The position numbers were made by a program, and so were the translations under genes. From Synechococcus sp. UW140 (lineage in GTDB: Bacteria > Pseudomonadota > Gammaproteobacteria > Burkholderiales > Burkholderiaceae_C), in the NCBI GenBank assembly GCA_943370905.1, contig CALRSS020000003.1, positions 172,183 through 236,182 of the forward strand: a stretch of DNA of 64,000 nt, written 5' to 3'. Positions 1-64,000 of this stretch are shown piece by piece (positions within the stretch are counted from its first letter, which is position 1; every line of letters starts with the position of its first letter). The notes under the pieces are model-generated. The model was not told the origin of the DNA. It made no database searches and saw only the letters and a list, made by a program, of their open reading frames with translations.

Positions 1-1
1 G

Positions 2-571
2 GGGCCGCTCTTCACGGTGTTCGGCACCAACTTTCCGAAGTCGCGCGCTTTCATCATGCTGATCTCCGTGGTGATGCTGGCCAGCATCTGGCTGGTGCTC
101 ACGCGCACGCGCATCGGTCTGGTGATCCAGGCGGCACTCACCCACCCCGACACGGCCGAGTCCCTCGGGCACAACGTGCCGCGGGTCTTCATGCTGGTCT
201 TCGGTGGTGGCGCGGCGCTGGCGGGGCTTGCCGGTGTCATCGGCGGCAACACCTTTGTCACCGAGCCCGCGATGGCTGGGTCTGTGGGCGCCATCATCTT
301 TGTGGTGGTGGTGGTGGGCGGCATGGGCTCGCTCAGTGGCGCCTTTCTGGCTTCGCTGCTGATCGGGCTGATCCAGACCTTTGCCGTGGCGATGGACCAG
401 TCCCTGATGAGCATGCTGGGCCAGCTCCATGTCAGCGTGACGCCCGAGACCTTCGGCTATCCGCTGCTCAAGCTCACGATTTCGCAGGTGGCGCCCATCC
501 TGCCCTTCCTGTTGCTGGTGCTGATTTTGATCTTCCGTCCCAAGGGCCTGCTGGGCACCCGGGAAGACTGA
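2..571 (+). CDS. LivH-type ABC transporter permease (5' partial, runs off the window)
   Basis: Frame is open from position 2. Hydrophobic, with TRIGLVIQAA, GGMGSLSGA and the C-terminal FRPKGLLG typical of BPD_transp_2 permeases. Confidence 0.9.
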   Translation, partial: GPLFTVFGTNFPKSRAFIMLISVVMLASIWLVLTRTRIGLVIQAALTHPDTAESLGHNVPRVFMLVFGGGAALAGLAGVIGGNTFVTEPAMAGSVGAIIFVVVVVGGMGSLSGAFLASLLIGLIQTFAVAMDQSLMSMLGQLHVSVTPETFGYPLLKLTISQVAPILPFLLLVLILIFRPKGLLGTRED

Positions 572-580
572 GGCGGACCG

Positions 581-1873
581 ATGTCAAAAACGTATTACGA
601 ATTCAAGCCCTTCAACGTGGGGCGCTGGGTGCTCTGGAGCCTCTATGCGCTGCTGCTGATCGCGGCGCCGATGATGTTCAAGAGCAGCCTGGCGCTGACC
701 ATGCTGTCGCAGGCCGGCTATCTGGTCATCGTCTGCCTGAGCTACAACATCCTGCTGGGGCAGGGCGGCATGCTGAGCTTCGGCCACGCCGTCTATGCCG
801 GGCTGGGGTCCTTCCTGGCCATTCACGCGATGAACCTGGCAGCCAAGGGCGCCATCTTTCTTCCGCTGCCGCTGATCCCATTGGTGGGTGGCCTGGCCGG
901 TCTCTTTTTTGCCGTGCTGCTCGGCTACGTGACGACCAAGAAGGCCGGCACCACCTTCGCCATGATCACGCTGGGGGTCGGCGAGCTGGTCTTCGCGATG
1001 TCGCTGATGCTGCCCGAGTTCTTTGGCGGCGAGGGTGGCATCACGACCAACCGCGCCTACGGCAAGCCCTTGTTCGGCATCACCTTCGGGCCACAGGTGC
1101 AGGTGTATTACCTGATCGCGTTTTACTGCTTTATTTGCACTGCCGCCATGTTCGCCTTCACGCGGACGCCGCTGGGCCGCATCCTGAACGCGGTGCGCGA
1201 CAACCCGGAGCGAGTCGAGTTCATCGGCTACAACACGCAGCGTGTGCGCTACTACGCCTTCATCATCGCGGGCTTTTTCGCCGGCATCGGTGGCGGCCTC
1301 GCTGCCATCAATTCGGAGATTGTCACGGCAGAGGTGGTCAGCGGCGTGCGTTCTGGTGGCCTGCTGCTGTTCACCTTCCTGGGCGGCGCCACCTTCTTCT
1401 TCGGGCCCGTCATCGGCGCCGGGCTGCTGGTGCTGGCGCTGATTTTGCTGTCCGAGCTGACGATGGCCTGGCTGCTGTATGTCGGTCTCATCTTCCTCTT
1501 CATGGTGATGTATGCGCCCGGCGGCATCGCCAGCCTGATCATGATGAACCTGCGGGTGGCGTCGTTCGGCAAGCTCAGGGAACTCTGGGTTGGCTATCTG
1601 GGCCTGGCCCTGACCGCACTCACGGCGCTGGCGGGCGCGGCCGCCATGGTCGAGATGGTCTACCACCTGCAGCTCAACGCGGCGCTGGGGGCCGAGCTCA
1701 GCTTCATGGGCGTGAAGCTCAACGCCACCAACATCAACAGCTGGCTGGGCGCGGGCTTTCTCCTCATCACCGGTCTGGGCCTGTTCGAGCTCACGCGGCG
1801 CCAGTTCCTGGTGCAGTGGAGCGACATCCAGAGCGAGATTGAAAAAGAAATCAAACGGAGGGATCTGCTGTGA
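581..1873 (+). CDS. LivM-type ABC transporter permease
   Basis: LLGQGGMLSFGHA and GRILNAVRDNPERVEFIGYN motifs; multi-TM; follows the LivH-type gene. Confidence 0.92.
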   Translation: MSKTYYEFKPFNVGRWVLWSLYALLLIAAPMMFKSSLALTMLSQAGYLVIVCLSYNILLGQGGMLSFGHAVYAGLGSFLAIHAMNLAAKGAIFLPLPLIPLVGGLAGLFFAVLLGYVTTKKAGTTFAMITLGVGELVFAMSLMLPEFFGGEGGITTNRAYGKPLFGITFGPQVQVYYLIAFYCFICTAAMFAFTRTPLGRILNAVRDNPERVEFIGYNTQRVRYYAFIIAGFFAGIGGGLAAINSEIVTAEVVSGVRSGGLLLFTFLGGATFFFGPVIGAGLLVLALILLSELTMAWLLYVGLIFLFMVMYAPGGIASLIMMNLRVASFGKLRELWVGYLGLALTALTALAGAAAMVEMVYHLQLNAALGAELSFMGVKLNATNINSWLGAGFLLITGLGLFELTRRQFLVQWSDIQSEIEKEIKRRDLL

Positions 1874-2682
1874 CCGCCCCTGCCCAACCATCCGGCATCC
1901 AGGGCGATGGCTGCTCGCTGGAGCTCAAGGACCTGCGCAAGAGCTTTGGCAGGACCGAGATCATCCGGGGAACCAACCTGCAGGTGCAGGCCGGCGAGCG
2001 CGTCGCCATCATCGGCCCGAATGGCGCGGGCAAGTCCACGCTGTTCAACCTCATCAGCGGCCGCTTCGAGCCCACCAGCGGCGAGGTATTGCTCCACGGG
2101 CAGCGCATCAATGGCAAAAAACCGTTCGAGATCAACCGCATGGGGCTTTCCCGCAGCTTCCAGATCACCAACATCTTCCCCAAGCTCAGCGTGTTCGAAA
2201 ACCTGCGCTGCGGCGTACTGTGGAGCCTGGGCTACAAGTACAGCTTCCTGAAGTTCCTGGCCGATCTGGACGATGCCAATGAGCGTGCCGATGAGCTGAT
2301 GGAAATGATCAAGCTCGACAGGAAGCGCGATGTGCTTGCCATGAACCTGACCTACGCCGAGCAGCGCGCGCTGGAAATCGGCATCACCATCGCCGGCGGT
2401 GCCAGCGTGATCCTGCTCGACGAGCCGACGGCCGGCATGAGCCGCTCCGAGACGGGCCGCTTCATCCAGCTGATCAAGCAGGTCACGGTGGGAAAGACCT
2501 TGCTGACGGTGGAGCACGACATGGGGGTGGTGTTTGGCCTGGCCGACAAGATTGCGGTGGTGGTCTACGGCGAAATCATTGCTTACGACACGCCCGAGCG
2601 GGTGCGCGCCGACCAGCGGGTGCAGGAAGCCTATTTGGGTTCGTCGGTGGCAGATGCCCAAGCTGTGAGCGGAGGTCACTGA
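1870..2682 (+). CDS. LivG-type ABC ATP-binding subunit
   Basis: Walker A GPNGAGKST, LLDEPTAG, VEHDM; 4-bp overlap with the upstream gene. Confidence 0.95.
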   Translation: MTAPAQPSGIQGDGCSLELKDLRKSFGRTEIIRGTNLQVQAGERVAIIGPNGAGKSTLFNLISGRFEPTSGEVLLHGQRINGKKPFEINRMGLSRSFQITNIFPKLSVFENLRCGVLWSLGYKYSFLKFLADLDDANERADELMEMIKLDRKRDVLAMNLTYAEQRALEIGITIAGGASVILLDEPTAGMSRSETGRFIQLIKQVTVGKTLLTVEHDMGVVFGLADKIAVVVYGEIIAYDTPERVRADQRVQEAYLGSSVADAQAVSGGH

Positions 2683-3377
2683 TGCTGCACATTGAAAACC
2701 TCCACGCCTTCTACGGCAAAAGCCATGTGTTGCACGGCGTGCACTTCGACGTGCAGCCGGGTCAGATCGTCGCCTTGCTGGGCCGCAATGGCTCCGGGCG
2801 CTCCACCACGGCCAAGGCCATCATGGGCCTGGTGGACTGCCAGGGTTCCATCCGCTGGAAAGATGCAGAAATCCTCGGGAAGAAGGCCTACCAGATCGCA
2901 CATCTGGGCTTGGGCTACGTGCCCGAAAACCGCGACATCTTTCCCAAGCTCACCGTGCACCAGAACCTGCTGCTGGGCCAAAAAGGCAGCGGCAAGGGCT
3001 CGCGCTGGGGCTTTGACGACATGTACCGGATGTTTCCGCGCCTGCTGGAGCGCCAGCACACCGAGGCCGGCGTGCTCTCGGGCGGCGAGCAGCAGATGCT
3101 CACGCTGTGCCGTACGCTGATGGGGGACCCCGACCTCATCATCATTGACGAACCCACCGAGGGCCTGGCGCCCAAGATTGTCGAACTGGTGGGGCAGTAC
3201 CTGCAGACGCTCAAGAGCCGGGGTATCTCGGTGCTGCTGATCGAGCAGAAGCTCACCATCGCCATGGCCATCTCGGACCGTGCGCTCGTCATGGGCCATG
3301 GCAGCATCGTGTTCGACGGCACACCCGACTCCCTGCGCGCCGACGCGTACATTCGCAAAGAGTGGCTGGAGGTGTAA
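2682..3377 (+). CDS. LivF-type ABC ATP-binding subunit
   Basis: GRNGSGRST, LSGGEQQML, DEPTEGLAP; TGATG coupling to the upstream gene. Confidence 0.95.
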   Translation: MLHIENLHAFYGKSHVLHGVHFDVQPGQIVALLGRNGSGRSTTAKAIMGLVDCQGSIRWKDAEILGKKAYQIAHLGLGYVPENRDIFPKLTVHQNLLLGQKGSGKGSRWGFDDMYRMFPRLLERQHTEAGVLSGGEQQMLTLCRTLMGDPDLIIIDEPTEGLAPKIVELVGQYLQTLKSRGISVLLIEQKLTIAMAISDRALVMGHGSIVFDGTPDSLRADAYIRKEWLEV

Positions 3378-3467
3378 AAAACCTGCCGGATTGTCACCGC
3401 AGAGACAACCGGGGCCGTCTTCGTGGCTTCCAGGCCTTGTACAGTGACCCGGCCCCCCTACAATAAG

Positions 3468-3487
3468 AAAAGAACGATCGTACTATT
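3468..3487. promoter_or_regulatory. FadP-like (TetR family) operator
   Basis: AAAAGAACGATCGTACTATT, palindromic core ACGATCGT. Its reverse complement fits the Burkholderiales FadP consensus as I recall it (AATNGWACGAYCGTKCKNWT). Lies 133 bp upstream of a beta-oxidation operon. Confidence 0.7.
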
Positions 3488-3620
3488 TTCGAGTCTCCGG
3501 AATGCTTGTCGATTGCATTGCGGACAGACACACCCACCGAAACGGTCCGATCATCCCGTCATCGAATCCCTCTGAACCCATCCGAGACAGCAAAACCTCT
3601 CCAACGAAAGAAGCAGTGCC

Positions 3621-5729
3621 ATGACAACCCTCTATGAAGTCCACGGCAGCGTCGCCCTGATCACGCTGAGCAACCCACCCGTCAATGGTCTCGGGCACGC
3701 CACCCGGCTCAGCCTGACGCAGCACCTGCAGCAGGCCAACGCCGACGACGCGGTGAAGTCGGTCGTGATCACTGGCGCCGGCAAGGCGTTCTCGGGTGGT
3801 GCAGACATCAAGGAATTCGGCACGCCCAAGGCCATGTCCGAACCAAACCTGCACAGTGTGATCCGCGCGGTTGAAAATTCCGGCAAGCCTGTGGTGGCTG
3901 CGATTCACTCGGTCTGCATGGGCGGTGGACTGGAGCTGGCATTGGGCTGCCACTACCGCATCGCGGCACCCGGCTGCAGCGTGGCATTGCCTGAGGTCAA
4001 GCTGGGCCTGTTGCCCGGCGCAGGCGGCACGCAACGCCTGCCGCGCGTGGTGGGGGTGGAGCCAGCGCTCAACATGATCGTCAGCGGCGAGCCGGTGAAA
4101 AGCGAGTTGCTGGCCCAGATTCCTGGCCAAAAGCTGTTCGACAAGATGGCCTCGTCGCCCGAGGCCCTGAAAGACGAAGCGCTGGCCTTTGCCCAGTCGG
4201 TGGCCGACACGCGGCCCATTCCGCTGGTGCGCGACCTGCCATGCAAACACCCCAATGGTGACGCCTACTTCCAGTTCGCCCGCAACATGGTCAAGGGCAT
4301 GGCGAAGAACTTCCCGGCGCCGCTCAAGTGCGTCGATGCCGTGCAAGCCGCCACGAAGAAGAAATTTGAAGACGGCCTGTCGTTTGAGCGCGAGATCTTC
4401 ATCAACCTGATGTGGACGCCGGAAAGCCGCGCACTGCGCCATATCTTCATGGCCGAGCGGGCTGCGTCCAAGATTCCGGATGTGCCGGAAGACACCCCCA
4501 AGCGCGAGATCAAGTCGGTGGCCGTCATTGGCGCCGGCACCATGGGCGGCGGCATCTCGATGAACTTCCTCAACGCCGGCATCCCGGTGAAGATGCTCGA
4601 GATGAAGCAGGAAGCGCTCGACAAGGGCATTGCCACCATCCGCAAGAACTACGAAGCGCAGGTCAAGAAGGGCAAGCTCAAGCAGGACAAGTACGAGCAG
4701 CGCATGAGCCTGCTGAGCACCACCCTCAGCTACGACGAGCTGAAAGACGCCGACATGGTGATCGAGGCGGTGTTTGAGGACATGGGCGTGAAGGAAAAGG
4801 TCTTCAAGGAACTGGACCGCGTGATGAAGCCCGGTGCCATTCTGGCCTCCAACACCTCCACGCTCGACATGAACCAGATTGCCGCCTTCACCAAGCGTCC
4901 GCAAGACGTGATCGGCACCCACTTCTTCAGCCCGGCCAACGTGATGAAGCTGCTGGAGGTGGTTCGCGGCGCCAAGACCGGCAAGGACGTACTGGCCACG
5001 GTGATGGCACTGGGCAAGAAGATCAAGAAGACCTCGGTGGTTTCGGGCGTGTGCGACGGCTTCATCGGCAACCGCATGATCGAGCAGTACGGCCGCCAGG
5101 GCGGCTTCCTGCTGGACGAAGGCTGCACGCCGGCGCAGGTGGACAAGGCCATCGAGAAATTCGGCTTTGCCATGGGCCCGTTCCGCATGGGCGATCTGGC
5201 CGGCAACGACATCGGCTGGGCCATCCGCAAGCGCCGTTACACCGAAAAACCGGACATGAAATACAGCAAGACGGCTGACCTGCTTTGCGAGAAAGGCCGC
5301 TTTGGCCAGAAGACCGGCGCCGGCTGGTACGACTACGTGCCCGGCAAGCGCGACGCCATTCCCAATGCCGAAGTGGTGCAGATGATTGAAGACCACCGCA
5401 AGAGCCTGGGCATCACCCCGCGCAAGATTTCTGATGAAGAAATTGTGCAGCGCCTGGTGTATGCGCTGGTCAACGAAGCGGCGCACATTCTGGAGGAGGG
5501 CATTGCCTCCAAGGCCAGCGACATCGACATGGTCTACCTGATGGGTTACGGCTTCCCGATTTACCGTGGCGGCCCCATGCTGTACGCCGACCAGGTGGGC
5601 CTGTTCAATGTGGTGGAGAGCATGAAGCGTTTTGCCAAAAACCCGCTGGACGACGCGAAATTCTGGCAGCCGGCGCCGCTGCTGGCACGCCTGGCGGCCG
5701 AGGGCAAGACTTTCAACCAGTCGACCTGA
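3621..5729 (+). CDS. Bifunctional enoyl-CoA hydratase / 3-hydroxyacyl-CoA dehydrogenase (PimF/FadJ-like)
   Basis: Crotonase motifs FSGGADI, GGGLELALGC, PEVKLG; NAD-binding VIGAGTMGGGI; HFFSPA catalytic His. Confidence 0.95.
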   Translation: MTTLYEVHGSVALITLSNPPVNGLGHATRLSLTQHLQQANADDAVKSVVITGAGKAFSGGADIKEFGTPKAMSEPNLHSVIRAVENSGKPVVAAIHSVCMGGGLELALGCHYRIAAPGCSVALPEVKLGLLPGAGGTQRLPRVVGVEPALNMIVSGEPVKSELLAQIPGQKLFDKMASSPEALKDEALAFAQSVADTRPIPLVRDLPCKHPNGDAYFQFARNMVKGMAKNFPAPLKCVDAVQAATKKKFEDGLSFEREIFINLMWTPESRALRHIFMAERAASKIPDVPEDTPKREIKSVAVIGAGTMGGGISMNFLNAGIPVKMLEMKQEALDKGIATIRKNYEAQVKKGKLKQDKYEQRMSLLSTTLSYDELKDADMVIEAVFEDMGVKEKVFKELDRVMKPGAILASNTSTLDMNQIAAFTKRPQDVIGTHFFSPANVMKLLEVVRGAKTGKDVLATVMALGKKIKKTSVVSGVCDGFIGNRMIEQYGRQGGFLLDEGCTPAQVDKAIEKFGFAMGPFRMGDLAGNDIGWAIRKRRYTEKPDMKYSKTADLLCEKGRFGQKTGAGWYDYVPGKRDAIPNAEVVQMIEDHRKSLGITPRKISDEEIVQRLVYALVNEAAHILEEGIASKASDIDMVYLMGYGFPIYRGGPMLYADQVGLFNVVESMKRFAKNPLDDAKFWQPAPLLARLAAEGKTFNQST

Positions 5730-5778
5730 ACCCCAAAGTAATTAGCGTCACCTCACGTCCCAGACACCGGAGAATTTC

Positions 5779-6954
5779 ATGACATCAGCCCTCATTGTTT
5801 CCACCGCCCGCACCCCGCTTGCCAAGAGCTGGAAGGGTTCCTTCAACATGACACACGGCGCCACGCTGGGCGGCCACGCTGTCGAGCACGCCATCCAGCG
5901 CGCCGGCATCGAAGCCGCCGAAGTGGACGACGTCATTATCGGCTGCGCCACGCCTGAGGGCGCCACCGGCTCCAACATCGCCCGCCAGATTGCCCTGCGC
6001 GCCGGTTGCCCGGTCACCGTGTCCGGCATGACGATCAACCGTTTTTGCTCTTCCGGCCTGCAGACCATTGCCACGGCGGCGCAGCGCGTGATCGCCGGCG
6101 AGGCCGACATTTATGTGGCCGGCGGCGTGGAAAGCATTTCCTGCGTCCAGCAGGAAGCCAATACCCACATGCTGCAGGACACCTGGCTCGCCAAGAACAA
6201 GCCCGAGATCTACTGGAACATGCTGCAGACCGCCGAGCAGGTGGCCAAGCGCTACGGCATCTCGCGCGACCGCATGGACGAGTACGGCGCGCTGAGCCAG
6301 CAAAAAGCCACGGCAGCGCTGGCGGCCGGCCGCTTTGAGGCCGAGATCGCACCGATCACCGTGATGGCCGGTGTGGCCGATCCGGTGATGGGTCTGATCA
6401 CCAAGAAGGTCACCGTCAGCAAGGACGAGGGCATTCGCGAAGGCACGACCAAAGAAGGCATCAGCGGCATCAAGCCCGCCGTTCCCGGGGGCGTGATCGC
6501 CGCAGGCAACGCCAGCCAGTTCTCTGACGGCGGCGGTGCGGTGGTGGTGATGAACGAAACCGTGGTCGAGAAAAAGGGCCTGAAGCCTCTCGGCCGCTTC
6601 CTCGGTTTTGCGGTCGCTGGCTGCGAGCCTGACGAGATGGGCATTGGTCCAGTGTTTGCCATCCCGAAGGTGCTGGCCAAGCTGGGCCTGAAGGTCGGCG
6701 ACATCGACCTGTGGGAGCTCAACGAAGCGTTTGCCGTGCAGGTGCTGTACTGCGCCGACAAGCTGGGCATTCCGATGGACAAACTCAATGTGAACGGCGG
6801 CGCCATCGCTGTGGGTCACCCCTACGGCGTGACCGGTCAACGTCTGACGGGCCATGCGCTCATCGAAGGCAAGCGCCGCGGTGCCAAGCGTGTCTGTGTC
6901 ACCATGTGCATTGGTGGCGGCATGGGCGCAGCGGGTATTTTTGAAGTGATCTAA
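5779..6954 (+). CDS. Acetyl-CoA C-acyltransferase (thiolase, PimB-like)
   Basis: [31 protein letters not shown] thiolase signatures. Confidence 0.96.
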
Positions 6955-7040
6955 CGCCCCCCCTGCGCCGCCTTCGGCGTCATCCCCTCATGGGACGCCA
7001 GCTGCGGCCCGGCGGAGCCGGTTCCGCGCTGGCACTGGCC
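6955..7040. repeat. REP-like GC-rich intergenic stem-loop element
   Basis: Contains GCGG-C-CCGGC-GGA-GCCGG-TT-CCGC (7004-7027). It resembles interspersed repeats I recall from Comamonadaceae intergenic regions; only one copy seen here. Confidence 0.45.
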
Positions 7041-7090
7041 AAGCCACTTGCCTGACAGCGAGCTGGGTTTTACTGAAGGAACAGGGATTC

Positions 7091-8920
7091 ATGTCGCTTC
7101 GCTCCACCATTGATTTTCTGCTGTACCAGTGGCTCGACGCCGAGTCCCTGAGCCAGCGTGCGCGATTCGCAGATCACTCCAGGGACACCTTTGACGCGGT
7201 GCTGGACACGTGCGAGCGCATTGCCCGTGAGAAGTACGCGCCGTTCAACCGCACGGTCGACATGCAGGAGCCGCACTTCGACGGCGAAAAAGTCATCCTG
7301 CCGCAGGCCACGCATGATGCGCAGAAGGCCTATGCCGAGTCCGGCATGCTCAGTGCGGCACAGGATTACGACATGGGCGGCATGCAGCTGCCCTATACGC
7401 TCGAGTCTGCTGCCAACGCCTTCTTCGCGATGGCTTCGGTCAGCATCGGCTCGGGCATGCTGACCACCGGCAACGCGAACCTGCTGATGGTGCATGGCAC
7501 CGAGGTGCAGAAAGAGGCGTTTGCGCGCCATGAGTTCTCGGGGCGCTTCTCGGGCACCATGTGCCTGTCGGAGCCGCAGGCGGGATCGTCCCTCAGCGAC
7601 GTGATGACGCGCGCTGTGCCTGACGGGGATGATTTTGAAGCCGACCCACTGGGCCCGCGCTACCGGCTCAAGGGCAACAAGATGTGGATTTCCGCCGGCG
7701 AGCATGAGCTGACGGAAAACATCATCCACCTGGTACTGGCCAAGATTCCGGGGCCGGATGGCAAGCTCATCCCCGGCACACGCGGCATTTCGCTGTTCAT
7801 CGTGCCCAAGAAGATGGTCAACCCGCAGGGCGAACTCACTGGCGTGCGCAACGATGTGGCGCTGGCGGGCCTGAACCATAAGCTGGGGTGGCGCGGCACC
7901 ACCAACACGCTGCTGAATTTTGGCGAAGGCAAGTACCCTGTGGGCCAATCGGGTGGATTCGATGGCAACGGCGCCGGCGCCGTGGGTTATCTGGTCGGCA
8001 AGCCCCATGAAGGCTTGCGCTGCATGTTCCACATGATGAACGAGGCCCGCATCGGCGTCGGTATGGCCGCCACCATGCTGGGCATGGCGGGCTACCACGC
8101 CAGCCTCGAGTACGCGAAGAACCGTCCGCAAGGCAGACCCATCACCGGTGCGGGTAAGGACCCGTCGGCGCCGCAGAGCCGCATCATCGAACATGCTGAC
8201 GTCAAACGCATGCTGCTGGCGCAAAAAGCCTATTGCGAGGGCGCACTGGCGCTGGAACTCTATTGCGCGCGGCTGGTTGATGAGCACCACACGGCGGAGG
8301 CCGAGGCCGCCGACGAGGCACGGCTGCTGCTGGAGGTGCTGACGCCGATTGCCAAGAGCTGGCCCAGCGAATGGTGTCTGGAGGCCAATTCGCTGGCCAT
8401 CCAGGTGCACGGCGGTTACGGCTACACGCGTGATTTTCCGGTGGAGCAATATTGGCGCGACAACCGCCTGAACATGATCCACGAAGGCACGCACGGCATC
8501 CAGGCGATGGATTTGCTCGGCCGCAAGGTGGTGATGGAAGGGGGCAGGGGCCTGAAGCTGCTGGCGGGCCGTATCAATGCCACCATCGAGCGCGCCATCC
8601 AGGTGCCCGAGCTGGCAGCGCATGCCAATGCACTGGGCAAAGCACTGCAGCACGTGGGCAGCGCGACCAAGGCAGCGTGGGCGACTGGCGTGCCGGGCGA
8701 CGCGCTGGCCAATGCCGTGCCCTATATGCAGGCTTTCGGCCACACGGTGCTGGCCTGGGTCTGGCTGGATGTGGCGCTGGCGGCAGGGGAATCCGCAACA
8801 GGCACACTAGGGGCTGTGCGTTATTTCTACCATTACGAGCTGCCGAAGATCGGCGCATGGCTGCAGGTGGTGGAAAACCGCGACCTGACCTGTGCCGATT
8901 TCCCCGAGGAGCTGTTCTGA
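7091..8920 (+). CDS. Acyl-CoA dehydrogenase (long, C-terminal extension type)
   Basis: GTMCLSEPQAGSSL, GNKMWIS, MMNEARI, IQVHGGYGY, IHEGT. Confidence 0.95.
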   Translation: MSLRSTIDFLLYQWLDAESLSQRARFADHSRDTFDAVLDTCERIAREKYAPFNRTVDMQEPHFDGEKVILPQATHDAQKAYAESGMLSAAQDYDMGGMQLPYTLESAANAFFAMASVSIGSGMLTTGNANLLMVHGTEVQKEAFARHEFSGRFSGTMCLSEPQAGSSLSDVMTRAVPDGDDFEADPLGPRYRLKGNKMWISAGEHELTENIIHLVLAKIPGPDGKLIPGTRGISLFIVPKKMVNPQGELTGVRNDVALAGLNHKLGWRGTTNTLLNFGEGKYPVGQSGGFDGNGAGAVGYLVGKPHEGLRCMFHMMNEARIGVGMAATMLGMAGYHASLEYAKNRPQGRPITGAGKDPSAPQSRIIEHADVKRMLLAQKAYCEGALALELYCARLVDEHHTAEAEAADEARLLLEVLTPIAKSWPSEWCLEANSLAIQVHGGYGYTRDFPVEQYWRDNRLNMIHEGTHGIQAMDLLGRKVVMEGGRGLKLLAGRINATIERAIQVPELAAHANALGKALQHVGSATKAAWATGVPGDALANAVPYMQAFGHTVLAWVWLDVALAAGESATGTLGAVRYFYHYELPKIGAWLQVVENRDLTCADFPEELF

Positions 8921-9150
8921 TGCCTTTTTTCAAGCCCTCTGCTGATGCCGCTGGCGACCGCTTCGTGGCCCGCCTGCAGGCTCTGATCTGGATCCTGATC
9001 TACGGCGGCCTGCTCACGCTGGTGCTGGGGCTGTCGGTGCTGCGCCGGAGCGACACGCTGGGGTGGTCGCTGGTGGCCGGCGGCGGCGTGGTCGCGGCAG
9101 TGGGTTTTGGGCTAATTTATGTGCGCTCCAGAATCACGACGCGGGCCTGA
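8920..9150 (+). CDS. Small 2-TM membrane protein (76 aa)
   Basis: ATG overlaps the upstream stop (TGATG). MPFFKPS...LIWILIYGGLL...GFGLIYVRSRI has two hydrophobic helices. Confidence 0.7.
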   Translation: MPFFKPSADAAGDRFVARLQALIWILIYGGLLTLVLGLSVLRRSDTLGWSLVAGGGVVAAVGFGLIYVRSRITTRA

Positions 9151-9355
9151 CACAGGGGGCCGCCAGTCACTCGCACGACAGCGGCGCTCGCCCGCGATCG
9201 CTTTCTTGTGCTCTACTTTGAACAGCGATTCCCGGCAACGATTTTCAGTGTGCCAGCGGTGGGTAACGGACCTGCCGAAATGATTCCAGTGGCGTCCTTC
9301 CAGGCGCACACTGACCCCACAACACCACAACACCACAACGTTCAGGAGACATCCG

Positions 9356-10147
9356 ATGACACGAACCATCCAGCAATTGTTTGACCTCAAGGGCAAGACC
9401 GCGCTCGTCACTGGCGGCTCCCGCGGGCTGGGCCTGCAACTGGCCCAGGCGCTGGGCGAGGCGGGCGCCCGCGTGATGCTGAGCTCGCGCAAGGCAGAAG
9501 ACCTGCAGGAATCGGCAGCCATTCTGAAGGCCGCCGGAATCGACGTGGACTGGATCGCCGCCGACTGCGCCAAGGAAGCCGACATCCGCGCGCTGGCCGA
9601 CGAAACCATCAAGCGCTTCGGCCATGTGGACATCCTCGTCAACAACGCGGGTGCTGCCTGGGGCGCGCCGGCCCAGGACCACCCGGTTGAGGCCTGGGAC
9701 AAGGTGATGAACCTCAACATCCGCGGCTACTTCATCCTGTCGCAGCATATTGCCAAGCACAGCATGATTCCCCGCAAGTCGGGCCGCATCATCAACGTGG
9801 CATCCATCGCTGGCCTGGGCGGCAACCCGCGCGAGATGACCACCATCGCCTACAACACCTCCAAAGGTGCGGTCATCAATTTCACCCGTGCACTGGGCTG
9901 CGAATGGGGCCAGCACCAGATCACCGTCAACGCCATCTGCCCGGGTTTCTTCCCCAGCCGGATGACGGTGGGCACGCTCAAGGCCCTGGGTGAGGAAAAG
10001 CTGGCCTCCCACGCGCCGCTGGGCCGTCTGGGCGATGACGAAGACCTCAAGGGCCTGTGTGTGCTGTATGCGTCGGATGCCGGCAAGCACATCACCGGCC
10101 AGTGGCTGGCGGTGGATGGTGGTGTCAGCGTGATCACTGGCGGCTGA
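9356..10147 (+). CDS. SDR oxidoreductase (gluconate 5-dehydrogenase-like)
   Basis: TGGSRGLG, NNAG, YNTSK (YxxxK). Confidence 0.93.
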   Translation: MTRTIQQLFDLKGKTALVTGGSRGLGLQLAQALGEAGARVMLSSRKAEDLQESAAILKAAGIDVDWIAADCAKEADIRALADETIKRFGHVDILVNNAGAAWGAPAQDHPVEAWDKVMNLNIRGYFILSQHIAKHSMIPRKSGRIINVASIAGLGGNPREMTTIAYNTSKGAVINFTRALGCEWGQHQITVNAICPGFFPSRMTVGTLKALGEEKLASHAPLGRLGDDEDLKGLCVLYASDAGKHITGQWLAVDGGVSVITGG

Positions 10148-10152
10148 GCACC

Positions 10153-10599
10153 ATGTTTGACCCGAACTTCGGCGCCGAGATCCCCTTTGTCACCCACTTG
10201 GGGTTCACGCTGGACGTATTCGAGGGCGGCGAGTCGGAGCTGGGCTACACACCAGCCCCCGAGCACCTCAATTCCTTTGCTGTGGCGCACGGCGGGGCCG
10301 TCATGACGCTGCTCGACGTCACCATGGCCACCGCGGCGCGCAGTGTGCAGAAAGACATGGGCGTGGTCACCATCGAGATGAAGACCAGCTTCATGCGGCC
10401 CGCGCCCGGTGACGGCAGCAAGCTCACCGGCAAAGGCCACCTGATCCACCGCACCGCCACGCTCGCCTTCACCGAGGCCACCCTGTTTGACGCCGCCGGA
10501 CAGGCCTGCGCGCACTCGACGGGTACCTTCAAGTACGTCAGGCGCCGGCCGGCTGAGGCGCAGAGCGGCAGCGGTGCCGGCACCCTTTCAACCGATTGA
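10153..10599 (+). CDS. PaaI-family hotdog thioesterase
   Basis: NSFAVAHGGAVMTLLDVTM motif; start at MFDPNF just after the upstream stop. Confidence 0.88.
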   Translation: MFDPNFGAEIPFVTHLGFTLDVFEGGESELGYTPAPEHLNSFAVAHGGAVMTLLDVTMATAARSVQKDMGVVTIEMKTSFMRPAPGDGSKLTGKGHLIHRTATLAFTEATLFDAAGQACAHSTGTFKYVRRRPAEAQSGSGAGTLSTD

Positions 10600-10666
10600 G
10601 CACGACTGATCACCGACTGATCATCGATGGAGGCACCAGCCTCCACCCACCCCACCGGAGACCCCC

Positions 10667-11683
10667 ATGCCCGTCAACCAGCAAATCCTTCTCGACAACC
10701 GGCCCGTGGGCGAGGCAGCGGCCAGCAACTTCATGCTGGTGTCCAGTGACACGCCGCCCTTGCAGGACGGCCAGGTGCTTGTCCGCCACCATTTCCTGAG
10801 TCTCGACCCGTACATGCGCGGGCGCATGAGCGACAGCAAAAGCTACGCCGTACCGCAGGCGCTCGGCCAGGTGATGCAGGGCGGCACGGCAGGTGAGGTG
10901 GTGGAAAGCCGCTCGCCGAAATTCCAGCCCGGCGACAAGGTCGTCGGCATGGGCGGCTGGCAGCAGTACAGCGTGGTCAACCCCGATCAGCCGGGTGCCT
11001 TGCGCAAGGTCGATACCACCCATGTGCCGCTGTCGCATTACCTCGGCGCGGTCGGCATGCCGGGCGTGACGGCCTGGTACGGCCTGGTGAAGATCATCGA
11101 ACCGAAGGCTGGCCAGACGGTGACGGTCAGCGCCGCCTCGGGCGCTGTGGGCAGCGCGCTGGGTGCGCTGGCCAAGGCACGCGGCTGCCGCGTAGTGGGC
11201 ATTGCCGGTGGTACGGACAAGTGCCGCTACGTCACCGATGAACTCGGTTTTGATGCCTGCATCGACTACCGCCAGCACGACAACGCGGCCTCGCTGTCGG
11301 CGGCCCTGCAGGAGGCTTGCCCGAGCGGTATCGACGGCCATTTTGAAAACGTCGGCGGCATGGTGCTCGATGCGGTGTTGCCGCGCATGAACGCGTTTGG
11401 CAGCGTGGCGCTGTGCGGCATGATTGCCGGGTACGACGGCAAGCCGGTGCCCCTGACGCAACCGGCGCTGATCCTGATCAGCCGCCTGAAGATACAGGGC
11501 TTCATCGTCAGCGAGCACATGGAGGTGTGGCCCGAGGCGCTGGCAGAACTCGGCGCGCTGGTGGGCTCTGGCAAGCTGCGGCCGCGCGAGAGCGTGGCGC
11601 AGGGGCTGGAAGCCGCGCCCGAGGCGTTTCTGGGCCTCCTCAAAGGCCGCAACTTCGGCAAGCAACTGGTCAAGCTGCTCTGA
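10667..11683 (+). CDS. NADP-dependent oxidoreductase (prostaglandin reductase/CurA-like MDR)
   Basis: LSLDPYMRGRM, GMPGVTAWYGL, SAASGAVGS, NFGKQLV. Confidence 0.93.
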   Translation: MPVNQQILLDNRPVGEAAASNFMLVSSDTPPLQDGQVLVRHHFLSLDPYMRGRMSDSKSYAVPQALGQVMQGGTAGEVVESRSPKFQPGDKVVGMGGWQQYSVVNPDQPGALRKVDTTHVPLSHYLGAVGMPGVTAWYGLVKIIEPKAGQTVTVSAASGAVGSALGALAKARGCRVVGIAGGTDKCRYVTDELGFDACIDYRQHDNAASLSAALQEACPSGIDGHFENVGGMVLDAVLPRMNAFGSVALCGMIAGYDGKPVPLTQPALILISRLKIQGFIVSEHMEVWPEALAELGALVGSGKLRPRESVAQGLEAAPEAFLGLLKGRNFGKQLVKLL

Positions 11684-11737
11684 AGCGCATCCCTGCGGCG
11701 GCTGATCTCTTCAAGGCAAGACACCAGGCCAGACACC

Positions 11738-13396
11738 ATGCAAGCCACCCATGAAGTCTTCAACCAGCCCTTGCCGCTGGCGGACTACAACCTGTTCAGC
11801 AGCAACCGCCCCTTGCAGGACGCGCTGGCCTTCAACGCGCCCGCACTGGACACCACCGCCCTGACGGCGCTGGGCGCCACGCTGGGCAATGCCGCCATGC
11901 AGACCCATGCACGCCTGGCGAACCTCCATGCGCCGGTGCTGCACAGCCACGACCGCTTTGGCCGCCGTATTGACCAGGTGGAGTTTCACCCCAGCTACCA
12001 CGCACTGATGGCCCTGGCCACCAGCGCCGGTCTTCACGGCACGCCCTGGCGCGACGAAGGCCCGTCACCGCATGTGCACCGGGCAGCGGGTTTCATGCTG
12101 TTCACCGAACTGGAGCCATCGGTCCTGTGTCCGATTTCGATGACCTATGCCGCTGTGCCGGCCCTGCGGGGCAACACGGCGATCAACGCCGACTGGCTGC
12201 CCGGGCTGACCAGCCGCGCTTACGATGCCGAGCTCAAACCGTGGCAGGCCAAGGCCGGGCTCACGATGGGCATGGGCATGACCGAAAAGCAGGGTGGCTC
12301 GGACGTGCGCGCCAACACCACGCAGGCGGCACGGTCTGGTCAGGATGGCTGGGGTGAGCGCTACACCGTCACCGGTCACAAATGGTTTTTCTCGGCGCCC
12401 ATGTGCGACGCCTTCCTGATCCTGGCGCAAACAGAAGGTGGCCTGAGCTGCCTGTTTCTGCCCAGGGTGCTGCCCGATGGCAGCCTCAATGCCATCCGCA
12501 TTCAGCGCCTGAAAGACAAGCTGGGCAACAAGGCCAATGCGAGCAGCGAGGTGGAATTCGAGGGCGCCCAGGCCTGGCTGGTCGGCCAGGAGGGCCGCGG
12601 CATTCCGCAAATCCTCGAAATGGGCAGCATGACCCGGCTCGATTGCGCCCTGGGCACCAGCGGCCTGATGCGGCAGGCGCTGAGCCTTGCGCTCAACCAC
12701 ACGGTCCAGCGCCAGGCCTTTGGCAAGCGGCTGATCGATCAGCCCCTGATGCGCCATGTGCTGGCCGATCTGGCGCTGGAGTCCGAGGCTGCCACGGCGC
12801 TGGCCCTCCGGCTGGCCCGTGCTTTTGACCACCCCGGCGATGCCTACGAGGCCGCGATCGCGCGCTTGTTGACACCGGTCGCCAAGTTCTGGATCTGCAA
12901 ACGCGGCAGCCATTTCGCCCAGGAGGCCATGGAGTGCCTGGGCGGCAACGGCTACGTCGAGGCGGCGGGTGAGGGCGTCATGGCCCGCATCTACCGCGAG
13001 ATGCCGCTCAACTCCATCTGGGAAGGCCCGGGCAACATCATGGCGCTGGACTTGCTGCGTGCCACGCGAAAGCCCGACGTGGTGGCCGCCCTGGCGCAGG
13101 AGCTGGCCCTTGCCAAAGGTGCCCACCCTGCACTGGACCGGCTGGCGGCAGCGCTGTCGGCGCGGCTGGACGGCACCACCAGCGAACCTGAAGCACGCCA
13201 GCTGGCGCAGGACGTGGCCCTTGCCGTACAGGCGGCGCTGCTGTGCCGCAGTGCTCCGCCGGCCGTCTTCAGCGCCTTTTGTGATTCACGCCTGACCAGC
13301 GGCCGGGGGCAGGTGTTCGGCACACTGGGCCCGGGCGCCGATGTGGACAGCATCATCAGCCGGGCCATCCCCACATCACCCAGCAACATTTCATGA
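11738..13396 (+). CDS. aidB: AidB-family acyl-CoA dehydrogenase-like flavoprotein
   Basis: N-terminal THEVFNQP, MTEKQGGSD, KLGNKANASSEVE, NSIWEG. Confidence 0.85.
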   Translation: MQATHEVFNQPLPLADYNLFSSNRPLQDALAFNAPALDTTALTALGATLGNAAMQTHARLANLHAPVLHSHDRFGRRIDQVEFHPSYHALMALATSAGLHGTPWRDEGPSPHVHRAAGFMLFTELEPSVLCPISMTYAAVPALRGNTAINADWLPGLTSRAYDAELKPWQAKAGLTMGMGMTEKQGGSDVRANTTQAARSGQDGWGERYTVTGHKWFFSAPMCDAFLILAQTEGGLSCLFLPRVLPDGSLNAIRIQRLKDKLGNKANASSEVEFEGAQAWLVGQEGRGIPQILEMGSMTRLDCALGTSGLMRQALSLALNHTVQRQAFGKRLIDQPLMRHVLADLALESEAATALALRLARAFDHPGDAYEAAIARLLTPVAKFWICKRGSHFAQEAMECLGGNGYVEAAGEGVMARIYREMPLNSIWEGPGNIMALDLLRATRKPDVVAALAQELALAKGAHPALDRLAAALSARLDGTTSEPEARQLAQDVALAVQAALLCRSAPPAVFSAFCDSRLTSGRGQVFGTLGPGADVDSIISRAIPTSPSNIS

Positions 13397-13424
13397 CCAC
13401 CGATAACACCTCCAGGAGACTCCC

Positions 13425-14363
13425 ATGAGCGAACTGATTCTTCACCATTACCCTCTGTCACCCTTCGCGGAAAAAGCCCGGCTTGTGCTGGGCGCGAAAA
13501 AGCTGGCATGGAAGTCCGTGATCATTCCGTCCATCATGCCCAAGCCGGACCTGGTGACCCTGACGGGCGGCTACCGCAAGACGCCGGTGCTGCAGATCGG
13601 CGCCGACATCTACTGCGACACCGCGCTGATCTGTGACGTGCTGGAACACCTGCAGCCCGAACCGGCGCTGTACCCGGTGCATGCCAAGGGACTGGCCCGC
13701 ACGCTGTCGCACTGGGCCGACACCACGCTGTTCTGGACGTCCATGGCGTACAACACCCAGCCCAAGGGTTTTGCGCAACTGTTTGAAAAAACCGGCCCCG
13801 AAGCGGCCCGTGCCTTTGGTGAAGACCGCAAGGCCATGAGCGCCGGCATGACGCGCATCCGGTCCGTCGATGCAGCGGCCGGTTACCGATCCTTCCTGCG
13901 CCGCATTTCCCACATGCTGGGTGAGCACCCTTTTCTGCTCGGCGAGGCGCCTTGCGTGGCCGACTTCTCCATGTACCACCCGCTGTGGTTCACCCGCGTG
14001 CGCACACCGGTCCTGGCGGACATCCTGAACGCCACACCGCTGGTGCTGGAGTGGATGGACCGCATGGCGGCCCTGGGCCACGGGACGATGGAAAAATTTT
14101 CGGCCGAAGGCGCCATCGCTGTTGCTGCAGCAGCCACGCCAGCCGCGCTGTCGGACGATGCGTTTCAGGACGAGCATGGCATTCCGCTCGGCAGCCGCGT
14201 GGTCATCGCCAGCGAAAGCTTTGGACCGGAGCCCACCGAAGGCGAGCTGCTGGCCGCCACCCGCATGCACTACACGCTGCGCCGTACCGACGAACGCGTT
14301 GGCACGGTACACGTGCACTTCCCGCGCATTGGCTACGCCCTGAAAGCCGCCACGCCAGCATGA
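13425..14363 (+). CDS. Glutathione S-transferase family protein
   Basis: LHHYPLSPFAEK, GYRKTPVLQIGADIYCDT GST N-domain. Confidence 0.9.
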   Translation: MSELILHHYPLSPFAEKARLVLGAKKLAWKSVIIPSIMPKPDLVTLTGGYRKTPVLQIGADIYCDTALICDVLEHLQPEPALYPVHAKGLARTLSHWADTTLFWTSMAYNTQPKGFAQLFEKTGPEAARAFGEDRKAMSAGMTRIRSVDAAAGYRSFLRRISHMLGEHPFLLGEAPCVADFSMYHPLWFTRVRTPVLADILNATPLVLEWMDRMAALGHGTMEKFSAEGAIAVAAAATPAALSDDAFQDEHGIPLGSRVVIASESFGPEPTEGELLAATRMHYTLRRTDERVGTVHVHFPRIGYALKAATPA

Positions 14364-14827
14364 GCGGCGTGAGCAGCATCGACATGGACTGGCAGTTCAC
14401 CGCGCTGGCGTCCCTGAGCGCGGCAGCGCTCTACGAGGTGCTGCAACTGCGCAGTGCGGTGTTTGTGGTCGAGCAGGCCTGCGTCTTCCAGGACATGGAC
14501 GGCGCCGATGCCGACGCCATGCACCTGCTGGGGCGGCAAGCCGGGCAACTGGTGGCCTATGCGCGCTGCTTCGATGCCGGTGTGAAGTATCCCGAGGCCA
14601 GCATAGGCCGGGTCGTCACGCACGCCTCTGCGCGCGGGCGGGGCGCCGGCCACGTGTTGATGAAGCAGGCGATCAACCAGTTGCATCGCCATTGGGGCCT
14701 GCAGCCGATCCGCATCGGAGCCCAGTCGCGCCTCGAGCAGTTTTACCGCCAGCACGGGTTTGTGCCCAGCGGCGCGCCCTACATTGAGGATGCCATTCCC
14801 CACATTGAAATGCTGCGTCCTGCCTGA
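14360..14827 (+). CDS. elaA: ElaA-like GNAT acetyltransferase
   Basis: LYEVLQLRSAVFVVEQ, SIGRVV, IRIGAQ, EDAIPHIEM; ATGA overlap with the upstream gene. Confidence 0.85.
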   Translation: MSGVSSIDMDWQFTALASLSAAALYEVLQLRSAVFVVEQACVFQDMDGADADAMHLLGRQAGQLVAYARCFDAGVKYPEASIGRVVTHASARGRGAGHVLMKQAINQLHRHWGLQPIRIGAQSRLEQFYRQHGFVPSGAPYIEDAIPHIEMLRPA

Positions 14828-14878
14828 GCCGGGCAGGGCGATTTCACCCACAGATAACTTGCCAACAAGGAGCAAACC

Positions 14879-15784
14879 ATGATCACCGATTTCAAAGGCA
14901 AAACCGCCGTCCTCACTGGCGCAGGTTCGGGTTTCGGACTCGAATGCGCCCGCCTGGGCGCCACACTGGGGATGAACCTCGTGCTGGTCGATGTACAGCA
15001 GGACGCGCTTGACAAGGCCGCAGCCGAAATGACGGCGGCAGGCGCGCAGGTGTTGTCCTTCAGGCTGGATGTGTCCAACGCCGGGCAGATGGAGTCCATG
15101 GGCCGCGCGGTGCTGGAGCGCTTTGGGGCGCCGCACCTGGTGTTCAACAACGCAGGCGTCGGCTCCGGTGGCCTGATCTGGGAGAACAGCGTCAAGGACT
15201 GGGAGTGGGTGCTGGGCGTCAACGTGATGGGTGTCGTGCACGGCGTGCGCATCTTCACCCCCATGATGCTGGAAGCCGCCGGCAAGGACCCGGATTGGCA
15301 GGGCCATATCGTCAACACCGCCAGCATGGCGGGCCTGCTGAACCCACCGAACATGGGCGTGTACAACGTCAGCAAGCATGCGGTGGTGTCGCTCAGCGAA
15401 ACGCTGTACCAGGATTTGGGTCTGGTGACGGACCAGGTCGGCGCCTCGGTGCTGTGCCCGTTCTTTGTGGCCACAGGCATTGGTGAGAGCCACCGCAACC
15501 GCCCGGCCGAACTCAAGGGTGACCAACCCACCCGCAGCCAGATGATCCAGCAGGCGATGACGGGCAAGGCGGTGAGCTCCGGCAAGGTCACGGCGGCCGA
15601 TGTGGCGCAGCGCGTGTTCGACGCGGTCGCCAGCAACCAGTTCTACATCTACAGCCACCCCAAGGCCATCCAGTCGGTGCAGACCCGGCTCGAAGACGTG
15701 CTGCAGGCACGCAACCCGACCGATCCGTTTGCCGACAAACCCGAGATCGGCGTGCAGTTGCGGGCTGCCCTTCGCGCGGGCTGA
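14879..15784 (+). CDS. SDR oxidoreductase
   Basis: TGAGSGFG, NNAG, YNVSK. Confidence 0.92.
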   Translation: MITDFKGKTAVLTGAGSGFGLECARLGATLGMNLVLVDVQQDALDKAAAEMTAAGAQVLSFRLDVSNAGQMESMGRAVLERFGAPHLVFNNAGVGSGGLIWENSVKDWEWVLGVNVMGVVHGVRIFTPMMLEAAGKDPDWQGHIVNTASMAGLLNPPNMGVYNVSKHAVVSLSETLYQDLGLVTDQVGASVLCPFFVATGIGESHRNRPAELKGDQPTRSQMIQQAMTGKAVSSGKVTAADVAQRVFDAVASNQFYIYSHPKAIQSVQTRLEDVLQARNPTDPFADKPEIGVQLRAALRAG

Positions 15785-15844
15785 TGGAGGAGGGCGATGG
15801 CACAGGCGGCTGACATGGGTTTGCGGGGCGAGGACAATCACGCC

Positions 15845-16474
15845 ATGCCTACATTTTTTCAGTCCCCTTCATTTCGTGCCCTGAAGTGGCTTGCCATCCT
15901 TTGCACGGCCTCGGCACTGCTGGTCGCTTGCAACGAAGCGCCCGGTACGGCAGCCCCGGCCACGGCCACCACCGAGCCGGTATCGGTGGCCACAATTGCC
16001 GCCGAGGCGGGCGGGTTCCCGGTCGGTTCTGCCATGAGCGCGCGGACCTATTACGTGTTTTTTGATGCGCAGTGCCCGCATTGCGGCGCGCTCTGGGAGG
16101 CCGCCAAACCGCTGAAGTCGCAAGCCCGCTTTGTCTGGATTCCGGTGGGCCTGCTCAACCCGTCAAGCACGTCCCAGGGCGCCACCTTGCTGGCGGCGAA
16201 AGACCCGGTGGCCGCGATGGACGCCCACGAGGCCTCTTTGCTGGGCAAGCAGGGCGGCATTTCAGCGGCGGGTGATATCGACGCGCAAAAAGCTGTGGTG
16301 GCCAAAAACACCGCCTTGCTGAACCGGTTCGGATTTGCCTCGATCCCCACCCTGGTGGGGCCGCACGCGCAGACCGGTGCACTGGTCACGCAGGAGGGCT
16401 CCTTGCCCACGTCGCAGCTGGCACAGTTGCTGGGCCTGCAGGTTCCTGCGGGCGAGACTGCCGTCAAGCCTTAG
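15845..16474 (+). CDS. DsbG/DsbC-like thioredoxin-fold (lipo)protein
   Basis: FFDAQCPHC active site, WIPVGLL, cis-Pro motif SIPT, lipobox-like LVAC. Start may instead be 15797. Confidence 0.8.
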   Translation: MPTFFQSPSFRALKWLAILCTASALLVACNEAPGTAAPATATTEPVSVATIAAEAGGFPVGSAMSARTYYVFFDAQCPHCGALWEAAKPLKSQARFVWIPVGLLNPSSTSQGATLLAAKDPVAAMDAHEASLLGKQGGISAAGDIDAQKAVVAKNTALLNRFGFASIPTLVGPHAQTGALVTQEGSLPTSQLAQLLGLQVPAGETAVKP

Positions 16475-16538
16475 CAGAGCCTGCTTTCTCGCACCGTGCC
16501 GGACCGCCCGGCGTGTCAGATGTCAGGCGGTGCAAGCT

Positions 16539-17102
16539 TCATAGCAAGTCCAGCTGGCCAGGCGGTTTCCACGGCTCGCACACCACGGGGTCGCCCATGT
16601 GCAGCCTGCCGCCCACCAGCACCCGGGCCGTCAGCCCGCCATGGCCGCACATGGCGTTGTAGCCGCCGGGGCCCAGCAGCTCTTCCATGCGCGAGCAGGG
16701 CTCGCACGAGCCGGTGATCTCCAACACCACCTCGCCGATGCGAAGCTGCATCGGCTGGTCGCGAAACAGTGACTTCGCGGCCAGCAGGTTCAGACCCGAC
16801 ACCACCAGATTGCGGCGCAGCAGCGCTGCGGGCACCGTCGCCAAACCACTGAGTGCCGCAATCACCGGAAGATGCTCGGCCTGGATCAAGGTCACCTGCC
16901 GTTTGCTGCCACCGGGCTGTGCCGCCCCGGAGGTGGCGATGCGGTCACCCCGCAGCCCGATACCCGCCAGTGCCAGGGTGGTGTCGACAGAATGCACAGC
17001 GGCACGGCGCGCAGGCCTGACAAGGATTTGCGTCAGCCGCCCGGGGCGCGGGAAGGTACGCATCAGGCTGCGCAGGTCGGGAGTTCGGTGTTCGGTCGGC
17101 AT
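16539..17102 (-). CDS. MOSC domain protein
   Basis: RQVTLIQAEHL, LRRNLVVSG, CEPCSRME, GHGGLTARV. Confidence 0.88.
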   Translation of the reverse strand: MPTEHRTPDLRSLMRTFPRPGRLTQILVRPARRAAVHSVDTTLALAGIGLRGDRIATSGAAQPGGSKRQVTLIQAEHLPVIAALSGLATVPAALLRRNLVVSGLNLLAAKSLFRDQPMQLRIGEVVLEITGSCEPCSRMEELLGPGGYNAMCGHGGLTARVLVGGRLHMGDPVVCEPWKPPGQLDLL

Positions 17103-17123
17103 CAGCGTGTCATGGTCGTTGCG

Positions 17124-17642
17124 TTAGGGCCCGGGAGTGAGTGCCCGGCGGATTCGGGCGACCATCCGCTTTGCACGGCCCTTCAGAACCCGACCCAGGC
17201 GCCACGGCCACGAGCCACGCATTTGCAGCAGCACGCGGTCTTTCCAGCGCTTCCAGGGTTTGTACAGGCGCGCGAACCACGCCATGGTCATCAGCGTGGG
17301 ATGGGTGAGCTGGAACAACCGTGCAGCGAGCGCGGTGCCCACCACCTTGGCGCCCACGATCAAACCCAGGCCGCTGGCCATATGGCCCCTGCCAAAAAGG
17401 TACAGGGCCAACAGCTTGAGGGGCAGCAGCATCAGCACCGGCACGCCGAAAAGCAGCAGGGCCGCCCAGGGGGGACGGCTCGCAATCCAGCGCTCCAGGC
17501 GCCCCCACAAGGGCAATCTCGCCAGCACCGCAAACCCGGCGGCAAGCTGTTCCCAACCCCACTCCTCGAACAGCACCAGCAGCGCTAATGGTGTGATGAG
17601 GGCGGCGCGGAGCCATTTTTTCAGCCTGGCGAAGGGTGACAT
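17124..17642 (-). CDS. Hypothetical membrane protein
   Basis: Coherent ORF with hydrophobic segments (LFEEWGW, LLLFGVPVLMLLPLK); no function recognised. Confidence 0.7.
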   Translation of the reverse strand: MSPFARLKKWLRAALITPLALLVLFEEWGWEQLAAGFAVLARLPLWGRLERWIASRPPWAALLLFGVPVLMLLPLKLLALYLFGRGHMASGLGLIVGAKVVGTALAARLFQLTHPTLMTMAWFARLYKPWKRWKDRVLLQMRGSWPWRLGRVLKGRAKRMVARIRRALTPGP

Positions 17643-17663
17643 GAGGTCTTGTGGATCAGGCGG

Positions 17664-18014
17664 TCAGCCGGCCGGGTTCATGCTGCGGGTCCACACCAGC
17701 AGCAGGACGCCGGTCGCCAGAGTCCAGACCAGGGTGGCGAGCGTCAAGGTCATCGTCAAGGTGGCGCGCACGCTGAGCCAGTACACCGCCAGCAGGTACG
17801 CCGCATAGGGGATCAGCGAACAAAGGCCGAAGAGCGCCGTCGTACGCAGGTCGGACGGCGTGCGCTCGGTGCCGACGATGTAATGCGCGATCAGCGCAAA
17901 GGTGGGAAACAGCGGAACCAGGCCTGCGATGAAGAAGCTGCGCGAGCGGGACAGCAGCGCAATCGCCAGAACGGCGACGGCACCCAGCAGGCATTTGAGA
18001 AACAGTGAAAGCAT
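17664..18014 (-). CDS. GlpM/YdgC-family membrane protein
   Basis: IAGLVPLFPTFALIAHYIVG signature; 4 TM segments. Confidence 0.85.
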   Translation of the reverse strand: MLSLFLKCLLGAVAVLAIALLSRSRSFFIAGLVPLFPTFALIAHYIVGTERTPSDLRTTALFGLCSLIPYAAYLLAVYWLSVRATLTMTLTLATLVWTLATGVLLLVWTRSMNPAG

Positions 18015-18128
18015 GGCGGGTGGATGTCCTGAAGATCGGCACGGGTGCCGCGCTTCAGTGTAGCCAAGCGCGCTGTCCGCGCAGCGGTGGGCATACCCGT
18101 CGATGCGTGGTGGAAAGTGCGGACCGGG

Positions 18129-18875
18129 TCAGCTCTGGCATTGCAGGCTCAGGGCCTGCAGCGTGCTGCCGGTTTGGGGGTCGAACACGACCAGATTCAC
18201 CTGCCGCTCGTGGCCGGGGGTTGGTGCAATGCTGCGGAAGGTCAACTTCTGGCCAGCACCGGGGGCAGGTTTGTATTCGCCGGCTTGCGTGTACTGCCGC
18301 ACGACAAAGTCATGTTTCAGGTATTCGCCCCTGTTTTCACCGGCCTGCACTTTGGAGGCGTGGCCGTGCTCGGTCACTGTCCAGTAAGCTGACCAGCTGG
18401 CCGGCACCTGCGGCCCGGGCAGGGCGGTCACCGAGGCCTCGAACTGGTCAGGCGCCAGTTGCTGCAGCGTGATGCTGGCCCTGGCGGGCTCTTTGGACTT
18501 GGGCTGGCCGCCCCAGTTGCTCCAGTCGCGGCCATCGAGCACGGCCTGGGGCGTGTAGATGCTGCGCAGCTTGTTGCGGGCGGCCACGTCGCGCTGGCGG
18601 TTGGTGTAAGCGGGCGCCGCAAACCGGTCGACCCAGCCGATGTAGTCCCAGTAGCCGACATGGAAGGCTTGCACCACCACATCCTTGCCCTTGAGGGAGG
18701 AGGCCCATTTGTCGGCAGGCGGGCAGGAACTGCAGCCCTCCGAGGTGTAGAGCTCCACCACCGGCGTGACGGTGGGCCCGGAAGTGGCCGAACATGCCCC
18801 GGGAGCGGCAAAGGCGGCAGTGGTCATCACCAGCAGGGTACTGGTGGCGAGGAATTGCTGGACGGCTGGCAACAT
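18129..18875 (-). CDS. DUF1223 secreted thioredoxin-like protein
   Basis: Signal peptide; VVELYTSEGCSSCPPAD, FHVGYWDYIGW, YTPQ. Confidence 0.88.
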   Translation of the reverse strand: MLPAVQQFLATSTLLVMTTAAFAAPGACSATSGPTVTPVVELYTSEGCSSCPPADKWASSLKGKDVVVQAFHVGYWDYIGWVDRFAAPAYTNRQRDVAARNKLRSIYTPQAVLDGRDWSNWGGQPKSKEPARASITLQQLAPDQFEASVTALPGPQVPASWSAYWTVTEHGHASKVQAGENRGEYLKHDFVVRQYTQAGEYKPAPGAGQKLTFRSIAPTPGHERQVNLVVFDPQTGSTLQALSLQCQS

Positions 18876-19013
18876 AGGACATCTCCATGAGGTGGATGCC
18901 CGCGCTGTGCCGCTGACGAAAAAAGCTTGCCGGCAGCGTTGGCGGGCAAGCGTTGGTCGTGTCCGGTGCCGTGTTCTTACAGCGCCGGACGCCAGCCCAA
19001 CGCCCGCTTGCCG

Positions 19014-19535
19014 TCAGAGGAGTGGCGCGCTGTGCGCCATGCGGTCAGGCATGGGCACTGCGAGCGGGCGGCGCTCCAGCCGGTCTTCCAGCTGGCCCAT
19101 GTGCGCAGCCAGACTGTTGTCGGACTGCTCCAGCCGGGCCAGCAAGGCTTTTTGTTGCTGGGCAAAGCGCTCGGCCAGCACCGTGCCATGCGCGGCTTCG
19201 CGCTGCTGTGCGGCCAGGGCCTGTACTTCGATGTAGCTGCGCAGCTCGGTAAAGCGGGACGCCTCGGCCTTGTCAGCCAGTTCGCGCTGGGCGCTGAGCT
19301 GGCGCGCATAGTTGCGCATTTCCAGCAGATTGGTGCTTTGCATGTAGAGCGTGCTGGCCAGGAACACCACGGTGGCCACCACCAGCAGCAGCAACATCAC
19401 CAGACCCAGCGACACCTGCACGGTGGTAAAGCCCAGGCTCAAGACGCTGACGCGGGTGAACTCGTCCACATTCAGTGCCACAAAGGCCGCCAGCAGCATG
19501 ATGGAAATAACCAGTAAAAGGGTACGGACGCGCAT
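19014..19535 (-). CDS. LapA-like (DUF1049-type) membrane protein with coiled tail
   Basis: Two N-terminal TM helices (AFVALN...SLG...LGLVML) followed by a helical charged tail. Confidence 0.6.
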   Translation of the reverse strand: MRVRTLLLVISIMLLAAFVALNVDEFTRVSVLSLGFTTVQVSLGLVMLLLLVVATVVFLASTLYMQSTNLLEMRNYARQLSAQRELADKAEASRFTELRSYIEVQALAAQQREAAHGTVLAERFAQQQKALLARLEQSDNSLAAHMGQLEDRLERRPLAVPMPDRMAHSAPLL

Positions 19536-19694
19536 GGGAATCTCCAGAAGTTCTGGTGTCAAGCATGCGCGCCATCCCATCCTCTGTCTGTAGGAAATCG
19601 ACCATTCCGATGGTGTGACATGACCGTCTGTTGCCGTGCTGGCAGGGAAAACGAGGTGGGTCGGCGTGTTCCCATCATCCCTTGTCGTCCCCAG

Positions 19695-20831
19695 TCAGCG
19701 TGATCCAGGCGGCTCCAGCTTGCGCCAATGGGGTGGCAGCAGGTCCGACACCGCCGTCGGCTCCCGGCGCAGCGAGCGCCGCACGGTGGTGCTGTCCAGC
19801 GCCATGCCGTCCCTGGAGAGGTTGACATAGGCAAGTTGCTGCATCCACTGGACATCCACCTGCCCGTCCGGGCCGGGACGGGAGAAAATCAGCTCCAGCA
19901 TCCTGCGCGCTTCGCCGCTGCCCTGGCTCTGGGCCAGCCGGTACAAACGGATTGCCTCCACAAAATTGGCGGGCTGCCCCTCGCCGCGGTGGTTGCGCTG
20001 CGCGCGCGCAAAGTTTTCCTTGGCCGTGGCCAGAAGGCGTGGATCGGAGACGTTGTGCAGCCGCTCTGTCAACAGCGCTGCGTTGGCTGCGGCGGCAGGA
20101 GATCGCGGCGCTGCGGCCCGGAACTGCTGGAGTGCGTCGTTGAGGCGGTTTTCGGCGACGCTCTCGAAGCCCAGTTCCAGCCGGGCGTGAATGTTGCCGC
20201 CCTGGGCGGCGCCCAGCAGCAGACGCCTGTCTCCGGTGGACGAGCGCGCGGGTTCTCCGCGCAGGTCAGGCGTTGCGGCATGCAGCGGTGCAAGCCGGGT
20301 CGTGACCAGCCATTGAAGGTAAAGCGACCGCGGCAGGTCCACTCCGCGAAGCTGCAGGATCCAGCGGCGCGCGGCAGCCGGGTTGGGTGTTCCCTGGCAG
20401 CCTTCGATCTCGCACCAGGCGAGACCTGCCGCCGCCATGGGTTCACCCAGCTTGCGGGCGCGTTCGAACCATCGGGCGGCTTCAGCGGGGTTGTACGCCA
20501 CACCAATGCCATGCAGGTAGAGCAGGCCCAGTGTCCATGAGGCCGTGGCCTGTTGGCGGGGCGTCTGCTCCTGCTCCGGTTCGCTCGCCAAGGCCTGTGC
20601 GCGCAAGCTTGACACCTCCAGATCCAGCCCGGACGGATCGCTGGCGGCATGAAGAGCGGGCGGCGCAGCTTCGGTGGCCCGCAGGGTCTGCGCGTCGGCG
20701 TCCTGCGCTTTGAGTGGCGGGGCGGACTCGATATCGCCTTCCAGGGGAGGGACGGCTTCAGCGCTGACAGCTGCCGCTGCAGACGCGGCCAGCAGCCACA
20801 GCCCGAGTGCGCAAGACATGCCGTGCCACAT
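19695..20831 (-). CDS. Secreted Sel1-like repeat protein
   Basis: Signal-like N-terminus. Sel1 motifs LGLLYLHGIGVAYNPAEAARWFERA and HRGEGQPANFVEAIRLYRLA. Starts 22 bp after the upstream gene. Confidence 0.8.
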   Translation of the reverse strand: MWHGMSCALGLWLLAASAAAAVSAEAVPPLEGDIESAPPLKAQDADAQTLRATEAAPPALHAASDPSGLDLEVSSLRAQALASEPEQEQTPRQQATASWTLGLLYLHGIGVAYNPAEAARWFERARKLGEPMAAAGLAWCEIEGCQGTPNPAAARRWILQLRGVDLPRSLYLQWLVTTRLAPLHAATPDLRGEPARSSTGDRRLLLGAAQGGNIHARLELGFESVAENRLNDALQQFRAAAPRSPAAAANAALLTERLHNVSDPRLLATAKENFARAQRNHRGEGQPANFVEAIRLYRLAQSQGSGEARRMLELIFSRPGPDGQVDVQWMQQLAYVNLSRDGMALDSTTVRRSLRREPTAVSDLLPPHWRKLEPPGSR

Positions 20832-20852
20832 GGCGGCTGCTCCGGGGCCGCG

Positions 20853-22583
20853 CTAGCGTGCGGCTGGTGGTGGTGGGGCGGCAGGCGGCGTGGCCGCCAC
20901 TGCCCGCTTCGGCCCGACCGCCCATTGCACACCTGCAAACGTATAGCCGCTGCTGCCCAGGGCCGTGGCAAAGGCCTTGTTCACCTCGTCCAGACTTGCC
21001 ACGTCACGCAGGCCGGTCAATGCCTGTGACTTGAGGAGTTGCGGCAGTTTTTCCGTTGCAGAGGCGTCCGTCGCGAAGCAGCCAACGCGATCGGTACCCA
21101 TGCTGCTGGCGTCCATGATGAAGCCGGGGCTCGGGCTCATCCAGTCGGGAATGCGGATCGCCTGGTTGGCGCTGATCAGTGCGTTGGGATTGGTCTTGTT
21201 CGGCAGCAGGCGCATGACTTTGCCGCTGGCCTCATGCAGGAAGCAATACAGGTAGGACGCGCGTGACACGGTCGCCGACAGGAAAATCTGCTCTCCGACC
21301 TCGAAGGAGGTTCGACCGACAAGCACGTTCTCGATCTGCAAATCGATTTTTCGGGGTGGTGCTGCAGCACCGTACGCTGCGGGGCCATAGGGATGTTCAG
21401 GTCTGCGCAAACCGGGCGTGGAACTGGCAACCGGCGACGCATTGCCGGCTGTCCAGCCGATCTGCTGAAGCTTTCCGTCCTGTCCCATCACGACAAAGTT
21501 ACGGAGTGCACGCTCATAGGTCGGGAAGTCGACCACGCCGGACACCACCATGCCCGAGTCGGCCTGGAACCTCCCGAGCGCCATGACGAACTCCGGATGA
21601 TTGGCATCGAGCTGTGCACCATTGGGCCCGAGATAGCCGTGGCTGATCAGTGAGTTCTGGACGAGCTTGTTGTGGAGCAAGGGTGAGCCCTGGTCATACC
21701 AGTCGCGCAGCTGGCGCTGGAAATCCGGGTGCGTCTGCTCCAGCGTCAGGCATTGCCAGTAGGGCACCCGGGCCCATTTCCCGACCAGCTCGATGGCTGC
21801 AAGATCGACCAGCGTGCGGATGGCGGCGCCGGCACCCTGCGCGTAGTCACGCCCCACGTTGAACTGCACACCGTATCGTCCTATGCGCCCGGCCAGGTCC
21901 AGGCCTTGCCCGCCGGTGGCAATGATCACCTCGTTGGCAGAGTCCAGCCCGGGAATGAGCGTGCGGGAGCGGAAATCGCCGATATGCAGTTCCAGCCCGA
22001 TGATGGTGGCGTTGCGCGTTCTGCTGTAACCCGTGTCCAGCCGGGAGGAGGCCGTGCCGACCTCAAAGCGGTTGTTGATGACGTTCTGGTCCACAAAGGC
22101 CACCGAGCCGGAGAAATAAAGCGCCGGTCGCTGAAGCTGTATCTGGTTGTTGTTGAGGAGAATCGTTGTCAGGTTCTGCACCGTGTCCTGCCGCGCAATA
22201 TCGACTTCGTAATCGACGTAACGGAAGGCGTTGCTCAGTCGTGACATCTGCGACAAAGCCGTGATGATCATGTCCTTGGTGGCGACCGGGGCACGTGTCG
22301 AAATGTCAGGAATCTGCTTGCTCGTGACCAGTGTGGTGGGCAACTCGGCCTCACGGAACAGGTAGTCCATGCACATCAGTGCGTCTGAGAAACTTGAAAC
22401 TGATCGCACAGGCCGCACCACGGGCCGGTCGGTAGCGCTGGCATAGGACTGGAACAGCGCATCGCCGCGCGGATCGGCTGGCGTGCCGCAGCCCGCCATC
22501 ATCAGGGAGCCGATGACGCACAAAATTGCGGCCTTCAAGCCAGGCCGTTGACGGACCTGGTCTGGCGAAATGAAGTGTTTCAT
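20853..22583 (-). CDS. CsgG/HfaB-like lipoprotein with peptidoglycan-binding and DUF4384 domains
   Basis: Lipobox-like MAGC. N-domain (SFSDALMCMD...FRYVD...GLELHIGD...AIRTLVDLAAIELVGK) is reminiscent of CsgG/HfaB. PG_binding_1-like ALGRFQADSGMVVSGVVD; DUF4384-like FEVGEQIFLS...YLYCF...RLLPN. Confidence 0.6.
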   Translation of the reverse strand: MKHFISPDQVRQRPGLKAAILCVIGSLMMAGCGTPADPRGDALFQSYASATDRPVVRPVRSVSSFSDALMCMDYLFREAELPTTLVTSKQIPDISTRAPVATKDMIITALSQMSRLSNAFRYVDYEVDIARQDTVQNLTTILLNNNQIQLQRPALYFSGSVAFVDQNVINNRFEVGTASSRLDTGYSRTRNATIIGLELHIGDFRSRTLIPGLDSANEVIIATGGQGLDLAGRIGRYGVQFNVGRDYAQGAGAAIRTLVDLAAIELVGKWARVPYWQCLTLEQTHPDFQRQLRDWYDQGSPLLHNKLVQNSLISHGYLGPNGAQLDANHPEFVMALGRFQADSGMVVSGVVDFPTYERALRNFVVMGQDGKLQQIGWTAGNASPVASSTPGLRRPEHPYGPAAYGAAAPPRKIDLQIENVLVGRTSFEVGEQIFLSATVSRASYLYCFLHEASGKVMRLLPNKTNPNALISANQAIRIPDWMSPSPGFIMDASSMGTDRVGCFATDASATEKLPQLLKSQALTGLRDVASLDEVNKAFATALGSSGYTFAGVQWAVGPKRAVAATPPAAPPPPAAR

Positions 22584-22701
22584 TTTCTCGTCCCTCCGCG
22601 ATGCATGGGAAAGTGAAGGTGGCCAACACATGGAACGCGCAGCGCATGTTGCCGCTGATGTCGCCTGTTCTGGCTGTATGGCATACGTCGGTCCGCCTGG
22701 C

Positions 22702-23130
22702 CTACTTGCAGATGTTCACCAGATCGCCCTTGAGCACCACAATCTGCTGGCTGTTGCCCGGCGTGTTCAGCCTTGAGCCGGCGAGCATGCTGGTCGTTGT
22801 GGTGCTGCCGACTTCCTGGATGCAGGTCTTCTTGAAGCCGTCGGAGGCAGCCTGGGTGGTGGCATCCGTATCGGTAGAGATACCTCGGGTCATGTCCGAA
22901 TTCGCCTTGGCCTCGTAGCGTGCGACCTTGGCCTTCATCCAGGCCGGCATGTCGGTAATCGATTCCATGGGCGAGCTGGTCCGGCTGCCGCCGGTCGGTG
23001 ACATCTGTACCGTGACGCGCTTGGTCAGGACCACAGGGTCTTCGCCGGGCGCATTTTGCGACCACACCGGCAGTGTGAGGCAGGTGCTGATGATGGCCAC
23101 CACGCCTGGAAGGTGCAGGGATGTTTTCAT
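22702..23130 (-). CDS. Small secreted hypothetical protein with Cys-bracketed C-terminal beta segment
   Basis: Signal peptide MKTSL...LPVWS; C-terminus CIQEVGS...SQQIVVLKGDLVNICK. Confidence 0.75.
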   Translation of the reverse strand: MKTSLHLPGVVAIISTCLTLPVWSQNAPGEDPVVLTKRVTVQMSPTGGSRTSSPMESITDMPAWMKAKVARYEAKANSDMTRGISTDTDATTQAASDGFKKTCIQEVGSTTTTSMLAGSRLNTPGNSQQIVVLKGDLVNICK

Positions 23131-23292
23131 GACGCAATCCTCCAACCTTGATGTTTGAAGAAGCCGCCGGATCAGGCCCCGCCTGACCCGGCGCGCGCTG
23201 GCATGCCACACGGGCCGCCAGAGAAAGTGCAATATCCGGAATCGCCGGTATTGGAGGGTGACTCGGACAACACTGAGGGGATCACCTGGCGC

Positions 23293-23769
23293 TCAGTTGT
23301 CGTGGCCGTGGCCGCGGCTGGAACCCGTGGTGACGCAGGCAAAGCAGGCATTGTTCGAGGCAATGTTCTGCACGGCGGTGGCGTCGCGGCCGGTGGCGCT
23401 GTTCAGGACATAGCTGCTGGCCAGTACCGTGGCCTGCATCGAATGGCCGCTGATGGTCACATCACCCACATTGGACGACAGGTTCTGCTGGGCCACAGTG
23501 TCTGCATTGGAGAGGTTGCCCACGTAGCTGCCGCGTGCAGCGACGATCTGCAGCGAGTGGCCGCGGATATCCACATCACCGGCATTGCTGGCCAGGTTTT
23601 GTTGCGCCAGTGAGTCCGTGCCGTTGGCGGTGTTGACCACGCCCGTGCTGGACAGGACGGCAATCTGTGTCGAGGTGCCTGTGATCCTGATTTCACTTGT
23701 CTCTGACGGCCCGGTTGCCATCGCTGCAGTGGCGATGGAGGACAGGGCGAGGAGTAGAAGCTTTTTCAT
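23293..23769 (-). CDS. Secreted three-repeat Q/N-ladder protein, candidate functional amyloid / beta-solenoid adhesin subunit
   Basis: Sec signal (MKKLLLLALSSIATAAMA), three imperfect 38-39 aa repeats, C-terminal CFAC, AAGGA RBS. The ORF is solid; the amyloid role is inferred. Confidence 0.75.
   Translation of the reverse strand: MKKLLLLALSSIATAAMATGPSETSEIRITGTSTQIAVLSSTGVVNTANGTDSLAQQNLASNAGDVDIRGHSLQIVAARGSYVGNLSNADTVAQQNLSSNVGDVTISGHSMQATVLASSYVLNSATGRDATAVQNIASNNACFACVTTGSSRGHGHDN
23344..23691 (-). repeat. Three tandem imperfect 38-39 codon repeats within the secreted subunit gene
   Basis: R1 aa27-65, R2 aa66-103, R3 aa104-142. Twelve invariant positions: I-x-G-x-S-x-Q...V-x-N...D-x-x-A-x-Q-N-x-x-S-N. 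Confidence 0.9.
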
Positions 23770-24373
23770 GACAGTTTCCTTCAGAAATTAAATGATGACT
23801 TCCTTGGTCTCCGTGAAATCCGGAGACCGGCCTGACGACATTGCACGGCGAAATGGTTTTTGGAGATCCCTCTTCTCCGGCGCTGTCGAGATGAAGTGTG
23901 GTGATTACTTTTATCTACTCCAATCGCCCATTGAAGTGACTCAAGTTGTGCACCTGGCGAAGGCCAACTGATTTGCCGGGGACATGCTGAACCCTGAAAC
24001 AGCTGTGTCGCTCGCTATCAATTTATGACTTTTGAAGCATCTCAATACTGGGTAGTTACAAGGTGTATCTGAGGCAACAGGCCTGAAAAAGTATCACTTT
24101 CCGGCCGGAGTTGTTTCTTAATTGACTACTTGCGTAGGCAAAACGACGGATTGGCGGGTAGCGGACGACAGCTTGAGCGGTGATGTAACAAAACGGGAAA
24201 ACATGGTGAGCGTGCGAAACCACCTGGCTGGCAGGGTTATCGGCCGCGGATGTCATTTATGCCGGTTGATTGATCTGGGTCATCAAAAGGCGAGGGCAGG
24301 GCGCCATACTCGCACCGGATTTTTGTGTACTTTTTGTGCAGGTGCCGACGCATAAAAAGAACGGGAGACAACC

Positions 24374-25156
24374 ATGAACTACGCCAATCAGTGCGTAAGC
24401 CAATCGCAGCCTGATTTTTTCGATGCGCAGGGCCTGTGGGTCAACGGGCAGACATCACACGGGGACCAGTTGCCGCTGTGGCCGGATTTCCTGACGGGGC
24501 AACCCGGCCAACCTGTTCGGGTTTTGCTGATTGATGACGATGCCCACATTCGAAAGGTGATTTCGCACGAACTGCTCGGAGACCTGCGTACCGACCTGGT
24601 GGGGGAGGCGAGCAGCATGCGGGAAGGCCGGCGTCTGATTTCGCAGCTCGAGTTTGATGTCATGCTGGTCGACCTGAACCTGGGCGACGGTACCGGCTTC
24701 GACCTGATCGACCACATGAAAACAGAACGTCCCATGGCGGAGGCGGTGGTCATTTCCGCACTCGAGGACGAAGAGCATGCCATGCATGCCTTCACGCTGG
24801 GTGCGACCGGCTATTACGTCAAGAACTCATGGTTTGGAAACTTTGCCGATGCTGTCCTGCAGGTGGCCAACGGTGGCGCCTCCATCACGCCGAGCCTTGC
24901 GCGCCGCCTCCTGAACAAGCTGCACCATCCACCGGAGTCCGGCCATTCATCCCACGGCGCGGGCAAGCGGCTGTCAGACCGGGAGAAAGAGGTGCTCAAA
25001 CTGGTGGCCGCAGGCTACACCAGCAACGAGATCGGAACGCGGCTGTTGCTGAGTTGCCAGACCGTTAATTCGCACATCAAGAACATCTATCGCAAACTGC
25101 ATGTGCGCAGCCGGGCCCAGGCTGTGAGCTATGCGGCACATCGGGGCCTTGTCTAG
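24374..25156 (+). CDS. NarL/LuxR-family response regulator
   Basis: REC (LLIDDD, LVDLNLGDGTG, GYYVK) plus HTH (LSDREKEVL...TVNSHIKNIYRKL); about 45 aa N-terminal extension. Confidence 0.93.
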   Translation: MNYANQCVSQSQPDFFDAQGLWVNGQTSHGDQLPLWPDFLTGQPGQPVRVLLIDDDAHIRKVISHELLGDLRTDLVGEASSMREGRRLISQLEFDVMLVDLNLGDGTGFDLIDHMKTERPMAEAVVISALEDEEHAMHAFTLGATGYYVKNSWFGNFADAVLQVANGGASITPSLARRLLNKLHHPPESGHSSHGAGKRLSDREKEVLKLVAAGYTSNEIGTRLLLSCQTVNSHIKNIYRKLHVRSRAQAVSYAAHRGLV

Positions 25157-25167
25157 CCGAGTCCACC

Positions 25168-26481
25168 ATGTCTGCCAACTGGACGTATGCGGATGAGGCC
25201 GCTGCACGCACCGCGCCTGGAGCAACCATGCCATGGTTTCCCGACTGGCTGGCCGAGAGGTCCAGACATGTACTGAACGCCAGGCTGCACGCGGCGTGGC
25301 AGCTGGCCCTGCTCATCTGGGTGAGCCATTTCCTGGCATCGGCTGCGCTGGTGGTGAATGGCGACGCTGACAAAAACCTCTACACCGCACACCTCGGGGT
25401 GCAGATTGTCATCATCAGCGAAGCTTTTTTCCTGCTTTCTGCCGGCAACTTCAAAAGCAGCAGGATCCTGTGGATTCTGGGTGCGCAGGGAGGTGCCACG
25501 GCCATGGCACTGGCCTGGCAGTCGTGGTCGGGCGCCCCCGGTACGCAGACCGCCTCAACGCTGGTGCTTGTCACCTTGCTGTCGGCCGTCGTGCTGACCC
25601 TTGCGCTGTGCGCTTGCGTGTATCTGCCCGGAAATTATTCAGGCTGGCTCGCGTTGGTCGGCAGCCTGCTGGGCATCGGCTTTTGCATCGAGCGAATCGT
25701 TCACGGCATGCCCCCGGGTGACATTTCCTTCCTGTCGCATCATGGCTATGCCTTGCTGGCATTGGTGGTGTGGCATGCCATGGTGGGCGCAGCCCGGCCC
25801 CGGGCGCCTCCACAGGCTGAAGGCCTCATGCCTTCCGCTGGCGCCACACAGGGCCGCTCGGGCGTGGCGCTGGCCGTCGCCCATGAGCGGCACCGGATTG
25901 CCCGGAACCTGCACGACGGGGTCGCATCGCATCTTGTCAGCATCATGTCGTCCCTGAACGAGCAGAACCCCCAGCAACAGGCACTGAGCCTGGCCCTCGA
26001 ACAGTGCCTGCTGGACATCAAGATGACTGTGGATGGCATGGAATGCGTGGACCAGAACCTGACCGACGCACTGGGCAGCTTGCGTTACCGGGTGCAGCGC
26101 CCCCTGGACAGGCTGGGCATCCGCATGATCTGGGACGTGGAGATGAGCATGGCGCTCGATCAGGTGCGTGGCCCTGACGTGGAGCACATTCTTCACATCG
26201 CCCAGGAATGCCTGTCGAATGTCATGCGTCACGCCAGCGCCTCGGAGGTGATCGTCGTCTGCCGTTACGCGGCCGATTCCGGACGCATCGAGCTGGAGGT
26301 GCGCGACAACGGCGTGGGCATCGCGTCGGGCGGTGCTGAAGGCACGTCAGGCAAGGGCCTTCACAACATCGACGAGCGGGCCCGATTGATCCACGGCAAT
26401 GTGGCCGTCTTCAGCAAGGAGGGCTCAGGAACCATCGTGTTCCTGACCTTCCCGCTCATGCTGCCGGTCGCCGGCGTGTAG
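25168..26481 (+). CDS. Multi-TM HisKA_3 sensor histidine kinase
   Basis: About 6 TM segments, ERHRIARNLHDG H-box, QECLSNVMRHA, VRDNGVG, GKGLHN. Confidence 0.9.
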   Translation: MSANWTYADEAAARTAPGATMPWFPDWLAERSRHVLNARLHAAWQLALLIWVSHFLASAALVVNGDADKNLYTAHLGVQIVIISEAFFLLSAGNFKSSRILWILGAQGGATAMALAWQSWSGAPGTQTASTLVLVTLLSAVVLTLALCACVYLPGNYSGWLALVGSLLGIGFCIERIVHGMPPGDISFLSHHGYALLALVVWHAMVGAARPRAPPQAEGLMPSAGATQGRSGVALAVAHERHRIARNLHDGVASHLVSIMSSLNEQNPQQQALSLALEQCLLDIKMTVDGMECVDQNLTDALGSLRYRVQRPLDRLGIRMIWDVEMSMALDQVRGPDVEHILHIAQECLSNVMRHASASEVIVVCRYAADSGRIELEVRDNGVGIASGGAEGTSGKGLHNIDERARLIHGNVAVFSKEGSGTIVFLTFPLMLPVAGV

Positions 26482-26713
26482 GCAGGCGGTCATCTCCATG
26501 GGGATGTCAGGTAGCCGGACATCCCCCGCGCGTGATCACCTAGCGTAGGTGCTGAGGCGTCTGAGTGCTGTCGCCAAGGCATGCGTCCGCCCGTGACGGT
26601 AGTGTGGTGTGCTGTGAGAGAATCCGGCGCGCACAAGGCAAGCCTGATCGACCGGGTTCTGGCCTGGTGCAGCGGTTTTCCCTCTCCAGCTTCACGATCA
26701 GTCCACTCCCTTC

Positions 26714-29185
26714 ATGCAAAAAATCATTCGCCAGATTGCCACCGAAATCAAGGTTCAGGAGCAGCAGATCCGTGTCGCCGTGGAGCTTCTGGACGGTGGT
26801 GCCACCGTGCCCTTCATTGCCCGGTACAGAAAGGAAGTCACCGGCGGACTGGACGACATCCAGCTGCGCGAGCTGGAATACCGTCTGGGCTACCTCCGGG
26901 AGCTGGAAGAGCGCCGCGAAGCCGTCATCAAGAGCATCGAGGAGCAGGGCAAGCTCACGCCCGAGCTGCGTGCCGCCATTGAACTGGCCGCCACCAAGCA
27001 GGACCTGGAAGATCTGTACCTGCCCTACAAGCCCAAGCGCCGCACCAAAGGGCAGATTGCCCGCGAGGCCGGCATTGAACCGCTGGCTGATGCGCTGTTT
27101 GCCAATCCTTCGCTGGTGCCAGCCGACGAGGCCGCCGCCTACGTGAAGGCCGAGAAAAACGAAAGCGGTGACGACTTCACCACGGTGCAGGCGGTGCTCG
27201 ACGGGGTGCGCGACATTTTGTCGGAGCGCTGGGCGGAAGACGCCGCCCTGGTGCAGTCGCTGCGCGGCTGGCTCTGGAACGAAGGCCTGTTTGCCTCCAA
27301 ACTGGTCACCGGCAAGGACGAGAACCTGCCAGACAACGCCAAGTTCCGCGACTATTTCGACTACGACGAACCCATCGGCCGCGTGCCTTCGCACCGTGCG
27401 CTGGCCGTGTTCCGCGGCCGCGCGCTGGAGATTCTGGATGCCAAGCTGGTGTTGCCGGAGCCACCCGAGGTGGGCACATCGGGAAAGACGGGCCCCACCG
27501 TGTCGCTCGCTGAGGGCAAGATTGCGCTGCACCTGGGCTGGAGCCACAAGGGCAGGGCAGCAGACGACCTGATCCGCAAATGCGTGGCCTGGACCTGGCG
27601 CGTCAAGCTCAGTCTGTCACTGGAGCGCGATCTCTTCACCCGCCTGCGGGAAGAGGCCGAGAAGGTGGCCATCAAGGTCTTTGCCGACAACCTGCGCGAC
27701 CTGCTGCTGGCCGCACCCGCCGGCCCGCGCGTCGTGATGGGGCTGGACCCAGGCATTCGCACCGGCGTGAAAGTGGCCGTGGTCGATGCGACCGGCAAGC
27801 TGGTCGAAACCGCCACCGTGTACCCGCACGAGCCGCGCAAGGACTGGGATGGCTCGCTGCACACGCTGGCCAGGCTGTGTGAAAAGCATGGCGTGAACCT
27901 GATCGCCATCGGCAATGGCACGGCCAGCCGCGAGACCGACAAGCTGGCGGCTGACCTGATCAAGTTGATGGCGAAAACTTCCGTTCGGGCTGAGCCTGTC
28001 GAAGCCGACCCTTCGACAGGCTCAGGGCGAACGGGAAGGGAAACTGCGGTGATCGAGAAGGTGGTGGTCAGCGAAGCGGGCGCCTCGGTGTATTCGGCCA
28101 GCGAGTTCGCCAGCCAGGAAATGCCAGACGTGGACGTGAGCCTGCGCGGCGCCGCCAGCATTGCGCGCCGGCTGCAGGACCCCTTGGCCGAGCTGGTGAA
28201 GATCGACCCGAAATCCATCGGCGTGGGCCAGTACCAGCACGATGTGAACCAGAGCGATCTGGCGCGCAGCCTCGATGCGGTGGTGGAAGACTGCGTGAAC
28301 AGCGTGGGCGTTGACCTGAATACTGCCAGCGTGCCGTTGCTGGCGCGCGTATCGGGCCTGTCGCAGACGGTGGCCAAATCGGTGGTGCGCTGGCGCGACG
28401 CCAACGGTGCCTTCGCGTCGCGGGCCGACCTGCTCAAGGTGACGGGCCTGGGCGCCAAGACCTTTGAGCAGAGTGCGGGCTTTTTGCGCCTGCGTACCCA
28501 GGTCGAAGGCAGCAACCCGCTGGACATGACGGGCGTGCACCCGGAGACCTACCCGGTGGTCGAGAAAATCATGCTGCATACCGGCAAGCCGGTGGCCGAG
28601 CTGATGGGTCGCTCCGAAATGCTCAAGACCCTGCGCCCCGAGCTGTTTGCCAACGAGCAGTTTGGCGTGATCACGGTGAAGGACATCCTGACTGAGCTGG
28701 AGAAACCCGGACGCGACCCGCGCCCTGATTTCAAGGTGGCCCGCTTCAACGACGACGTGGAAGACATCAGGGACTTGAAGGAAGGCATGACGCTGGAAGG
28801 CACTGTCAGCAACGTCGCGGCCTTCGGCGCCTTCATCGACATCGGCGTGCACCAGGATGGCCTGGTGCATGTGAGCCAACTGGCGCACAAGTTCGTCAAT
28901 GATGCACGCGAGGTGGTCAAGACTGGCGACATCGTCAAGGTGCGCGTGACTGAAGTGGACGTGGCCCGCAAGCGCATCGGACTGACCATGAAGCTGGGCG
29001 ACCCACCGGCGCGGCGGGACGGTGCGCAGGGTTTTCGCGAGAACCGCTTTGAGGGCGCAGCGCCGGGTCGGTCCGGCGGGGCAGGTCGCGCAGGCCCTTA
29101 CAGCGGGACTGCTCGTGCGCCGCAGGCTGCTGCCTCGACCGCGATGGAGTCGGCCTTCAGCAAGCTCGCCGCACTCAAAAAATAA
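26714..29185 (+). CDS. tex: Tex-family RNA-binding transcription accessory protein
   Basis: GATVPFIARYRKE, GLDPGIRTG, VSEAGASVYSAS, IGVGQYQHDV and a C-terminal S1 domain. Confidence 0.96.
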   Translation: MQKIIRQIATEIKVQEQQIRVAVELLDGGATVPFIARYRKEVTGGLDDIQLRELEYRLGYLRELEERREAVIKSIEEQGKLTPELRAAIELAATKQDLEDLYLPYKPKRRTKGQIAREAGIEPLADALFANPSLVPADEAAAYVKAEKNESGDDFTTVQAVLDGVRDILSERWAEDAALVQSLRGWLWNEGLFASKLVTGKDENLPDNAKFRDYFDYDEPIGRVPSHRALAVFRGRALEILDAKLVLPEPPEVGTSGKTGPTVSLAEGKIALHLGWSHKGRAADDLIRKCVAWTWRVKLSLSLERDLFTRLREEAEKVAIKVFADNLRDLLLAAPAGPRVVMGLDPGIRTGVKVAVVDATGKLVETATVYPHEPRKDWDGSLHTLARLCEKHGVNLIAIGNGTASRETDKLAADLIKLMAKTSVRAEPVEADPSTGSGRTGRETAVIEKVVVSEAGASVYSASEFASQEMPDVDVSLRGAASIARRLQDPLAELVKIDPKSIGVGQYQHDVNQSDLARSLDAVVEDCVNSVGVDLNTASVPLLARVSGLSQTVAKSVVRWRDANGAFASRADLLKVTGLGAKTFEQSAGFLRLRTQVEGSNPLDMTGVHPETYPVVEKIMLHTGKPVAELMGRSEMLKTLRPELFANEQFGVITVKDILTELEKPGRDPRPDFKVARFNDDVEDIRDLKEGMTLEGTVSNVAAFGAFIDIGVHQDGLVHVSQLAHKFVNDAREVVKTGDIVKVRVTEVDVARKRIGLTMKLGDPPARRDGAQGFRENRFEGAAPGRSGGAGRAGPYSGTARAPQAAASTAMESAFSKLAALKK
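27981..28034. repeat. 54-bp palindromic miniature element inserted in frame in tex
   Basis: CCGTTCG-GGC-TGAGCCTGTCGAAG-CCGACC-CTTCGACAGGCTCA-GGG-CGAACGG: perfect 14-bp and 7-bp stems; within the peptide SVRAEPVEADPSTGSGRTG. Confidence 0.88.
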
Positions 29186-29208
29186 ACACCTCCGCCATCA
29201 CATATCCC

Positions 29209-30315
29209 ATGAATGCACCGCCCATGAGAGCGCTCCGCATTTACGCCGGCCCGGTGGCGCGTCGCCACATCGCGCAACACGGCCTGCAGCCGCGCGATGT
29301 GAGCGTGGTGCCCGGTGCGGCGGGCGGGCCCAAGGGCTTGATTCTCGGTGCGCTCGACCGTTTCATTTTCGGCGACTGGCTGGCGCGCACCGACCATCCG
29401 GTGCATCTGGTTGGCGCCTCGATTGGCGCATGGCGCATGGCCACGGCCTGCCTGAACGATCCGCATGCGGCTTTTGAGCGCCTGGAGCACGACTACATCC
29501 ACCAGCATTACGAACTGGCCCCAGGCCGTAAAACCCCGACGGCGGCGCATGTCAGCGAGCAATTTGGTGTCAGTCTGAAGTCGTTTTACGGTGGCCGCAT
29601 TCACGAAGTGCTGCAACACCCCCGCTTCCGCCTGCACATCGTCACTTCCCGCGGTCGCCACGTGCTGGGGCGCGAACACCGCCTGGCCACGCCTCTCGGC
29701 TATCTCGGTGCCTTCCTGACGAACAGCGTTCATCGCAAAGCCATGGGGGCCTGGCTTGAGCGGGTGGTGTTTTCCAGCCCTGGGGCCGCGCTGCCGTTTG
29801 CCACCACCGACTACCGGACCCGCCAGGTGGCATTGAACGAGTCGAACTTCCAGCCGGCCTTGCAGGCCAGCTGTTCGATCCCGTTTGTGCTGAAACCGGT
29901 GCACGGCATTCCGGGTGCGCCCGCAGGCGCCTATTGGGACGGCGGCATCACCGATTACCACCTGCATCTGGACTACCACCGTCCCCGGGGCATTGATGGC
30001 AAGGGTCCCGGTCTCGTGCTGTACCCGCACTTCCAGAAGGCCGTGGTGCCTGGCTGGCTCGACAAGGGGCTGAAGTGGCGGCACAGGTCGAGCCGTTTTC
30101 TGGAGTCCATGGTGTTGCTGGCACCCGACCCGGTGTGGGTGAAACGTTTGCCCAATGGCAAGCTGCCGGACCGCACTGACTTCACCCGCTACGGCCAGGA
30201 CCTGCAGGCGCGGGTGACTGCATGGACTGCCGCCGCCGCGGCGAGCACACAACTGGCCGATGAATGGCAGCAGTGGCTGCTGCGGCCCGACATGGGCCAG
30301 GTCGAGCCCCTTTGA
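29209..30315 (+). CDS. Patatin-like phospholipase
   Basis: GAAGGPKG, GASIG nucleophile elbow, DGG motif. Confidence 0.85.
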   Translation: MNAPPMRALRIYAGPVARRHIAQHGLQPRDVSVVPGAAGGPKGLILGALDRFIFGDWLARTDHPVHLVGASIGAWRMATACLNDPHAAFERLEHDYIHQHYELAPGRKTPTAAHVSEQFGVSLKSFYGGRIHEVLQHPRFRLHIVTSRGRHVLGREHRLATPLGYLGAFLTNSVHRKAMGAWLERVVFSSPGAALPFATTDYRTRQVALNESNFQPALQASCSIPFVLKPVHGIPGAPAGAYWDGGITDYHLHLDYHRPRGIDGKGPGLVLYPHFQKAVVPGWLDKGLKWRHRSSRFLESMVLLAPDPVWVKRLPNGKLPDRTDFTRYGQDLQARVTAWTAAAAASTQLADEWQQWLLRPDMGQVEPL

Positions 30316-30419
30316 GGCCTGATGCACCCATCTGCCAGGCGGCACGCCCCGCGGGGGTAAATCCCTAAGCCCTGGCGAAGGCCTGCCTCCCAGAATGAAG
30401 GCTTGTTTCTGGAGGCTTC

Positions 30420-31433
30420 ATGGTGCGATCTTTCCGACCTTCCCGGTCTTCACCCTTGTCGGTATCCCGGCGGGCGTTCAATCTGTCAGCTGTGGCCGCC
30501 GTGGCCTCGGTGGCGGCCCCCGCGTTCGCGCAATCGGCCTGGCCCAACAAGCCCATCCGCATCATCGTGCCGTATACACCGGGCGGCTTCACAGACCAGA
30601 TGGCCAGGCTGGTGCAGCAGGGCTTGCAGCAGCGCCTGGGGCAGCCGGTGATCATCGACAACAAGCCGGGCGCCAACAGCCTCATCGGCGTCGAGGCACT
30701 GGCCAAGGCGCCGCCAGACGGCAGCACCTTCGGCGTGGTGATCGCGGCCTATGCCGCCAACACCACGCTCTATCCGAAGTTGCCGTACGACCCGAAGAAA
30801 GACCTGGTGGGTGTCTCGCTGATGGGCGTGTCGCCGCTGCTGGCTGCGGTGAACATCAACGCGCCGTTCAAGACGGCACGGGAACTGATCGACTACGCCA
30901 AAGCCAACCCCGGCAAGATCAGCTTTGGCTCGTCCGGCAATGGCTCGGCAGCGCACCTGACCAGCGAGTTGTGGAAATCACTCACCGGCACCTACATGGT
31001 TCACATTCCGTACCGTGGCGCGGTGCCGGCACTGACCGATTTGCTGGGCGGGCAGATTCAGTTGTTTTTTGATGCGCCCACCGGCCTCATCAACCAGGGC
31101 AAGGCCGGCAAGGTGCGCCTGATCGGCGTGGCCAGCGACCGCCGCCTGCCCGCCGTTCCCGACGTGCCGACCTTCATCGAGCAAGGCTTTGCCGGCTTCA
31201 CCGGCAGCACCTGGGCCGGCATGCTGGCGCCGGCAGGAACACCGCGCGACATCGTCAAACGCATGTCGGAGGAGGTCGCGCGCATCATCAAGGCCGACGA
31301 CACCCGTGCCCGGCTCGACGCCATGGGCACCTTCCCGGCGGGCAGCACGCCCGAGGAGTTTGACGAATTCATCGGCACCGAGACCGTGAAGTGGGCGAAG
31401 GTGATTCAGACGGCAGGCGTGAAGGCGGAGTAG
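30420..31433 (+). CDS. Bug/TctC tripartite tricarboxylate transporter substrate-binding protein
   Basis: Tat-like RR signal, WPNKPIRIIVPY, NKPGA, HIPYRG. Confidence 0.93.
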   Translation: MVRSFRPSRSSPLSVSRRAFNLSAVAAVASVAAPAFAQSAWPNKPIRIIVPYTPGGFTDQMARLVQQGLQQRLGQPVIIDNKPGANSLIGVEALAKAPPDGSTFGVVIAAYAANTTLYPKLPYDPKKDLVGVSLMGVSPLLAAVNINAPFKTARELIDYAKANPGKISFGSSGNGSAAHLTSELWKSLTGTYMVHIPYRGAVPALTDLLGGQIQLFFDAPTGLINQGKAGKVRLIGVASDRRLPAVPDVPTFIEQGFAGFTGSTWAGMLAPAGTPRDIVKRMSEEVARIIKADDTRARLDAMGTFPAGSTPEEFDEFIGTETVKWAKVIQTAGVKAE

Positions 31434-31455
31434 CCCTCGTCATCTACCTGTTAGA

Positions 31456-32592
31456 TCACATCGACGTTTCAAGCATCGCGCGGTAGTCGTCACGGGTGGC
31501 CAGCCGCGGGTTGGTCTTGTGGCAATGGTCAGCCATCGCGCCGTCGATGATGGCTTCAAACTGCGCGGCAGTAACTCCCATGGCCGCCAGGCCTGTGGGC
31601 AGCCCCAGCCGCGCATTCATGTCACGAATCGCTTCCGGAATATCGCTGCCTGACTGCAGCCCCATGGCCCGTGCCATGCGGTCCAGCCGGTGCTCTTTCT
31701 GCAGCGATTCAACCGCCGCATTGAACCGCACCACCGTTGGCAAAAACATGGCGTTCAGCGTGCCATGGTGCAGGCGCGGATCCACGCCGCCCAGGCTGTG
31801 GCTCAGCGAATGCACGCAACCGAGCCCCTTCTGGAAGGCCATGGCGCCCTGCATGGAGGCGCTCATCAGGTTCAGGCGGGCCTCGCGGTCGCTGCCGTCG
31901 CGGGTGGCGCGCTCGATGTGCGACCAGCCGCGCTCCAGGCCGTCCAGCGCAATGCCGTCCGCCGGTGGGTTGAAGGCGGCTGACATGTAGGTTTCCATGC
32001 AGTGCGCAATCGCGTCCATTCCGGTGGCGGCAGTGAGCTTGGGCGGCAGGCCGAGTGTGAGCTCAGGGTCGCAGATGGCGGTCTTGGGCACGATGTTCCA
32101 GGAATGGAAGCCAAGCTTACGGTGGTCGTCCACGATGATGATGGCGCCACGCGCCACCTCGCTGCCAGTGCCGCTGGTGGTGGGCACGGCAATCAGCGGG
32201 GCCGCGCGCTCGGTGATTTTCGGTGAGCCGCCTTCAATCGTGGCGTAGGTGGTCAGCGGCCCCTCGTGCGTGGCGGCAATGGCCACACCCTTGGCGCAAT
32301 CGATGGCCGAGCCGCCGCCCACGGCGATCAGCCCGTCGCAGTTGCCGGATTTGTACATCGCCACAGCGGCCCGCACCGCCGTTTCCGTTGGGTTGGAGGG
32401 TGTCTGGTCGAACACGGTGACAGGCATGCCGGGCAGGGCGTCCAGCGCCTTTTGCAGCACGCCGGCGGCCTTCACGCCGGCGTCGGTCACGATGAGGGGC
32501 CGGGTGATGCCCACGCGCTCGCATTCCTGCTTGAGCAGCCTGACGGCGCCATAGTCGAACTGGACCTGGGTGATGTAGTAAATGAATGCCAT
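31456..32592 (-). CDS. Iron-containing alcohol dehydrogenase
   Basis: GGGSAID, PTTSGTGSE, DAIAHCME, HSLSHSLG, HHG; start at MAFIYY. Confidence 0.92.
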   Translation of the reverse strand: MAFIYYITQVQFDYGAVRLLKQECERVGITRPLIVTDAGVKAAGVLQKALDALPGMPVTVFDQTPSNPTETAVRAAVAMYKSGNCDGLIAVGGGSAIDCAKGVAIAATHEGPLTTYATIEGGSPKITERAAPLIAVPTTSGTGSEVARGAIIIVDDHRKLGFHSWNIVPKTAICDPELTLGLPPKLTAATGMDAIAHCMETYMSAAFNPPADGIALDGLERGWSHIERATRDGSDREARLNLMSASMQGAMAFQKGLGCVHSLSHSLGGVDPRLHHGTLNAMFLPTVVRFNAAVESLQKEHRLDRMARAMGLQSGSDIPEAIRDMNARLGLPTGLAAMGVTAAQFEAIIDGAMADHCHKTNPRLATRDDYRAMLETSM

Positions 32593-32676
32593 GGGGTGCT
32601 TGTCTCCGCGTTGTACGATGTGGCGCTGCGCCGATGTGAAACGTATGCACACTACTTTAATGGCAGGAGACTCCCC

Positions 32677-33543
32677 ATGCTCAGCAAGCAAACCCTGATC
32701 ACTGCCGCGCTCGCGGTCTTTGGCCTGCAGGCCGGTGCCGAATGCCTCAGCGATGCCCAGGTCGCCGAGATGGCCGCCAACATCGCTGCCCGAACGCCGG
32801 CCACGACGCCGGAGGGACTGACCGAAGCCGACGGGGCCTGCACCCGCGCCAAGCTCAATGCGCTGCTGGAAAAGCGGCATGGCAAAGTGATCGGCTACAA
32901 GGCCGGGCTGACCAACCCGGCCGTACAAAAGCGCTTCAACTACGACCAGCCGGTCTGGGGCAAGCTGTTTGAGGGCATGGTGCTGGCCGATGGCTCGGTG
33001 GTGGACGCTGCCTTTGGCGCCCGGCCGCTCTTTGAAGCCGACATGCTGGTGCGTGTGAAAACAGCCACGATCAACCAGGCCAGAACTCCGATGGAGGTGC
33101 TGGAGGCGATCGACCAGGTGATCCCGTTCATCGAACTGCCCGATCTGGTGGTGCTGGCGCCGCCCAAGCTCAATGGCGCCGCCATCAGCGCCATCAATGT
33201 CGGTGCCCGGCTGGGTGTGGCGGGCACGCCGATTGCCGTGCCGGTGCTGCGCGCCGAGCGCTACCGCCTGCTCGACGAGCTGCGCGACATGACCGTGGTG
33301 CTGGCCGATGGCAGCGGTGCCACGCTGGGCACCGGCAAAGGCAGCGATGTGCTGGAGCATCCGCTCAACGCCGTGGTGTGGCTGGCCGGTGCGCTGGCCA
33401 AAGAGGGCCTGACGATGAAGCCGGGGGACCTGATCAGCCTCGGTTCGTTCTCGCCGCTGCTGCCGCCCAAGGCGGGCCTGAAGGCCAGTGTGAGCTACCA
33501 GGGCCTGACAGGGGCCAAGCCTGTGTCTGTGGTGTTCAAGTAA
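32677..33543 (+). CDS. FAH-superfamily hydratase (2-keto-4-pentenoate hydratase-like) with signal peptide
   Basis: IGYKAGLT, LFEADML, IELPD, HPLNAVVWL, GDLISLGS; N-terminal signal-like segment. Confidence 0.8.
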   Translation: MLSKQTLITAALAVFGLQAGAECLSDAQVAEMAANIAARTPATTPEGLTEADGACTRAKLNALLEKRHGKVIGYKAGLTNPAVQKRFNYDQPVWGKLFEGMVLADGSVVDAAFGARPLFEADMLVRVKTATINQARTPMEVLEAIDQVIPFIELPDLVVLAPPKLNGAAISAINVGARLGVAGTPIAVPVLRAERYRLLDELRDMTVVLADGSGATLGTGKGSDVLEHPLNAVVWLAGALAKEGLTMKPGDLISLGSFSPLLPPKAGLKASVSYQGLTGAKPVSVVFK

Positions 33544-33559
33544 GGCCTGCTGACGACCC

Positions 33560-34585
33560 ATGCAGCGACACCCCGCAACCGCCCACCATGCGCATGACAA
33601 GGACCATGCCCAGGCGCTCCTCACACCCGCGATGCGCGATGTGCTCACGCGCATGGCCAAGGCCAACCGGCCGCCGTTCCATACGCTGACGCCCGACCAG
33701 GCCCGTGCGGCCTATGAGGCAGGCGCCGGTGTGCTCGAAATCCCGCCAGCACCATTGGCGCGTGTCGAGGACTTCACCATTCCCGCGCGGGATGGCCACT
33801 TGCTGCCGGCCCGGCTTTATTCGGACCAGGCCGTGGCACCCGATGCCAACCAGCGCTCCCCGGTGCTGCTGTACTTGCACGGCGGCGGCTTCACCGTGGG
33901 CAGCATCGCCACCCACGATGTGCTGTGCCGGCAACTCAGCCATCTGGCGGGCTGCGCCGTGGTGTCGCTGGGCTACCGGCTTGCGCCCACGCACAAGTTT
34001 CCGACTGCGGCCCACGATGCCTGGGATGCGTTGCAATGGCTGGCCCTGCATGGCGCTGGTCTCGGGCTGGACACTCGCCGCGTGGCCGTTGGCGGTGACA
34101 GTGCCGGTGGTACGCTGGCGGCGGTATGTGCCGTACAGGCCCGCGATGCGGGCTTGCCGTTGGCGCTGCAACTGCTGATCTACCCGGGTTGCGTGGGCCA
34201 CCAGAGCACGCCTTCGCACCGCACATTCGCCAGCGGTTTTGTGCTGGAAGAAGCCAGCATTACCTGGTTTTTCAATCAATACATCCGCAGCGATGCCGAC
34301 CGCGACGACTGGCAGTTCGCGCCGCTGGACGCGCCCAATGCGCCCGACCTGGAGGGCGTGGCGCCTGCCTGGGTGGGCCTGGCCGAATGCGATCCGCTGG
34401 TCGATGAAGGCGTGATGTACGCCGACAAGTTGCGCACGGCGGGCGTGGCGGTGGACATTGATATTTACCGCGGCGTGACGCATGAATTCATCAAGATGGG
34501 CCGGGTGATTCCTGAAGCGCGCCTTGCCCATGCCGACGCCGCCCGGGCGCTGCGCCATGCCTTTGACCTCCCCCAATCCAACTGA
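33560..34585 (+). CDS. HSL-family alpha/beta hydrolase (esterase)
   Basis: HGGGF, GDSAGG, CDPL, HEF catalytic set. Confidence 0.92.
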   Translation: MQRHPATAHHAHDKDHAQALLTPAMRDVLTRMAKANRPPFHTLTPDQARAAYEAGAGVLEIPPAPLARVEDFTIPARDGHLLPARLYSDQAVAPDANQRSPVLLYLHGGGFTVGSIATHDVLCRQLSHLAGCAVVSLGYRLAPTHKFPTAAHDAWDALQWLALHGAGLGLDTRRVAVGGDSAGGTLAAVCAVQARDAGLPLALQLLIYPGCVGHQSTPSHRTFASGFVLEEASITWFFNQYIRSDADRDDWQFAPLDAPNAPDLEGVAPAWVGLAECDPLVDEGVMYADKLRTAGVAVDIDIYRGVTHEFIKMGRVIPEARLAHADAARALRHAFDLPQSN

Positions 34586-34592
34586 CCTTGCC

Positions 34593-35450
34593 ATGAATCG
34601 ACAGGACTTCCGGTTTTTCCATCGCCTGCGCGTGCGCTGGGCCGAGGTGGACATGCAGAAAATCGTGTTCAACGCGCATTACCTGATGTACTTTGACACC
34701 GCCATCACTGACTACTGGCGGGCGATGGCCTTGCCCTACGAAGCGGCTTTCGAACAGATGGGCGGTGAGCTGTACGTGAAAAAAGCCACCGTCGAATACC
34801 ACGGCTCGGCACGTTTTGAAGACCAGCTCGACGTGGCGCTCAAATGCCAGCGGGTGGGCAACTCATCCATCGTTTTCAGCGGTGCGATTTTTCACGGCGA
34901 GACCCTGCTGATTGCTTGCGAACTGGTCTATGTGTTTGCCGATCCGGCCACGCAAACGTCGCGGCCAGTCCCCGCGCCGCTGCGCGAACTGCTGACGGGC
35001 TACGAGGCCGGGCAGCCGGTGGTCAGCCTGCAAACCTCGGATTGGGCCACTGTTTCGGCGCAGGCACGCAGCGTCCGTCAAGCCGTGTTTGTGGAGGAGC
35101 AGGGCATCCCGCTGGCCATGGAATGGGATGATGCCGACGCAACCGCGCTGCATGCGGTGGCCATCAATGCCTTGGGGCAGTGTGTGGCGACAGGGCGGCT
35201 GACCAGGTACGAAGAGGGCGTTGGGAAAATTGGCCGCATGGCCGTGCATCGGGTGTTGCGTGGCGCGGGTCTGGGCCAGCAGGTGCTGGCAGTTTTGGTG
35301 CAAGCCGCTGCCAGGCGCGGCGACCGCGAAGTGCTGCTGCATGCCCAGCGCAGCGCCGAAGGGTTTTACCGCCAGCAGGGGTTTGCCGTGCGTGGCGAGC
35401 CTTTCGAGGAGGTCGGTATTCCCCACGTCGAGATGTTCAGGGCGCTTTGA
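34593..35450 (+). CDS. YbgC/FadM thioesterase fused to GNAT acetyltransferase
   Basis: EVDMQKIVFNAHY hotdog motif, then VRQAVFVEEQ, IGRMAV, LHAQ, EVGIPH GNAT motifs. Confidence 0.88.
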   Translation: MNRQDFRFFHRLRVRWAEVDMQKIVFNAHYLMYFDTAITDYWRAMALPYEAAFEQMGGELYVKKATVEYHGSARFEDQLDVALKCQRVGNSSIVFSGAIFHGETLLIACELVYVFADPATQTSRPVPAPLRELLTGYEAGQPVVSLQTSDWATVSAQARSVRQAVFVEEQGIPLAMEWDDADATALHAVAINALGQCVATGRLTRYEEGVGKIGRMAVHRVLRGAGLGQQVLAVLVQAAARRGDREVLLHAQRSAEGFYRQQGFAVRGEPFEEVGIPHVEMFRAL

Positions 35451-35462
35451 CGCCAGCCCTCT

Positions 35463-36320
35463 TCATGAGGCCATAGGCACGGAAAAATCCAGGCCCACCT
35501 CGGTTGCGGTGGGCAATGCCTCGCCGTGCCGGTGCGCACGCTCCCGCATCTCGATGGTCAGTGCGTTGCCGGTCTTGCCTGCGGTTTCAGCGCTCGCCAC
35601 GATCAGTGTGCTGCAGCGCGTGCCGTAGCCGTGCGCGGGGAACTCCACAAAGGCGCTGGACAGCGCTTCCTCGAAGTGCAACGGAACGCCGGTGGCTGGC
35701 AACTGCTCGCGCGGTGCGCGTGCGCGGCTGGACAGTGCCGACCACAACGGTGAATGGAGGTTGGTACCCGGGCCTGTCGAGTGATCGGCCAGCGCGCGCT
35801 CCAGCACAGACCGAAGGGCGATGGTTTTCGGCCAGGGTGTGTCCAGTGCTGCATTGGACAATCCATAGACACCTGGTCCCAGGGTCTGCAGGTGCAACGG
35901 TGCGCCAGAGCTGGCGCGGTTGGTCATCCAGGCCCATTGACGCGTCTGCAGGTCACCCACCACGAGGTTGAAGCCACCGTAATCGGTGGCCTCGCCGGCA
36001 ACGGTGGCCGCAAAGTCGCCGCTGTCGCCCGGGTAGCCGAGCCACCGCGTCACCAGTGCACCGCGCGAGCGTGACGGCGCGGGGGCATCGGGAGAAGGCG
36101 CTTCGCGCACATTGGTCAGAAAAGCCACCCGGCCAGCGGGCGTGAGACCCATCCAGGTGCCGCCGGCCTGCAGGTCGCGGCCGGAGATGATTTCGTGCGC
36201 GCCTTCGGTGTGCCAGCGTGCCAGCGGCAGCGTGGGGCGGCTCAGGAACTCGTCGCGATTGCCGGCGATGACCAGCGGCCACTGTTCAGAAGCGCCAATG
36301 GCAAAGGCAATGAGGCACAT
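35463..36320 (-). CDS. NRDE/TANGO2-family protein
   Basis: MCLI N-terminus, NRDEF, GGTWMG, FLTN, YGTRCST. Confidence 0.92.
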   Translation of the reverse strand: MCLIAFAIGASEQWPLVIAGNRDEFLSRPTLPLARWHTEGAHEIISGRDLQAGGTWMGLTPAGRVAFLTNVREAPSPDAPAPSRSRGALVTRWLGYPGDSGDFAATVAGEATDYGGFNLVVGDLQTRQWAWMTNRASSGAPLHLQTLGPGVYGLSNAALDTPWPKTIALRSVLERALADHSTGPGTNLHSPLWSALSSRARAPREQLPATGVPLHFEEALSSAFVEFPAHGYGTRCSTLIVASAETAGKTGNALTIEMRERAHRHGEALPTATEVGLDFSVPMAS

Positions 36321-36359
36321 GGCGCGTTACATCAGTTTGCGGGCCGCAACCAGACGGTT

Positions 36360-37328
36360 TCAGATGTCTTCCAGCAGCGCATAGGGCAGGGGGAGCAGGG
36401 TCAAGACTGCGCCCGAGGCACTGCCCAGCGTCAGGCTACCGTCTGTCGCAGCGGCCGTCTGCATCGAGACGATGGCATCAAAACCACCAGCGGGATTTGC
36501 CGCCGCCGCTGCGACCAGGCCGCAGGGCTGCTCCGCATCGCTGGTGTGAAACACTTCTTGCCCCACCACCGGCTCGGCAGTGGTGTGCACGACGTAAGCC
36601 CGGCGCTTGAGGGTGCCGCGGAACTGGCTGCGCGCCACCACTTCCTGGCCGGGGTAGCAACCCTTCTTGAAGCTCACGCCGCCGATCGATTCGTAGTTCA
36701 GCATCTGCGGCACAAAGGCTTCGAACACGGGCTGGGTCACCATGGCGATGCCGGACTGGACTTCCAGCCATTGCCACGCGGTCAGACTGAGCGGGTTCGC
36801 GCCGGGCATATCGGGTACATCCGGCAGCGGCGTAGCGATGGGGGCCAGCCAGATCAGGCGCGGCACGCCGGCGGCTGCAGGCAGTGTGACGAGACTGGCA
36901 TCGCCCGCTTCGGCGATTGTCCAGGCCGCGGCTGCGTTCCCGGCCACTGCCTTGGCGGCTGCGCCGGCAGCGCCGTACAGCAGCGTCTCGGCTGTCGCGT
37001 CCGTCAGTTTGGCCTTGGCGCGCAGCACAAACATCGACAGCCGCTTGAGCGTGGTCTGGAGCAGGTCGCGGCTGCAGATCAGCAGCACGTCCTCCGGACC
37101 GCGCTTGAGCATGATGAAACTGGCCTGCAGCCGCCCCTTGGCATTGCAAAACCCGGCCAGACGCGCCTGCGAGTCCGGCATGAGCGCCACATCCTGCGTG
37201 AGCTGGCCCTGCAGAAACGACACGGCGTCGGCGCCAGCCACGCGGATCACACCCAGGTGCGTGAGGGCCGTCAGGCCTGACAGGTCATGGGGAATGTCCA
37301 GGGTGGATGCGTGGGCTGGGGCGTTCAT
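36360..37328 (-). CDS. ygfZ: YgfZ folate-binding protein
   Basis: FLQGQLTQD and KGCYPGQEVVAR signature. Confidence 0.93.
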   Translation of the reverse strand: MNAPAHASTLDIPHDLSGLTALTHLGVIRVAGADAVSFLQGQLTQDVALMPDSQARLAGFCNAKGRLQASFIMLKRGPEDVLLICSRDLLQTTLKRLSMFVLRAKAKLTDATAETLLYGAAGAAAKAVAGNAAAAWTIAEAGDASLVTLPAAAGVPRLIWLAPIATPLPDVPDMPGANPLSLTAWQWLEVQSGIAMVTQPVFEAFVPQMLNYESIGGVSFKKGCYPGQEVVARSQFRGTLKRRAYVVHTTAEPVVGQEVFHTSDAEQPCGLVAAAAANPAGGFDAIVSMQTAAATDGSLTLGSASGAVLTLLPLPYALLEDI

Positions 37329-37413
37329 GGGGGCATTCAGGTTCGGGGCGGGGAGGGCTGAATTATCATCGCTTGGTACACAGGGCGATGCCCCTGGAAA
37401 AGGTAGCTGGGTC

Positions 37414-38427
37414 GTGCGTCGTGTTTTTGCAAGTCTTCTGAGTCTGGTTTTTGTGGGTGCGCTGGTGCTGTTCGGTGCCGCGCTGTGGTGGCTGCACGAG
37501 CCCCTGAACCTGCAAACCCCGCTTGGCAATGCCGTGCTGGACCTGGAAATCGAGCCTGGTACCCCGGCCAGCGGGGTGGCCGAAGCGGTGGTGCTCAGTG
37601 GCGTGAAAACACCCGTGCTGCTGCTGCAGGCCTGGTTTCGCCTGTCGGGGCAGGCCCGGATGATCAAGGCGGGCAGCTACGAAATAGCGCCTGGCACCAC
37701 GCCGCGCAGGCTGCTGAGCATGCTGGTGCGTGGCGAGGAGGCCCTGAAAAGCGTCACGCTGGTGGAGGGCTGGACCTTTGCCCAGGTACGCATGGCCTTG
37801 CAAAAAGCCGAGCAATTGGTGCCAGATACCGCCGGCCTTCCGCCCGCGGCCATCATGGAAAAGCTGGGTAAACCCGGTGTGCACCCCGAAGGCCGGTTTT
37901 TCCCTGACACCTATACCTACGCCAAGGGCTCCAGCGATCTGGCGGTGCTCAAGCGTGCGGCCCGTGCGATGGACAAGCGGCTGGGTGCAGCCTGGGCCCA
38001 GCGCAAAGCTGATTCGCCGCTCAGGACCCCCGACGAAGCGCTGATCCTCGCCAGCATCATCGAGAAGGAAACCGGCAAGCCTGCCGACAGGCCTCAAATT
38101 GGCGGGGTGTTCGTGAACCGCCTGCGCGTCGGCATGCTGCTGCAGACGGACCCGACCGTCATTTACGGCATGGGCGAGCGCTTCGACGGCAACCTGCGCA
38201 AGCGCGACCTGCAGGCCGACACCCCCTACAACACCTACACCCGTGCCGGTTTGCCACCCACACCGATTGCCATGCCGGGCCGTGCCGCTCTGCTGGCCGC
38301 CGTGCAGCCGGCACTGACCAAGGCACTGTATTTCGTCTCTCGCAACGACGGCACGGGCAGCAGTTATTTCAGCGACAGCCTGGAAGAACACAACCGCGCC
38401 GTGAACAAGTTCATCCGCAACCGATAA
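37414..38427 (+). CDS. mltG: Endolytic transglycosylase MltG
   Basis: N-terminal [36 protein letters not shown]; GTG start inferred. Confidence 0.93.
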
Positions 38428-38441
38428 GGCCGAAGGCAGCG

Positions 38442-39176
38442 ATGAACCCGACCCACACGACCCACCCGGCACACACCATGCACGGGCTGTTCATCAGCTT
38501 TGAAGGCATTGACGGCGCGGGCAAGTCCACCCACATCGCCGGCCTGGCCGACGCTTTCCGGGCCGAGGGCAGGGTGGTGACGCTCACCCGTGAACCCGGT
38601 GGAACGCCGCTGGCCGAGAAGTTGCGCAGCCTGGTCCTCAACGACGCGATGGACCCGCTGACGGAGTCCCTGCTGGTGTTTGCGGCACGCCGCGATCACC
38701 TGCTCCAGGTCATCGTGCCGGCCCTGCTGCGCGGCGAGGTGGTGCTGTGCGACCGCTTCACCGACGCCACCTTTGCCTACCAGGGAGGAGGGCGCGGGTT
38801 CGACCTGGCCGTGCTCGGCACGCTGGAGCGGTGGGTGCAATCTGACGAAGGTCTGCTGGGCGACCCGGCTGGCAACCGGCCCATGCGGCCCGAGGTGGAA
38901 ACCGTGGTCGAGCCGCACCTGACCGTGTGGTTCGACCTGCAGCCAGAAGAGGCCGCCACGCGGCTGGCCGGCGCCCGTTTGCCCGACAAGTTTGAAGCGC
39001 AGCCGGTGGAGTTTTTCCGCCGGGTGGCCAAGGGCTATGCCGACCGGCAACTAGGCCACCCGGAGCGCTTTGCCCGGATTGACGCCTCCCAAAGCCGCGA
39101 TGCCGTCTGGCTGGCGGTGCGGCAGGTGTTCGAGGCCAAGGGCTGGTTACAGGCCGTGGGCGAGGCACCGTCATGA
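38442..39176 (+). CDS. tmk: Thymidylate kinase
   Basis: [22 protein letters not shown]. Confidence 0.95.
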
Positions 39177-40288
39177 GCCAGAGCAAGCTGGCGCCCTGGT
39201 TGCAAACCCAGCTGGAAAGCCTGCTGGTGCAGCGTGGCCATGCCTGGCTGTTGACCGGGCCTTCGGGGCTTGGCCAGTTCGAACTGGCGTTGGCGCTGGC
39301 GCGTGCCTGGCTCTGCGAGCAGCCCACGCCGCAGGGGGCCTGTGGCCATTGCGGCAGTTGCCACGCGGTGGAGGTTCACACCCATGCCGACCTGTGCATG
39401 CTGATGCCGGAGACCCTGACTTTGGCCCTGGGCTGGCCGCTCGACGAAAAAACGCAGGACGACCTCGACAGCAAAAAACGCAAGCCCAGCAAGGAAATCA
39501 AGGTCGATGCCGCGCGCGAAGCGGTGTCTTTCACCCAGTTCACCCGGTCCCGCGGCAACACCAAGGTGGTGCTGGTGTTTCCCGCCGAGCGCATGAACCA
39601 CGTGACCGCGAACACCTTGCTCAAGACACTGGAAGAGCCCCCTGGCGAAGTCCGCTTCATCCTGGCCACGGAGGCGGCGCACCAGCTGCTCCCCACCATT
39701 CGCAGCCGCTGCCTGACGCACACCCTGACCTGGCCTGATGCTGCCCAGGCGCTGGCGTGGCTGGCGCAGGAAACTGCCCACGCTGATACCTCGGCTAAAA
39801 AGCCGGTCAAAGTGCCGCAGGCTGGCGATTTGCAGACCCTGCTCACTGCCTCGGGAGGGCGCCCGGCAGATGCACTGGCTTGGGCCCAGGCCACGCCCGC
39901 CGCCGAGGCTGCCAGCCAGTGGCAGGCCTTGCCGCAGGCCATCGTGCGCGGTGACGTGTCGGCATTGGCCGACTGGACGCCGGCGCAGGTGGTCGATGCG
40001 CTGCAAAAACTTTGCCACGACATGCTGGCTTTGCGCGTCGGGGCTGCCCCCCGGTTTTTCCGGATCGAGGATCTTCCGGCGCGCAGCAAGGCAGGCTCAG
40101 GCCAGCGTGCGCCTGCTGCGCCGCCTGCTTCTGGCAGCTTCAACGCCCCGGTACCCGCGGGGCTCTACCCGCTGGTCAGTTGGTCGCGCGAACTGACCAC
40201 GCTCGCCCGTACTGTGGAGCACCCCTACAACCCGGGGCTGATGCTGGAATCACTGGTCAGCCGGGCCCAGCTCGCGCTCAATGCGTGA
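39173..40288 (+). CDS. holB: DNA polymerase III delta-prime subunit
   Basis: CGHCGSC Zn motif, [20 protein letters not shown]. Confidence 0.95.
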
Positions 40289-40318
40289 CATGGACGCTCA
40301 AACCGATAAACTACGGGC

Positions 40319-40696
40319 ATGAGCACCGCCCCCCCCGCCAGTCCCGCCGCCAGCAGCGCCCGACCCAGCGTGGTGCAGCTGGCCATCAAGGAAAAAGCCG
40401 CCCTTTATGCCGCCTACATCCCGCTTTTCAAGGAAGGCGGCATGTTCATTCCAACGGTGCGCGACTACAAGCTCGGTGACGACATCTATGTGCTGTTGAC
40501 ACTGCCGGAAGACACCCAGCGTTACCCGGTGGCCGGCAAAGTGGCCTGGGTCACCCCGGCGCGGGCTGCAGGCAATCGCACCCAGGGCGTCGGCGTGCGC
40601 TTCCCTTCTGACGACAAATCCCGTCTGCTCAAGCTCAAGATCGAGGAAATTCTCGGCGCGCATCTGGCGTCCGAGCGCCCGACGCAAACCATCTAG
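40319..40696 (+). CDS. pilZ: Type IV pilus PilZ protein
   Basis: LYAAYIPLFKEGGMFIPT, VAWVTP; conserved position after holB. Confidence 0.9.
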   Translation: MSTAPPASPAASSARPSVVQLAIKEKAALYAAYIPLFKEGGMFIPTVRDYKLGDDIYVLLTLPEDTQRYPVAGKVAWVTPARAAGNRTQGVGVRFPSDDKSRLLKLKIEEILGAHLASERPTQTI

Positions 40697-40783
40697 GGCC
40701 CCACGGGCTTGTGGATGCGGGGCGGCTGCCCCCTGCAGACTGATCTGCACACTTGCTTTTCTCCATGACCACCCTCTGATTGC

Positions 40784-41578
40784 ATGTTCACCGATTCCCA
40801 TTGCCACCTGAGTTTTCTGGAGCTGCAGGCCCAGTTGCCTGAAATCCGTGCTGCCATGGCGGCAGCCCAGGTCGACCGCGCGCTTTGCATCTGCACCACG
40901 CTGGAAGAGTTCGAGACCGTGCACGGCCTGGCCACCACCTACGACAACTTCTGGTCCACCGTCGGCGTGCACCCGGACAACGAAGACGTGCAGGAGCCCA
41001 CGTTCGATGACCTGGTACAGCGCGCGGCCCGCCCAAGGGTCGTGGGTATTGGCGAAACCGGCCTTGATTACTACCGGCTGGGCGAGCGTACCGTGGCGGA
41101 CATGGCGTGGCAGCGCGAGCGGTTTCGGGTGCACATCCGGGCCGCCCGGGCGACCGGCAAACCACTGGTGATCCACACGCGCAGTGCATCTGACGACACC
41201 TTGGCCATCCTCAAGGAAGAGGGCGAGGGCGGGGATTTGCCGCCAGCCCGCGGTGTTTTCCATTGCTTCACCGAGACCGAGGCAGTGGCCCGTGCGGCGC
41301 TCGACCTCGGTTTTTACATTTCGTTTTCCGGCATCCTGACCTTCAAAAGCGCCGCCGACTTGCGCGAAGTGGCCCGCTTTGTACCGCTGGACCGCATGCT
41401 GATCGAGACCGACAGCCCCTACCTGGCACCCATGCCCTACCGCGGCAAAACCAACAACCCGTCCTATGTGCCCTTTGTCGCCAAGCAACTCGCAGAACTC
41501 AAGCAACAGCCCATTTCCGTGATTGCCGAGGCGACCAGCCGTAATTTCGACGACTTGTTTACCGGGGTGACGGCATGA
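40784..41578 (+). CDS. tatD: TatD-family hydrolase (YcfH-like)
   Basis: DSHCHL, GETGLDY, IHTR, HCF, ETDSPYLAP. Confidence 0.93.
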   Translation: MFTDSHCHLSFLELQAQLPEIRAAMAAAQVDRALCICTTLEEFETVHGLATTYDNFWSTVGVHPDNEDVQEPTFDDLVQRAARPRVVGIGETGLDYYRLGERTVADMAWQRERFRVHIRAARATGKPLVIHTRSASDDTLAILKEEGEGGDLPPARGVFHCFTETEAVARAALDLGFYISFSGILTFKSAADLREVARFVPLDRMLIETDSPYLAPMPYRGKTNNPSYVPFVAKQLAELKQQPISVIAEATSRNFDDLFTGVTA

Positions 41579-42246
41579 CGATAAACCTGAGAAAATACAT
41601 TCAATATGTCATATATGGCATTGTTTTAATTGGATTTAATGTTTCTCACGCAGGATCGTACGACGACTTTTTCACTGCCATCAAACGGGACGATTCACGC
41701 ACCATCCAGAACCTGCTCAGGCGCGGTTTTGACCCCAACACCATGGGACCGAGCGGTCAGCAAGGGCTGTTCGAGGCACTCAGGGAGCCGTCCCTGGAGG
41801 CACTCAAAGTGCTGGTTGACTGGCCCAAGACCGATGTCAACGCCTTGAATGCCAAGGGCGAAAGCGCCCTCATGCTGGCCGCCATCAAGGGCCAGCAGGC
41901 CATTGCCGAAAAACTGATCCAGCGCGGCGCCGACGTCAACAAGACCGGCTGGACGCCGCTGCATTACGCTGCCAGTGGCGACCATCTGCCCATGATCAGC
42001 CTGCTGCTGGAAAACCACGCCTATATCGACGCCGAGTCACCCAACCACACCACGCCCTTGATGATGGCCGCGATGTACGGTACAGCCGCTGCTGTGAAGC
42101 TGCTGATCGAAGAAGGCGCGGACCCGCAGCTAAAAAACGAACAGGGTCTGACTGCCATTGAGTTCGCCCAACGCGCCAACCGACAGGATGTGGCCAACGC
42201 CATTGCTGCGGCCATCCGCGGAAAGCGTCCAGCGGGACAGTGGTAG
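41575..42246 (+). CDS. Secreted ankyrin repeat protein
   Basis: GESALMLAA, GWTPLHYAA, TTPLMMAA ankyrin repeats; signal-like N-terminus. Confidence 0.92.
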   Translation: MTINLRKYIQYVIYGIVLIGFNVSHAGSYDDFFTAIKRDDSRTIQNLLRRGFDPNTMGPSGQQGLFEALREPSLEALKVLVDWPKTDVNALNAKGESALMLAAIKGQQAIAEKLIQRGADVNKTGWTPLHYAASGDHLPMISLLLENHAYIDAESPNHTTPLMMAAMYGTAAAVKLLIEEGADPQLKNEQGLTAIEFAQRANRQDVANAIAAAIRGKRPAGQW

Positions 42247-42342
42247 CCGTCGCGTCTGACCAGCAAGCGCTTGGAGGCGGGGTTTTATGGGCGGGTCGTG
42301 TGCAGGGGGCTGGACTTCAGAGTACCTTTGAATATCTTACTA

Positions 42343-42370
42343 ATGTTCCACGATGTATATTATGTTAACT
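42343..42370 (+). other. dif: dif-like XerCD recombination site (replication terminus)
   Basis: ATGTTCCACGA-TGTATA-TTATGTTAACT versus E. coli GGTGCGCATAA-TGTATA-TTATGTTAAAT: spacer identical, XerD arm 10/11. Intergenic and AT-rich; KOPS polarity flips here. Confidence 0.8.
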
Positions 42371-42577
42371 ATTAAATTTGAATCCAGCACGTGAGCCTGT
42401 GAAGCCTTCAATGGGATCCGTCCCCCGCTTCCCTGTGGCAACTCCGTAAGCCGGAGCCTCGCCGCCGCCTTGCTGTGACAAACAACCCATCTGCGAGTGG
42501 CGTCGCGTCCTTGCCCCGAATACCGACTTGTTTGCGTTGCCTCAAACCACGCGATCATGGCCGTCCTAGGATGAGCC

Positions 42578-43936
42578 ATGAAGCTTCAATTCCTCGGCGC
42601 GACCGACACCGTCACAGGCTCCAAGTACCTTCTGGAAAACCAGCACGCCAGGGTTCTGGTCGACTGCGGCCTGTTTCAGGGTTACAAGCAGCTCAGGCTG
42701 CGCAACTGGTCGCCGCCGCCTGTCAGGCCGTCGTCCGTCAATGCTGTGATCCTGACCCACGCGCACATTGACCACAGCGGTTATTTGCCCCTGCTGGTGC
42801 GCCAGGGGTTTCGCGGGCGGGTGTTCTGTACATCGGCGACCGCCGACCTTTGCCGCATCCTGCTGCCTGATTGCGGCCATCTGCTGGAGGAAGAGGCCGA
42901 GTACATGAACCGGCACAAGCTCTCGAAGCACTCACCCGCCCTGCCCCTTTACACCCGCGATGATGCGATGCGTTGCCTAGAGCACCTCGAAGCCGTTCCC
43001 AGCGGGAAGGACTGGTCGCCAGCGGATGGATTGACCGCCAGCCTGCAGCCTTCGGGGCACATGCCGGGCTCGTCCTTTGTGCGGATCGACAACGGGCAGC
43101 GCTCCATCCTGTTTTCCGGAGATATCGGCCGGCCCAACGACATGGTGCTCAACGCTCCGGCGAGGGTGGACGGTGCGGACTATCTGGTGGTCGAGTCCAC
43201 CTACGGCGACCGGCTGCACAAGAACGCGAATTTGCTGGACGACCTGGCGGATGTCATCAACCGTACCGCCGCGCGCGGCGGTGTCGTGGTGATTCCCGCG
43301 TTTGCCGTCGGCCGGGCCCAGAGCCTGATGTACTGCATGCACCTGCTCAAGTCGCGCGGCGCCATTCCCAACCTGCCGGTGTATCTGAACAGCCCGATGG
43401 CCGCCAGCGCGACGCAGGTCTACCTGCGGCATGCGGCCGAACTGCGGCTCACCCGTGCGGAATGCGAGGCCATGGCGCATGCCGCGCATGTGATCCACAC
43501 ACCGGAAGAATCGCGCGAGCTCAATGCCCGGCATGGACCGATGGTCATCATTGCGGCCAGCGGCATGGCCACCGGTGGGCGGGTGGTCCACCACATCAAG
43601 GCTTTTGCCCCGGACCGGCGCAACACCATCTTGTTTGCGGGCTACCAGGCCGGCGGCACCCGGGGTGCAACGATTGCCGGTGGCGCTGCCACCGTCAGGA
43701 TATTCGGGGAAGACGTGCCCATCCGCGCCGAAGTGGCCATCCTGGACCACCTGTCAGCCCACGCGGATGCGGCCGAGATCATCCAGTGGCTGCGCGGATT
43801 TACCTCCGCGCCCCGCAAGACCTTCATCACCCATGGTGAGCCAGCCGCTGCCGATGCCATGCGCCTGCGCATCGAGCGCGAATTGAACTGGTCTTGCCAC
43901 ATGCCGTTTTACCTCGAATCTGTGGCGCTGGATTGA
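42578..43936 (+). CDS. MBL-fold / beta-CASP metallo-hydrolase (putative ribonuclease)
   Basis: THAHIDHSG, SGDIG, ESTYG, PAFAVGR, SAHAD, HGE. Confidence 0.9.
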   Translation: MKLQFLGATDTVTGSKYLLENQHARVLVDCGLFQGYKQLRLRNWSPPPVRPSSVNAVILTHAHIDHSGYLPLLVRQGFRGRVFCTSATADLCRILLPDCGHLLEEEAEYMNRHKLSKHSPALPLYTRDDAMRCLEHLEAVPSGKDWSPADGLTASLQPSGHMPGSSFVRIDNGQRSILFSGDIGRPNDMVLNAPARVDGADYLVVESTYGDRLHKNANLLDDLADVINRTAARGGVVVIPAFAVGRAQSLMYCMHLLKSRGAIPNLPVYLNSPMAASATQVYLRHAAELRLTRAECEAMAHAAHVIHTPEESRELNARHGPMVIIAASGMATGGRVVHHIKAFAPDRRNTILFAGYQAGGTRGATIAGGAATVRIFGEDVPIRAEVAILDHLSAHADAAEIIQWLRGFTSAPRKTFITHGEPAAADAMRLRIERELNWSCHMPFYLESVALD

Positions 43937-43982
43937 CGGCAAGCCGCGTCAATTGGCACTGGCTGACCACCCAAAGGTCTTG

Positions 43983-43996
43983 TTGCTCCAGATCAA
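43983..43996. promoter_or_regulatory. FNR box
   Basis: TTGCT-CCAG-ATCAA, 9/10 to TTGAT-N4-ATCAA; about 60 bp upstream of the DksA-like gene. Confidence 0.6.
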
Positions 43997-44049
43997 AAAC
44001 AGACGCGTGGCATCGGCTCAAAATGGTTTTTCCTTGATCCGGGAGACAC

Positions 44050-44439
44050 ATGATGGACACCTATGACAGCACACTGCTTCCTTATTTCACCGGACGCCTG
44101 ACCGACTGCGAGGCCGATCTGCTGCGTGTGCTGCAACGTGCGGACCTGGCCATGGAGTTGCGCCGCTACGAGAGCGACCATGGCGTCACCGACCTCAAGG
44201 CCATGGCTTCTGACGACGCCACCGAAACGGTCAATGAAGCAGAAGCCGAGCACGCGGCCCACGCGCTCGAAGAGGTTCTGGCCGCTCGCGCGCGGTTGGC
44301 AGACGGGAGTTACGGCCTGTGCCTGGCCTGTGGCGAACCCATCGACCTGAGACGCCTCAAGGCACTTCCGGCCGCGGCGTTGTGCACTGCTTGCCAGGAG
44401 GTGCATGAGCGGGCGGATCTGCGGCACCCCTTGCACTGA
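44050..44439 (+). CDS. DksA/TraR-family C4 zinc-finger protein
   Basis: GSYGLCLACGEPI...RL.ALP...CTACQ zinc finger after a coiled coil. Confidence 0.88.
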   Translation: MMDTYDSTLLPYFTGRLTDCEADLLRVLQRADLAMELRRYESDHGVTDLKAMASDDATETVNEAEAEHAAHALEEVLAARARLADGSYGLCLACGEPIDLRRLKALPAAALCTACQEVHERADLRHPLH

Positions 44440-44490
44440 CGCCCATCTTGCGGGTTGGCCCTCGACCTCGCGGGTCGGCTCAGGGCGTGT

Positions 44491-45282
44491 TCAGTGCACG
44501 CGCGTGCCGAAGGCGCGGGTCAGACCCTCAATGTCAATGATGCGGATGTGGCGCTTGTCCACGTCGAGCAGGCGCTGATGGTGAAGCGCAGAAAAAGTCC
44601 GGCTCACCGTCTCCAGCTTCATGCCGAGGTAGCTGCCGATCTCGGCGCGTGACATCCGCAGGTTGAATTCACTGGGCGAATAGCCCCTGGCCTTCAGGCG
44701 CTGCGACAGGTTTAGCAAAAACGCGGCCAGTCGCTCTTCGGCGTTCATGCTGCCCAGCAGCAGCATCAGGCCGTGCTCCCGCACAATCTCCCGGCTCATC
44801 AGGCGGCTCACGGCGTGCTGCATGCTCGGCTTGCCGGCCGACATCTCGGTGAGGTGCAGATAGGGAATCGCGCACACCTCGGTGTCTTCAAGCGCAATGG
44901 CACTGCTGGCGTGTGTGCCCTGCGCTACCCCGTCCAGCCCCATCATTTCCCCCGCCATGTAAAACCCGCTGACCTGTTCACGGCCATCGGACAGCATCAG
45001 ACTGGACTTGAAGGTGCCCATGCGTACCGCGTAGATGAATTCAAACCGGTCGCCTTCCCTGTAGAGGGTCTGCCCTGCCTTGATGCGACGTTGCCGGAAC
45101 TGGAGTTCGTCCAGCCGCTGCAAGTCGACGCCCGACATGTCGCCGGGCAGGCAGATGTCGCGCAGATGGCAGGCCGAGCAGGCCGTCGTCACCGGCGAGG
45201 CCACGGGTCTGAACGTGCCGGACCCCGACAAAGCCGTGGTGGAAATCGGCTGGGGACGGTACTCGAGCGTGGAAACGGACAT
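44491..45282 (-). CDS. fnr: FNR-type [4Fe-4S] transcription regulator
   Basis: CSACHLRDIC (Cx2Cx5C) plus EVCAIP fourth Cys; ETVSR recognition helix. Confidence 0.9.
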   Translation of the reverse strand: MSVSTLEYRPQPISTTALSGSGTFRPVASPVTTACSACHLRDICLPGDMSGVDLQRLDELQFRQRRIKAGQTLYREGDRFEFIYAVRMGTFKSSLMLSDGREQVSGFYMAGEMMGLDGVAQGTHASSAIALEDTEVCAIPYLHLTEMSAGKPSMQHAVSRLMSREIVREHGLMLLLGSMNAEERLAAFLLNLSQRLKARGYSPSEFNLRMSRAEIGSYLGMKLETVSRTFSALHHQRLLDVDKRHIRIIDIEGLTRAFGTRVH

Positions 45283-45315
45283 GGTATGTTTCTCCAGAAT
45301 GACCAGGTTGAAATC

Positions 45316-45720
45316 TCAGCGGACCCGATGGAGCGATGCCTTGGCCACCACCGGGGCCAGGCGCTCAATCTCGATGCTTTTGTCCAGGAAGTCTTCGGCG
45401 CCTCCTTCGAGGTAGCGCTTGCGGCAAGCCGGCTCCACGTTGTTGCTGAACACGATGAAGGCAATGCCCGGATCGGTCCCCCGTACGGCGTTGAGCACTT
45501 GCAGGCCGGTGCCACCTTCGAGCTGGGCGTCCAGCACCACCACATCCGGCCGGGTCGCGAGAATGCCGTCGATTGATGCCTTCGGAGTTGCTGCCTCGCC
45601 GGCAATCGTCATGCCGTAGGCCGTCAGCAGGGCGGCCACCCGCGAGCGGACGGGAAGCGAGTCTTCGGCCAGGAAAACCTTGGCGGGAAGCGTGCAGACG
45701 GTGGTCGGTGCCATGTCCAT
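45316..45720 (-). CDS. Single-domain response regulator
   Basis: FLAEDS, VVLDAQLEGGTG, FLDKS; start at 45720 or 45750. Confidence 0.85.
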   Translation of the reverse strand: MDMAPTTVCTLPAKVFLAEDSLPVRSRVAALLTAYGMTIAGEAATPKASIDGILATRPDVVVLDAQLEGGTGLQVLNAVRGTDPGIAFIVFSNNVEPACRKRYLEGGAEDFLDKSIEIERLAPVVAKASLHRVR

Positions 45721-45858
45721 ACTGTCGCTGACAGCATGGCCGCGCACCATCAGCCGCGTCTGAACCTGCGCCTAGGGATAGTCCGGAACGGCAAGGGTGA
45801 TTGTCTGAGGCGGACTAGGAATTTTCCGAGTGCCAGCCCAGGCGGGCGGGTGCGAATG

Positions 45859-46503
45859 TCAGGTTTGCAGGTCGTCGGCCAGACCGTTTTTCAGGGCGTA
45901 GCGGATCAGTTCACTCTGGTTTTGAAAACCCATTTTCTGCATCAGGTTGGCCTTGTGGGTGCTGATGGTCTTGACCGACAGGTTCAGAAGGCCAGCGATG
46001 TCCGTGACCGAGAAGCCCGCAGCAATCATCCGGAAGACTTCGAACTCCCGGTCCGACAGGGCTTCGTGCGGCACTGCATTGGAGCCGGGCATGGCGCCAC
46101 GCGCGAGCTGTTCAGCGACATCAGCCGTGATGTAGGCACCGCCCGAGGCCACTTTTCGCAAAGCCTCCACCAGTTGGGATGGCGCGCTTTCCTTCGTGAG
46201 GTAGCCGTTGGCGCCGGACTTGATGGCCCGGATGGCGTACTGCAGCTCCTGGTGCATGCTCAGGACCAGAATGTGAAGCTTGGGTTTTTCGCTGCGGACG
46301 TAGCGTATCAACTCCATGCCGCTGCGTCCGGGCATGGACAGGTCCAGCACCAGGACGTCGAATTCCAGCTCGCGCGTGCATTGCATGACTTGCGCGCCGT
46401 TGGCCGCTTCGCCGGCAACGGTCATGTCTTTGGCAGAGGCAACAATGCGCTTGAGGCCTTCCCGCACGATTGCATGGTCATCGGCAATCACGATCCTGAT
46501 CAT
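45859..46503 (-). CDS. NarL/UvrY-type response regulator
   Basis: IADDHAIVREGL, LDLSMPG, YLTKES, LSDREFEV HTH. Confidence 0.95.
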   Translation of the reverse strand: MIRIVIADDHAIVREGLKRIVASAKDMTVAGEAANGAQVMQCTRELEFDVLVLDLSMPGRSGMELIRYVRSEKPKLHILVLSMHQELQYAIRAIKSGANGYLTKESAPSQLVEALRKVASGGAYITADVAEQLARGAMPGSNAVPHEALSDREFEVFRMIAAGFSVTDIAGLLNLSVKTISTHKANLMQKMGFQNQSELIRYALKNGLADDLQT

Positions 46504-47618
46504 GGACTCTCCTGCTGCCAGCCCGTTGCTGCCGGACTCGTGGATGTGACGGGAATAAGTACTTCCAGGCGGGTGCCCTCCCCGGGCGTGCTGCTGATGT
46601 GGGCATGGCCTCCCAGCAGGCGGGCCCGCTCGCGCACGCCCAGCAGGCCCAGCGACTGGTTTTTCCGGGGCTGACCCACCACAAAACCCTTGCCGTTGTC
46701 TTCAACCGACAAGGCAATTTCATCGGGCAGGCTGCGCAGGCTCACCATGACCTGGGTGGCCTCGGCATGTTTGGCCACGTTCGTGAGGGATTCCTGAATG
46801 ATCCGGAACACTGCCGTGGCATACGGCTCCTCGAGGTCAAGGCCCTCGGGCAGCGACAGACGGCAGGGGATGTCATGGCGTTGGGTGAAATTGCTGACCA
46901 GCCACTCCAGTGCGTCAGCCAGTCCCAGATCGTCCAGCACCAGCGGACGCAGGTCGGCGGCAATGCGGCGCGTGGAGGCCACCGCCTGGTCCAGCATGCT
47001 GAGCATCTCCAGCAGTTTGACTTGCACCCCGTCCGGCGTTTCTGTGGCGTGATCACGCACCCAGATCACGTCCATCTTCAGCGCGGCCAGCGACTGCGCC
47101 AGCTCGTCGTGCAGTTCGCGCGCGACCCGGGCTTTCTCCTCCTCGCGGATGGTCAGCGCGGCCACGGCAAACGCACTGCGGTCCCGCTGCGCCTTCACCC
47201 GCTCGGTCACATCGCGCAGGATCACGGTGTACAGCTTGTGCCCCGGTGTTTCCAGCTGGGAAATCGATGCTTCAAGCGGAAATTCAGTGCCGTCGGCCCG
47301 CAGTCCGTGCACCACGTTGCGGGCGCCCATCTGCCGCGATGTCACACCGGTTTGGCCGAAGCGATGCATGTGCGCACCGTGCCCATTGCGGAATCGGGTC
47401 GGTATCAGCTTTTCCAGCGGCTGCCCCAGCACGGAATCGCGTGGCCACGCAAAAATCCGCTCGGCAGCGCGGTTGTAGAGAACGATATGGTGCGACTCAT
47501 CGACCGTGATGATGGCATCCATCGCAGAGTCGAGCAAACCAGCGAGGAGCGCTGCAGCCTGGCCGGGGTCGCTACCCGGCGCCGTAAAACCAGAGCTGTT
47601 GTGAGGGAGGAACGTCAC
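46500..47618 (-). CDS. Cytoplasmic PAS (FixL-like) HisKA_3 sensor kinase
   Basis: PAS (DAIITVD...NRAAERIF...GLRADGTEFP), ARELHDELAQ, QESLTNVAKHA, EDNGKGF. Confidence 0.92.
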   Translation of the reverse strand: MTFLPHNSSGFTAPGSDPGQAAALLAGLLDSAMDAIITVDESHHIVLYNRAAERIFAWPRDSVLGQPLEKLIPTRFRNGHGAHMHRFGQTGVTSRQMGARNVVHGLRADGTEFPLEASISQLETPGHKLYTVILRDVTERVKAQRDRSAFAVAALTIREEEKARVARELHDELAQSLAALKMDVIWVRDHATETPDGVQVKLLEMLSMLDQAVASTRRIAADLRPLVLDDLGLADALEWLVSNFTQRHDIPCRLSLPEGLDLEEPYATAVFRIIQESLTNVAKHAEATQVMVSLRSLPDEIALSVEDNGKGFVVGQPRKNQSLGLLGVRERARLLGGHAHISSTPGEGTRLEVLIPVTSTSPAATGWQQESP

Positions 47619-47705
47619 GATTCAGTGTATCAGGCGGCCCTCTTTTTGCGTGATTTCGCCACTGCTACCGCCAGCATCCATCGTACGGTCGGCAGACGCC
47701 TGCCG

Positions 47706-47719
47706 TTGATTTGTGTCAA
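47706..47719. promoter_or_regulatory. FNR box
   Basis: TTGAT-TTGT-GTCAA, 9/10; lies in the divergent gap between the PAS kinase and the USP genes. Confidence 0.65.
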
Positions 47720-47779
47720 GAGGCTGATGGCGCTTCGGTCCTAAGCTCGAAACCTCATCACCCATCAGGAGAACAAACC

Positions 47780-48223
47780 ATGTACCAACGCATACTTGTG
47801 GCCACTGACGGCTCGGCCCTGTCACGCAAAGCCGTCCGCAGCGCCATCGAGCTGGCCGCTGCCGTCGGTGCAGACCTGGTGACTCTTTATGTCAGCCCGC
47901 GTTACCCCTTGAGTTATTTCGAAGGCGGCATGAACGTGTCGATGCAGGACATCGCGCGAACTGAAAAGCAGTGGGCTGACAAGGGGCAAGGCGTGGTGGA
48001 CGGCGTGGTCGACACCGCCAGGGCGTCGGGCGTCAAGGCCAAGGGCATCGTCACAAAGTCGGACCTGGTGGCGGAATCCATCATGGCAGCCGTCAAGAAA
48101 AACAAGTGCGATCTGGTGGTGATGGCATCCCACGGCCGCAAAGGCATCAAGCGCATTCTGCTGGGCAGTGAAACCCAGCATGTACTGACCCACAGCAACA
48201 CACCCGTGCTGGTGTTGCGCTGA
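47780..48223 (+). CDS. Universal stress protein
   Basis: MYQRILVATDGS, DLVVMASHGRKG, LLGSET; AGGAG RBS. Confidence 0.93.
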   Translation: MYQRILVATDGSALSRKAVRSAIELAAAVGADLVTLYVSPRYPLSYFEGGMNVSMQDIARTEKQWADKGQGVVDGVVDTARASGVKAKGIVTKSDLVAESIMAAVKKNKCDLVVMASHGRKGIKRILLGSETQHVLTHSNTPVLVLR

Positions 48224-48241
48224 GACGATCACCGGAGACAC

Positions 48242-48667
48242 ATGATGAGAATAGTTCTGGCTGCCGACGGCAGCAAATTCACCAAGAAGGCCCTCGCTTT
48301 CCTGATCACGCACGAAAGCCTTGCCGGCCCGAACGACGAGTTGTTTGTGCTGCATGTGCAGCCACCGGTTCTTCCGCGCGTCAAGACCATGTTGGGCGCC
48401 GCTACCGTGCGCGCGTACCAGAAGGATGAAGCCGAGAAAGTCCTCAAGCCCATCCGGAAGTTCCTGGCGCATCACGCGGTTCCGCACGACACGTCGTGGG
48501 TGGTTGGTTTACCCGTGAGCGAAATCATCGACATGGCCAAACGCAAAAAAGCGCATCTGATCGTGATGGGAACCCACGGCCATGGCCTGCTCGGCAGGGC
48601 CTTGCTGGGCAGCGTGGCCCAGCGTGTGGTGACGGAAAGCGACATTCCTGTCCTGCTGGTGAAGTAG
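48242..48667 (+). CDS. Universal stress protein
   Basis: IVLAADGS, LIVMGTHGHG, LLGSVAQRV. Confidence 0.93.
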   Translation: MMRIVLAADGSKFTKKALAFLITHESLAGPNDELFVLHVQPPVLPRVKTMLGAATVRAYQKDEAEKVLKPIRKFLAHHAVPHDTSWVVGLPVSEIIDMAKRKKAHLIVMGTHGHGLLGRALLGSVAQRVVTESDIPVLLVK

Positions 48668-48780
48668 CCGGCCGAGGCCTGGCCGCACTCGCCGCAGACC
48701 GCGGGGCTTTGCAGTGCGCTGCTGTAGGACGACGGAGCTTTTGTCCGCAACAGCCTCGCAGCGGTGGCAAACTGGTGGAT

Positions 48781-49710
48781 ATGACGACATGCTGGACATT
48801 GCTGCGCTTTTCACGCCCGGATTTCTTTCGCACCGGCACCGCACTGGTGTGTGGATTTCTGCTCGCCGCGGCTGCCGGCGCACAGTCGTCATCGCCATCT
48901 GCGGCGGCTGACGATGGCCGCGCAGCGGCGCTGGTTGAAAAATACACTGCCTTGCATGGCAAGCTCGCCAGCAGCCCCTATGGCCGGCCACTCACCCTGG
49001 AGTCCTCGCAATCCGCCAGCACGGTGAGCGGTGACGTGTACGCGCTGCTCGACGCGCCCTTCGCTACGGTGAGCAGCACGCTCAGGAGCCCCCGGACCTG
49101 GTGCGACATCATGATTCTTCACATCAACACCAAGCAGTGCCGGGCCAGCGGTGACAACAGCCCGAGTGTGCTGCGACTGCACATCGGCAAGAAGGACGAG
49201 CAGCACATCGCCGACACCTTTGCGCTGGAGCTGGCCTACGAACTGGTGGCCAGCAGCCCGGGCTACCTAGGCGCGCACCTCCATGCCGAAAAAGGACCAC
49301 TGGGCACCAGCAACTACGTGATCGACCTGCAGGCGACAGCCTTGCCAGGCGGCAAGACCTTCCTGCACCTGCGTTATGCCTCCAGCTATGGGGTGGCCAG
49401 CAAGCTGGCGATGCAGGCCTATCTGGCGACGCTGGGCAGCGCCAAGGTGGGTTTCTCGCAGGTGCAGCAAGGCGACAAGACGGCGCTGGTGGGTGGTTTG
49501 CGGGGTACGGCCGAACGCAACACCATGCGCTACTACCTGGCCATCGAGGCCTATCTGGCGGCATTGAACCGGCCGGCCTCCCAGCAATTGGATACACGCC
49601 TGCAATACTGGTTCGACGCCACCGAATCCTATTCGCGCCAGCTGCACGAGATGGATCGGGAGAGCTATCTGACGATGAAGCGCAAGGAATACCAGCGGCA
49701 GTCGTCCTGA
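48781..49710 (+). CDS. Secreted hypothetical protein
   Basis: Signal-like AAAAGA followed by a globular domain; start uncertain; no function recognised. Confidence 0.7.
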   Translation: MTTCWTLLRFSRPDFFRTGTALVCGFLLAAAAGAQSSSPSAAADDGRAAALVEKYTALHGKLASSPYGRPLTLESSQSASTVSGDVYALLDAPFATVSSTLRSPRTWCDIMILHINTKQCRASGDNSPSVLRLHIGKKDEQHIADTFALELAYELVASSPGYLGAHLHAEKGPLGTSNYVIDLQATALPGGKTFLHLRYASSYGVASKLAMQAYLATLGSAKVGFSQVQQGDKTALVGGLRGTAERNTMRYYLAIEAYLAALNRPASQQLDTRLQYWFDATESYSRQLHEMDRESYLTMKRKEYQRQSS

Positions 49711-49785
49711 CCTGTAACTTGGGTGGGATCTGGCCTGATCACCGGGCGGAAGCCGGAGCCTCTGCGCAATCAGTTGTCCGGTTGT

Positions 49786-50202
49786 TCAGTGTGGTTTGCT
49801 GGGAACGATGGACAGATGACTGCGTCCCATCAGTTCGCTCTGTGACACGCAGTAAGCCAGCAGGTCATCAATTTCGGTGGATTTGTCGAACACCGCATCG
49901 ACACCCAGTTCAGCGCAGCGCCGCCGCATTTCGCGGGTGGCATAGTTGCTGAACACCACCATCTTCTGGCACGTGAGCCGGTGCCTGCAGGCTTCCAGCA
50001 CACGCAAACCGCTGCCGCTTTGCAAGAACAGATCAACGATGGCGAGATCCCACCGGTTGTCGGTGCGGGTGAGCCATGCTGTCCCGCCTTCTTCTGTCGC
50101 GGAAGTGCCGACGGCCTCGATCGGCGCCAACTCCTCGAGCGTGCTGATGAGGTTGTCCCGGATGGTCGGGCTGTCTTCGACGAGGTAGGTTTTCATTTTC
50201 AT
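49786..50202 (-). CDS. Single-domain response regulator
   Basis: YLVEDS, IVDLFLQSGSG, VFDKS. Confidence 0.87.
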   Translation of the reverse strand: MKMKTYLVEDSPTIRDNLISTLEELAPIEAVGTSATEEGGTAWLTRTDNRWDLAIVDLFLQSGSGLRVLEACRHRLTCQKMVVFSNYATREMRRRCAELGVDAVFDKSTEIDDLLAYCVSQSELMGRSHLSIVPSKPH

Positions 50203-50382
50203 CGGTGGCCTGTCACTTGGGCTGGATGAATGTCTATCTGTAGCATCCTCGTAATTTACGTGATCCGGCATTCATGCACCACGGGCTGTAGCGGCGAACG
50301 GTTGTAGGAGAAAGCGCCACAACCCGGCACAAGCTGCGCGGCTTCGGCGTGGCGGATGGCCTTGGCGGGCTTCGCCGGGTGC

Positions 50383-51351
50383 CTAGAACGACCTGGGCGA
50401 GGCCGCTCGGGTGACCGGCGGGGTCGTGATGCTGCCGCCCGATCGCTTGAACGCAACCGTTGGCACGGTGAAATCCTCAAACGGTGCGCCCAGCGCAATT
50501 TCGCCGTCAAGCAGCAACACGCACTCCTGCCGGCGCAAGGCGATCACATCGGCCGTGCCGGCGAACTTCACCCAGGTTCCGTAACTGCTGACATCCTCGA
50601 GATAGAACTGTCCGGCCCGCCAATCCAGCTTGGCATGGCGGCGTGAGACGCGTGGATCCTGGATGACGAACTGGCCCAGTTCGTCCCGGCCAATGAAGAT
50701 GGGCAGCTCGGTGGCAAGGAAGTCGGTCTGGACGTTCAGCCATGCCAGCGAAATGGATTCGGGGGCAGTGTCTGGTTTTGCGCGGACTGCGGCCAGCATC
50801 GACAGGCTGGCAGGTACGGTGAAGGTCTCGGATTGAACGTCTGCCTGCCATTCAATCTGGTGCACCACGCTGGGTTCCTGTCGGCCACGAATGTTCATGG
50901 GACCCAGCCGGCGAAACCGCACCAGGCTGTCAGATGGAATGCTCTTCACCACCACGTCGGTGGCCAGAATCTGCTCGGGCCCGCAGAGGTCGCTGAGGCG
51001 GGAAGCGACATTGACGGCATCGCCAAAACAGTCGCCGCCCTGCTCCACCACGTCGCCACGGGCCATGCCGACCTGAAGCCGCATCTTCAATGCCTCGGGC
51101 CAGGTGGCAATGCGGTCGCGGTGAACGCGTTGCAGCTCGCAAGCGGCTTCGATGGCATTCAGGTTATCTGCAAAAACGATCAGGACGCCATCGCCGAGGT
51201 ACTTGATGACCTGGCCACCAGATGCGGTGCACACCTGACCGATCCACTGCGTCAGGCGCGTGATGGCCTGGGTTGCCCTGGCGTTGCCCAGAGATTCAAA
51301 GACGCCCGTACTGCCGGTGAGGTCAGCGAAAACAACAGTAACTTCGGCCAT
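50383..51351 (-). CDS. Class III adenylate cyclase domain fused to FHA domain
   Basis: FADLTGST, KYLGDG, GDAVNVASRL; FHA motifs GR...VSRRHA...DVSSYGTW. Confidence 0.9.
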   Translation of the reverse strand: MAEVTVVFADLTGSTGVFESLGNARATQAITRLTQWIGQVCTASGGQVIKYLGDGVLIVFADNLNAIEAACELQRVHRDRIATWPEALKMRLQVGMARGDVVEQGGDCFGDAVNVASRLSDLCGPEQILATDVVVKSIPSDSLVRFRRLGPMNIRGRQEPSVVHQIEWQADVQSETFTVPASLSMLAAVRAKPDTAPESISLAWLNVQTDFLATELPIFIGRDELGQFVIQDPRVSRRHAKLDWRAGQFYLEDVSSYGTWVKFAGTADVIALRRQECVLLLDGEIALGAPFEDFTVPTVAFKRSGGSITTPPVTRAASPRSF

Positions 51352-51484
51352 TGGAATTGACGGATTGACGCGGGGGTGAGGTGAATTGAGCGAAGTAAGA
51401 AGCCGATGGCCTGGATTTAATTACAACACAAGGGCCGCACCACGGCGTGAAGACCAGCGACTGACAGAACACTTTTTCTGGCGT

Positions 51485-52948
51485 TCAACTCGCACTCGGC
51501 TTGAGCTGCATGGATTTGAACTCCAGAAACTCCTCAAAACCGTACACCCCGTTTTCACGCCCGTTGCCCGACTGCTTGTAGCCGCCAAAAGGCGCCTGCG
51601 CGTTGAAAGGCCCGCCGTTGATGTCCACCTGACCGGTGCGCAGGCGACGCGCCACCTGCATGGCGCGCTCGTCGGTCGCCGCCCACACCGCGCCGCCCAA
51701 CCCGTAAACGGTGCTGTTGGCAATGGCCACCGCCTCGTCCTCGTCGGCATAGGCAATGACGACCAGCACGGGCCCGAAAATCTCCTCCTGCGCCAGGGTG
51801 TCGGTCGGCCGTATGCCGAGGATGGTGGGCTGGACAAAGTAGCCAGTGTCGAGGGTAGGCGCGATATCGCCGCCGGAGATCACGTCGGCACCCTCCGCAA
51901 TGCCGGTGCGGATGAATCCCATCACGCGGTCGCGCTGGGTGGCGCTGACTAGCGGGCCCAGTCTGCTGGCTTCGTCCAGGCTGGGGCCTACGGTGAATTT
52001 GGACACTGTCGCCTGAGCCAGGGCACGAACTTCCTGGTAACGGCCGGCGGGCACCAGCATGCGGGTGTGCGCCGAGCAGGTCTGGCCGCTGTTGAGCATG
52101 CAGGCCGATACCGTGCCTTTCACAGCCGCCTCCAGGTTGGCATCGTCCAGAATCACGCTGGCCGATTTGCCGCCGAGTTCCAGGGCCACCCGCTTGACGG
52201 TCTGGCTGGCGAGTTCGGCCACGCGTTTGCCGGCCCGCGTGGACCCGGTGAAGCTCACCATGTCCACATCTTGATGTGTGGCCAGCACCTCGCCCACCAC
52301 CGGTCCCAGTCCGTTGACCAGGTTGAACACACCGGGGGGCAAGCCGGCCTCGTGAATGATCTCGGCAAGGATCATGGCGTTCACCGGCGCGATCTCGCTC
52401 GGTTTGAGCACCACGGTGCAACCGGCCGCCATCGCCGGCGCGATCTTCAGGGTGATCTGGCTCAGCGGGAAGTTCCAGGGCGTGATGCAGCCCACCACGC
52501 CAATGGCTTCCCGCACGACGAGCGAGTTGCCCACCTTTTTCTGCCATTCGAAATTGCGTGCCACCTTGGCAAAGTTTCCCCAGTGCCAGGCGGGGCCGCC
52601 AACCTGGACGGTGCGTGCCATCTTCAGGGGCATGCCGACCTCACGCGCAATGGCGACGGCCAGGTCTTCGGTGCGGGCCTTGATGCCGGCAGCGATCTTG
52701 TCGAGGTAAGCGGCGCGCGTTTCGACCGGTAAATTGGACCAGCTCTCGAAGGCGGCGCGGGCGGCCATGACGGCGGCTGCAGCTTCTTCGGCCGTCCCTG
52801 AGGGAACGGTCGCCATCAGTGCTTCGGTGCTGGAGTCGTGCACCGGCAGGGTATCGGCCGAGTGAGCCTGAACCCATTGCCCACCGATGTAATGGGCTGG
52901 ATACGCAGTGGTGGAAGCGCTGGGGGACGCGAGGGGAGGAGTCGACAT
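51485..52948 (-). CDS. NAD(P)-dependent aldehyde dehydrogenase
   Basis: ITPWNFP, FTGST, LELGGKS, GQTCSA, EEIFGPV. Confidence 0.95.
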
Positions 52949-53231
52949 GGTGGTGTTCAAGCTGGGGATGGGCAAAACGATGAATTCAATGAATTCGACG
53001 AATTCTTTGGGTTGACTGTGTGAATATCTACGTAATTACAAAGACCTAGATGCTGCAGCCTTCAAGAAACAACTTCACATCTGGTTACTAACTTGTTGAT
53101 TTATTTGTTGTTTTGCGTTAACCAAGTAACGTTAATCAGATTGCCAAGCCGACCGACTGGTCTTAATCTAACAGAAGAATTTGTGACCACAGGTGACACT
53201 TTTCCCTTGGTGGATAGTTCGACAGAAAGTT

Positions 53232-53594
53232 ATGAGTCGTATGCACTGGTTGAAGACCAATCTCAAAAGCAGCTTCATGGCTATTCTCGGCACAGCCGAG
53301 GGTCACGCGGCAGCACTGGATGACCGCCTGGAAGAAATTCGGGAACTGATGGTCGACGAACTGGGCGACTTCGGTGAGCGACATTTCCCGAAAATTGTCC
53401 GCCGTGTCCGCTACGCTTCTGATGCGCAGGGCCTCTGGTATGCACGGGGCGACGTCATGGCGGTGCTTGCAACCGTTCACGGTGAAACGCTGGCGCGCCA
53501 GAAAATGCAGGGTATCAGCGACAAGTTCAGCGGCATCCTGCCGCGCGGGCTTGCATCGCGTCCGAGCCCGCTGACTTCCAGCCGCGTGGTCTGA
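53232..53594 (+). CDS. Hypothetical protein
   Basis: Coherent ORF after an AT-rich promoter region (LEEIRELM...GLWYARGDVM); no function recognised. Confidence 0.7.
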   Translation: MSRMHWLKTNLKSSFMAILGTAEGHAAALDDRLEEIRELMVDELGDFGERHFPKIVRRVRYASDAQGLWYARGDVMAVLATVHGETLARQKMQGISDKFSGILPRGLASRPSPLTSSRVV

Positions 53595-53684
53595 ACCTCC
53601 CCGCCTCACCTCCCCGCCCTCCCTTACTGCACCTTTTTTTTCTTCCGGACCGGGCGCCTTCGCTTGGGCGCTCCGGGTCACCGG

Positions 53685-54638
53685 TCAGTGGTCGTGGCCC
53701 CACAGCAAAAAGGCGTCCCGGTCCTCGACCGCCAGTGTGACCTTCGCGCCGACAGGCAGCAGCACCTTGGTGGGCACGTGCCCAAAGGGCAAGCCAGTGA
53801 GCACGCGAGCCTTGATCTGGCTCCTGAGCCAGGTCACGACGGCGTCGAGCTTGAAGCCGCGATCGTGCGGGAACAACTTGTACTGCGTGAACTGCCCAAA
53901 CACCACGGCCTTCTGCTGCGCCAGGATACCGGCGTGCAGCAACTGGGTGAGCATGCGTTCCACCCGGTACGGGTGCTCGCTGATGTCTTCAATGAACAGG
54001 ATGCCGCCCTTGACCTGCGGCATGTAAGGTGTTCCCACCAGCGATGCGAGCATGGCCAGATTACCGCCCCACAAGGTGGCCTTGTTGATCTGAAAATTCG
54101 CGCGAACGGACGCATCGCCTGATGTCGATGGCGTGGCGTTTTTGGGTAAGCGCCAGCCACTGCCCTCCCCCTGCCCGCTCAGCAGGTCTTCGAAGCAGGC
54201 CTGCATGATGTCGTCGGGGTCGTCCTCACCCCCAAAATCCTCGCCCAGCGCCGGACCGGCCCAGGTCACGCTGCCCGTGGTGGCAAGAAGGGCCATCTGC
54301 AAGGCCGTGAAATCGCTCAGTCCGACGAAGTGCGTGCCCTGTTCAATGGCACGCGCAAGGGCCTTGTAGCGGATCTGGGGCAGCAGGCGCGACAGGCCGT
54401 AGCCCCCGCGCGAGATCAATGCCACATCGGCGCCGCTGGCCGCTGCACGGTGAATCGCCGCAAGCCGCGTGCTGTCATCGCCGGCAAAACGCTGGTGGCT
54501 GGCCAGTGCCGCCTCGTCAACCTCGACCTCATGCCCCAGCGCCTCAAGCCGCTTGACGGCTCTTTTGAATTTCGCCTTGTCGCGAACAGCGCTCGACGGC
54601 GAGTAAATGTAGATGTGTCGTGTCACGGAAGATGGCAT
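53685..54638 (-). CDS. ldcA: LD-carboxypeptidase (peptidase S66)
   Basis: RGGYG, GLSDFT (Ser), LWGGNL, FIED (Glu), FGH (His). Confidence 0.9.
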   Translation of the reverse strand: MPSSVTRHIYIYSPSSAVRDKAKFKRAVKRLEALGHEVEVDEAALASHQRFAGDDSTRLAAIHRAAASGADVALISRGGYGLSRLLPQIRYKALARAIEQGTHFVGLSDFTALQMALLATTGSVTWAGPALGEDFGGEDDPDDIMQACFEDLLSGQGEGSGWRLPKNATPSTSGDASVRANFQINKATLWGGNLAMLASLVGTPYMPQVKGGILFIEDISEHPYRVERMLTQLLHAGILAQQKAVVFGQFTQYKLFPHDRGFKLDAVVTWLRSQIKARVLTGLPFGHVPTKVLLPVGAKVTLAVEDRDAFLLWGHDH

Positions 54639-54732
54639 GGCAGGAGAGACAGGTTGACGGTTGCAAACGGGCGCCGCTGCCTGCGTGCAGCGCATCCCCT
54701 TGAGCGCATGCAGGCGGACGGCCTGGCGGGGT

Positions 54733-55695
54733 TCAGGAAAACACGGTGCGGTTGGCCACGTCGTCGAGGTCCGCGAACACCTTGTCGATATCCACTGGCT
54801 TGGTCCAGTAGCCATCAAAGCCGGCGTCCCGGGCGGCCTGAACGTTCTCGGGCTGGCTGTCGCCGGAGCACATGAAGACGGGGGTGGACTGGAGGCCGTC
54901 GACCTGCCGCATCCTCTTGAGCAGCTCGATGCCGTGGGTGTCCGGCAGGTGGGCATCAAGCACCAGCACATGCGGAAGCCAGCTCTGGGCAATCTCGAAT
55001 CCCTTGGCGCCATCTTGCGCGATGCGCAACTCGACGTCGTCCCGCGTCTGCATGACTTCGTCGAACAGCATCAGGTTGAACATGTTGTCTTCCACGTAGA
55101 GCACCCGCATCTTCTGCCTGGGTCCGGATGGCAGCTTTTCAGCAGGACTCACCTGCGCGGCTGCAGCCACCGGCGGCACCGGGCTGGATGGCGACGCCTC
55201 CGTTGCCCAGTGCAGGTCAGACGACAGGGCCGACATGGCGCGGAAGCGCTCTGCCGTCTCCAGCAAGGCACTTTCCACACGCTTGCGTTCAGTGATGTCC
55301 AGTGCCAGCAACACCTGCGCCGTCACGCGACCGCGTGCGTCGCGTTCGGCGTAACGGCGGGCGTGCAGTTGGATGCCCCGGCCATCCGGGCGAATCAGGT
55401 GGCAGTCGAGCTCGCTCGAACCACGCGACTCGCCGGCCTGCTCGCCAGCTTCGCGGAACCGCGTACGGTCTGCCGCATCAATGAGCGCCTCCAGCTGTGC
55501 CAGCGTGACGGCGGGGGCGTCCCGGCTCAGGCCCAGCATGTCGTAAGCACGACTGTTGAGCGTCAACTGACCCGATGGCCCGATGACCACCTGAGCCACT
55601 CCCGTCAGCTCCATCAGTTGCTGCTGCATGGCCAGATGGGCCGGGGTCAACCGCAGTTCGGGTTCGGCCTGGAAGTCAGGAAGGATGTCGGTCAT
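54733..55695 (-). CDS. PAS + receiver protein lacking a kinase core
   Basis: PAS ending LDITERKR, linker, then REC VLYVEDN, LDAHLPD, YWTKP; no H-box or HATPase seen. Confidence 0.8.
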   Translation of the reverse strand: MTDILPDFQAEPELRLTPAHLAMQQQLMELTGVAQVVIGPSGQLTLNSRAYDMLGLSRDAPAVTLAQLEALIDAADRTRFREAGEQAGESRGSSELDCHLIRPDGRGIQLHARRYAERDARGRVTAQVLLALDITERKRVESALLETAERFRAMSALSSDLHWATEASPSSPVPPVAAAAQVSPAEKLPSGPRQKMRVLYVEDNMFNLMLFDEVMQTRDDVELRIAQDGAKGFEIAQSWLPHVLVLDAHLPDTHGIELLKRMRQVDGLQSTPVFMCSGDSQPENVQAARDAGFDGYWTKPVDIDKVFADLDDVANRTVFS

Positions 55696-55960
55696 GAGAT
55701 GAGCCCTTGAAAGTCAACAATGCGCGCTGCCTGCCGATGGTGGTGAGCGGTTTGAAAAAGGCCCCTGAACACGCCGCGTGCGTTCGCCTTCTCAGTGCGG
55801 CAGTCGGGCGTGTCCTGAATGCCCTTTTTTAACACACTTCATGCGTATTGCAGCGCCGCTCGCCCGCACATTTCAAGCCCCGGCGACCCATGAACGCCAT
55901 CTGTTGCGGCAAGGCCTTGCCTGGTCAGCGGTTTGTGCGTGTCGTTGTATAAACCCAGCC

Positions 55961-56581
55961 ATGCTGCTTTATCTGATGGATCTTCTGGGCGTGGCCGTTT
56001 TTTCGGTCAGTGGAGCCCTTGCTGCCGGGCGACTCGAACTGGACCTGCTGGGCGTTCTGGTGCTGGCGTCCCTGACGGCCATCGGCGGCGGTACCCTGCG
56101 GGACGTGTTGATGAATCGGCACCCGATCTTCTGGATGGAAAAGCCGACCTACCTGCTGGTGATCTGCCTGGCTGCTCTAGGAACAGTGCTGTACGTACAG
56201 CTCCAGGTGTTGCCGATTCCGTCGCAGGCCCTGCTGGTGGCCGATGCCATCGGGCTGGCACTGTTCGCGCTGTCAGGGGCCCAGCTGGCAGAAAAGGCGA
56301 AGCTGTCGTCACTCATTGTGGTGCTGATGGGCACCATGACGGGCGTGGCCGGCGGCGTGATGCGCGACGTGTGCAGCAGTCAGGTGCCGCTGCTGCTCAA
56401 GCAGGACATTTACGCCACCGCAGCCATCGCGGGCATCGTGCTCTACCTGCTGCTCAAGCGGATGGGTGTGCCCGAGTCGCGAGCCTTCTGGATCGGCCTG
56501 GTGGTGGTGGCTGGCCTGCGCCTGAGCGCGATTTTCCTGGGCTGGCAGCTGCCGGTGTTCCGCGTGGCGGCCACGGCCTGA
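55961..56581 (+). CDS. UPF0126/YadS (TRIC-like) membrane protein
   Basis: Duplicated GGGTLRD / GGVMRD motifs; about 7 TM segments. Confidence 0.9.
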   Translation: MLLYLMDLLGVAVFSVSGALAAGRLELDLLGVLVLASLTAIGGGTLRDVLMNRHPIFWMEKPTYLLVICLAALGTVLYVQLQVLPIPSQALLVADAIGLALFALSGAQLAEKAKLSSLIVVLMGTMTGVAGGVMRDVCSSQVPLLLKQDIYATAAIAGIVLYLLLKRMGVPESRAFWIGLVVVAGLRLSAIFLGWQLPVFRVAATA

Positions 56582-56588
56582 CGGCGCT

Positions 56589-58232
<1,644 letters not shown>

Positions 58233-58886
58233 TCAGGCTCCTCGGGTCGTGTCGGAGTTGTCGGAGTTGTTGGAGGTGAGGCCCAGCGTGTCCATCCACC
58301 CCGCCAGTTCCCGCTCGTGGTCGTTCCCGGCGGCATAGTGCGACTTCATGGCCACATGGCTTTCCGGCCGGTGCTGATTCAGCTTGATCTTGCACTGCCA
58401 CTCGGTCACTTTCAGTTCGAAGGCAACGATGCCGCTCATCATCTTGTGCTGATAGTCCTCGGGCAGGCCGCGCCACTGGGCGGTGTAGGCCGGGTCGTGG
58501 TCGTGGATCAGGTGCTTGAGCAGGCGGTCCTTGTCGTCGAAGTGCTCGACAAGCGTGGCTTCGACCTTGCAATGCACCAGCACATAGTTCCAGGTCGGTA
58601 CCCTGGCGAGGTCAGGATAGACCCGCGGCGTCATGTAGGCATGCGGGCCCATGAAGGTCACCACCGCCTGGGGGCGCGCCTGCAGGTAGCGCCAGTGGGG
58701 GTTGGGCTTGGCGCAGTGACCGAGCAGCAGCGTCTGGCCGCCCTCCTCCAGCAAATGCAGCGGCAGCGGCGTGACGAAGGGCTGCCCTGCGTCATCGGTC
58801 GAGATCAGCGACGCAAAGGGATGGGCGCGGATCAGGTCGCGCGCGTGCTGGTCGTCTTTGGCCTTGAACTGGGGAGGAAGGTACAT
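58233..58886 (-). CDS. PaiB-family FMN-binding protein
   Basis: MYLPPQF, GHCAKPNP, GPHAY, VPTWNY, KLNQHR. Confidence 0.88.
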   Translation of the reverse strand: MYLPPQFKAKDDQHARDLIRAHPFASLISTDDAGQPFVTPLPLHLLEEGGQTLLLGHCAKPNPHWRYLQARPQAVVTFMGPHAYMTPRVYPDLARVPTWNYVLVHCKVEATLVEHFDDKDRLLKHLIHDHDPAYTAQWRGLPEDYQHKMMSGIVAFELKVTEWQCKIKLNQHRPESHVAMKSHYAAGNDHERELAGWMDTLGLTSNNSDNSDTTRGA

Positions 58887-58961
58887 CGGGAATCCTCTGG
58901 CATGGACAGATCATTGTGCCAGCCCTGTCGGTGGCTGACTGCGACGTTAGACTGGCTGACC

Positions 58962-60035
58962 ATGCAAGACGCACTGTTCCCGCAAGACGATGTGCCTGAA
59001 CCCAAGCCGAAGGCCACACCGGCGCGCGCGGCCACGCCAGCAAGTCGCCCGGCGCGATCAAAACCCGGTGGACAGGTGGGCGCCGCCGAGGCCCGGGAGG
59101 CGCATCGGGCACTCGCTGCCGATCTTCCCGCAAGGGCCAGCGTGGGCACGTCCTCGTGGAACTACCCCGGCTGGACCGGCCTCGTCTGGGACGATGTGTA
59201 TGCCGAGACCGCCCTGTCGAGGCACGGACTGGCGGCGTATGCCCGGCACCCGCTGTTCCGCACGGTGAGCCTGGACCGCGCCTTCTATCGCCCGTTGACA
59301 ACCGAGCAGTACGCCGCCTACGCCGCCCAGGTGGACGATGATTTCCGGTTTGTGGTGAAGGCCCCTGCGCTGGTGACGGATGCCACCGTGCGTGGCGAGA
59401 AGGGTCAGGCGCTGCAGCCGAACCCGGCGTTTCTGGACCCGGAACTGGCGGTTGCGGAGTTCGCACTGCCCGCACTTCAGGGGCTGGGCCGCAAGCTGGG
59501 TGCACTGGTGTTCCAGATCAGCCCCTTGCCGGGCGTGATGCACGCCCGTATCCCTGAATTGCTGCAGCGCCTGGCCCGCATGCTGCAGGCACTGCCCGAC
59601 CTGACAGCAGACGCGCCGGATGCGGTCGTGGCGGTGGAAGTGCGTGACCCGGTCTGGCTGGGGCCCGAGCTGGCGACGGTGCTGAAAGCTTCAAAGGCCA
59701 CCTACTGCCTCGGCCTGCACGCCAAGATGCCGCCGATTGAAGGCCAGTTGCCGATGCTGCGTGCGCTGTGGCCCGGGCCACTGGTGTGCCGCTGGAACCT
59801 GAACCGACTGCACGGCGCCTACGGCTATGAAGACGCTGCCGATCGTTATCTGCCTTACGACAAGCTGGTGGACGAAGATGTGGAGACCCGCCGCGCACTG
59901 GCCCGCGTGGTTCGGGCGACAGCCGAAGCGGGCTACCCTGCCTATGTGACGATCAGCAACAAGGCTGAAGGCTCGGCGCCGCTGTCGGTGGAAAAACTGA
60001 TGGCCGAGATTCAGGCCCAGGGCGGCGAGCGCTGA
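58962..60035 (+). CDS. DUF72 family protein
   Basis: VGTSSWNYPGW, FYRP, FRFVVKAP, FQISP, AVEVR, NKAEGSAP. Confidence 0.9.
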   Translation: MQDALFPQDDVPEPKPKATPARAATPASRPARSKPGGQVGAAEAREAHRALAADLPARASVGTSSWNYPGWTGLVWDDVYAETALSRHGLAAYARHPLFRTVSLDRAFYRPLTTEQYAAYAAQVDDDFRFVVKAPALVTDATVRGEKGQALQPNPAFLDPELAVAEFALPALQGLGRKLGALVFQISPLPGVMHARIPELLQRLARMLQALPDLTADAPDAVVAVEVRDPVWLGPELATVLKASKATYCLGLHAKMPPIEGQLPMLRALWPGPLVCRWNLNRLHGAYGYEDAADRYLPYDKLVDEDVETRRALARVVRATAEAGYPAYVTISNKAEGSAPLSVEKLMAEIQAQGGER

Positions 60036-60047
60036 GCCCTCCGGGCA

Positions 60048-61667
60048 TCACTCCCACTCGATGGTCGCTGGCGGCTTGCTGCTGACGTCGTAGGTAACGC
60101 GGTTGATGCCGCGCACTTCGTTGATGATGCGGCCCGATACCTTTTTGAGCAGCGCGTAAGGCAGTTCGGCCCAGTCGGCCGTCATGAAGTCGCTGGTCTG
60201 CACGGCGCGCAGCGCCACCACATAGTCGTAGGTGCGGCCATCGCCCATCACGCCCACACTCTTGACTGGCAGGAAAACCGTAAACGCCTGGCTGGTGAGG
60301 TCGTACCAGCTCTTGCCGGTGGCAGCGTCCTTGAAGTTGCGCAACTCCTCGATGAAGATCGCGTCGGCCCGGCGCAGCAGGTCGGCGTATTCCTTTTTGA
60401 CTTCACCCAGAATGCGCACACCGAGGCCGGGGCCGGGGAACGGGTGGCGATACACCATGTCGTGTGGCAAGCCCAGGGCCACGCCCAGCTCGCGCACCTC
60501 ATCCTTGAACAGCTCGCGCAGCGGCTCCAGCAATTTCAGGCCCAGTTGCTCCGGCAAACCGCCCACGTTGTGGTGGCTCTTGATGGTGACGGCTTTCTTG
60601 CTCTTGGCGCCGCCGGACTCGATGACATCCGGGTAAATCGTGCCCTGAGCCAGAAATGTCGCACCTTTGTGGCCACCGGTACCCGCCTTGAGTTTGGCCG
60701 CCTGGGCCTTGAACACCTCGACAAACTCGCGCCCGATGATCTTGCGCTTGGCTTCCGGCTCGCTCACGCCCGCCAGATGCCCCAGGAACTGGTCGCTGGC
60801 ATCCACCCGGATCACGTTGGCGTGCAGCTTGCCGACAAACATGTCCATCACCATGTCGCCCTCGTTCAGGCGCAGCAGACCGTGGTCCACAAACACACAA
60901 GTGAGCTGGTCGCCGATGGCGCGGTGAATCAGTGCCGCTGCCACTGAAGAATCGACGCCACCGGACAGGCCCAGGATGACTTCTTCGTCGCCCACCTGCT
61001 GGCGAATCTTCTCGACCGCCTCGGTGATGTAGTCGCCCATGATCCAGTCGGGCCGGGTGCCGCAGATGTCCAGCACGAAGCGCTTGAGGATGGCATTGCC
61101 CTGCTTGGTGTGCGTGACCTCAGGGTGGAACTGCACGGCATAAAAGCGGCGCGTCTCGTCGGCCATGCCGGCGATCGGGCACGAGTCGGTAGACGCCATC
61201 AACTTGAAGCCGGGTGGCATTTCGGTGACCTTGTCACCGTGGCTCATCCAGACATCGAGCATGCCCTGCCCTTCGGGCGTGGTGTAGTCAGCGATGTCCT
61301 TGAGCAGGGCGGTGTGGCCGCGGGCACGGACGTCCGCCGAGCCAAACTCACGCTTGTGGCCACCTTCCACCTTGCCGCCCAGCTGGTGCGCCATCGCCTG
61401 CATGCCGTAACAGATGCCCAGCACCGGAATGCCCAACTCGAACACCGCCTGCGGCGCCTTGTCGGTGGTCTCTTCGTAGACGCTGGCGTGGCTGCCGGAG
61501 AGGATCACGCCTTTGAGGGTGCCGTCCCTTGCGTAGTCACGCACCCAGTCATCGCTGACATCGCAGGGGTGAACTTCGCAAAACACGTGGGCGTCGCGCA
61601 CACGGCGTGCGATGAGCTGGGTGACCTGTGAGCCGAAATCGAGGATGAGGATTTTCTGGTGTTGCAT
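60048..61667 (-). CDS. guaA: GMP synthase
   Basis: [38 protein letters not shown]. Confidence 0.98.
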
Positions 61668-61685
61668 GAAAAAAGTCTTCAGGGC

Positions 61686-61716
61686 AAAAAAAGAAAGGCG
61701 CCAGTGATGGCGCCTT
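61686..61716 (-). terminator. Intrinsic terminator-like hairpin between guaB and guaA
   Basis: Minus-strand AAGGCGCCA-TCAC-TGGCGCCTT followed by TCTTTTTTT. Confidence 0.7.
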
Positions 61717-61730
61717 GTGGACTCGGTGGA

Positions 61731-63200
61731 TCAGTCTGCTCTGTAATTCGGAGCTTCTTTGGTGATCTGCACGTCGTGGACATGACTTTCGCGGATGCCG
61801 GCGGAGGTGATCTCCACAAATTCAGCCCGGTCGCGCATCTCGTCGATGGTGGCGCAGCCGCAGTAGCCCATGCTGGCACGCAGGCCGCCGGCCATCTGGA
61901 ACATGATGGCCACCATGGAGCCCTTGTAGGGCACGCGGCCTTCAATGCCCTCGGGCACCAGCTTGTCGGCATTCGGGTTGCCGGTGCTCGATTCCTGGAA
62001 GTAGCGGTCGGCACTGCCCTGCTGCATCGCGCCAATGCTGCCCATGCCGCGGTAGCTCTTGTAGCTGCGGCCCTGGAACAGGATGACTTCGCCCGGCGCT
62101 TCTTCGGTGCCGGCGAACATGCCGCCCATCATCACGGTGTTGGCGCCGGCCGCAATGGCCTTGGCGATGTCGCCGCTGTAGCGGATGCCGCCGTCGCCGA
62201 TCAGCGGCACGCCGGAGCCCTTGAGCGCCGTGGCCACATTGTCGATGGCCATGATCTGCGGCACACCGACGCCCGCGACGATGCGGGTGGTGCAAATGCT
62301 GCCGGGGCCGATACCGACCTTGACGCCGTCTGCGCCTGCATCAGCCAGAGCCAAGGCAGCAGCGCCGGTGGCAATGTTGCCGCCAATCACGTCCACCTGC
62401 GGGTAGTTCTGCTTGACCCAGCGCACGCGATCGATCACGCCCTTGCTGTGGCCGTGGGCCGTGTCCACGACGATGGCATCGACGCCGGCACGCACCAGCG
62501 CTTCGACGCGCTCTTCCGTGCCCTCGCCCACACCCACCGCGGCACCGACGCGAAGCTGCCCATGTGAGTCACGGGCGGCGTTCGGGAAGGTGGTCTGCTT
62601 GGTGATGTCCTTGACGGTGATCAGGCCCTTGAGTTCGAAGTTGTCGTTGATCAGCAGCACGCGCTCCAGGCGGTGCTTGTTGAGCAGCGCCTTGGCATCG
62701 GCCAGCGTGGCCGTTTCGGGCATGGTGATCAGGCGCTCGCGTGGCGTCATGATGGTGCTCACGGGCACGTCCATGCGTGATTCGAAGCGCATGTCGCGAC
62801 CGGTGACGATGCCCACGACCCTGCCGCCGTCGATCACGGGGAAGCCCGAAATGCCCAGTTGCTCGCTGAGCGCCATGACCTGGCGCACAGTGTGGGTCGG
62901 TGTGATGACCACTGGGTCACGCAACACGCCGCTCTCGTAACGCTTGACCCTGGCCACTTCGGCGGCCTGCTGCTTGGGTGTGAGGTTTTTGTGGACGATG
63001 CCGATGCCGCCTTCCTGGGCAATGGCAATTGCGAGGCGGGCCTCGGTGACTGTGTCCATGGCCGCTGACACCAATGGCAGGTTCAGGCGGATATTGCGGG
63101 AAAACTGGGTGGAAAGCGAGGTGTCCTTGGGCAGGACCTGGGAGAACGCTGGCACCAACAATACGTCGTCGAAGGTGAGCGCTTTGCCGAGTAGGCGCAT
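61731..63200 (-). CDS. guaB: IMP dehydrogenase
   Basis: SAAMDTV, CBS pair, [22 protein letters not shown]. Confidence 0.98.
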
Positions 63201-63337
63201 AGGGATGGCTCCAAAAACACGATTGTACCCTCGTCATGCCGGCCGGCTGGGGCAGCGGCATGGCTGTCATGGGTGGCGAAAAAGCGACGTTGTCCCCGGT
63301 GGGCGGCAAAGTTTCACCACGGCGCTAAACTCACCAC

Positions 63338-63865
63338 ATGGATCACCAATCTGTCACCAGAACCGCTGCTTTGACCGTGCTCGGGCTCGCCATGACCTTC
63401 AGTGCCGCCGCCCAGTGGCAATGGCTGGACAAGGATGGCCGCCGTGTCTTCAGCGACCGCTCCCCGCCTTCCGATATTCCCGAGAAAAACATCCTGAAGC
63501 AGCCTGCCGGCAGTAAACGCACGACAACGTTGGCTGTCACGGACGCCACGGTTGCGCCCACGGCCTTGCCAGCCAGTCAGCCCGCGGGCAACGTGCCCAA
63601 GCTGAGCGGCAAAGACCCTCAACTCGCAGCAAAGAAAAAACAGGCCGAGGAAGAGGAAGCAGCGAAGAAGAAAGCCGATGAGGACAAGCTCGCCAAGGTC
63701 AAGGCGGAAAATTGCGCCCGGGCCAAGGACGGACTGACCACTTTTGAATCAGGTGCACGTGTGGCAGTTCGCAATGCCAAGGGGGAGCGCGAGATCATGG
63801 ATGACGCGGCCCGCGCCGTCGAGGTCAAGCGCCTGCAAGGCATCGTGTCCACTGAATGCCGCTGA
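63338..63865 (+). CDS. DUF4124 secreted protein
   Basis: Signal peptide then QWQWLDKDGRRVFSDRSPP; conserved position next to guaB. Confidence 0.85.
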   Translation: MDHQSVTRTAALTVLGLAMTFSAAAQWQWLDKDGRRVFSDRSPPSDIPEKNILKQPAGSKRTTTLAVTDATVAPTALPASQPAGNVPKLSGKDPQLAAKKKQAEEEEAAKKKADEDKLAKVKAENCARAKDGLTTFESGARVAVRNAKGEREIMDDAARAVEVKRLQGIVSTECR

Positions 63866-63906
63866 GCATTTGACACCAGCCCAGTGCCGGTCGTTCCCGA
63901 AACGCG

Positions 63907-64000
63907 TCAGTAGCCGGCTTTGGCGCCGGCTCGCCGGCTGGCGAACAAGCCCGCACTGCGCGATCCCTGCTTGTTGAACCGCTCGCGGCGCGCAGTTTTG
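63907..64000 (-). CDS. ratB: RatB/RnfH-family protein, C-terminus (partial)
   Basis: Manual translation ...KTARRERFNKQGSRSAGLFASRRAGAKAGY*; matches the usual ratA-ratB-DUF4124-guaB order. Confidence 0.7.
   Translation of the reverse strand, partial: KTARRERFNKQGSRSAGLFASRRAGAKAGY

Follow-up and report, generated by a model that had tools for sequence, protein, structure and literature searches.

No route for functional amyloids across the outer membrane is known to us other than CsgG-type channels, and we know of only two branches that have been studied so far: CsgG, which serves curli, and HfaB, which serves the holdfast anchor. CsgG assembles into a 36-stranded nonameric barrel in the outer membrane, and a CsgG-type pore is used in commercial nanopore sequencing. 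In the curli system, CsgE performs substrate delivery or gating, while CsgD switches the operon on. FapF, the outer-membrane exporter of the Fap system, does not have the CsgG fold and is no lipoprotein of that kind, but a trimeric barrel of 12 strands. CsgA, CsgB and CsgF are exported by CsgG, the eyelet of which consists of stacked rings of the residues Tyr66, Asn70 and Phe71 (PMC7304575). HfaB, the holdfast anchor protein of the Caulobacterales (NF037935), is required for the surface placement of HfaA and HfaD; like the gene described below, it is encoded directly after a small secreted protein, and it is thought to translocate the products of neighbouring genes to the surface (PMC6707917). 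A three-lipoprotein cluster of Acinetobacter baumannii and Neisseria, comprising a CsgG-like and a GNA1162-like protein, resembles the present system in being widespread, poorly understood, centred on a lipoprotein of the CsgG family and connected with the extracellular matrix (bioRxiv 10.1101/2021.05.19.444899). It differs in having a Pfam-recognisable CsgG and two further lipoproteins, and in lacking a repeat protein, a PG-binding domain and DUF4384.

The locus analysed here lies in a window of 64,000 nucleotides, the whole stretch of DNA under study, and is centred on a gene termed gene C, with the following features.

20853..22583, minus strand: gene C, whole; 576-residue lipoprotein comprising HfaB/CsgG-like, PG_binding_1 and DUF4384 domains
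22488..22583, minus strand: signal peptide and lipobox, residues 1-32; MAGC, predicted lipidated Cys32, Gly at +2
21738..22421, minus strand: HfaB/CsgG-like alpha/beta domain, about residues 55-282; N-terminal helix FSDALMCMDYLF, VPYWQCL motif, invariant C71 and C278
21501..21728, minus strand: PG_binding_1-like helical domain, residues 286-361; helices at pLDDT >90
21342..21458, minus strand: Pro/Ala/Gly-rich disordered linker, residues 376-414; pLDDT <50 for residues 381-406
20913..21341, minus strand: DUF4384 Ig-like beta-sandwich and packed alpha/beta tail, residues 415-557; invariant C447 and C502

The coordinates of the reading frame, 20853-22583, include the stop codon. The ATG at 22583, with GGAGGG located 8-9 nt before it, appears a more plausible start than the upstream ATG at 22631. 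The sequence-only reading of this DNA had pointed to a lipobox-like MAGC, to the stretch SFSDALMCMD in the N-domain and to several cysteines, and each was found. MAGC occupies residues 29-32, with Cys32 conserved to at least 90% among 64 relatives and a lipobox consensus of L-x-G-C. SFSDALMCMD spans residues 64-73, and the family shows no variation at C71, M72 or D73. The cysteines number six (positions 22, 32, 71, 278, 447 and 502), and four of them, C71, C278, C447 and C502, are family-invariant. More than 850 relatives of gene C are known, under the public names ‘DUF4384 domain-containing protein’ or ‘hypothetical protein’ and no others, and all three domains are retained in relatives down to ~23% identity. 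Given these relatives and the retention of the three domains, the architecture, as judged from the sequences, is far beyond chance. The AlphaFold (AF2) model of the whole protein has a pLDDT of 83 and a pTM of 0.58, leaving the geometry between the domains uncertain; sequence and model agree that the Pro/Ala linker, of ~40 residues, is flexible.

Three Pfam models, CsgG, PG_binding_1 and DUF4384, had been named as checks on the architecture, and they behaved differently. DUF4384 (PF14326) was matched at residues 427-506 (E 1.1e-13, 51.5 bits against a gathering score of 27) and in all 64 relatives, in line with the DUF4384-type C-terminal domain that had been proposed. PG_binding_1 (PF01471) scored 20.9 bits at residues 307-357 (E 4e-4), just under its cut-off of 23. 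The helices of this PG-binding-like domain are confidently modelled, and 53 of the 64 relatives match PG_binding_1 (best 6.8e-11); in the PDB, the family profile found the PG-binding domains of 8da2 and 4c2g at E 1e-4, and 4fet was also matched. Peptidoglycan binding is not universal among PG_binding_1 domains. The third model, CsgG (PF03783; gathering score 20.8 bits), gave no match on the N-domain even at E<=10, nor anywhere in the host genome.

Modelled by itself, the DUF4384 domain reached a pLDDT of 89.7. A specific function was sought from its structure and set aside, Foldseek having returned generic beta-sandwiches only (GlgE N-domain, GbpA, CARDB and nanobodies; best E ~1e-3). From these matches the fold class alone, an Ig-like beta-sandwich, was taken, and sequence and model together suggest an Ig-like domain of the disulfide type.

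Gene C is accompanied by five further genes of interest.

23293..23769, minus strand: gene A; 158-residue secreted protein with three 38-39-residue Q/N/S/G-rich repeats; presumed cargo or fibre subunit
22702..23130, minus strand: gene B; 142-residue secreted protein with mature N-terminus APGEDPVVL and Cys-bracketed C-terminus ...QQIVVLKGDLVNICK
19695..20831, minus strand: gene D; 378-residue periplasmic Sel1-repeat protein, start 21 nt past gene C; Pfam Sel1 E 2.4e-10
24374-25156, plus strand: NarL/LuxR-type response regulator (Pfam), divergent from the cassette; likely regulator
25168-26481, plus strand: HisKA_3 membrane histidine kinase (Pfam); likely regulator

Genome contigs were searched with a profile of 14 closer members of the gene C family. 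Across 80 Comamonadaceae-type loci, gene C is accompanied by A in 75, by B in 78 and by D in 77, and the A-B-C-D order spans many genera; a regulator lies beside the cassette in 66 of these loci and a histidine kinase in 59. The absences of cassette genes that were checked (L013, L017, L029, L038 and L074) coincide with contig ends. A-like and B-like genes with gene C form a core in most of the distant loci examined, which come from other Pseudomonadota families and from metagenomes, one of them (L086) being arranged differently. B-like genes thus adjoin gene C homologues in other families, and OmpA-family genes take the place of gene D in distant loci. A scan of the operon for promoters and terminators gave nothing above shuffle expectation.

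Signal peptides are present on the products of both A and B, and the neighbourhood of their genes encodes no alternative route of export. The repeat number of gene A varies in orthologues from 3 to 8 or more. The gene A protein has no match in Pfam or NCBIfam, and A- and B-like proteins match neither Curlin_rpt nor any other family in Pfam, nor an HfaA-type or other NCBIfam family. Since neither A nor B is similar to CsgA, CsgB, CsgE, CsgF or HfaA, it is solely from synteny that they are proposed as cargo. The gene B family was considered as CsgF or CsgE and rejected at a profile probability of 0.2%, as was HfaA as a partner homologue (6.8% against the B family, on the signal peptide only, and 2.7% against A). 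An operon of repeat fibre subunit, minor subunit and outer-membrane exporter is also the logic of Fap, in which respect alone the two are alike; the Pfam and NCBIfam scans contained no Fap families.

By analogy with CsgG and HfaB, the product of gene C is probably a lipoprotein of the outer membrane that oligomerises into a secretion channel of the CsgG/HfaB (type VIII) kind, is anchored to peptidoglycan and exports A and B. Its N-domain is a remote CsgG/HfaB homologue, visible at the level of profile and fold only. An NCBIfam scan of the protein gave no HfaB match and a direct sequence search of the PDB with the N-domain yielded nothing useful; the homology surfaced only with the 64-member family profile. 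Aligned by hhalign with eight true HfaB proteins, that profile gave a probability of 98.5% (E 1.8e-15) over 252 columns that begin at the lipobox and end with the final conserved Cys; with E. coli CsgG it gave 93.5% (E 2.2e-7) over 239 columns, covering CsgG residues 4-273 of 277. The label CsgG/HfaB-like, under which the protein had first been described, is apt. In a search of the PDB the profile found CsgG at E 5e-4, and Pfam CsgG itself matches eight of the 64 family members (best E 5.9e-8).

The resemblance to CsgG (PF03783; PDB 4uv3, 4q79, 6l7a and 6si7) takes in the lipobox, the fold and both hairpins, aligned over nearly the full length, and extends to the operon, in which the partners are small secreted Q/N-rich repeat proteins; locus L001 also has a divergent LuxR-family regulator, as in the csgDEFG/csgBAC layout. 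Unlike CsgG, gene C has lost the Tyr66/Asn70/Phe71 constriction loop and has two extra conserved cysteines, along with ~300 extra C-terminal residues that make up the PG-binding and DUF4384 domains. Unlike curli, the system has no homologues of CsgE, CsgF or CsgC and no curlin repeats. Having several domains does not by itself make a CsgG unique, because CsgG-type proteins with C-terminal extensions occur elsewhere. One of these (L119), a canonical CsgG extended at its C-terminus by a long repeat region, was considered as a Rosetta-stone link between CsgG and Sel1 and was rejected, having given only a sub-threshold TPR_11 match.

HfaB shares with gene C its nature as a lipoprotein and an alpha/beta-plus-hairpin domain that runs from the lipobox to a C-terminal Cys. 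Both have an N-terminal ‘S-x-x-L-x-C-M’ helix and a second conserved Cys, and in the profile-profile alignment C71 and C278 fall on invariant HfaB cysteines. HfaB differs in having a C-terminal tail of ~50-60 residues instead of PG_binding_1 and DUF4384, and a loop following D-x-T-G that is 8 residues longer. Its partners HfaA and HfaD have no detectable similarity to A, B or the Sel1 protein and, unlike HfaB hosts, the Comamonadaceae-type genera and other Pseudomonadota that host gene C have neither stalks nor a holdfast.

These comparisons bear on the view that the locus is a holdfast-anchor-like system, in which gene C would still be the translocon but A and B would form no free-standing fibre and would serve as a surface anchor that attaches a matrix polymer, exopolysaccharide or a different one, to the cell, in the way of HfaA and HfaD in Caulobacter. 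In its favour, the N-domain is nearer to HfaB than to E. coli CsgG by hhalign, and the N-terminal Cys-helix and C-terminal Cys common to the gene C family and HfaB are absent in CsgG. A related Acinetobacter cluster of the CsgG/HfaB family, moreover, affects PNAG and matrix and involves no curli (bioRxiv 10.1101/2021.05.19.444899). The HfaB model NF037935 matches 39 of the 64 relatives, but at 14-27 bits, around 25, against a cut-off of 300 bits for this equivalog and 384-425 bits for true HfaB proteins. In a phylogenetic tree, the gene C family (22 rows) forms its own clade with an SH-aLRT of 100 and HfaB (12 rows) a separate one with 99; as the three groups are long-stemmed and the tree is unrooted, it gives no preference for HfaB or for CsgG as sister group. 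A and B are unlike HfaA, D is a Sel1 protein that does not resemble HfaD, no genes for the synthesis or export of polysaccharide were noticed flanking the cassette (at 17-27 kb of the window and in distant loci), and a variable number of repeats in gene A is typical of fibre or adhesin subunits. On balance, we regard a holdfast-anchor-like role as unlikely.

Three segments of the N-domain are compared here with the pore elements of CsgG.

21999..22088, minus strand: predicted transmembrane hairpin 1, residues 166-195, tip FEVGTASSRLDTGYSR; aligns with CsgG TM1; model strands E155-178 and E182-203
21843..21929, minus strand: predicted transmembrane hairpin 2, residues 219-247, LDLAGRIGRYGVQFNV; aligns with CsgG TM2; model strands E208-234 and E237-248
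22281..22319, minus strand: short beta1-alpha1 loop replacing the CsgG constriction loop, residues 89-101; 13 residues in the model

The domain is predicted, from sequence and model, to have two long amphipathic beta-hairpins matching TM1 and TM2 of CsgG. The two beta-hairpin-like stretches singled out by the sequence-only reading, FEVGTASSRLDTGYSR (residues 173-188) and LDLAGRIGRYGVQFNVGRD (residues 228-246), turn out to form the tips of the two segments aligned to TM1 and TM2. Hydrophobicity alternates in both across the gene C family, at positions 175/177/179 and 182/184/186 of hairpin 1 and at 228/230/232/234 and 237/239/241/243 of hairpin 2. The loop that replaces the CsgG constriction loop is shorter by 12 residues than that of E. 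coli CsgG and has no counterpart of Tyr66, Asn70 or Phe71, which fall in a 12-column gap in the alignment with E. coli CsgG; the HfaB loop at this site is 8 residues longer than in the gene C family. With the eyelet loop absent, the lumen would be either wider or narrowed by a partner.

The absence of this loop is compatible with a protein that forms no pore, that is, a periplasm-facing outer-membrane lipoprotein on a CsgG/TolB-N/LpoB-like scaffold, the PG-binding domain of which links outer membrane and wall or controls an enzyme of the wall, the hairpins being a modelling artefact or folded back as in the CsgG pre-pore. The alpha/beta core is indeed common to non-pore lipoproteins, with weak Foldseek matches to GNA1162 (4hrv) and HpaA (8t8d), and the LpoB model gives a weak match to one relative at E 0.0015. 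In the protein studied here, hairpin 1 is rather polar, with T177 and S179 where relatives have I, V or L, and the OmpA-family genes that adjoin gene C homologues in distant loci are wall-binding. Against this, the best 25 Foldseek matches of the AlphaFold model in the PDB are all CsgG (best E 1.5e-12), at least nine orders of magnitude better than hairpin-less folds. Target-normalised TM-scores were 0.53-0.72 for membrane-inserted CsgG (6l7a, 4uv3 and 4q79) and 0.35-0.43 for the pre-pore 4uv2. The concern raised at the outset, that the N-domain might belong to a fold without hairpins such as TolB_N or FlgO, was not borne out; it matches neither of these nor LpoB, and its best structural matches are to membrane-inserted CsgG. 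The hhalign alignment with CsgG passes through both transmembrane hairpins, which are 4-5 residues longer in the gene C family. The alternating hydrophobic and polar tips are conserved in a family diverged to ~23% identity, which argues against a soluble loop, since such a loop has no reason to keep the pattern. A non-pore role would also fail to explain why gene C is so strictly linked with the genes of two small secreted proteins, and we consider it improbable.

Less probable still is a signalling or checkpoint device, in which DUF4384 and the PG-binding domain would sense a periplasmic or wall-derived ligand and signal to the neighbouring histidine kinase, with A and B as unrelated small envelope proteins: the two-component genes beside the cassette in most loci, caspase-like genes near two distant cassettes and the mention of DUF4384 alongside caspase homologues and Ser/Thr kinases in the accessible part of the literature speak for it, but distant loci retain A-B-C without a two-component system, divergent regulators are the norm for operons of fibre systems such as curli, and we know of no sensing role for a hairpin domain of the CsgG/HfaB type.

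If gene C is, as we prefer, a peptidoglycan-anchored exporter, the hairpins of several protomers would, by analogy with the CsgG nonamer, combine into a beta-barrel in the outer membrane, with the alpha/beta domains forming a periplasmic vestibule. A ring of PG-binding domains beneath the vestibule might fix the channel to the cell wall. The channel would export the unfolded products of genes A and B, encoded just upstream. Of these, A, with its variable number of Q/N-rich repeats, may be a surface fibre or adhesin subunit, and B, small and Cys-bracketed, a nucleator, adaptor or cap. For gating, or for delivery of the substrate, the best candidates are DUF4384 on its tether and the Sel1 protein D in the periplasm, and the divergent two-component system would turn the operon on in the manner of CsgD.

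A more specific version of this exporter can be envisaged, although we think it unlikely to be right in full. The cassette would be a self-contained, wall-anchored, type-VIII-like machine gated unlike curli, in which one of the two small co-encoded proteins, most likely B with the invariant mature N-terminus APGEDPV, inserts into the barrel and provides a CsgF-like constriction. Nine tethered DUF4384 domains together with the Sel1 protein would make a CsgE-like cap that catches A beneath the peptidoglycan and passes it on into the vestibule, and the resulting surface fibre, with no relation to curlin, Fap or HfaA, would belong to a new class.

A literature search found nothing combining DUF4384 and CsgG, and the cassette was not found in work on CsgG-like lipoproteins with peptidoglycan or on functional amyloids in Comamonadaceae. 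Gene C represents a third, deeply diverged branch of CsgG-type channels that current domain models miss. It is set apart by a fused wall anchor and Ig-like domain, by presumed cargo of a new kind and by the loss of the eyelet loop, an indication that the diameter of the pore or the way it is gated may differ. Should the proposed export function be correct, the cassette would constitute a surface-fibre or adhesin system that is new and bears on the biofilms that bacteria form in freshwater, soil and wastewater, and would offer a natural CsgG-fold pore of different geometry. The branch is present in ~5% of sampled Pseudomonadota genomes and in ~18% of sampled genera of the host family. Its carriers include Delftia, Acidovorax, Hydrogenophaga, Comamonas, Limnohabitans and Polaromonas, which are culturable, making the system directly testable.

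Genes A to D lie in that order on one strand, gene C in third place, and the neighbourhood is as follows.

18129-18875, minus strand: gene for a DUF1223 protein (E 1e-46), ordinary flank
20831-19695, minus strand: gene D, Sel1-repeat protein with a signal peptide
20853-22631, minus strand: open reading frame of gene C
23130-22702, minus strand: gene B, 142 aa, signal peptide, C-terminal end ...QQIVVLKGDLVNICK
23769-23293, minus strand: gene A, 158 aa, with a signal peptide and three 38-39-aa repeats rich in Q/N/S/G
24374-26481, divergent from A to D: NarL/LuxR-type response regulator and HisKA_3 kinase
26714-29185, plus strand: 823-aa ORF, Tex-like by eye, ordinary flank

The start of gene C is most likely the ATG at 22583, which is preceded at 8-9 nt by GGAGGG and gives the 576-aa product taken by the sequence-only reading to be a CsgG/HfaB-like lipoprotein. 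The features quoted there are found in this protein: the lipobox MAGC (residues 29-32), SFSDALMCMD (64-73), two hairpin-like strings, FEVGTASSRLDTGYSR (173-188) and LDLAGRIGRYGVQFNVGRD (228-246), and several cysteines (22, 32, 71, 278, 447 and 502). The proposed DUF4384 domain is matched by Pfam at residues 427-506 (E 1.1e-13), while PG_binding_1, at 307-357, scores slightly below its cut-off (20.9 versus 23 bits). The CsgG assignment of the N-domain failed in a direct scan, residues 1-300 having no match in Pfam (E<=10), NCBIfam or PDB sequences and Pfam CsgG having none across the whole genome; it was recovered by profile and fold comparison.

Relatives of the protein number in the hundreds, the closest being 94% identical (an uncultured Polaromonas MAG) and 81% identical (Polaromonas species). 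The few that are named carry only the labels 'DUF4384 domain-containing protein' or 'hypothetical protein'. An alignment of 64 full-length members, 23-62% identical to the window protein, retains the full domain architecture throughout. The lipobox Cys32 is at least 90% conserved, and C71-M72-D73, S117, N217, R256, G268, P274, C278, C447, P461 and C502 are invariant. When these members are scanned individually against Pfam and NCBIfam models, DUF4384 is recognised in 64/64 (best E 6.5e-20), PG_binding_1 in 53/64 (6.8e-11), PG_binding_2 in 14/64 (2.1e-06), Pfam CsgG in 8/64 (5.9e-8) and NCBIfam HfaB in 39/64 (5.2e-8), the HfaB scores staying near 25 bits where the cut-off is 300. Some genomes of the same family also encode a second, shorter paralogue covering profile positions 5-340 only, an HfaB/CsgG-like plus PG-binding protein without DUF4384 (genome:contig G570:C8:148147-149184; G131:C23:563914-564954; G030:C27:67266-68330).

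By profile comparison and modelling, the N-domain is a remote CsgG/HfaB homologue that has the hairpins. The profile of the 64-member alignment matches CsgG chains in the PDB (E 5e-4) and aligns by hhalign with E. coli K-12 CsgG, taken from locus L001, at 93.5% probability (E 2.2e-7) over 239 columns, spanning CsgG residues 4-273 of 277. With HfaB, the profile-profile alignment begins at the lipobox and extends as far as the last conserved Cys, 252 columns in all, at 98.5% (E 1.8e-15), and the N-domain HMM recovers all of twelve true HfaB proteins (390-425 bits to NF037935). HfaB shares the N-terminal helix motif T-x-F-S-x-x-L-x-C-M-D, in the form T-P-Y-S-x-x-L-x-C, and has counterparts of both C71 and C278; E. 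coli CsgG, in contrast, lacks the motif and the two cysteines. In a tree of N-domains, 22 from the gene C family, 12 HfaB and 22 Pfam-type CsgG each form one clade (SH-aLRT 100, 99 and 83, respectively) with long stems between. Being unrooted and long-branched, the tree allows either HfaB or CsgG as the sister group of the family.

The AlphaFold2 model of the protein has a mean pLDDT of 83.3, exceeding 90 over most of the N-domain, and contains very long strands at 155-178/182-203 and 208-234/237-248. With this model as query, CsgG structures fill the first 25 places of the Foldseek ranking for the PDB, led by 6l7a_A (E 1.5e-12). The fit is better to membrane-inserted CsgG than to the pre-pore 4uv2 (target-normalised TM-score 0.53-0.72 versus 0.35-0.43), and GNA1162 and HpaA, which have the fold but no hairpins, surface only at E ~1e-2. 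CsgG TM1 and TM2 align by hhalign with residues ~168-192 and ~222-247, within which both flagged strings fall. Across the family, hydrophobic residues at the hairpin tips (175/177/179, 182/184/186, 228/230/232/234 and 237/239/241/243) alternate with small or polar ones, the pattern expected of a barrel with one face to the lipid and the other to the lumen. Hairpin 1 of the window protein is more polar than the family consensus (T177, S179).

The CsgG eyelet is formed by Tyr66, Asn70 and Phe71 (PMC7304575). These residues fall in a 12-column gap of the gene C family by hhalign, and at this site, where the model has a loop of only 13 residues (89-101), HfaB exceeds the family by 8 residues. Because the CsgG eyelet residues are absent and the loop is short, the eyelet of the channel would have to be different or supplied in trans.

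The C-terminal half is specific to the family. It comprises:

286-361: PG_binding_1-type helical domain
381-406: pLDDT <50, disordered Pro/Ala linker
415-557: DUF4384 domain with a packed alpha/beta tail

Modelled alone, the DUF4384 region (pLDDT 89.7) is an Ig-like beta-sandwich with generic structural matches only. The invariant C447 and C502 sit on two of its strands (443-450 and 496-505), and may for that reason form a disulfide. A C-terminal extension as such is not unique to the family, since canonical CsgG proteins can also be extended. Two Pfam-recognised examples with an intact eyelet region, D-Q-T-G-Q-[FYH]-K, have long extensions (L119 in G395:C21 and L131 in G421:C1): in one, TPR/Sel1-like repeats (TPR_11 sub-threshold only) come after a Lys-rich linker, and the other has a Pro/Thr-rich tail.

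Neither A nor B, nor their distant counterparts, has any Pfam or NCBIfam family match. The repeat number in orthologues of A (L006-L085) varies between genera, the lowest being 3 and the highest 8 or more; the unit of ~38 aa reads S-x-Q ... N-x-A ... A-x-Q-N-L-[AS]-S-N-x-G-x-V and the C-terminal end is mostly QNIASNxxC..C. Counterparts in other families have distinct ~34-aa repeats, GNT.[IV]NT.V.GGV.Q.V.GSNNKATTNVGG[IM]QG, and neither repeat kind matches a curated family. Orthologues of B keep an ARYEAKA motif and a Cys-bracketed C-terminus; in the gene B alignment only two Cys are invariant, flanking the C-terminal third. The mature N-terminus APGEDPVV is conserved in Comamonadaceae-type loci, and the near-invariant C-terminal motif VV[LV][RK]GD[LV][IV]N[IV]C-x persists at ~25% identity. 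No similarity was found between B and CsgF or CsgE, or between A and HfaA; B against HfaA gives an hhalign probability of 6.8%, through the signal peptide only. HfaA from true hfaA-hfaB-hfaD loci (L096-L107) has the conserved C-terminal motif A-[IV]-G-N-x-L-N-V-[IV]-x-x-G-x-x-N-T-[IV]-[IV]-[IV]-[ND]-S-x-Q-x-N-x-G, which by eye recalls VVLRGDLVNIC of B, although hhalign finds no relation. By sequence comparison, the channel domain is the sole link of the cassette to curli and Hfa.

Gene C probably encodes a channel for A and B, judging from its predicted lipoprotein signal, CsgG/HfaB fold and amphipathic hairpins, and from a linkage, both tight and ancient, to two small proteins exported by Sec. 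Protomers would assemble into a CsgG-like ring and barrel; the precedents are CsgG (PMC7304575) and HfaB, without which HfaA and HfaD are not placed on the surface (PMC6707917). The PG_binding_1-type and Ig-like domains come after the C-terminal helix of the CsgG-like domain, which by analogy with CsgG would lie on the periplasmic side, and a ring of wall-binding domains would anchor the channel to peptidoglycan. That the protein is instead a non-pore, wall-tethering scaffold is unlikely. A, and probably B, would cross the channel unfolded and assemble at the surface. A cargo acting as an Hfa-like polymer anchor is doubtful, to the same degree as the scaffold, and a sensing role is very improbable. 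Under the channel reading, B, D and DUF4384 could serve in nucleation or as adaptor, chaperone or gate, roles taken in curli by CsgB, CsgF, CsgE and CsgC, and the two-component system may control expression.

On sequence and model comparison, the family would add a third branch to the CsgG/HfaB translocon superfamily, new in its fused wall anchor and Ig-like domain, its lack of an eyelet loop and its predicted cargo. In the literature searched, no paper combined DUF4384 with CsgG, and nothing on the A-B-C-D cassette turned up under CsgG-like lipoproteins; the only 'curli-like' orphan cluster that has been studied, in Acinetobacter, is a different one, of three lipoproteins.

A profile scan of one genome per species finds gene C relatives in 285 species. 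Among the best 80 loci, whose titles include Polaromonas, Acidovorax, Hydrogenophaga, Delftia, Comamonas, Limnohabitans, Simplicispira, Tibeticola, Caenimonas and Ramlibacter, A is present in 75, B in 78, D in 77, the response regulator in 66 and the kinase in 59, with the order and strand of A, B and D unchanged. The absences checked (L013, L017, L029, L038 and L074) are all at contig ends. Where the relative is 25-38% identical and comes from a metagenome or another Pseudomonadota family, most loci examined retain a core that runs from one or two similar repeat proteins through a B-like protein, with the C-terminal end ...GDVI(N/S)VCK, to C; downstream, Sel1 is replaced by OmpA-family and other proteins. 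L086 is arranged otherwise: there C is divergent from the repeat and B-like genes and has a B-like gene downstream.

Sampling of the host family found gene C relatives in 37 of 200 genera (~18%), and sampling of the phylum found them in 20 of 401 genomes, which belong to nine GTDB families; another genome of the host's genus has none. The cassette is thus a patchy accessory module. G+C falls to 0.593-0.597 over 22001-26000 (A, B, the intergenic region and the two-component system) from ~0.65 on both sides which, together with the same-genus absence and limited spread among genera, suggests horizontal movement. The flanking DUF1223 gene and 823-aa ORF keep their place beside the cassette in the nearest relatives, from Polaromonas, and in no others, and the insertion site therefore differs between genera. 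Two distant cassettes have a caspase-like Peptidase_C14 gene nearby (L002, 6178-7830; L005, 6599-7198), in one case fused to Sel1 repeats, and the L002 cassette also has an autotransporter gene close to it.

Follow-up and report, generated by a model that had tools for sequence, protein, structure and literature searches.

Organisation of the locus

The locus described here lies in a window of 64,000 nucleotides, the whole stretch of DNA that was analysed. It comprises four minus-strand genes, the first of which encodes a repeat protein, and a two-component system that is encoded divergently on the plus strand. The original prediction had described the open reading frame at 23293-23769 as encoding a 158-aa secreted protein. 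Its extent was matched exactly, a Sec signal was recognised, and the strand, which the prediction had not stated, proved to be the minus strand. The features of the locus are as follows.

19695..20831, minus strand: fourth cassette gene, 378-aa Sel1-repeat protein with a signal peptide (Pfam Sel1, E 2.4e-10)
20853..22583, minus strand: third cassette gene (p592), 576-aa lipoprotein; ATG at 22583, lipobox MAG–C
22702..23130, minus strand: second cassette gene (p176), secreted 142-aa protein; ATG at 23130, Shine-Dalgarno sequence GGAGGA
23293..23769, minus strand: repeat protein gene, putative fibre subunit, 158 aa with an ATG start (open reading frame and translation)
23770..24373, no strand: divergent intergenic region of 604 bp between the cassette and the regulator genes
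24374..25156, plus strand: NarL/FixJ response regulator with a LuxR-type HTH, 260 aa (Pfam Response_reg and GerE)
25168..26481, plus strand: membrane sensor histidine kinase, 437 aa, partner of the regulator (HisKA_3 and HATPase_c)

The repeat gene is preceded by a Shine-Dalgarno sequence (GAAGGAA) located 6 nt 5′ of the ATG. For p176, the list of open reading frames gives a 176-aa version with a TTG start, and we took the ATG at 23130 to be the real start. Comparison of the repeat gene with orthologues that are ~60-80 % identical yielded dN/dS values of 0.19-0.25. On the basis of these sequence comparisons, we therefore conclude that it is a functional coding gene, and that it is under purifying selection. 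None of the RNA runs searched for the repeat gene of the window contains it. Runs labelled 'RNA?' that carry the orthologous locus of Delftia gave contigs of 14-33 kb with a flat depth, and these look like genomic DNA. The 604-bp intergenic region presumably holds the promoters of both the cassette and the regulator genes; scans of this region for consensus promoters, terminators and repeats revealed nothing above background.

Three contiguous repeats in a secreted protein

The repeat protein starts with a Sec-type N-terminus (MKKLLLLALSSIATAAMA–TGP, with an AxA site), which is kept across the family. The mature part consists almost entirely of repeats and can be divided as listed below.

aa 1-18 (23716-23769, minus strand): signal peptide
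aa 19-26 (minus strand): disordered segment
aa 27-65 (23575..23691, minus strand): repeat 1, invariant Q35, N46, Q57, N58, S61, N62 and G64
aa 66-103 (23461..23574, minus strand): repeat 2, invariant Q74, N85, Q95, N96, S99, N100 and G102
aa 104-142 (23344..23460, minus strand): repeat 3, ending in C142, invariant Q112, N123, Q134 and N139
C142-F-A-C145 (23335..23346, minus strand): motif in place of the G-D-V that opens the next coil after repeats 1 and 2
aa 146-158 (minus strand): His/Gly-rich C-terminal tail

The repeats measure 39, 38 and 39 aa and display pairwise identities of 41-46 %. Their summed local alignment score amounted to 223, as compared to 62.5 +/- 8.0 in 2000 shuffles of the mature sequence (z = 20), the highest score of any shuffle being 94. 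The three repeats of 38-39 aa that had been proposed for this protein were thus readily recovered, and they share the same residue at exactly 12 positions, the number that had been given. The description of their composition was equally accurate. The repeats abut without any linker, and they are free of Pro, the sole Pro of the protein being P21, which precedes them. Only 10 of their 116 residues are charged, with K and E absent altogether, and Cys is found exclusively at positions 142 and 145.

A family of repeat proteins in Comamonadaceae

Searches with the repeat protein against Pfam, NCBIfam and the PDB sequences gave no match. Sequence and profile searches of the PDB returned nothing significant, the best entry being a fungal lectin-like protein with an E-value of 0.056. 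A word-indexed search retrieved 84 homologues from Polaromonas, Xenophilus and Diaphorobacter, all of which, where a source name was given, are named 'hypothetical protein'. An exhaustive profile search among 1.84 billion sequences extended the family to 181 cluster representatives at E <= 0.001, mostly from Comamonadaceae. One genome per species was scanned, which resulted in 111 loci, 80 of which were kept. Nearly all of the latter belong to Comamonadaceae, the genera being Polaromonas, Acidovorax, Hydrogenophaga, Delftia, Simplicispira, Comamonas, Ottowia, Variovorax, Xenophilus, Caenimonas, Tibeticola, Xylophilus and Giesbergeria. The window itself is closest to an uncultured Polaromonas MAG and was also encountered in a lake-water metagenome. 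Our literature searches retrieved no paper describing the repeat-protein family, and none on an amyloid system in these carrier genera.

An alignment of 39 diverse members showed that the pattern Q-x10-N-x10-Q-N-x-x-S-N-x-G is invariant in every repeat, so the Q/N/S/G positions picked out in the single protein hold for its homologues as well. In the same alignment the last repeat closes with N-x-x-C-x-x-C, and the equivalents of C142 and C145 are both invariant. In the family at large the CxxC motif is not universal, being present in 133 of the 203 members of at least 95 aa. The number of repeats is modular and ranges from ~2 to ~11, with three motifs as the modal number (121 of the same 203 proteins). 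The extremes in size are proteins of ~100 aa with two repeats and no Cys, and a protein of 509 aa with ~11 repeats.

The repeat protein is predicted to fold as a beta-solenoid

The original prediction had named structure prediction as a check and expected a self-stacking beta-solenoid. We therefore modelled the protein with AlphaFold2, using an alignment of 39 sequences as input, which is shallow. The resulting model is all-beta, with a mean pLDDT of 74.8 and a pTM of 0.63. Blocks over residues 31-140 reached a pLDDT of 80-91; in three of the five models the mean pLDDT was only 59-65. Disorder was predicted for residues 1-23 and 146-158, and no helix was found in the model. According to DSSP, each repeat contributes four strands, at residues 26-29, 32-40, 43-48 and 53-59 in repeat 1, at 65-68, 71-79, 82-87 and 91-97 in repeat 2, and at 104-106, 109-117, 120-125 and 131-136 in repeat 3, so that equivalent positions are 38-39 residues apart. 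Since equivalent strands recur in each repeat, the model describes a solenoid in which every repeat makes one coil. The view that the repeat protein forms such a beta-solenoid is well supported at the level of prediction, and the predicted fold is neither globular nor helical, as had been anticipated. In this model, the invariant Gln, Asn, Ser and Gly residues would lie in register along the solenoid.

A Foldseek search of the model against the PDB placed the FapC fibril (9u4u) on top, with an E-value of 3.9e-4 and a probability of 0.63, and this was the sole match below E 0.001. The match is weak and does not extend to a global superposition, the TM-score being 0.17 and the rmsd 15 A. The entries that followed, all of them non-significant with E-values above 0.1, were bactofilin (E 0.13), the CsgA fibril and ice-binding beta-helices (E 0.4-3, TM ~0.1). 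Judged by local structure in the predicted model, the nearest solved relatives are functional amyloids, and no solved structure truly superposes.

Two of these entries were considered as identities for the repeat protein and rejected. Ice-binding proteins of the DUF3494 type, such as IBP-1, combine a beta-helix with an alpha-helix, for which the model offers no counterpart. With the E-values noted above, no Pfam match to the repeat protein and mesophiles common among the carriers, this identity was not retained. Likewise, bactofilin is a cytoplasmic beta-helix polymer of the DUF583 type, and the repeat family has a conserved Sec signal and no Pfam match to it.

The ends of the solenoid and the possibility of a monomeric protein

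Capped ends had been named as evidence against polymerisation, and we inspected the ends of the solenoid throughout the family. The distance from the cleavage site to repeat 1 is ~8 residues (range 3-17), and the segment behind the CxxC motif has ~9 residues (range 1-16). Furthermore, the terminal repeats are no richer in charges than the middle one, and Pro is almost absent from the repeats family-wide. With such short non-repeat ends and no additional charge or Pro, we conclude that a capping domain is absent. Nevertheless, the CxxC motif occupies exactly the site at which a further coil would start and could serve as a minimal cap.

These features bear on an alternative explanation, in which the protein stays a monomeric, non-polymerising beta-solenoid at the surface or in the periplasm, where it might function as a spacer, as an adhesin, or in the binding of a ligand or of ice. 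The flat faces of the solenoid would then be the active parts, a disulfide within CxxC and the short disordered tails would provide minimal caps, and the cassette would do no more than export or anchor the protein. In agreement with this idea, Foldseek listed ice-binding proteins, pentapeptide-like SV2 domains and pectate lyase (E 0.3-3), the window and many of its relatives stem from Polaromonas of cold freshwater or glaciers, the CxxC motif sits exactly at the start of a next coil, and most members have exactly three repeats. However, the terminal coils lack the edge protection by charges or proline as well as the capping domain, the two-repeat subfamily is wholly Cys-free, and the number of repeats is free to vary up to ~11. 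Moreover, the family is equally common in mesophilic genera of sludge and soil (Delftia, Acidovorax, Comamonas, Ottowia), and no Pfam match to an ice-binding protein or adhesin was obtained. We consider a monomeric solenoid unlikely, though it deserves to be kept in view.

The cassette is conserved together with the repeat gene

The three genes that follow the repeat gene encode envelope proteins of different build. The p176 protein starts with a signal peptide, followed by the conserved motifs APGEDP and MPAW.(K/R)A(K/R).ARYEAKA, and its C-terminus reads C.QEVGS...QQ.VVL(K/R)GDLVN.C(K/R), including two conserved Cys residues. No match for p176 was found in Pfam or NCBIfam. The possibility that this C-terminus represents a single repeat unit, which would fit a nucleator, was examined by hhalign. 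The segments aligned in the register that had been seen by eye, but with E-values of 0.006-0.06 and a probability below 10 %, which is not significant, and the idea remains a hint. The p592 protein has an extremely conserved N-terminal domain of ~270 aa without any family match, followed by a PG_binding_1 domain (~aa 307-357) and a DUF4384 domain (aa 427-506). It is the product of the most conserved gene of the cassette, with 49-94 % identity across loci. AlphaFold2 gave a pLDDT below 50 over residues 31-305 of p592, and Foldseek returned generic Ig-like sandwiches only, for the DUF4384 part.

By tblastn, the genes for p176, p592 and the Sel1 protein were present in 79, 77 and 73 of the 80 loci, respectively, in an unchanged order. 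The absences that we inspected (for example in loci L009, L020 and L074) fall at short contigs or contig ends. The same arrangement was encountered around a distant subfamily of Cys-free two-repeat proteins from soil and sludge metagenomes, which are only 33-40 % identical. There, too, the repeat gene is followed by a p176-like gene with the same C-terminal motif, a p592-like gene and a Sel1 gene, and the p592-like products share the domains of p592 at 41 % identity (E 1e-128 to 1e-137). The recurrence of these genes around the distant subfamily implies that the cassette is old and functionally coupled. That the repeat gene belongs to a four-gene envelope cassette conserved in nearly all loci is thus well supported by the sequence comparisons. 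This gene neighbourhood, with the regulators next to it, was not part of the original prediction and provides the strongest evidence of the analysis.

Some loci hold more than one repeat gene. Five Polaromonas loci contain tandem paralogues, two per locus, and upstream in the distant loci lies the gene for a further repeat protein, which is degenerate. Such pairs are reminiscent, by analogy, of major and minor subunits.

A CsgG-like channel was considered for p592 and is not supported. By eye, the N-terminal domain of p592 resembled CsgG, and hhalign comparisons with one CsgG and with the CsgG family gave probabilities of 34-46 %, the value for family against family being 46 % with an E-value of 2e-4. 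When the lipobox was left out, a single 21-residue helix aligned (E 0.005), and with a more diverse profile the E-value was 0.02, which we rate as no improvement on the reversed control (0.1). The signal thus came mostly from the shared lipoprotein signal. Moreover, PF03783, the Pfam CsgG family, was not matched by any of 21 p592 members and three distant members. Because the hhalign signal was weak and shrinking and Pfam CsgG was never matched, we do not claim a relationship with CsgG. In addition, a literature search revealed no paper that ties DUF4384 to CsgG or amyloid.

A divergent two-component system

The response regulator occupies the same divergent position in 73 of the 80 loci, and the kinase is present in 61 of them. 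Against the CsgD model the regulator scored 52 bits, far below the cutoff of 250, and NarL and MadR matched better. Its likeness to CsgD is accordingly one of position, by analogy, and not of orthology. The two regulatory proteins resemble envelope-sensing systems of the NarL/LiaS type.

This resemblance can be read in favour of another explanation, namely a peptidoglycan-associated structure in the periplasm. The solenoid, polymeric or not, would then stay inside the outer membrane, where p592 and the Sel1 protein would bind it, and would serve envelope architecture or stress protection without forming an extracellular matrix. The PG_binding_1 domain and lipobox of p592 and the signal peptide on the Sel1 protein are consistent with such a location, and so is the outcome of our search for an outer-membrane beta-barrel or a secretin, neither of which was recognisable among the cassette proteins. 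On the other hand, nothing in the cassette is more conserved than the ~270-aa N-terminal domain of p592, which could be an export device, and we know of no precedent for a periplasmic polymer of Q/N-ladder solenoids. A purely periplasmic structure seems improbable to us.

Comparison with known fibre systems

The original prediction had pointed out that FapC shares the number of repeats, a similar length and a CxxC motif with the repeat protein, and also that the sequence pattern differs from those of FapC and CsgA. Both statements were upheld. In the solved FapC fibril, each of three imperfect repeats makes up one cross-beta layer, stabilised by conserved Asn/Gln networks (PMC12392863). We verified the FapC repeats and the C-terminal ...GSGCTVCA... 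segment, which contains the CxxC motif as CTVC, in the sequences of PDB entries 9nqd and 9u4u. Like FapC, the repeat protein would be a Sec-secreted subunit built of three imperfect repeats, which are similar in length to those of FapC and are each predicted to form one layer, and both proteins end with a CxxC motif. The number of repeats varies here, as it does for FapC in some lineages (PMC3792158). In contrast, the repeats of FapC are separated by long variable linkers (PMC3792158), whereas the present ones are contiguous, and four strands are predicted per coil instead of the five-strand Greek key of FapC. The accessory genes differ entirely as well: the FapF barrel, the FapD peptidase, FapA and FapE are missing, and the genes present encode the PG-binding lipoprotein p592, the Sel1 protein and the secreted p176.

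Curlin repeats are ~23 aa long and consist of two N-$-Psi-$-Psi-$-Q strand motifs joined by x-G-x-x arcs, and the CsgA family has a modular number of repeats (PMC10192328). The predicted structure of the repeat protein resembles that of curli as a solenoid built of repeats, with in-register Gln/Asn ladders, polar outward faces, a modular number of repeats and no linkers. Both loci also include a lipoprotein among the accessories and a divergent gene for a LuxR-family regulator, the latter being a likeness of position. The unit itself is different, however, as the 39-aa four-strand repeat with the pattern Q-x10-N-x10-QN-xx-SN-x-G contrasts with the two-strand curlin repeat, and equivalents of CsgE, CsgF and CsgC are absent.

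In view of these likenesses, the repeat protein might be regarded as truly belonging to the Fap (FapC/FapB) or curli (CsgA/CsgB) families, after strong divergence. The three repeats, their similar length and the terminal CxxC in common with FapC, the rank of FapC as top structural match and the divergent LuxR-type regulator, as found at the csg locus, would fit this explanation. The profile comparisons, however, revealed no homology. By hhalign, the family profile (A1) matched FapC with an E-value of 0.31, as compared to 0.07 for the reversed control, and the unit profile matched the Fap repeats (NNAxLxNSANNxSGNxGVNxAAGxGNQQxN) with an E-value of 0.37. The E-value of 0.26 against E. coli CsgA stemmed from alignment of the signal peptide only. 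No Fap or curlin family of Pfam or NCBIfam was matched at E <= 0.1, Curlin_rpt included. Furthermore, FapA, FapD, FapE and FapF as well as CsgE, CsgF and CsgG were unrecognisable in the cassette, where only Sel1, PG_binding_1 and DUF4384 gave matches. Together with the linker-free arrangement and the different coil, these findings effectively refute true Fap or curli membership at the level of sequence, and we regard it as extremely improbable.

A third system to be compared is the holdfast anchor of Caulobacter (HfaA, HfaB and HfaD), where a small secreted protein forms very stable multimers and an envelope-associated operon also encodes the lipoprotein that its export or anchoring requires; HfaB is CsgG-like. 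The present cassette is similar in that a small secreted protein is encoded along with a lipoprotein in a putative envelope-associated operon. It is dissimilar in that p592 is not demonstrably CsgG-like, and no Pfam or NCBIfam matches to Hfa proteins were obtained. Moreover, the carriers of the repeat family, in contrast to Caulobacter, are not known as stalked, holdfast-forming bacteria.

Proposed model

The reading that we prefer is that the repeat protein is the subunit of an amyloid-like fibre with an assembly cassette of its own. We infer polymerisation from the features described above, and give this reading a probability of about one half. The mature protein of ~140 aa would be almost nothing but three 39-residue coils of four short strands each. 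Because the coils would stack in register, the invariant Gln, Asn, Ser and Gly residues would form ladders along the solenoid axis. Subunits might then be added head to tail, with repeat 1 of one subunit placed on repeat 3 of the next. In this way, an amyloid-like fibre of the cross-beta type would arise outside the cytoplasm, at the outer membrane or further out, in the manner of CsgA and FapC. The CxxC at the C-terminus may close or staple the last coil, or cross-link subunits.

The p176, p592 and Sel1 proteins would chaperone or handle the subunit, export it, nucleate its assembly, or anchor it at the peptidoglycan and outer-membrane layer. In this scheme p176 would be a secreted protein with a disulfide-bracketed C-terminus that resembles one repeat unit, a resemblance that is not significant by hhalign, and the Sel1 protein would be periplasmic and TPR-like. 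The divergent LuxR-type two-component system may switch the cassette on, similar to the position of CsgD at the curli locus.

As no part of the cassette is recognisably homologous to curli or Fap, it would then constitute an independent, third kind of dedicated Gram-negative fibre system. In its full form this proposal holds that a third independent functional-amyloid system of Gram-negative bacteria, with a new 39-residue four-strand coil bearing Q/N/S ladders and with entirely new assembly machinery made up of p592, the Sel1 protein and p176, occurs widely among the Comamonadaceae that live in freshwater, soil and activated sludge. Here p176 would act as a nucleator, cap or chaperone. We put forward this wider proposal tentatively, as a possibility that we do not yet hold to be probable.

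Implications

To our knowledge, curli and Fap are the only dedicated Gram-negative amyloid-fibre systems that are understood at the level of both genes and structure. They serve as models for controlled amyloid assembly, for the biology of the biofilm matrix and for engineered living materials. Judged from the sequence comparisons, both the subunit and the machinery described here are non-homologous to those of curli and Fap. If the repeat protein does form fibres, the system would make it possible to test independently which features amyloid assembly requires in order to be safe and directed. The design logic would be shared, with secreted, stacked imperfect repeats, Asn/Gln ladders and a modular number of repeats, and it would be realised here with another coil and other accessories.

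Should the protein instead be a monomeric solenoid, the locus would still represent a new and tightly conserved envelope cassette, of narrower interest. As a fibre system, it would give a role to the conserved DUF4384 lipoprotein, to its unannotated 270-residue domain and to the 140-residue secreted protein. Amyloid staining is common in activated-sludge flocs, drinking-water biofilms, rhizospheres and glacier-fed waters, and the genes responsible are mostly unknown; it is in these habitats that the carriers, including Acidovorax, Delftia, Comamonas, Ottowia, Hydrogenophaga and Polaromonas, are abundant.

Gene neighbourhood and individual loci

An 823-aa ORF, which by its appearance may encode a Tex-type protein, adjoins the kinase gene beside the cassette. 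Synteny of this ORF with the cassette was found in 33 of the 80 loci surveyed, and this probably reflects a common chromosomal neighbourhood rather than function. Numerous long overlapping ORFs were present on both strands between positions 19700 and 26500 of the window, lying antisense or in other frames; these were taken as by-products of the regional base composition and not as genes.

26714-29185, +, 823-aa ORF
19728-20540, +, overlapping ORF (example)
22580-23209, -, overlapping ORF (example)
23155-23613, +, overlapping ORF (example)

The contig CALRSR020000035.1 (locus L047) is assigned to a MAG labelled Bosea thiooxidans (Alphaproteobacteria), and its cassette is 44-64% identical to those of the Comamonadaceae. 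This contig was probably mis-binned. In the Delftia acidovorans NBRC 14950 locus (L042), one reference base in the spacer between the p176 gene (142-aa secreted protein) and the lipoprotein gene, at position 9054, was missing from all four sequencing runs compared; the explanation is a difference between strains or a mistake in the assembly. The four runs over this locus were labelled 'RNA?', but they look like genomic DNA, since they yielded contigs of 14-33 kb with flat depth.

Conserved segments of the cassette proteins

The N-terminal ~270 residues of the lipoprotein are a separate conserved domain that is unannotated: searches of Pfam, NCBIfam and the PDB returned no match. Invariant columns were numerous among 97 homologues, for example in QDTVQNLTTILLNNNQ.QLQRP and GKWARVPYWQCLTL, and the AlphaFold2 model of the domain was poor.

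20853-22583, lipoprotein gene; N-terminal domain at about residues 33-300
22702-22830, disulfide-bracketed C-terminal segment of the 142-aa secreted protein, C.QEVGS...QQIVVLKGDLVNIC
23293-23334, His/Gly-rich tail after the CxxC of the repeat protein, aa 146-158; same in its homologues P0002-P0014

The segment of the 142-aa protein is like one unit of the repeat protein, with the pattern xQxx[LV][AG]S ... SxQ[IV]V...V.N, a likeness that is statistically non-significant. Within the Polaromonas clade, the CxxC of the repeat protein is followed by a His/Gly-rich stretch, such as GHGHDN, GHGHGH or GGGHGGGHGGH, which could bind metal. The proteins of non-Polaromonas clades are without this tail and stop 1-2 residues past the CxxC.

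Paralogues of the repeat gene

In five Polaromonas MAG loci the cassette begins with a tandem pair of paralogous repeat genes; all other loci carry a single copy. The distant two-repeat systems encode an extra small secreted protein upstream.

L025 7445-8456, tandem paralogues
L027 7214-8390, tandem paralogues
L028 2838-3855, tandem paralogues
L031 252-1392, tandem paralogues
L033 7316-8390, tandem paralogues
L087 1604-1915, extra small secreted protein
L085 3084-3476, extra small secreted protein
L084 2809-3219, extra small secreted protein

The repeats of this extra protein are degenerate, with VNIGSVS in place of the QN..SN motif, and its match to the family HMM was weak (E 1e-6 to 1e-4). 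A role analogous to that of a minor subunit or nucleator is possible.
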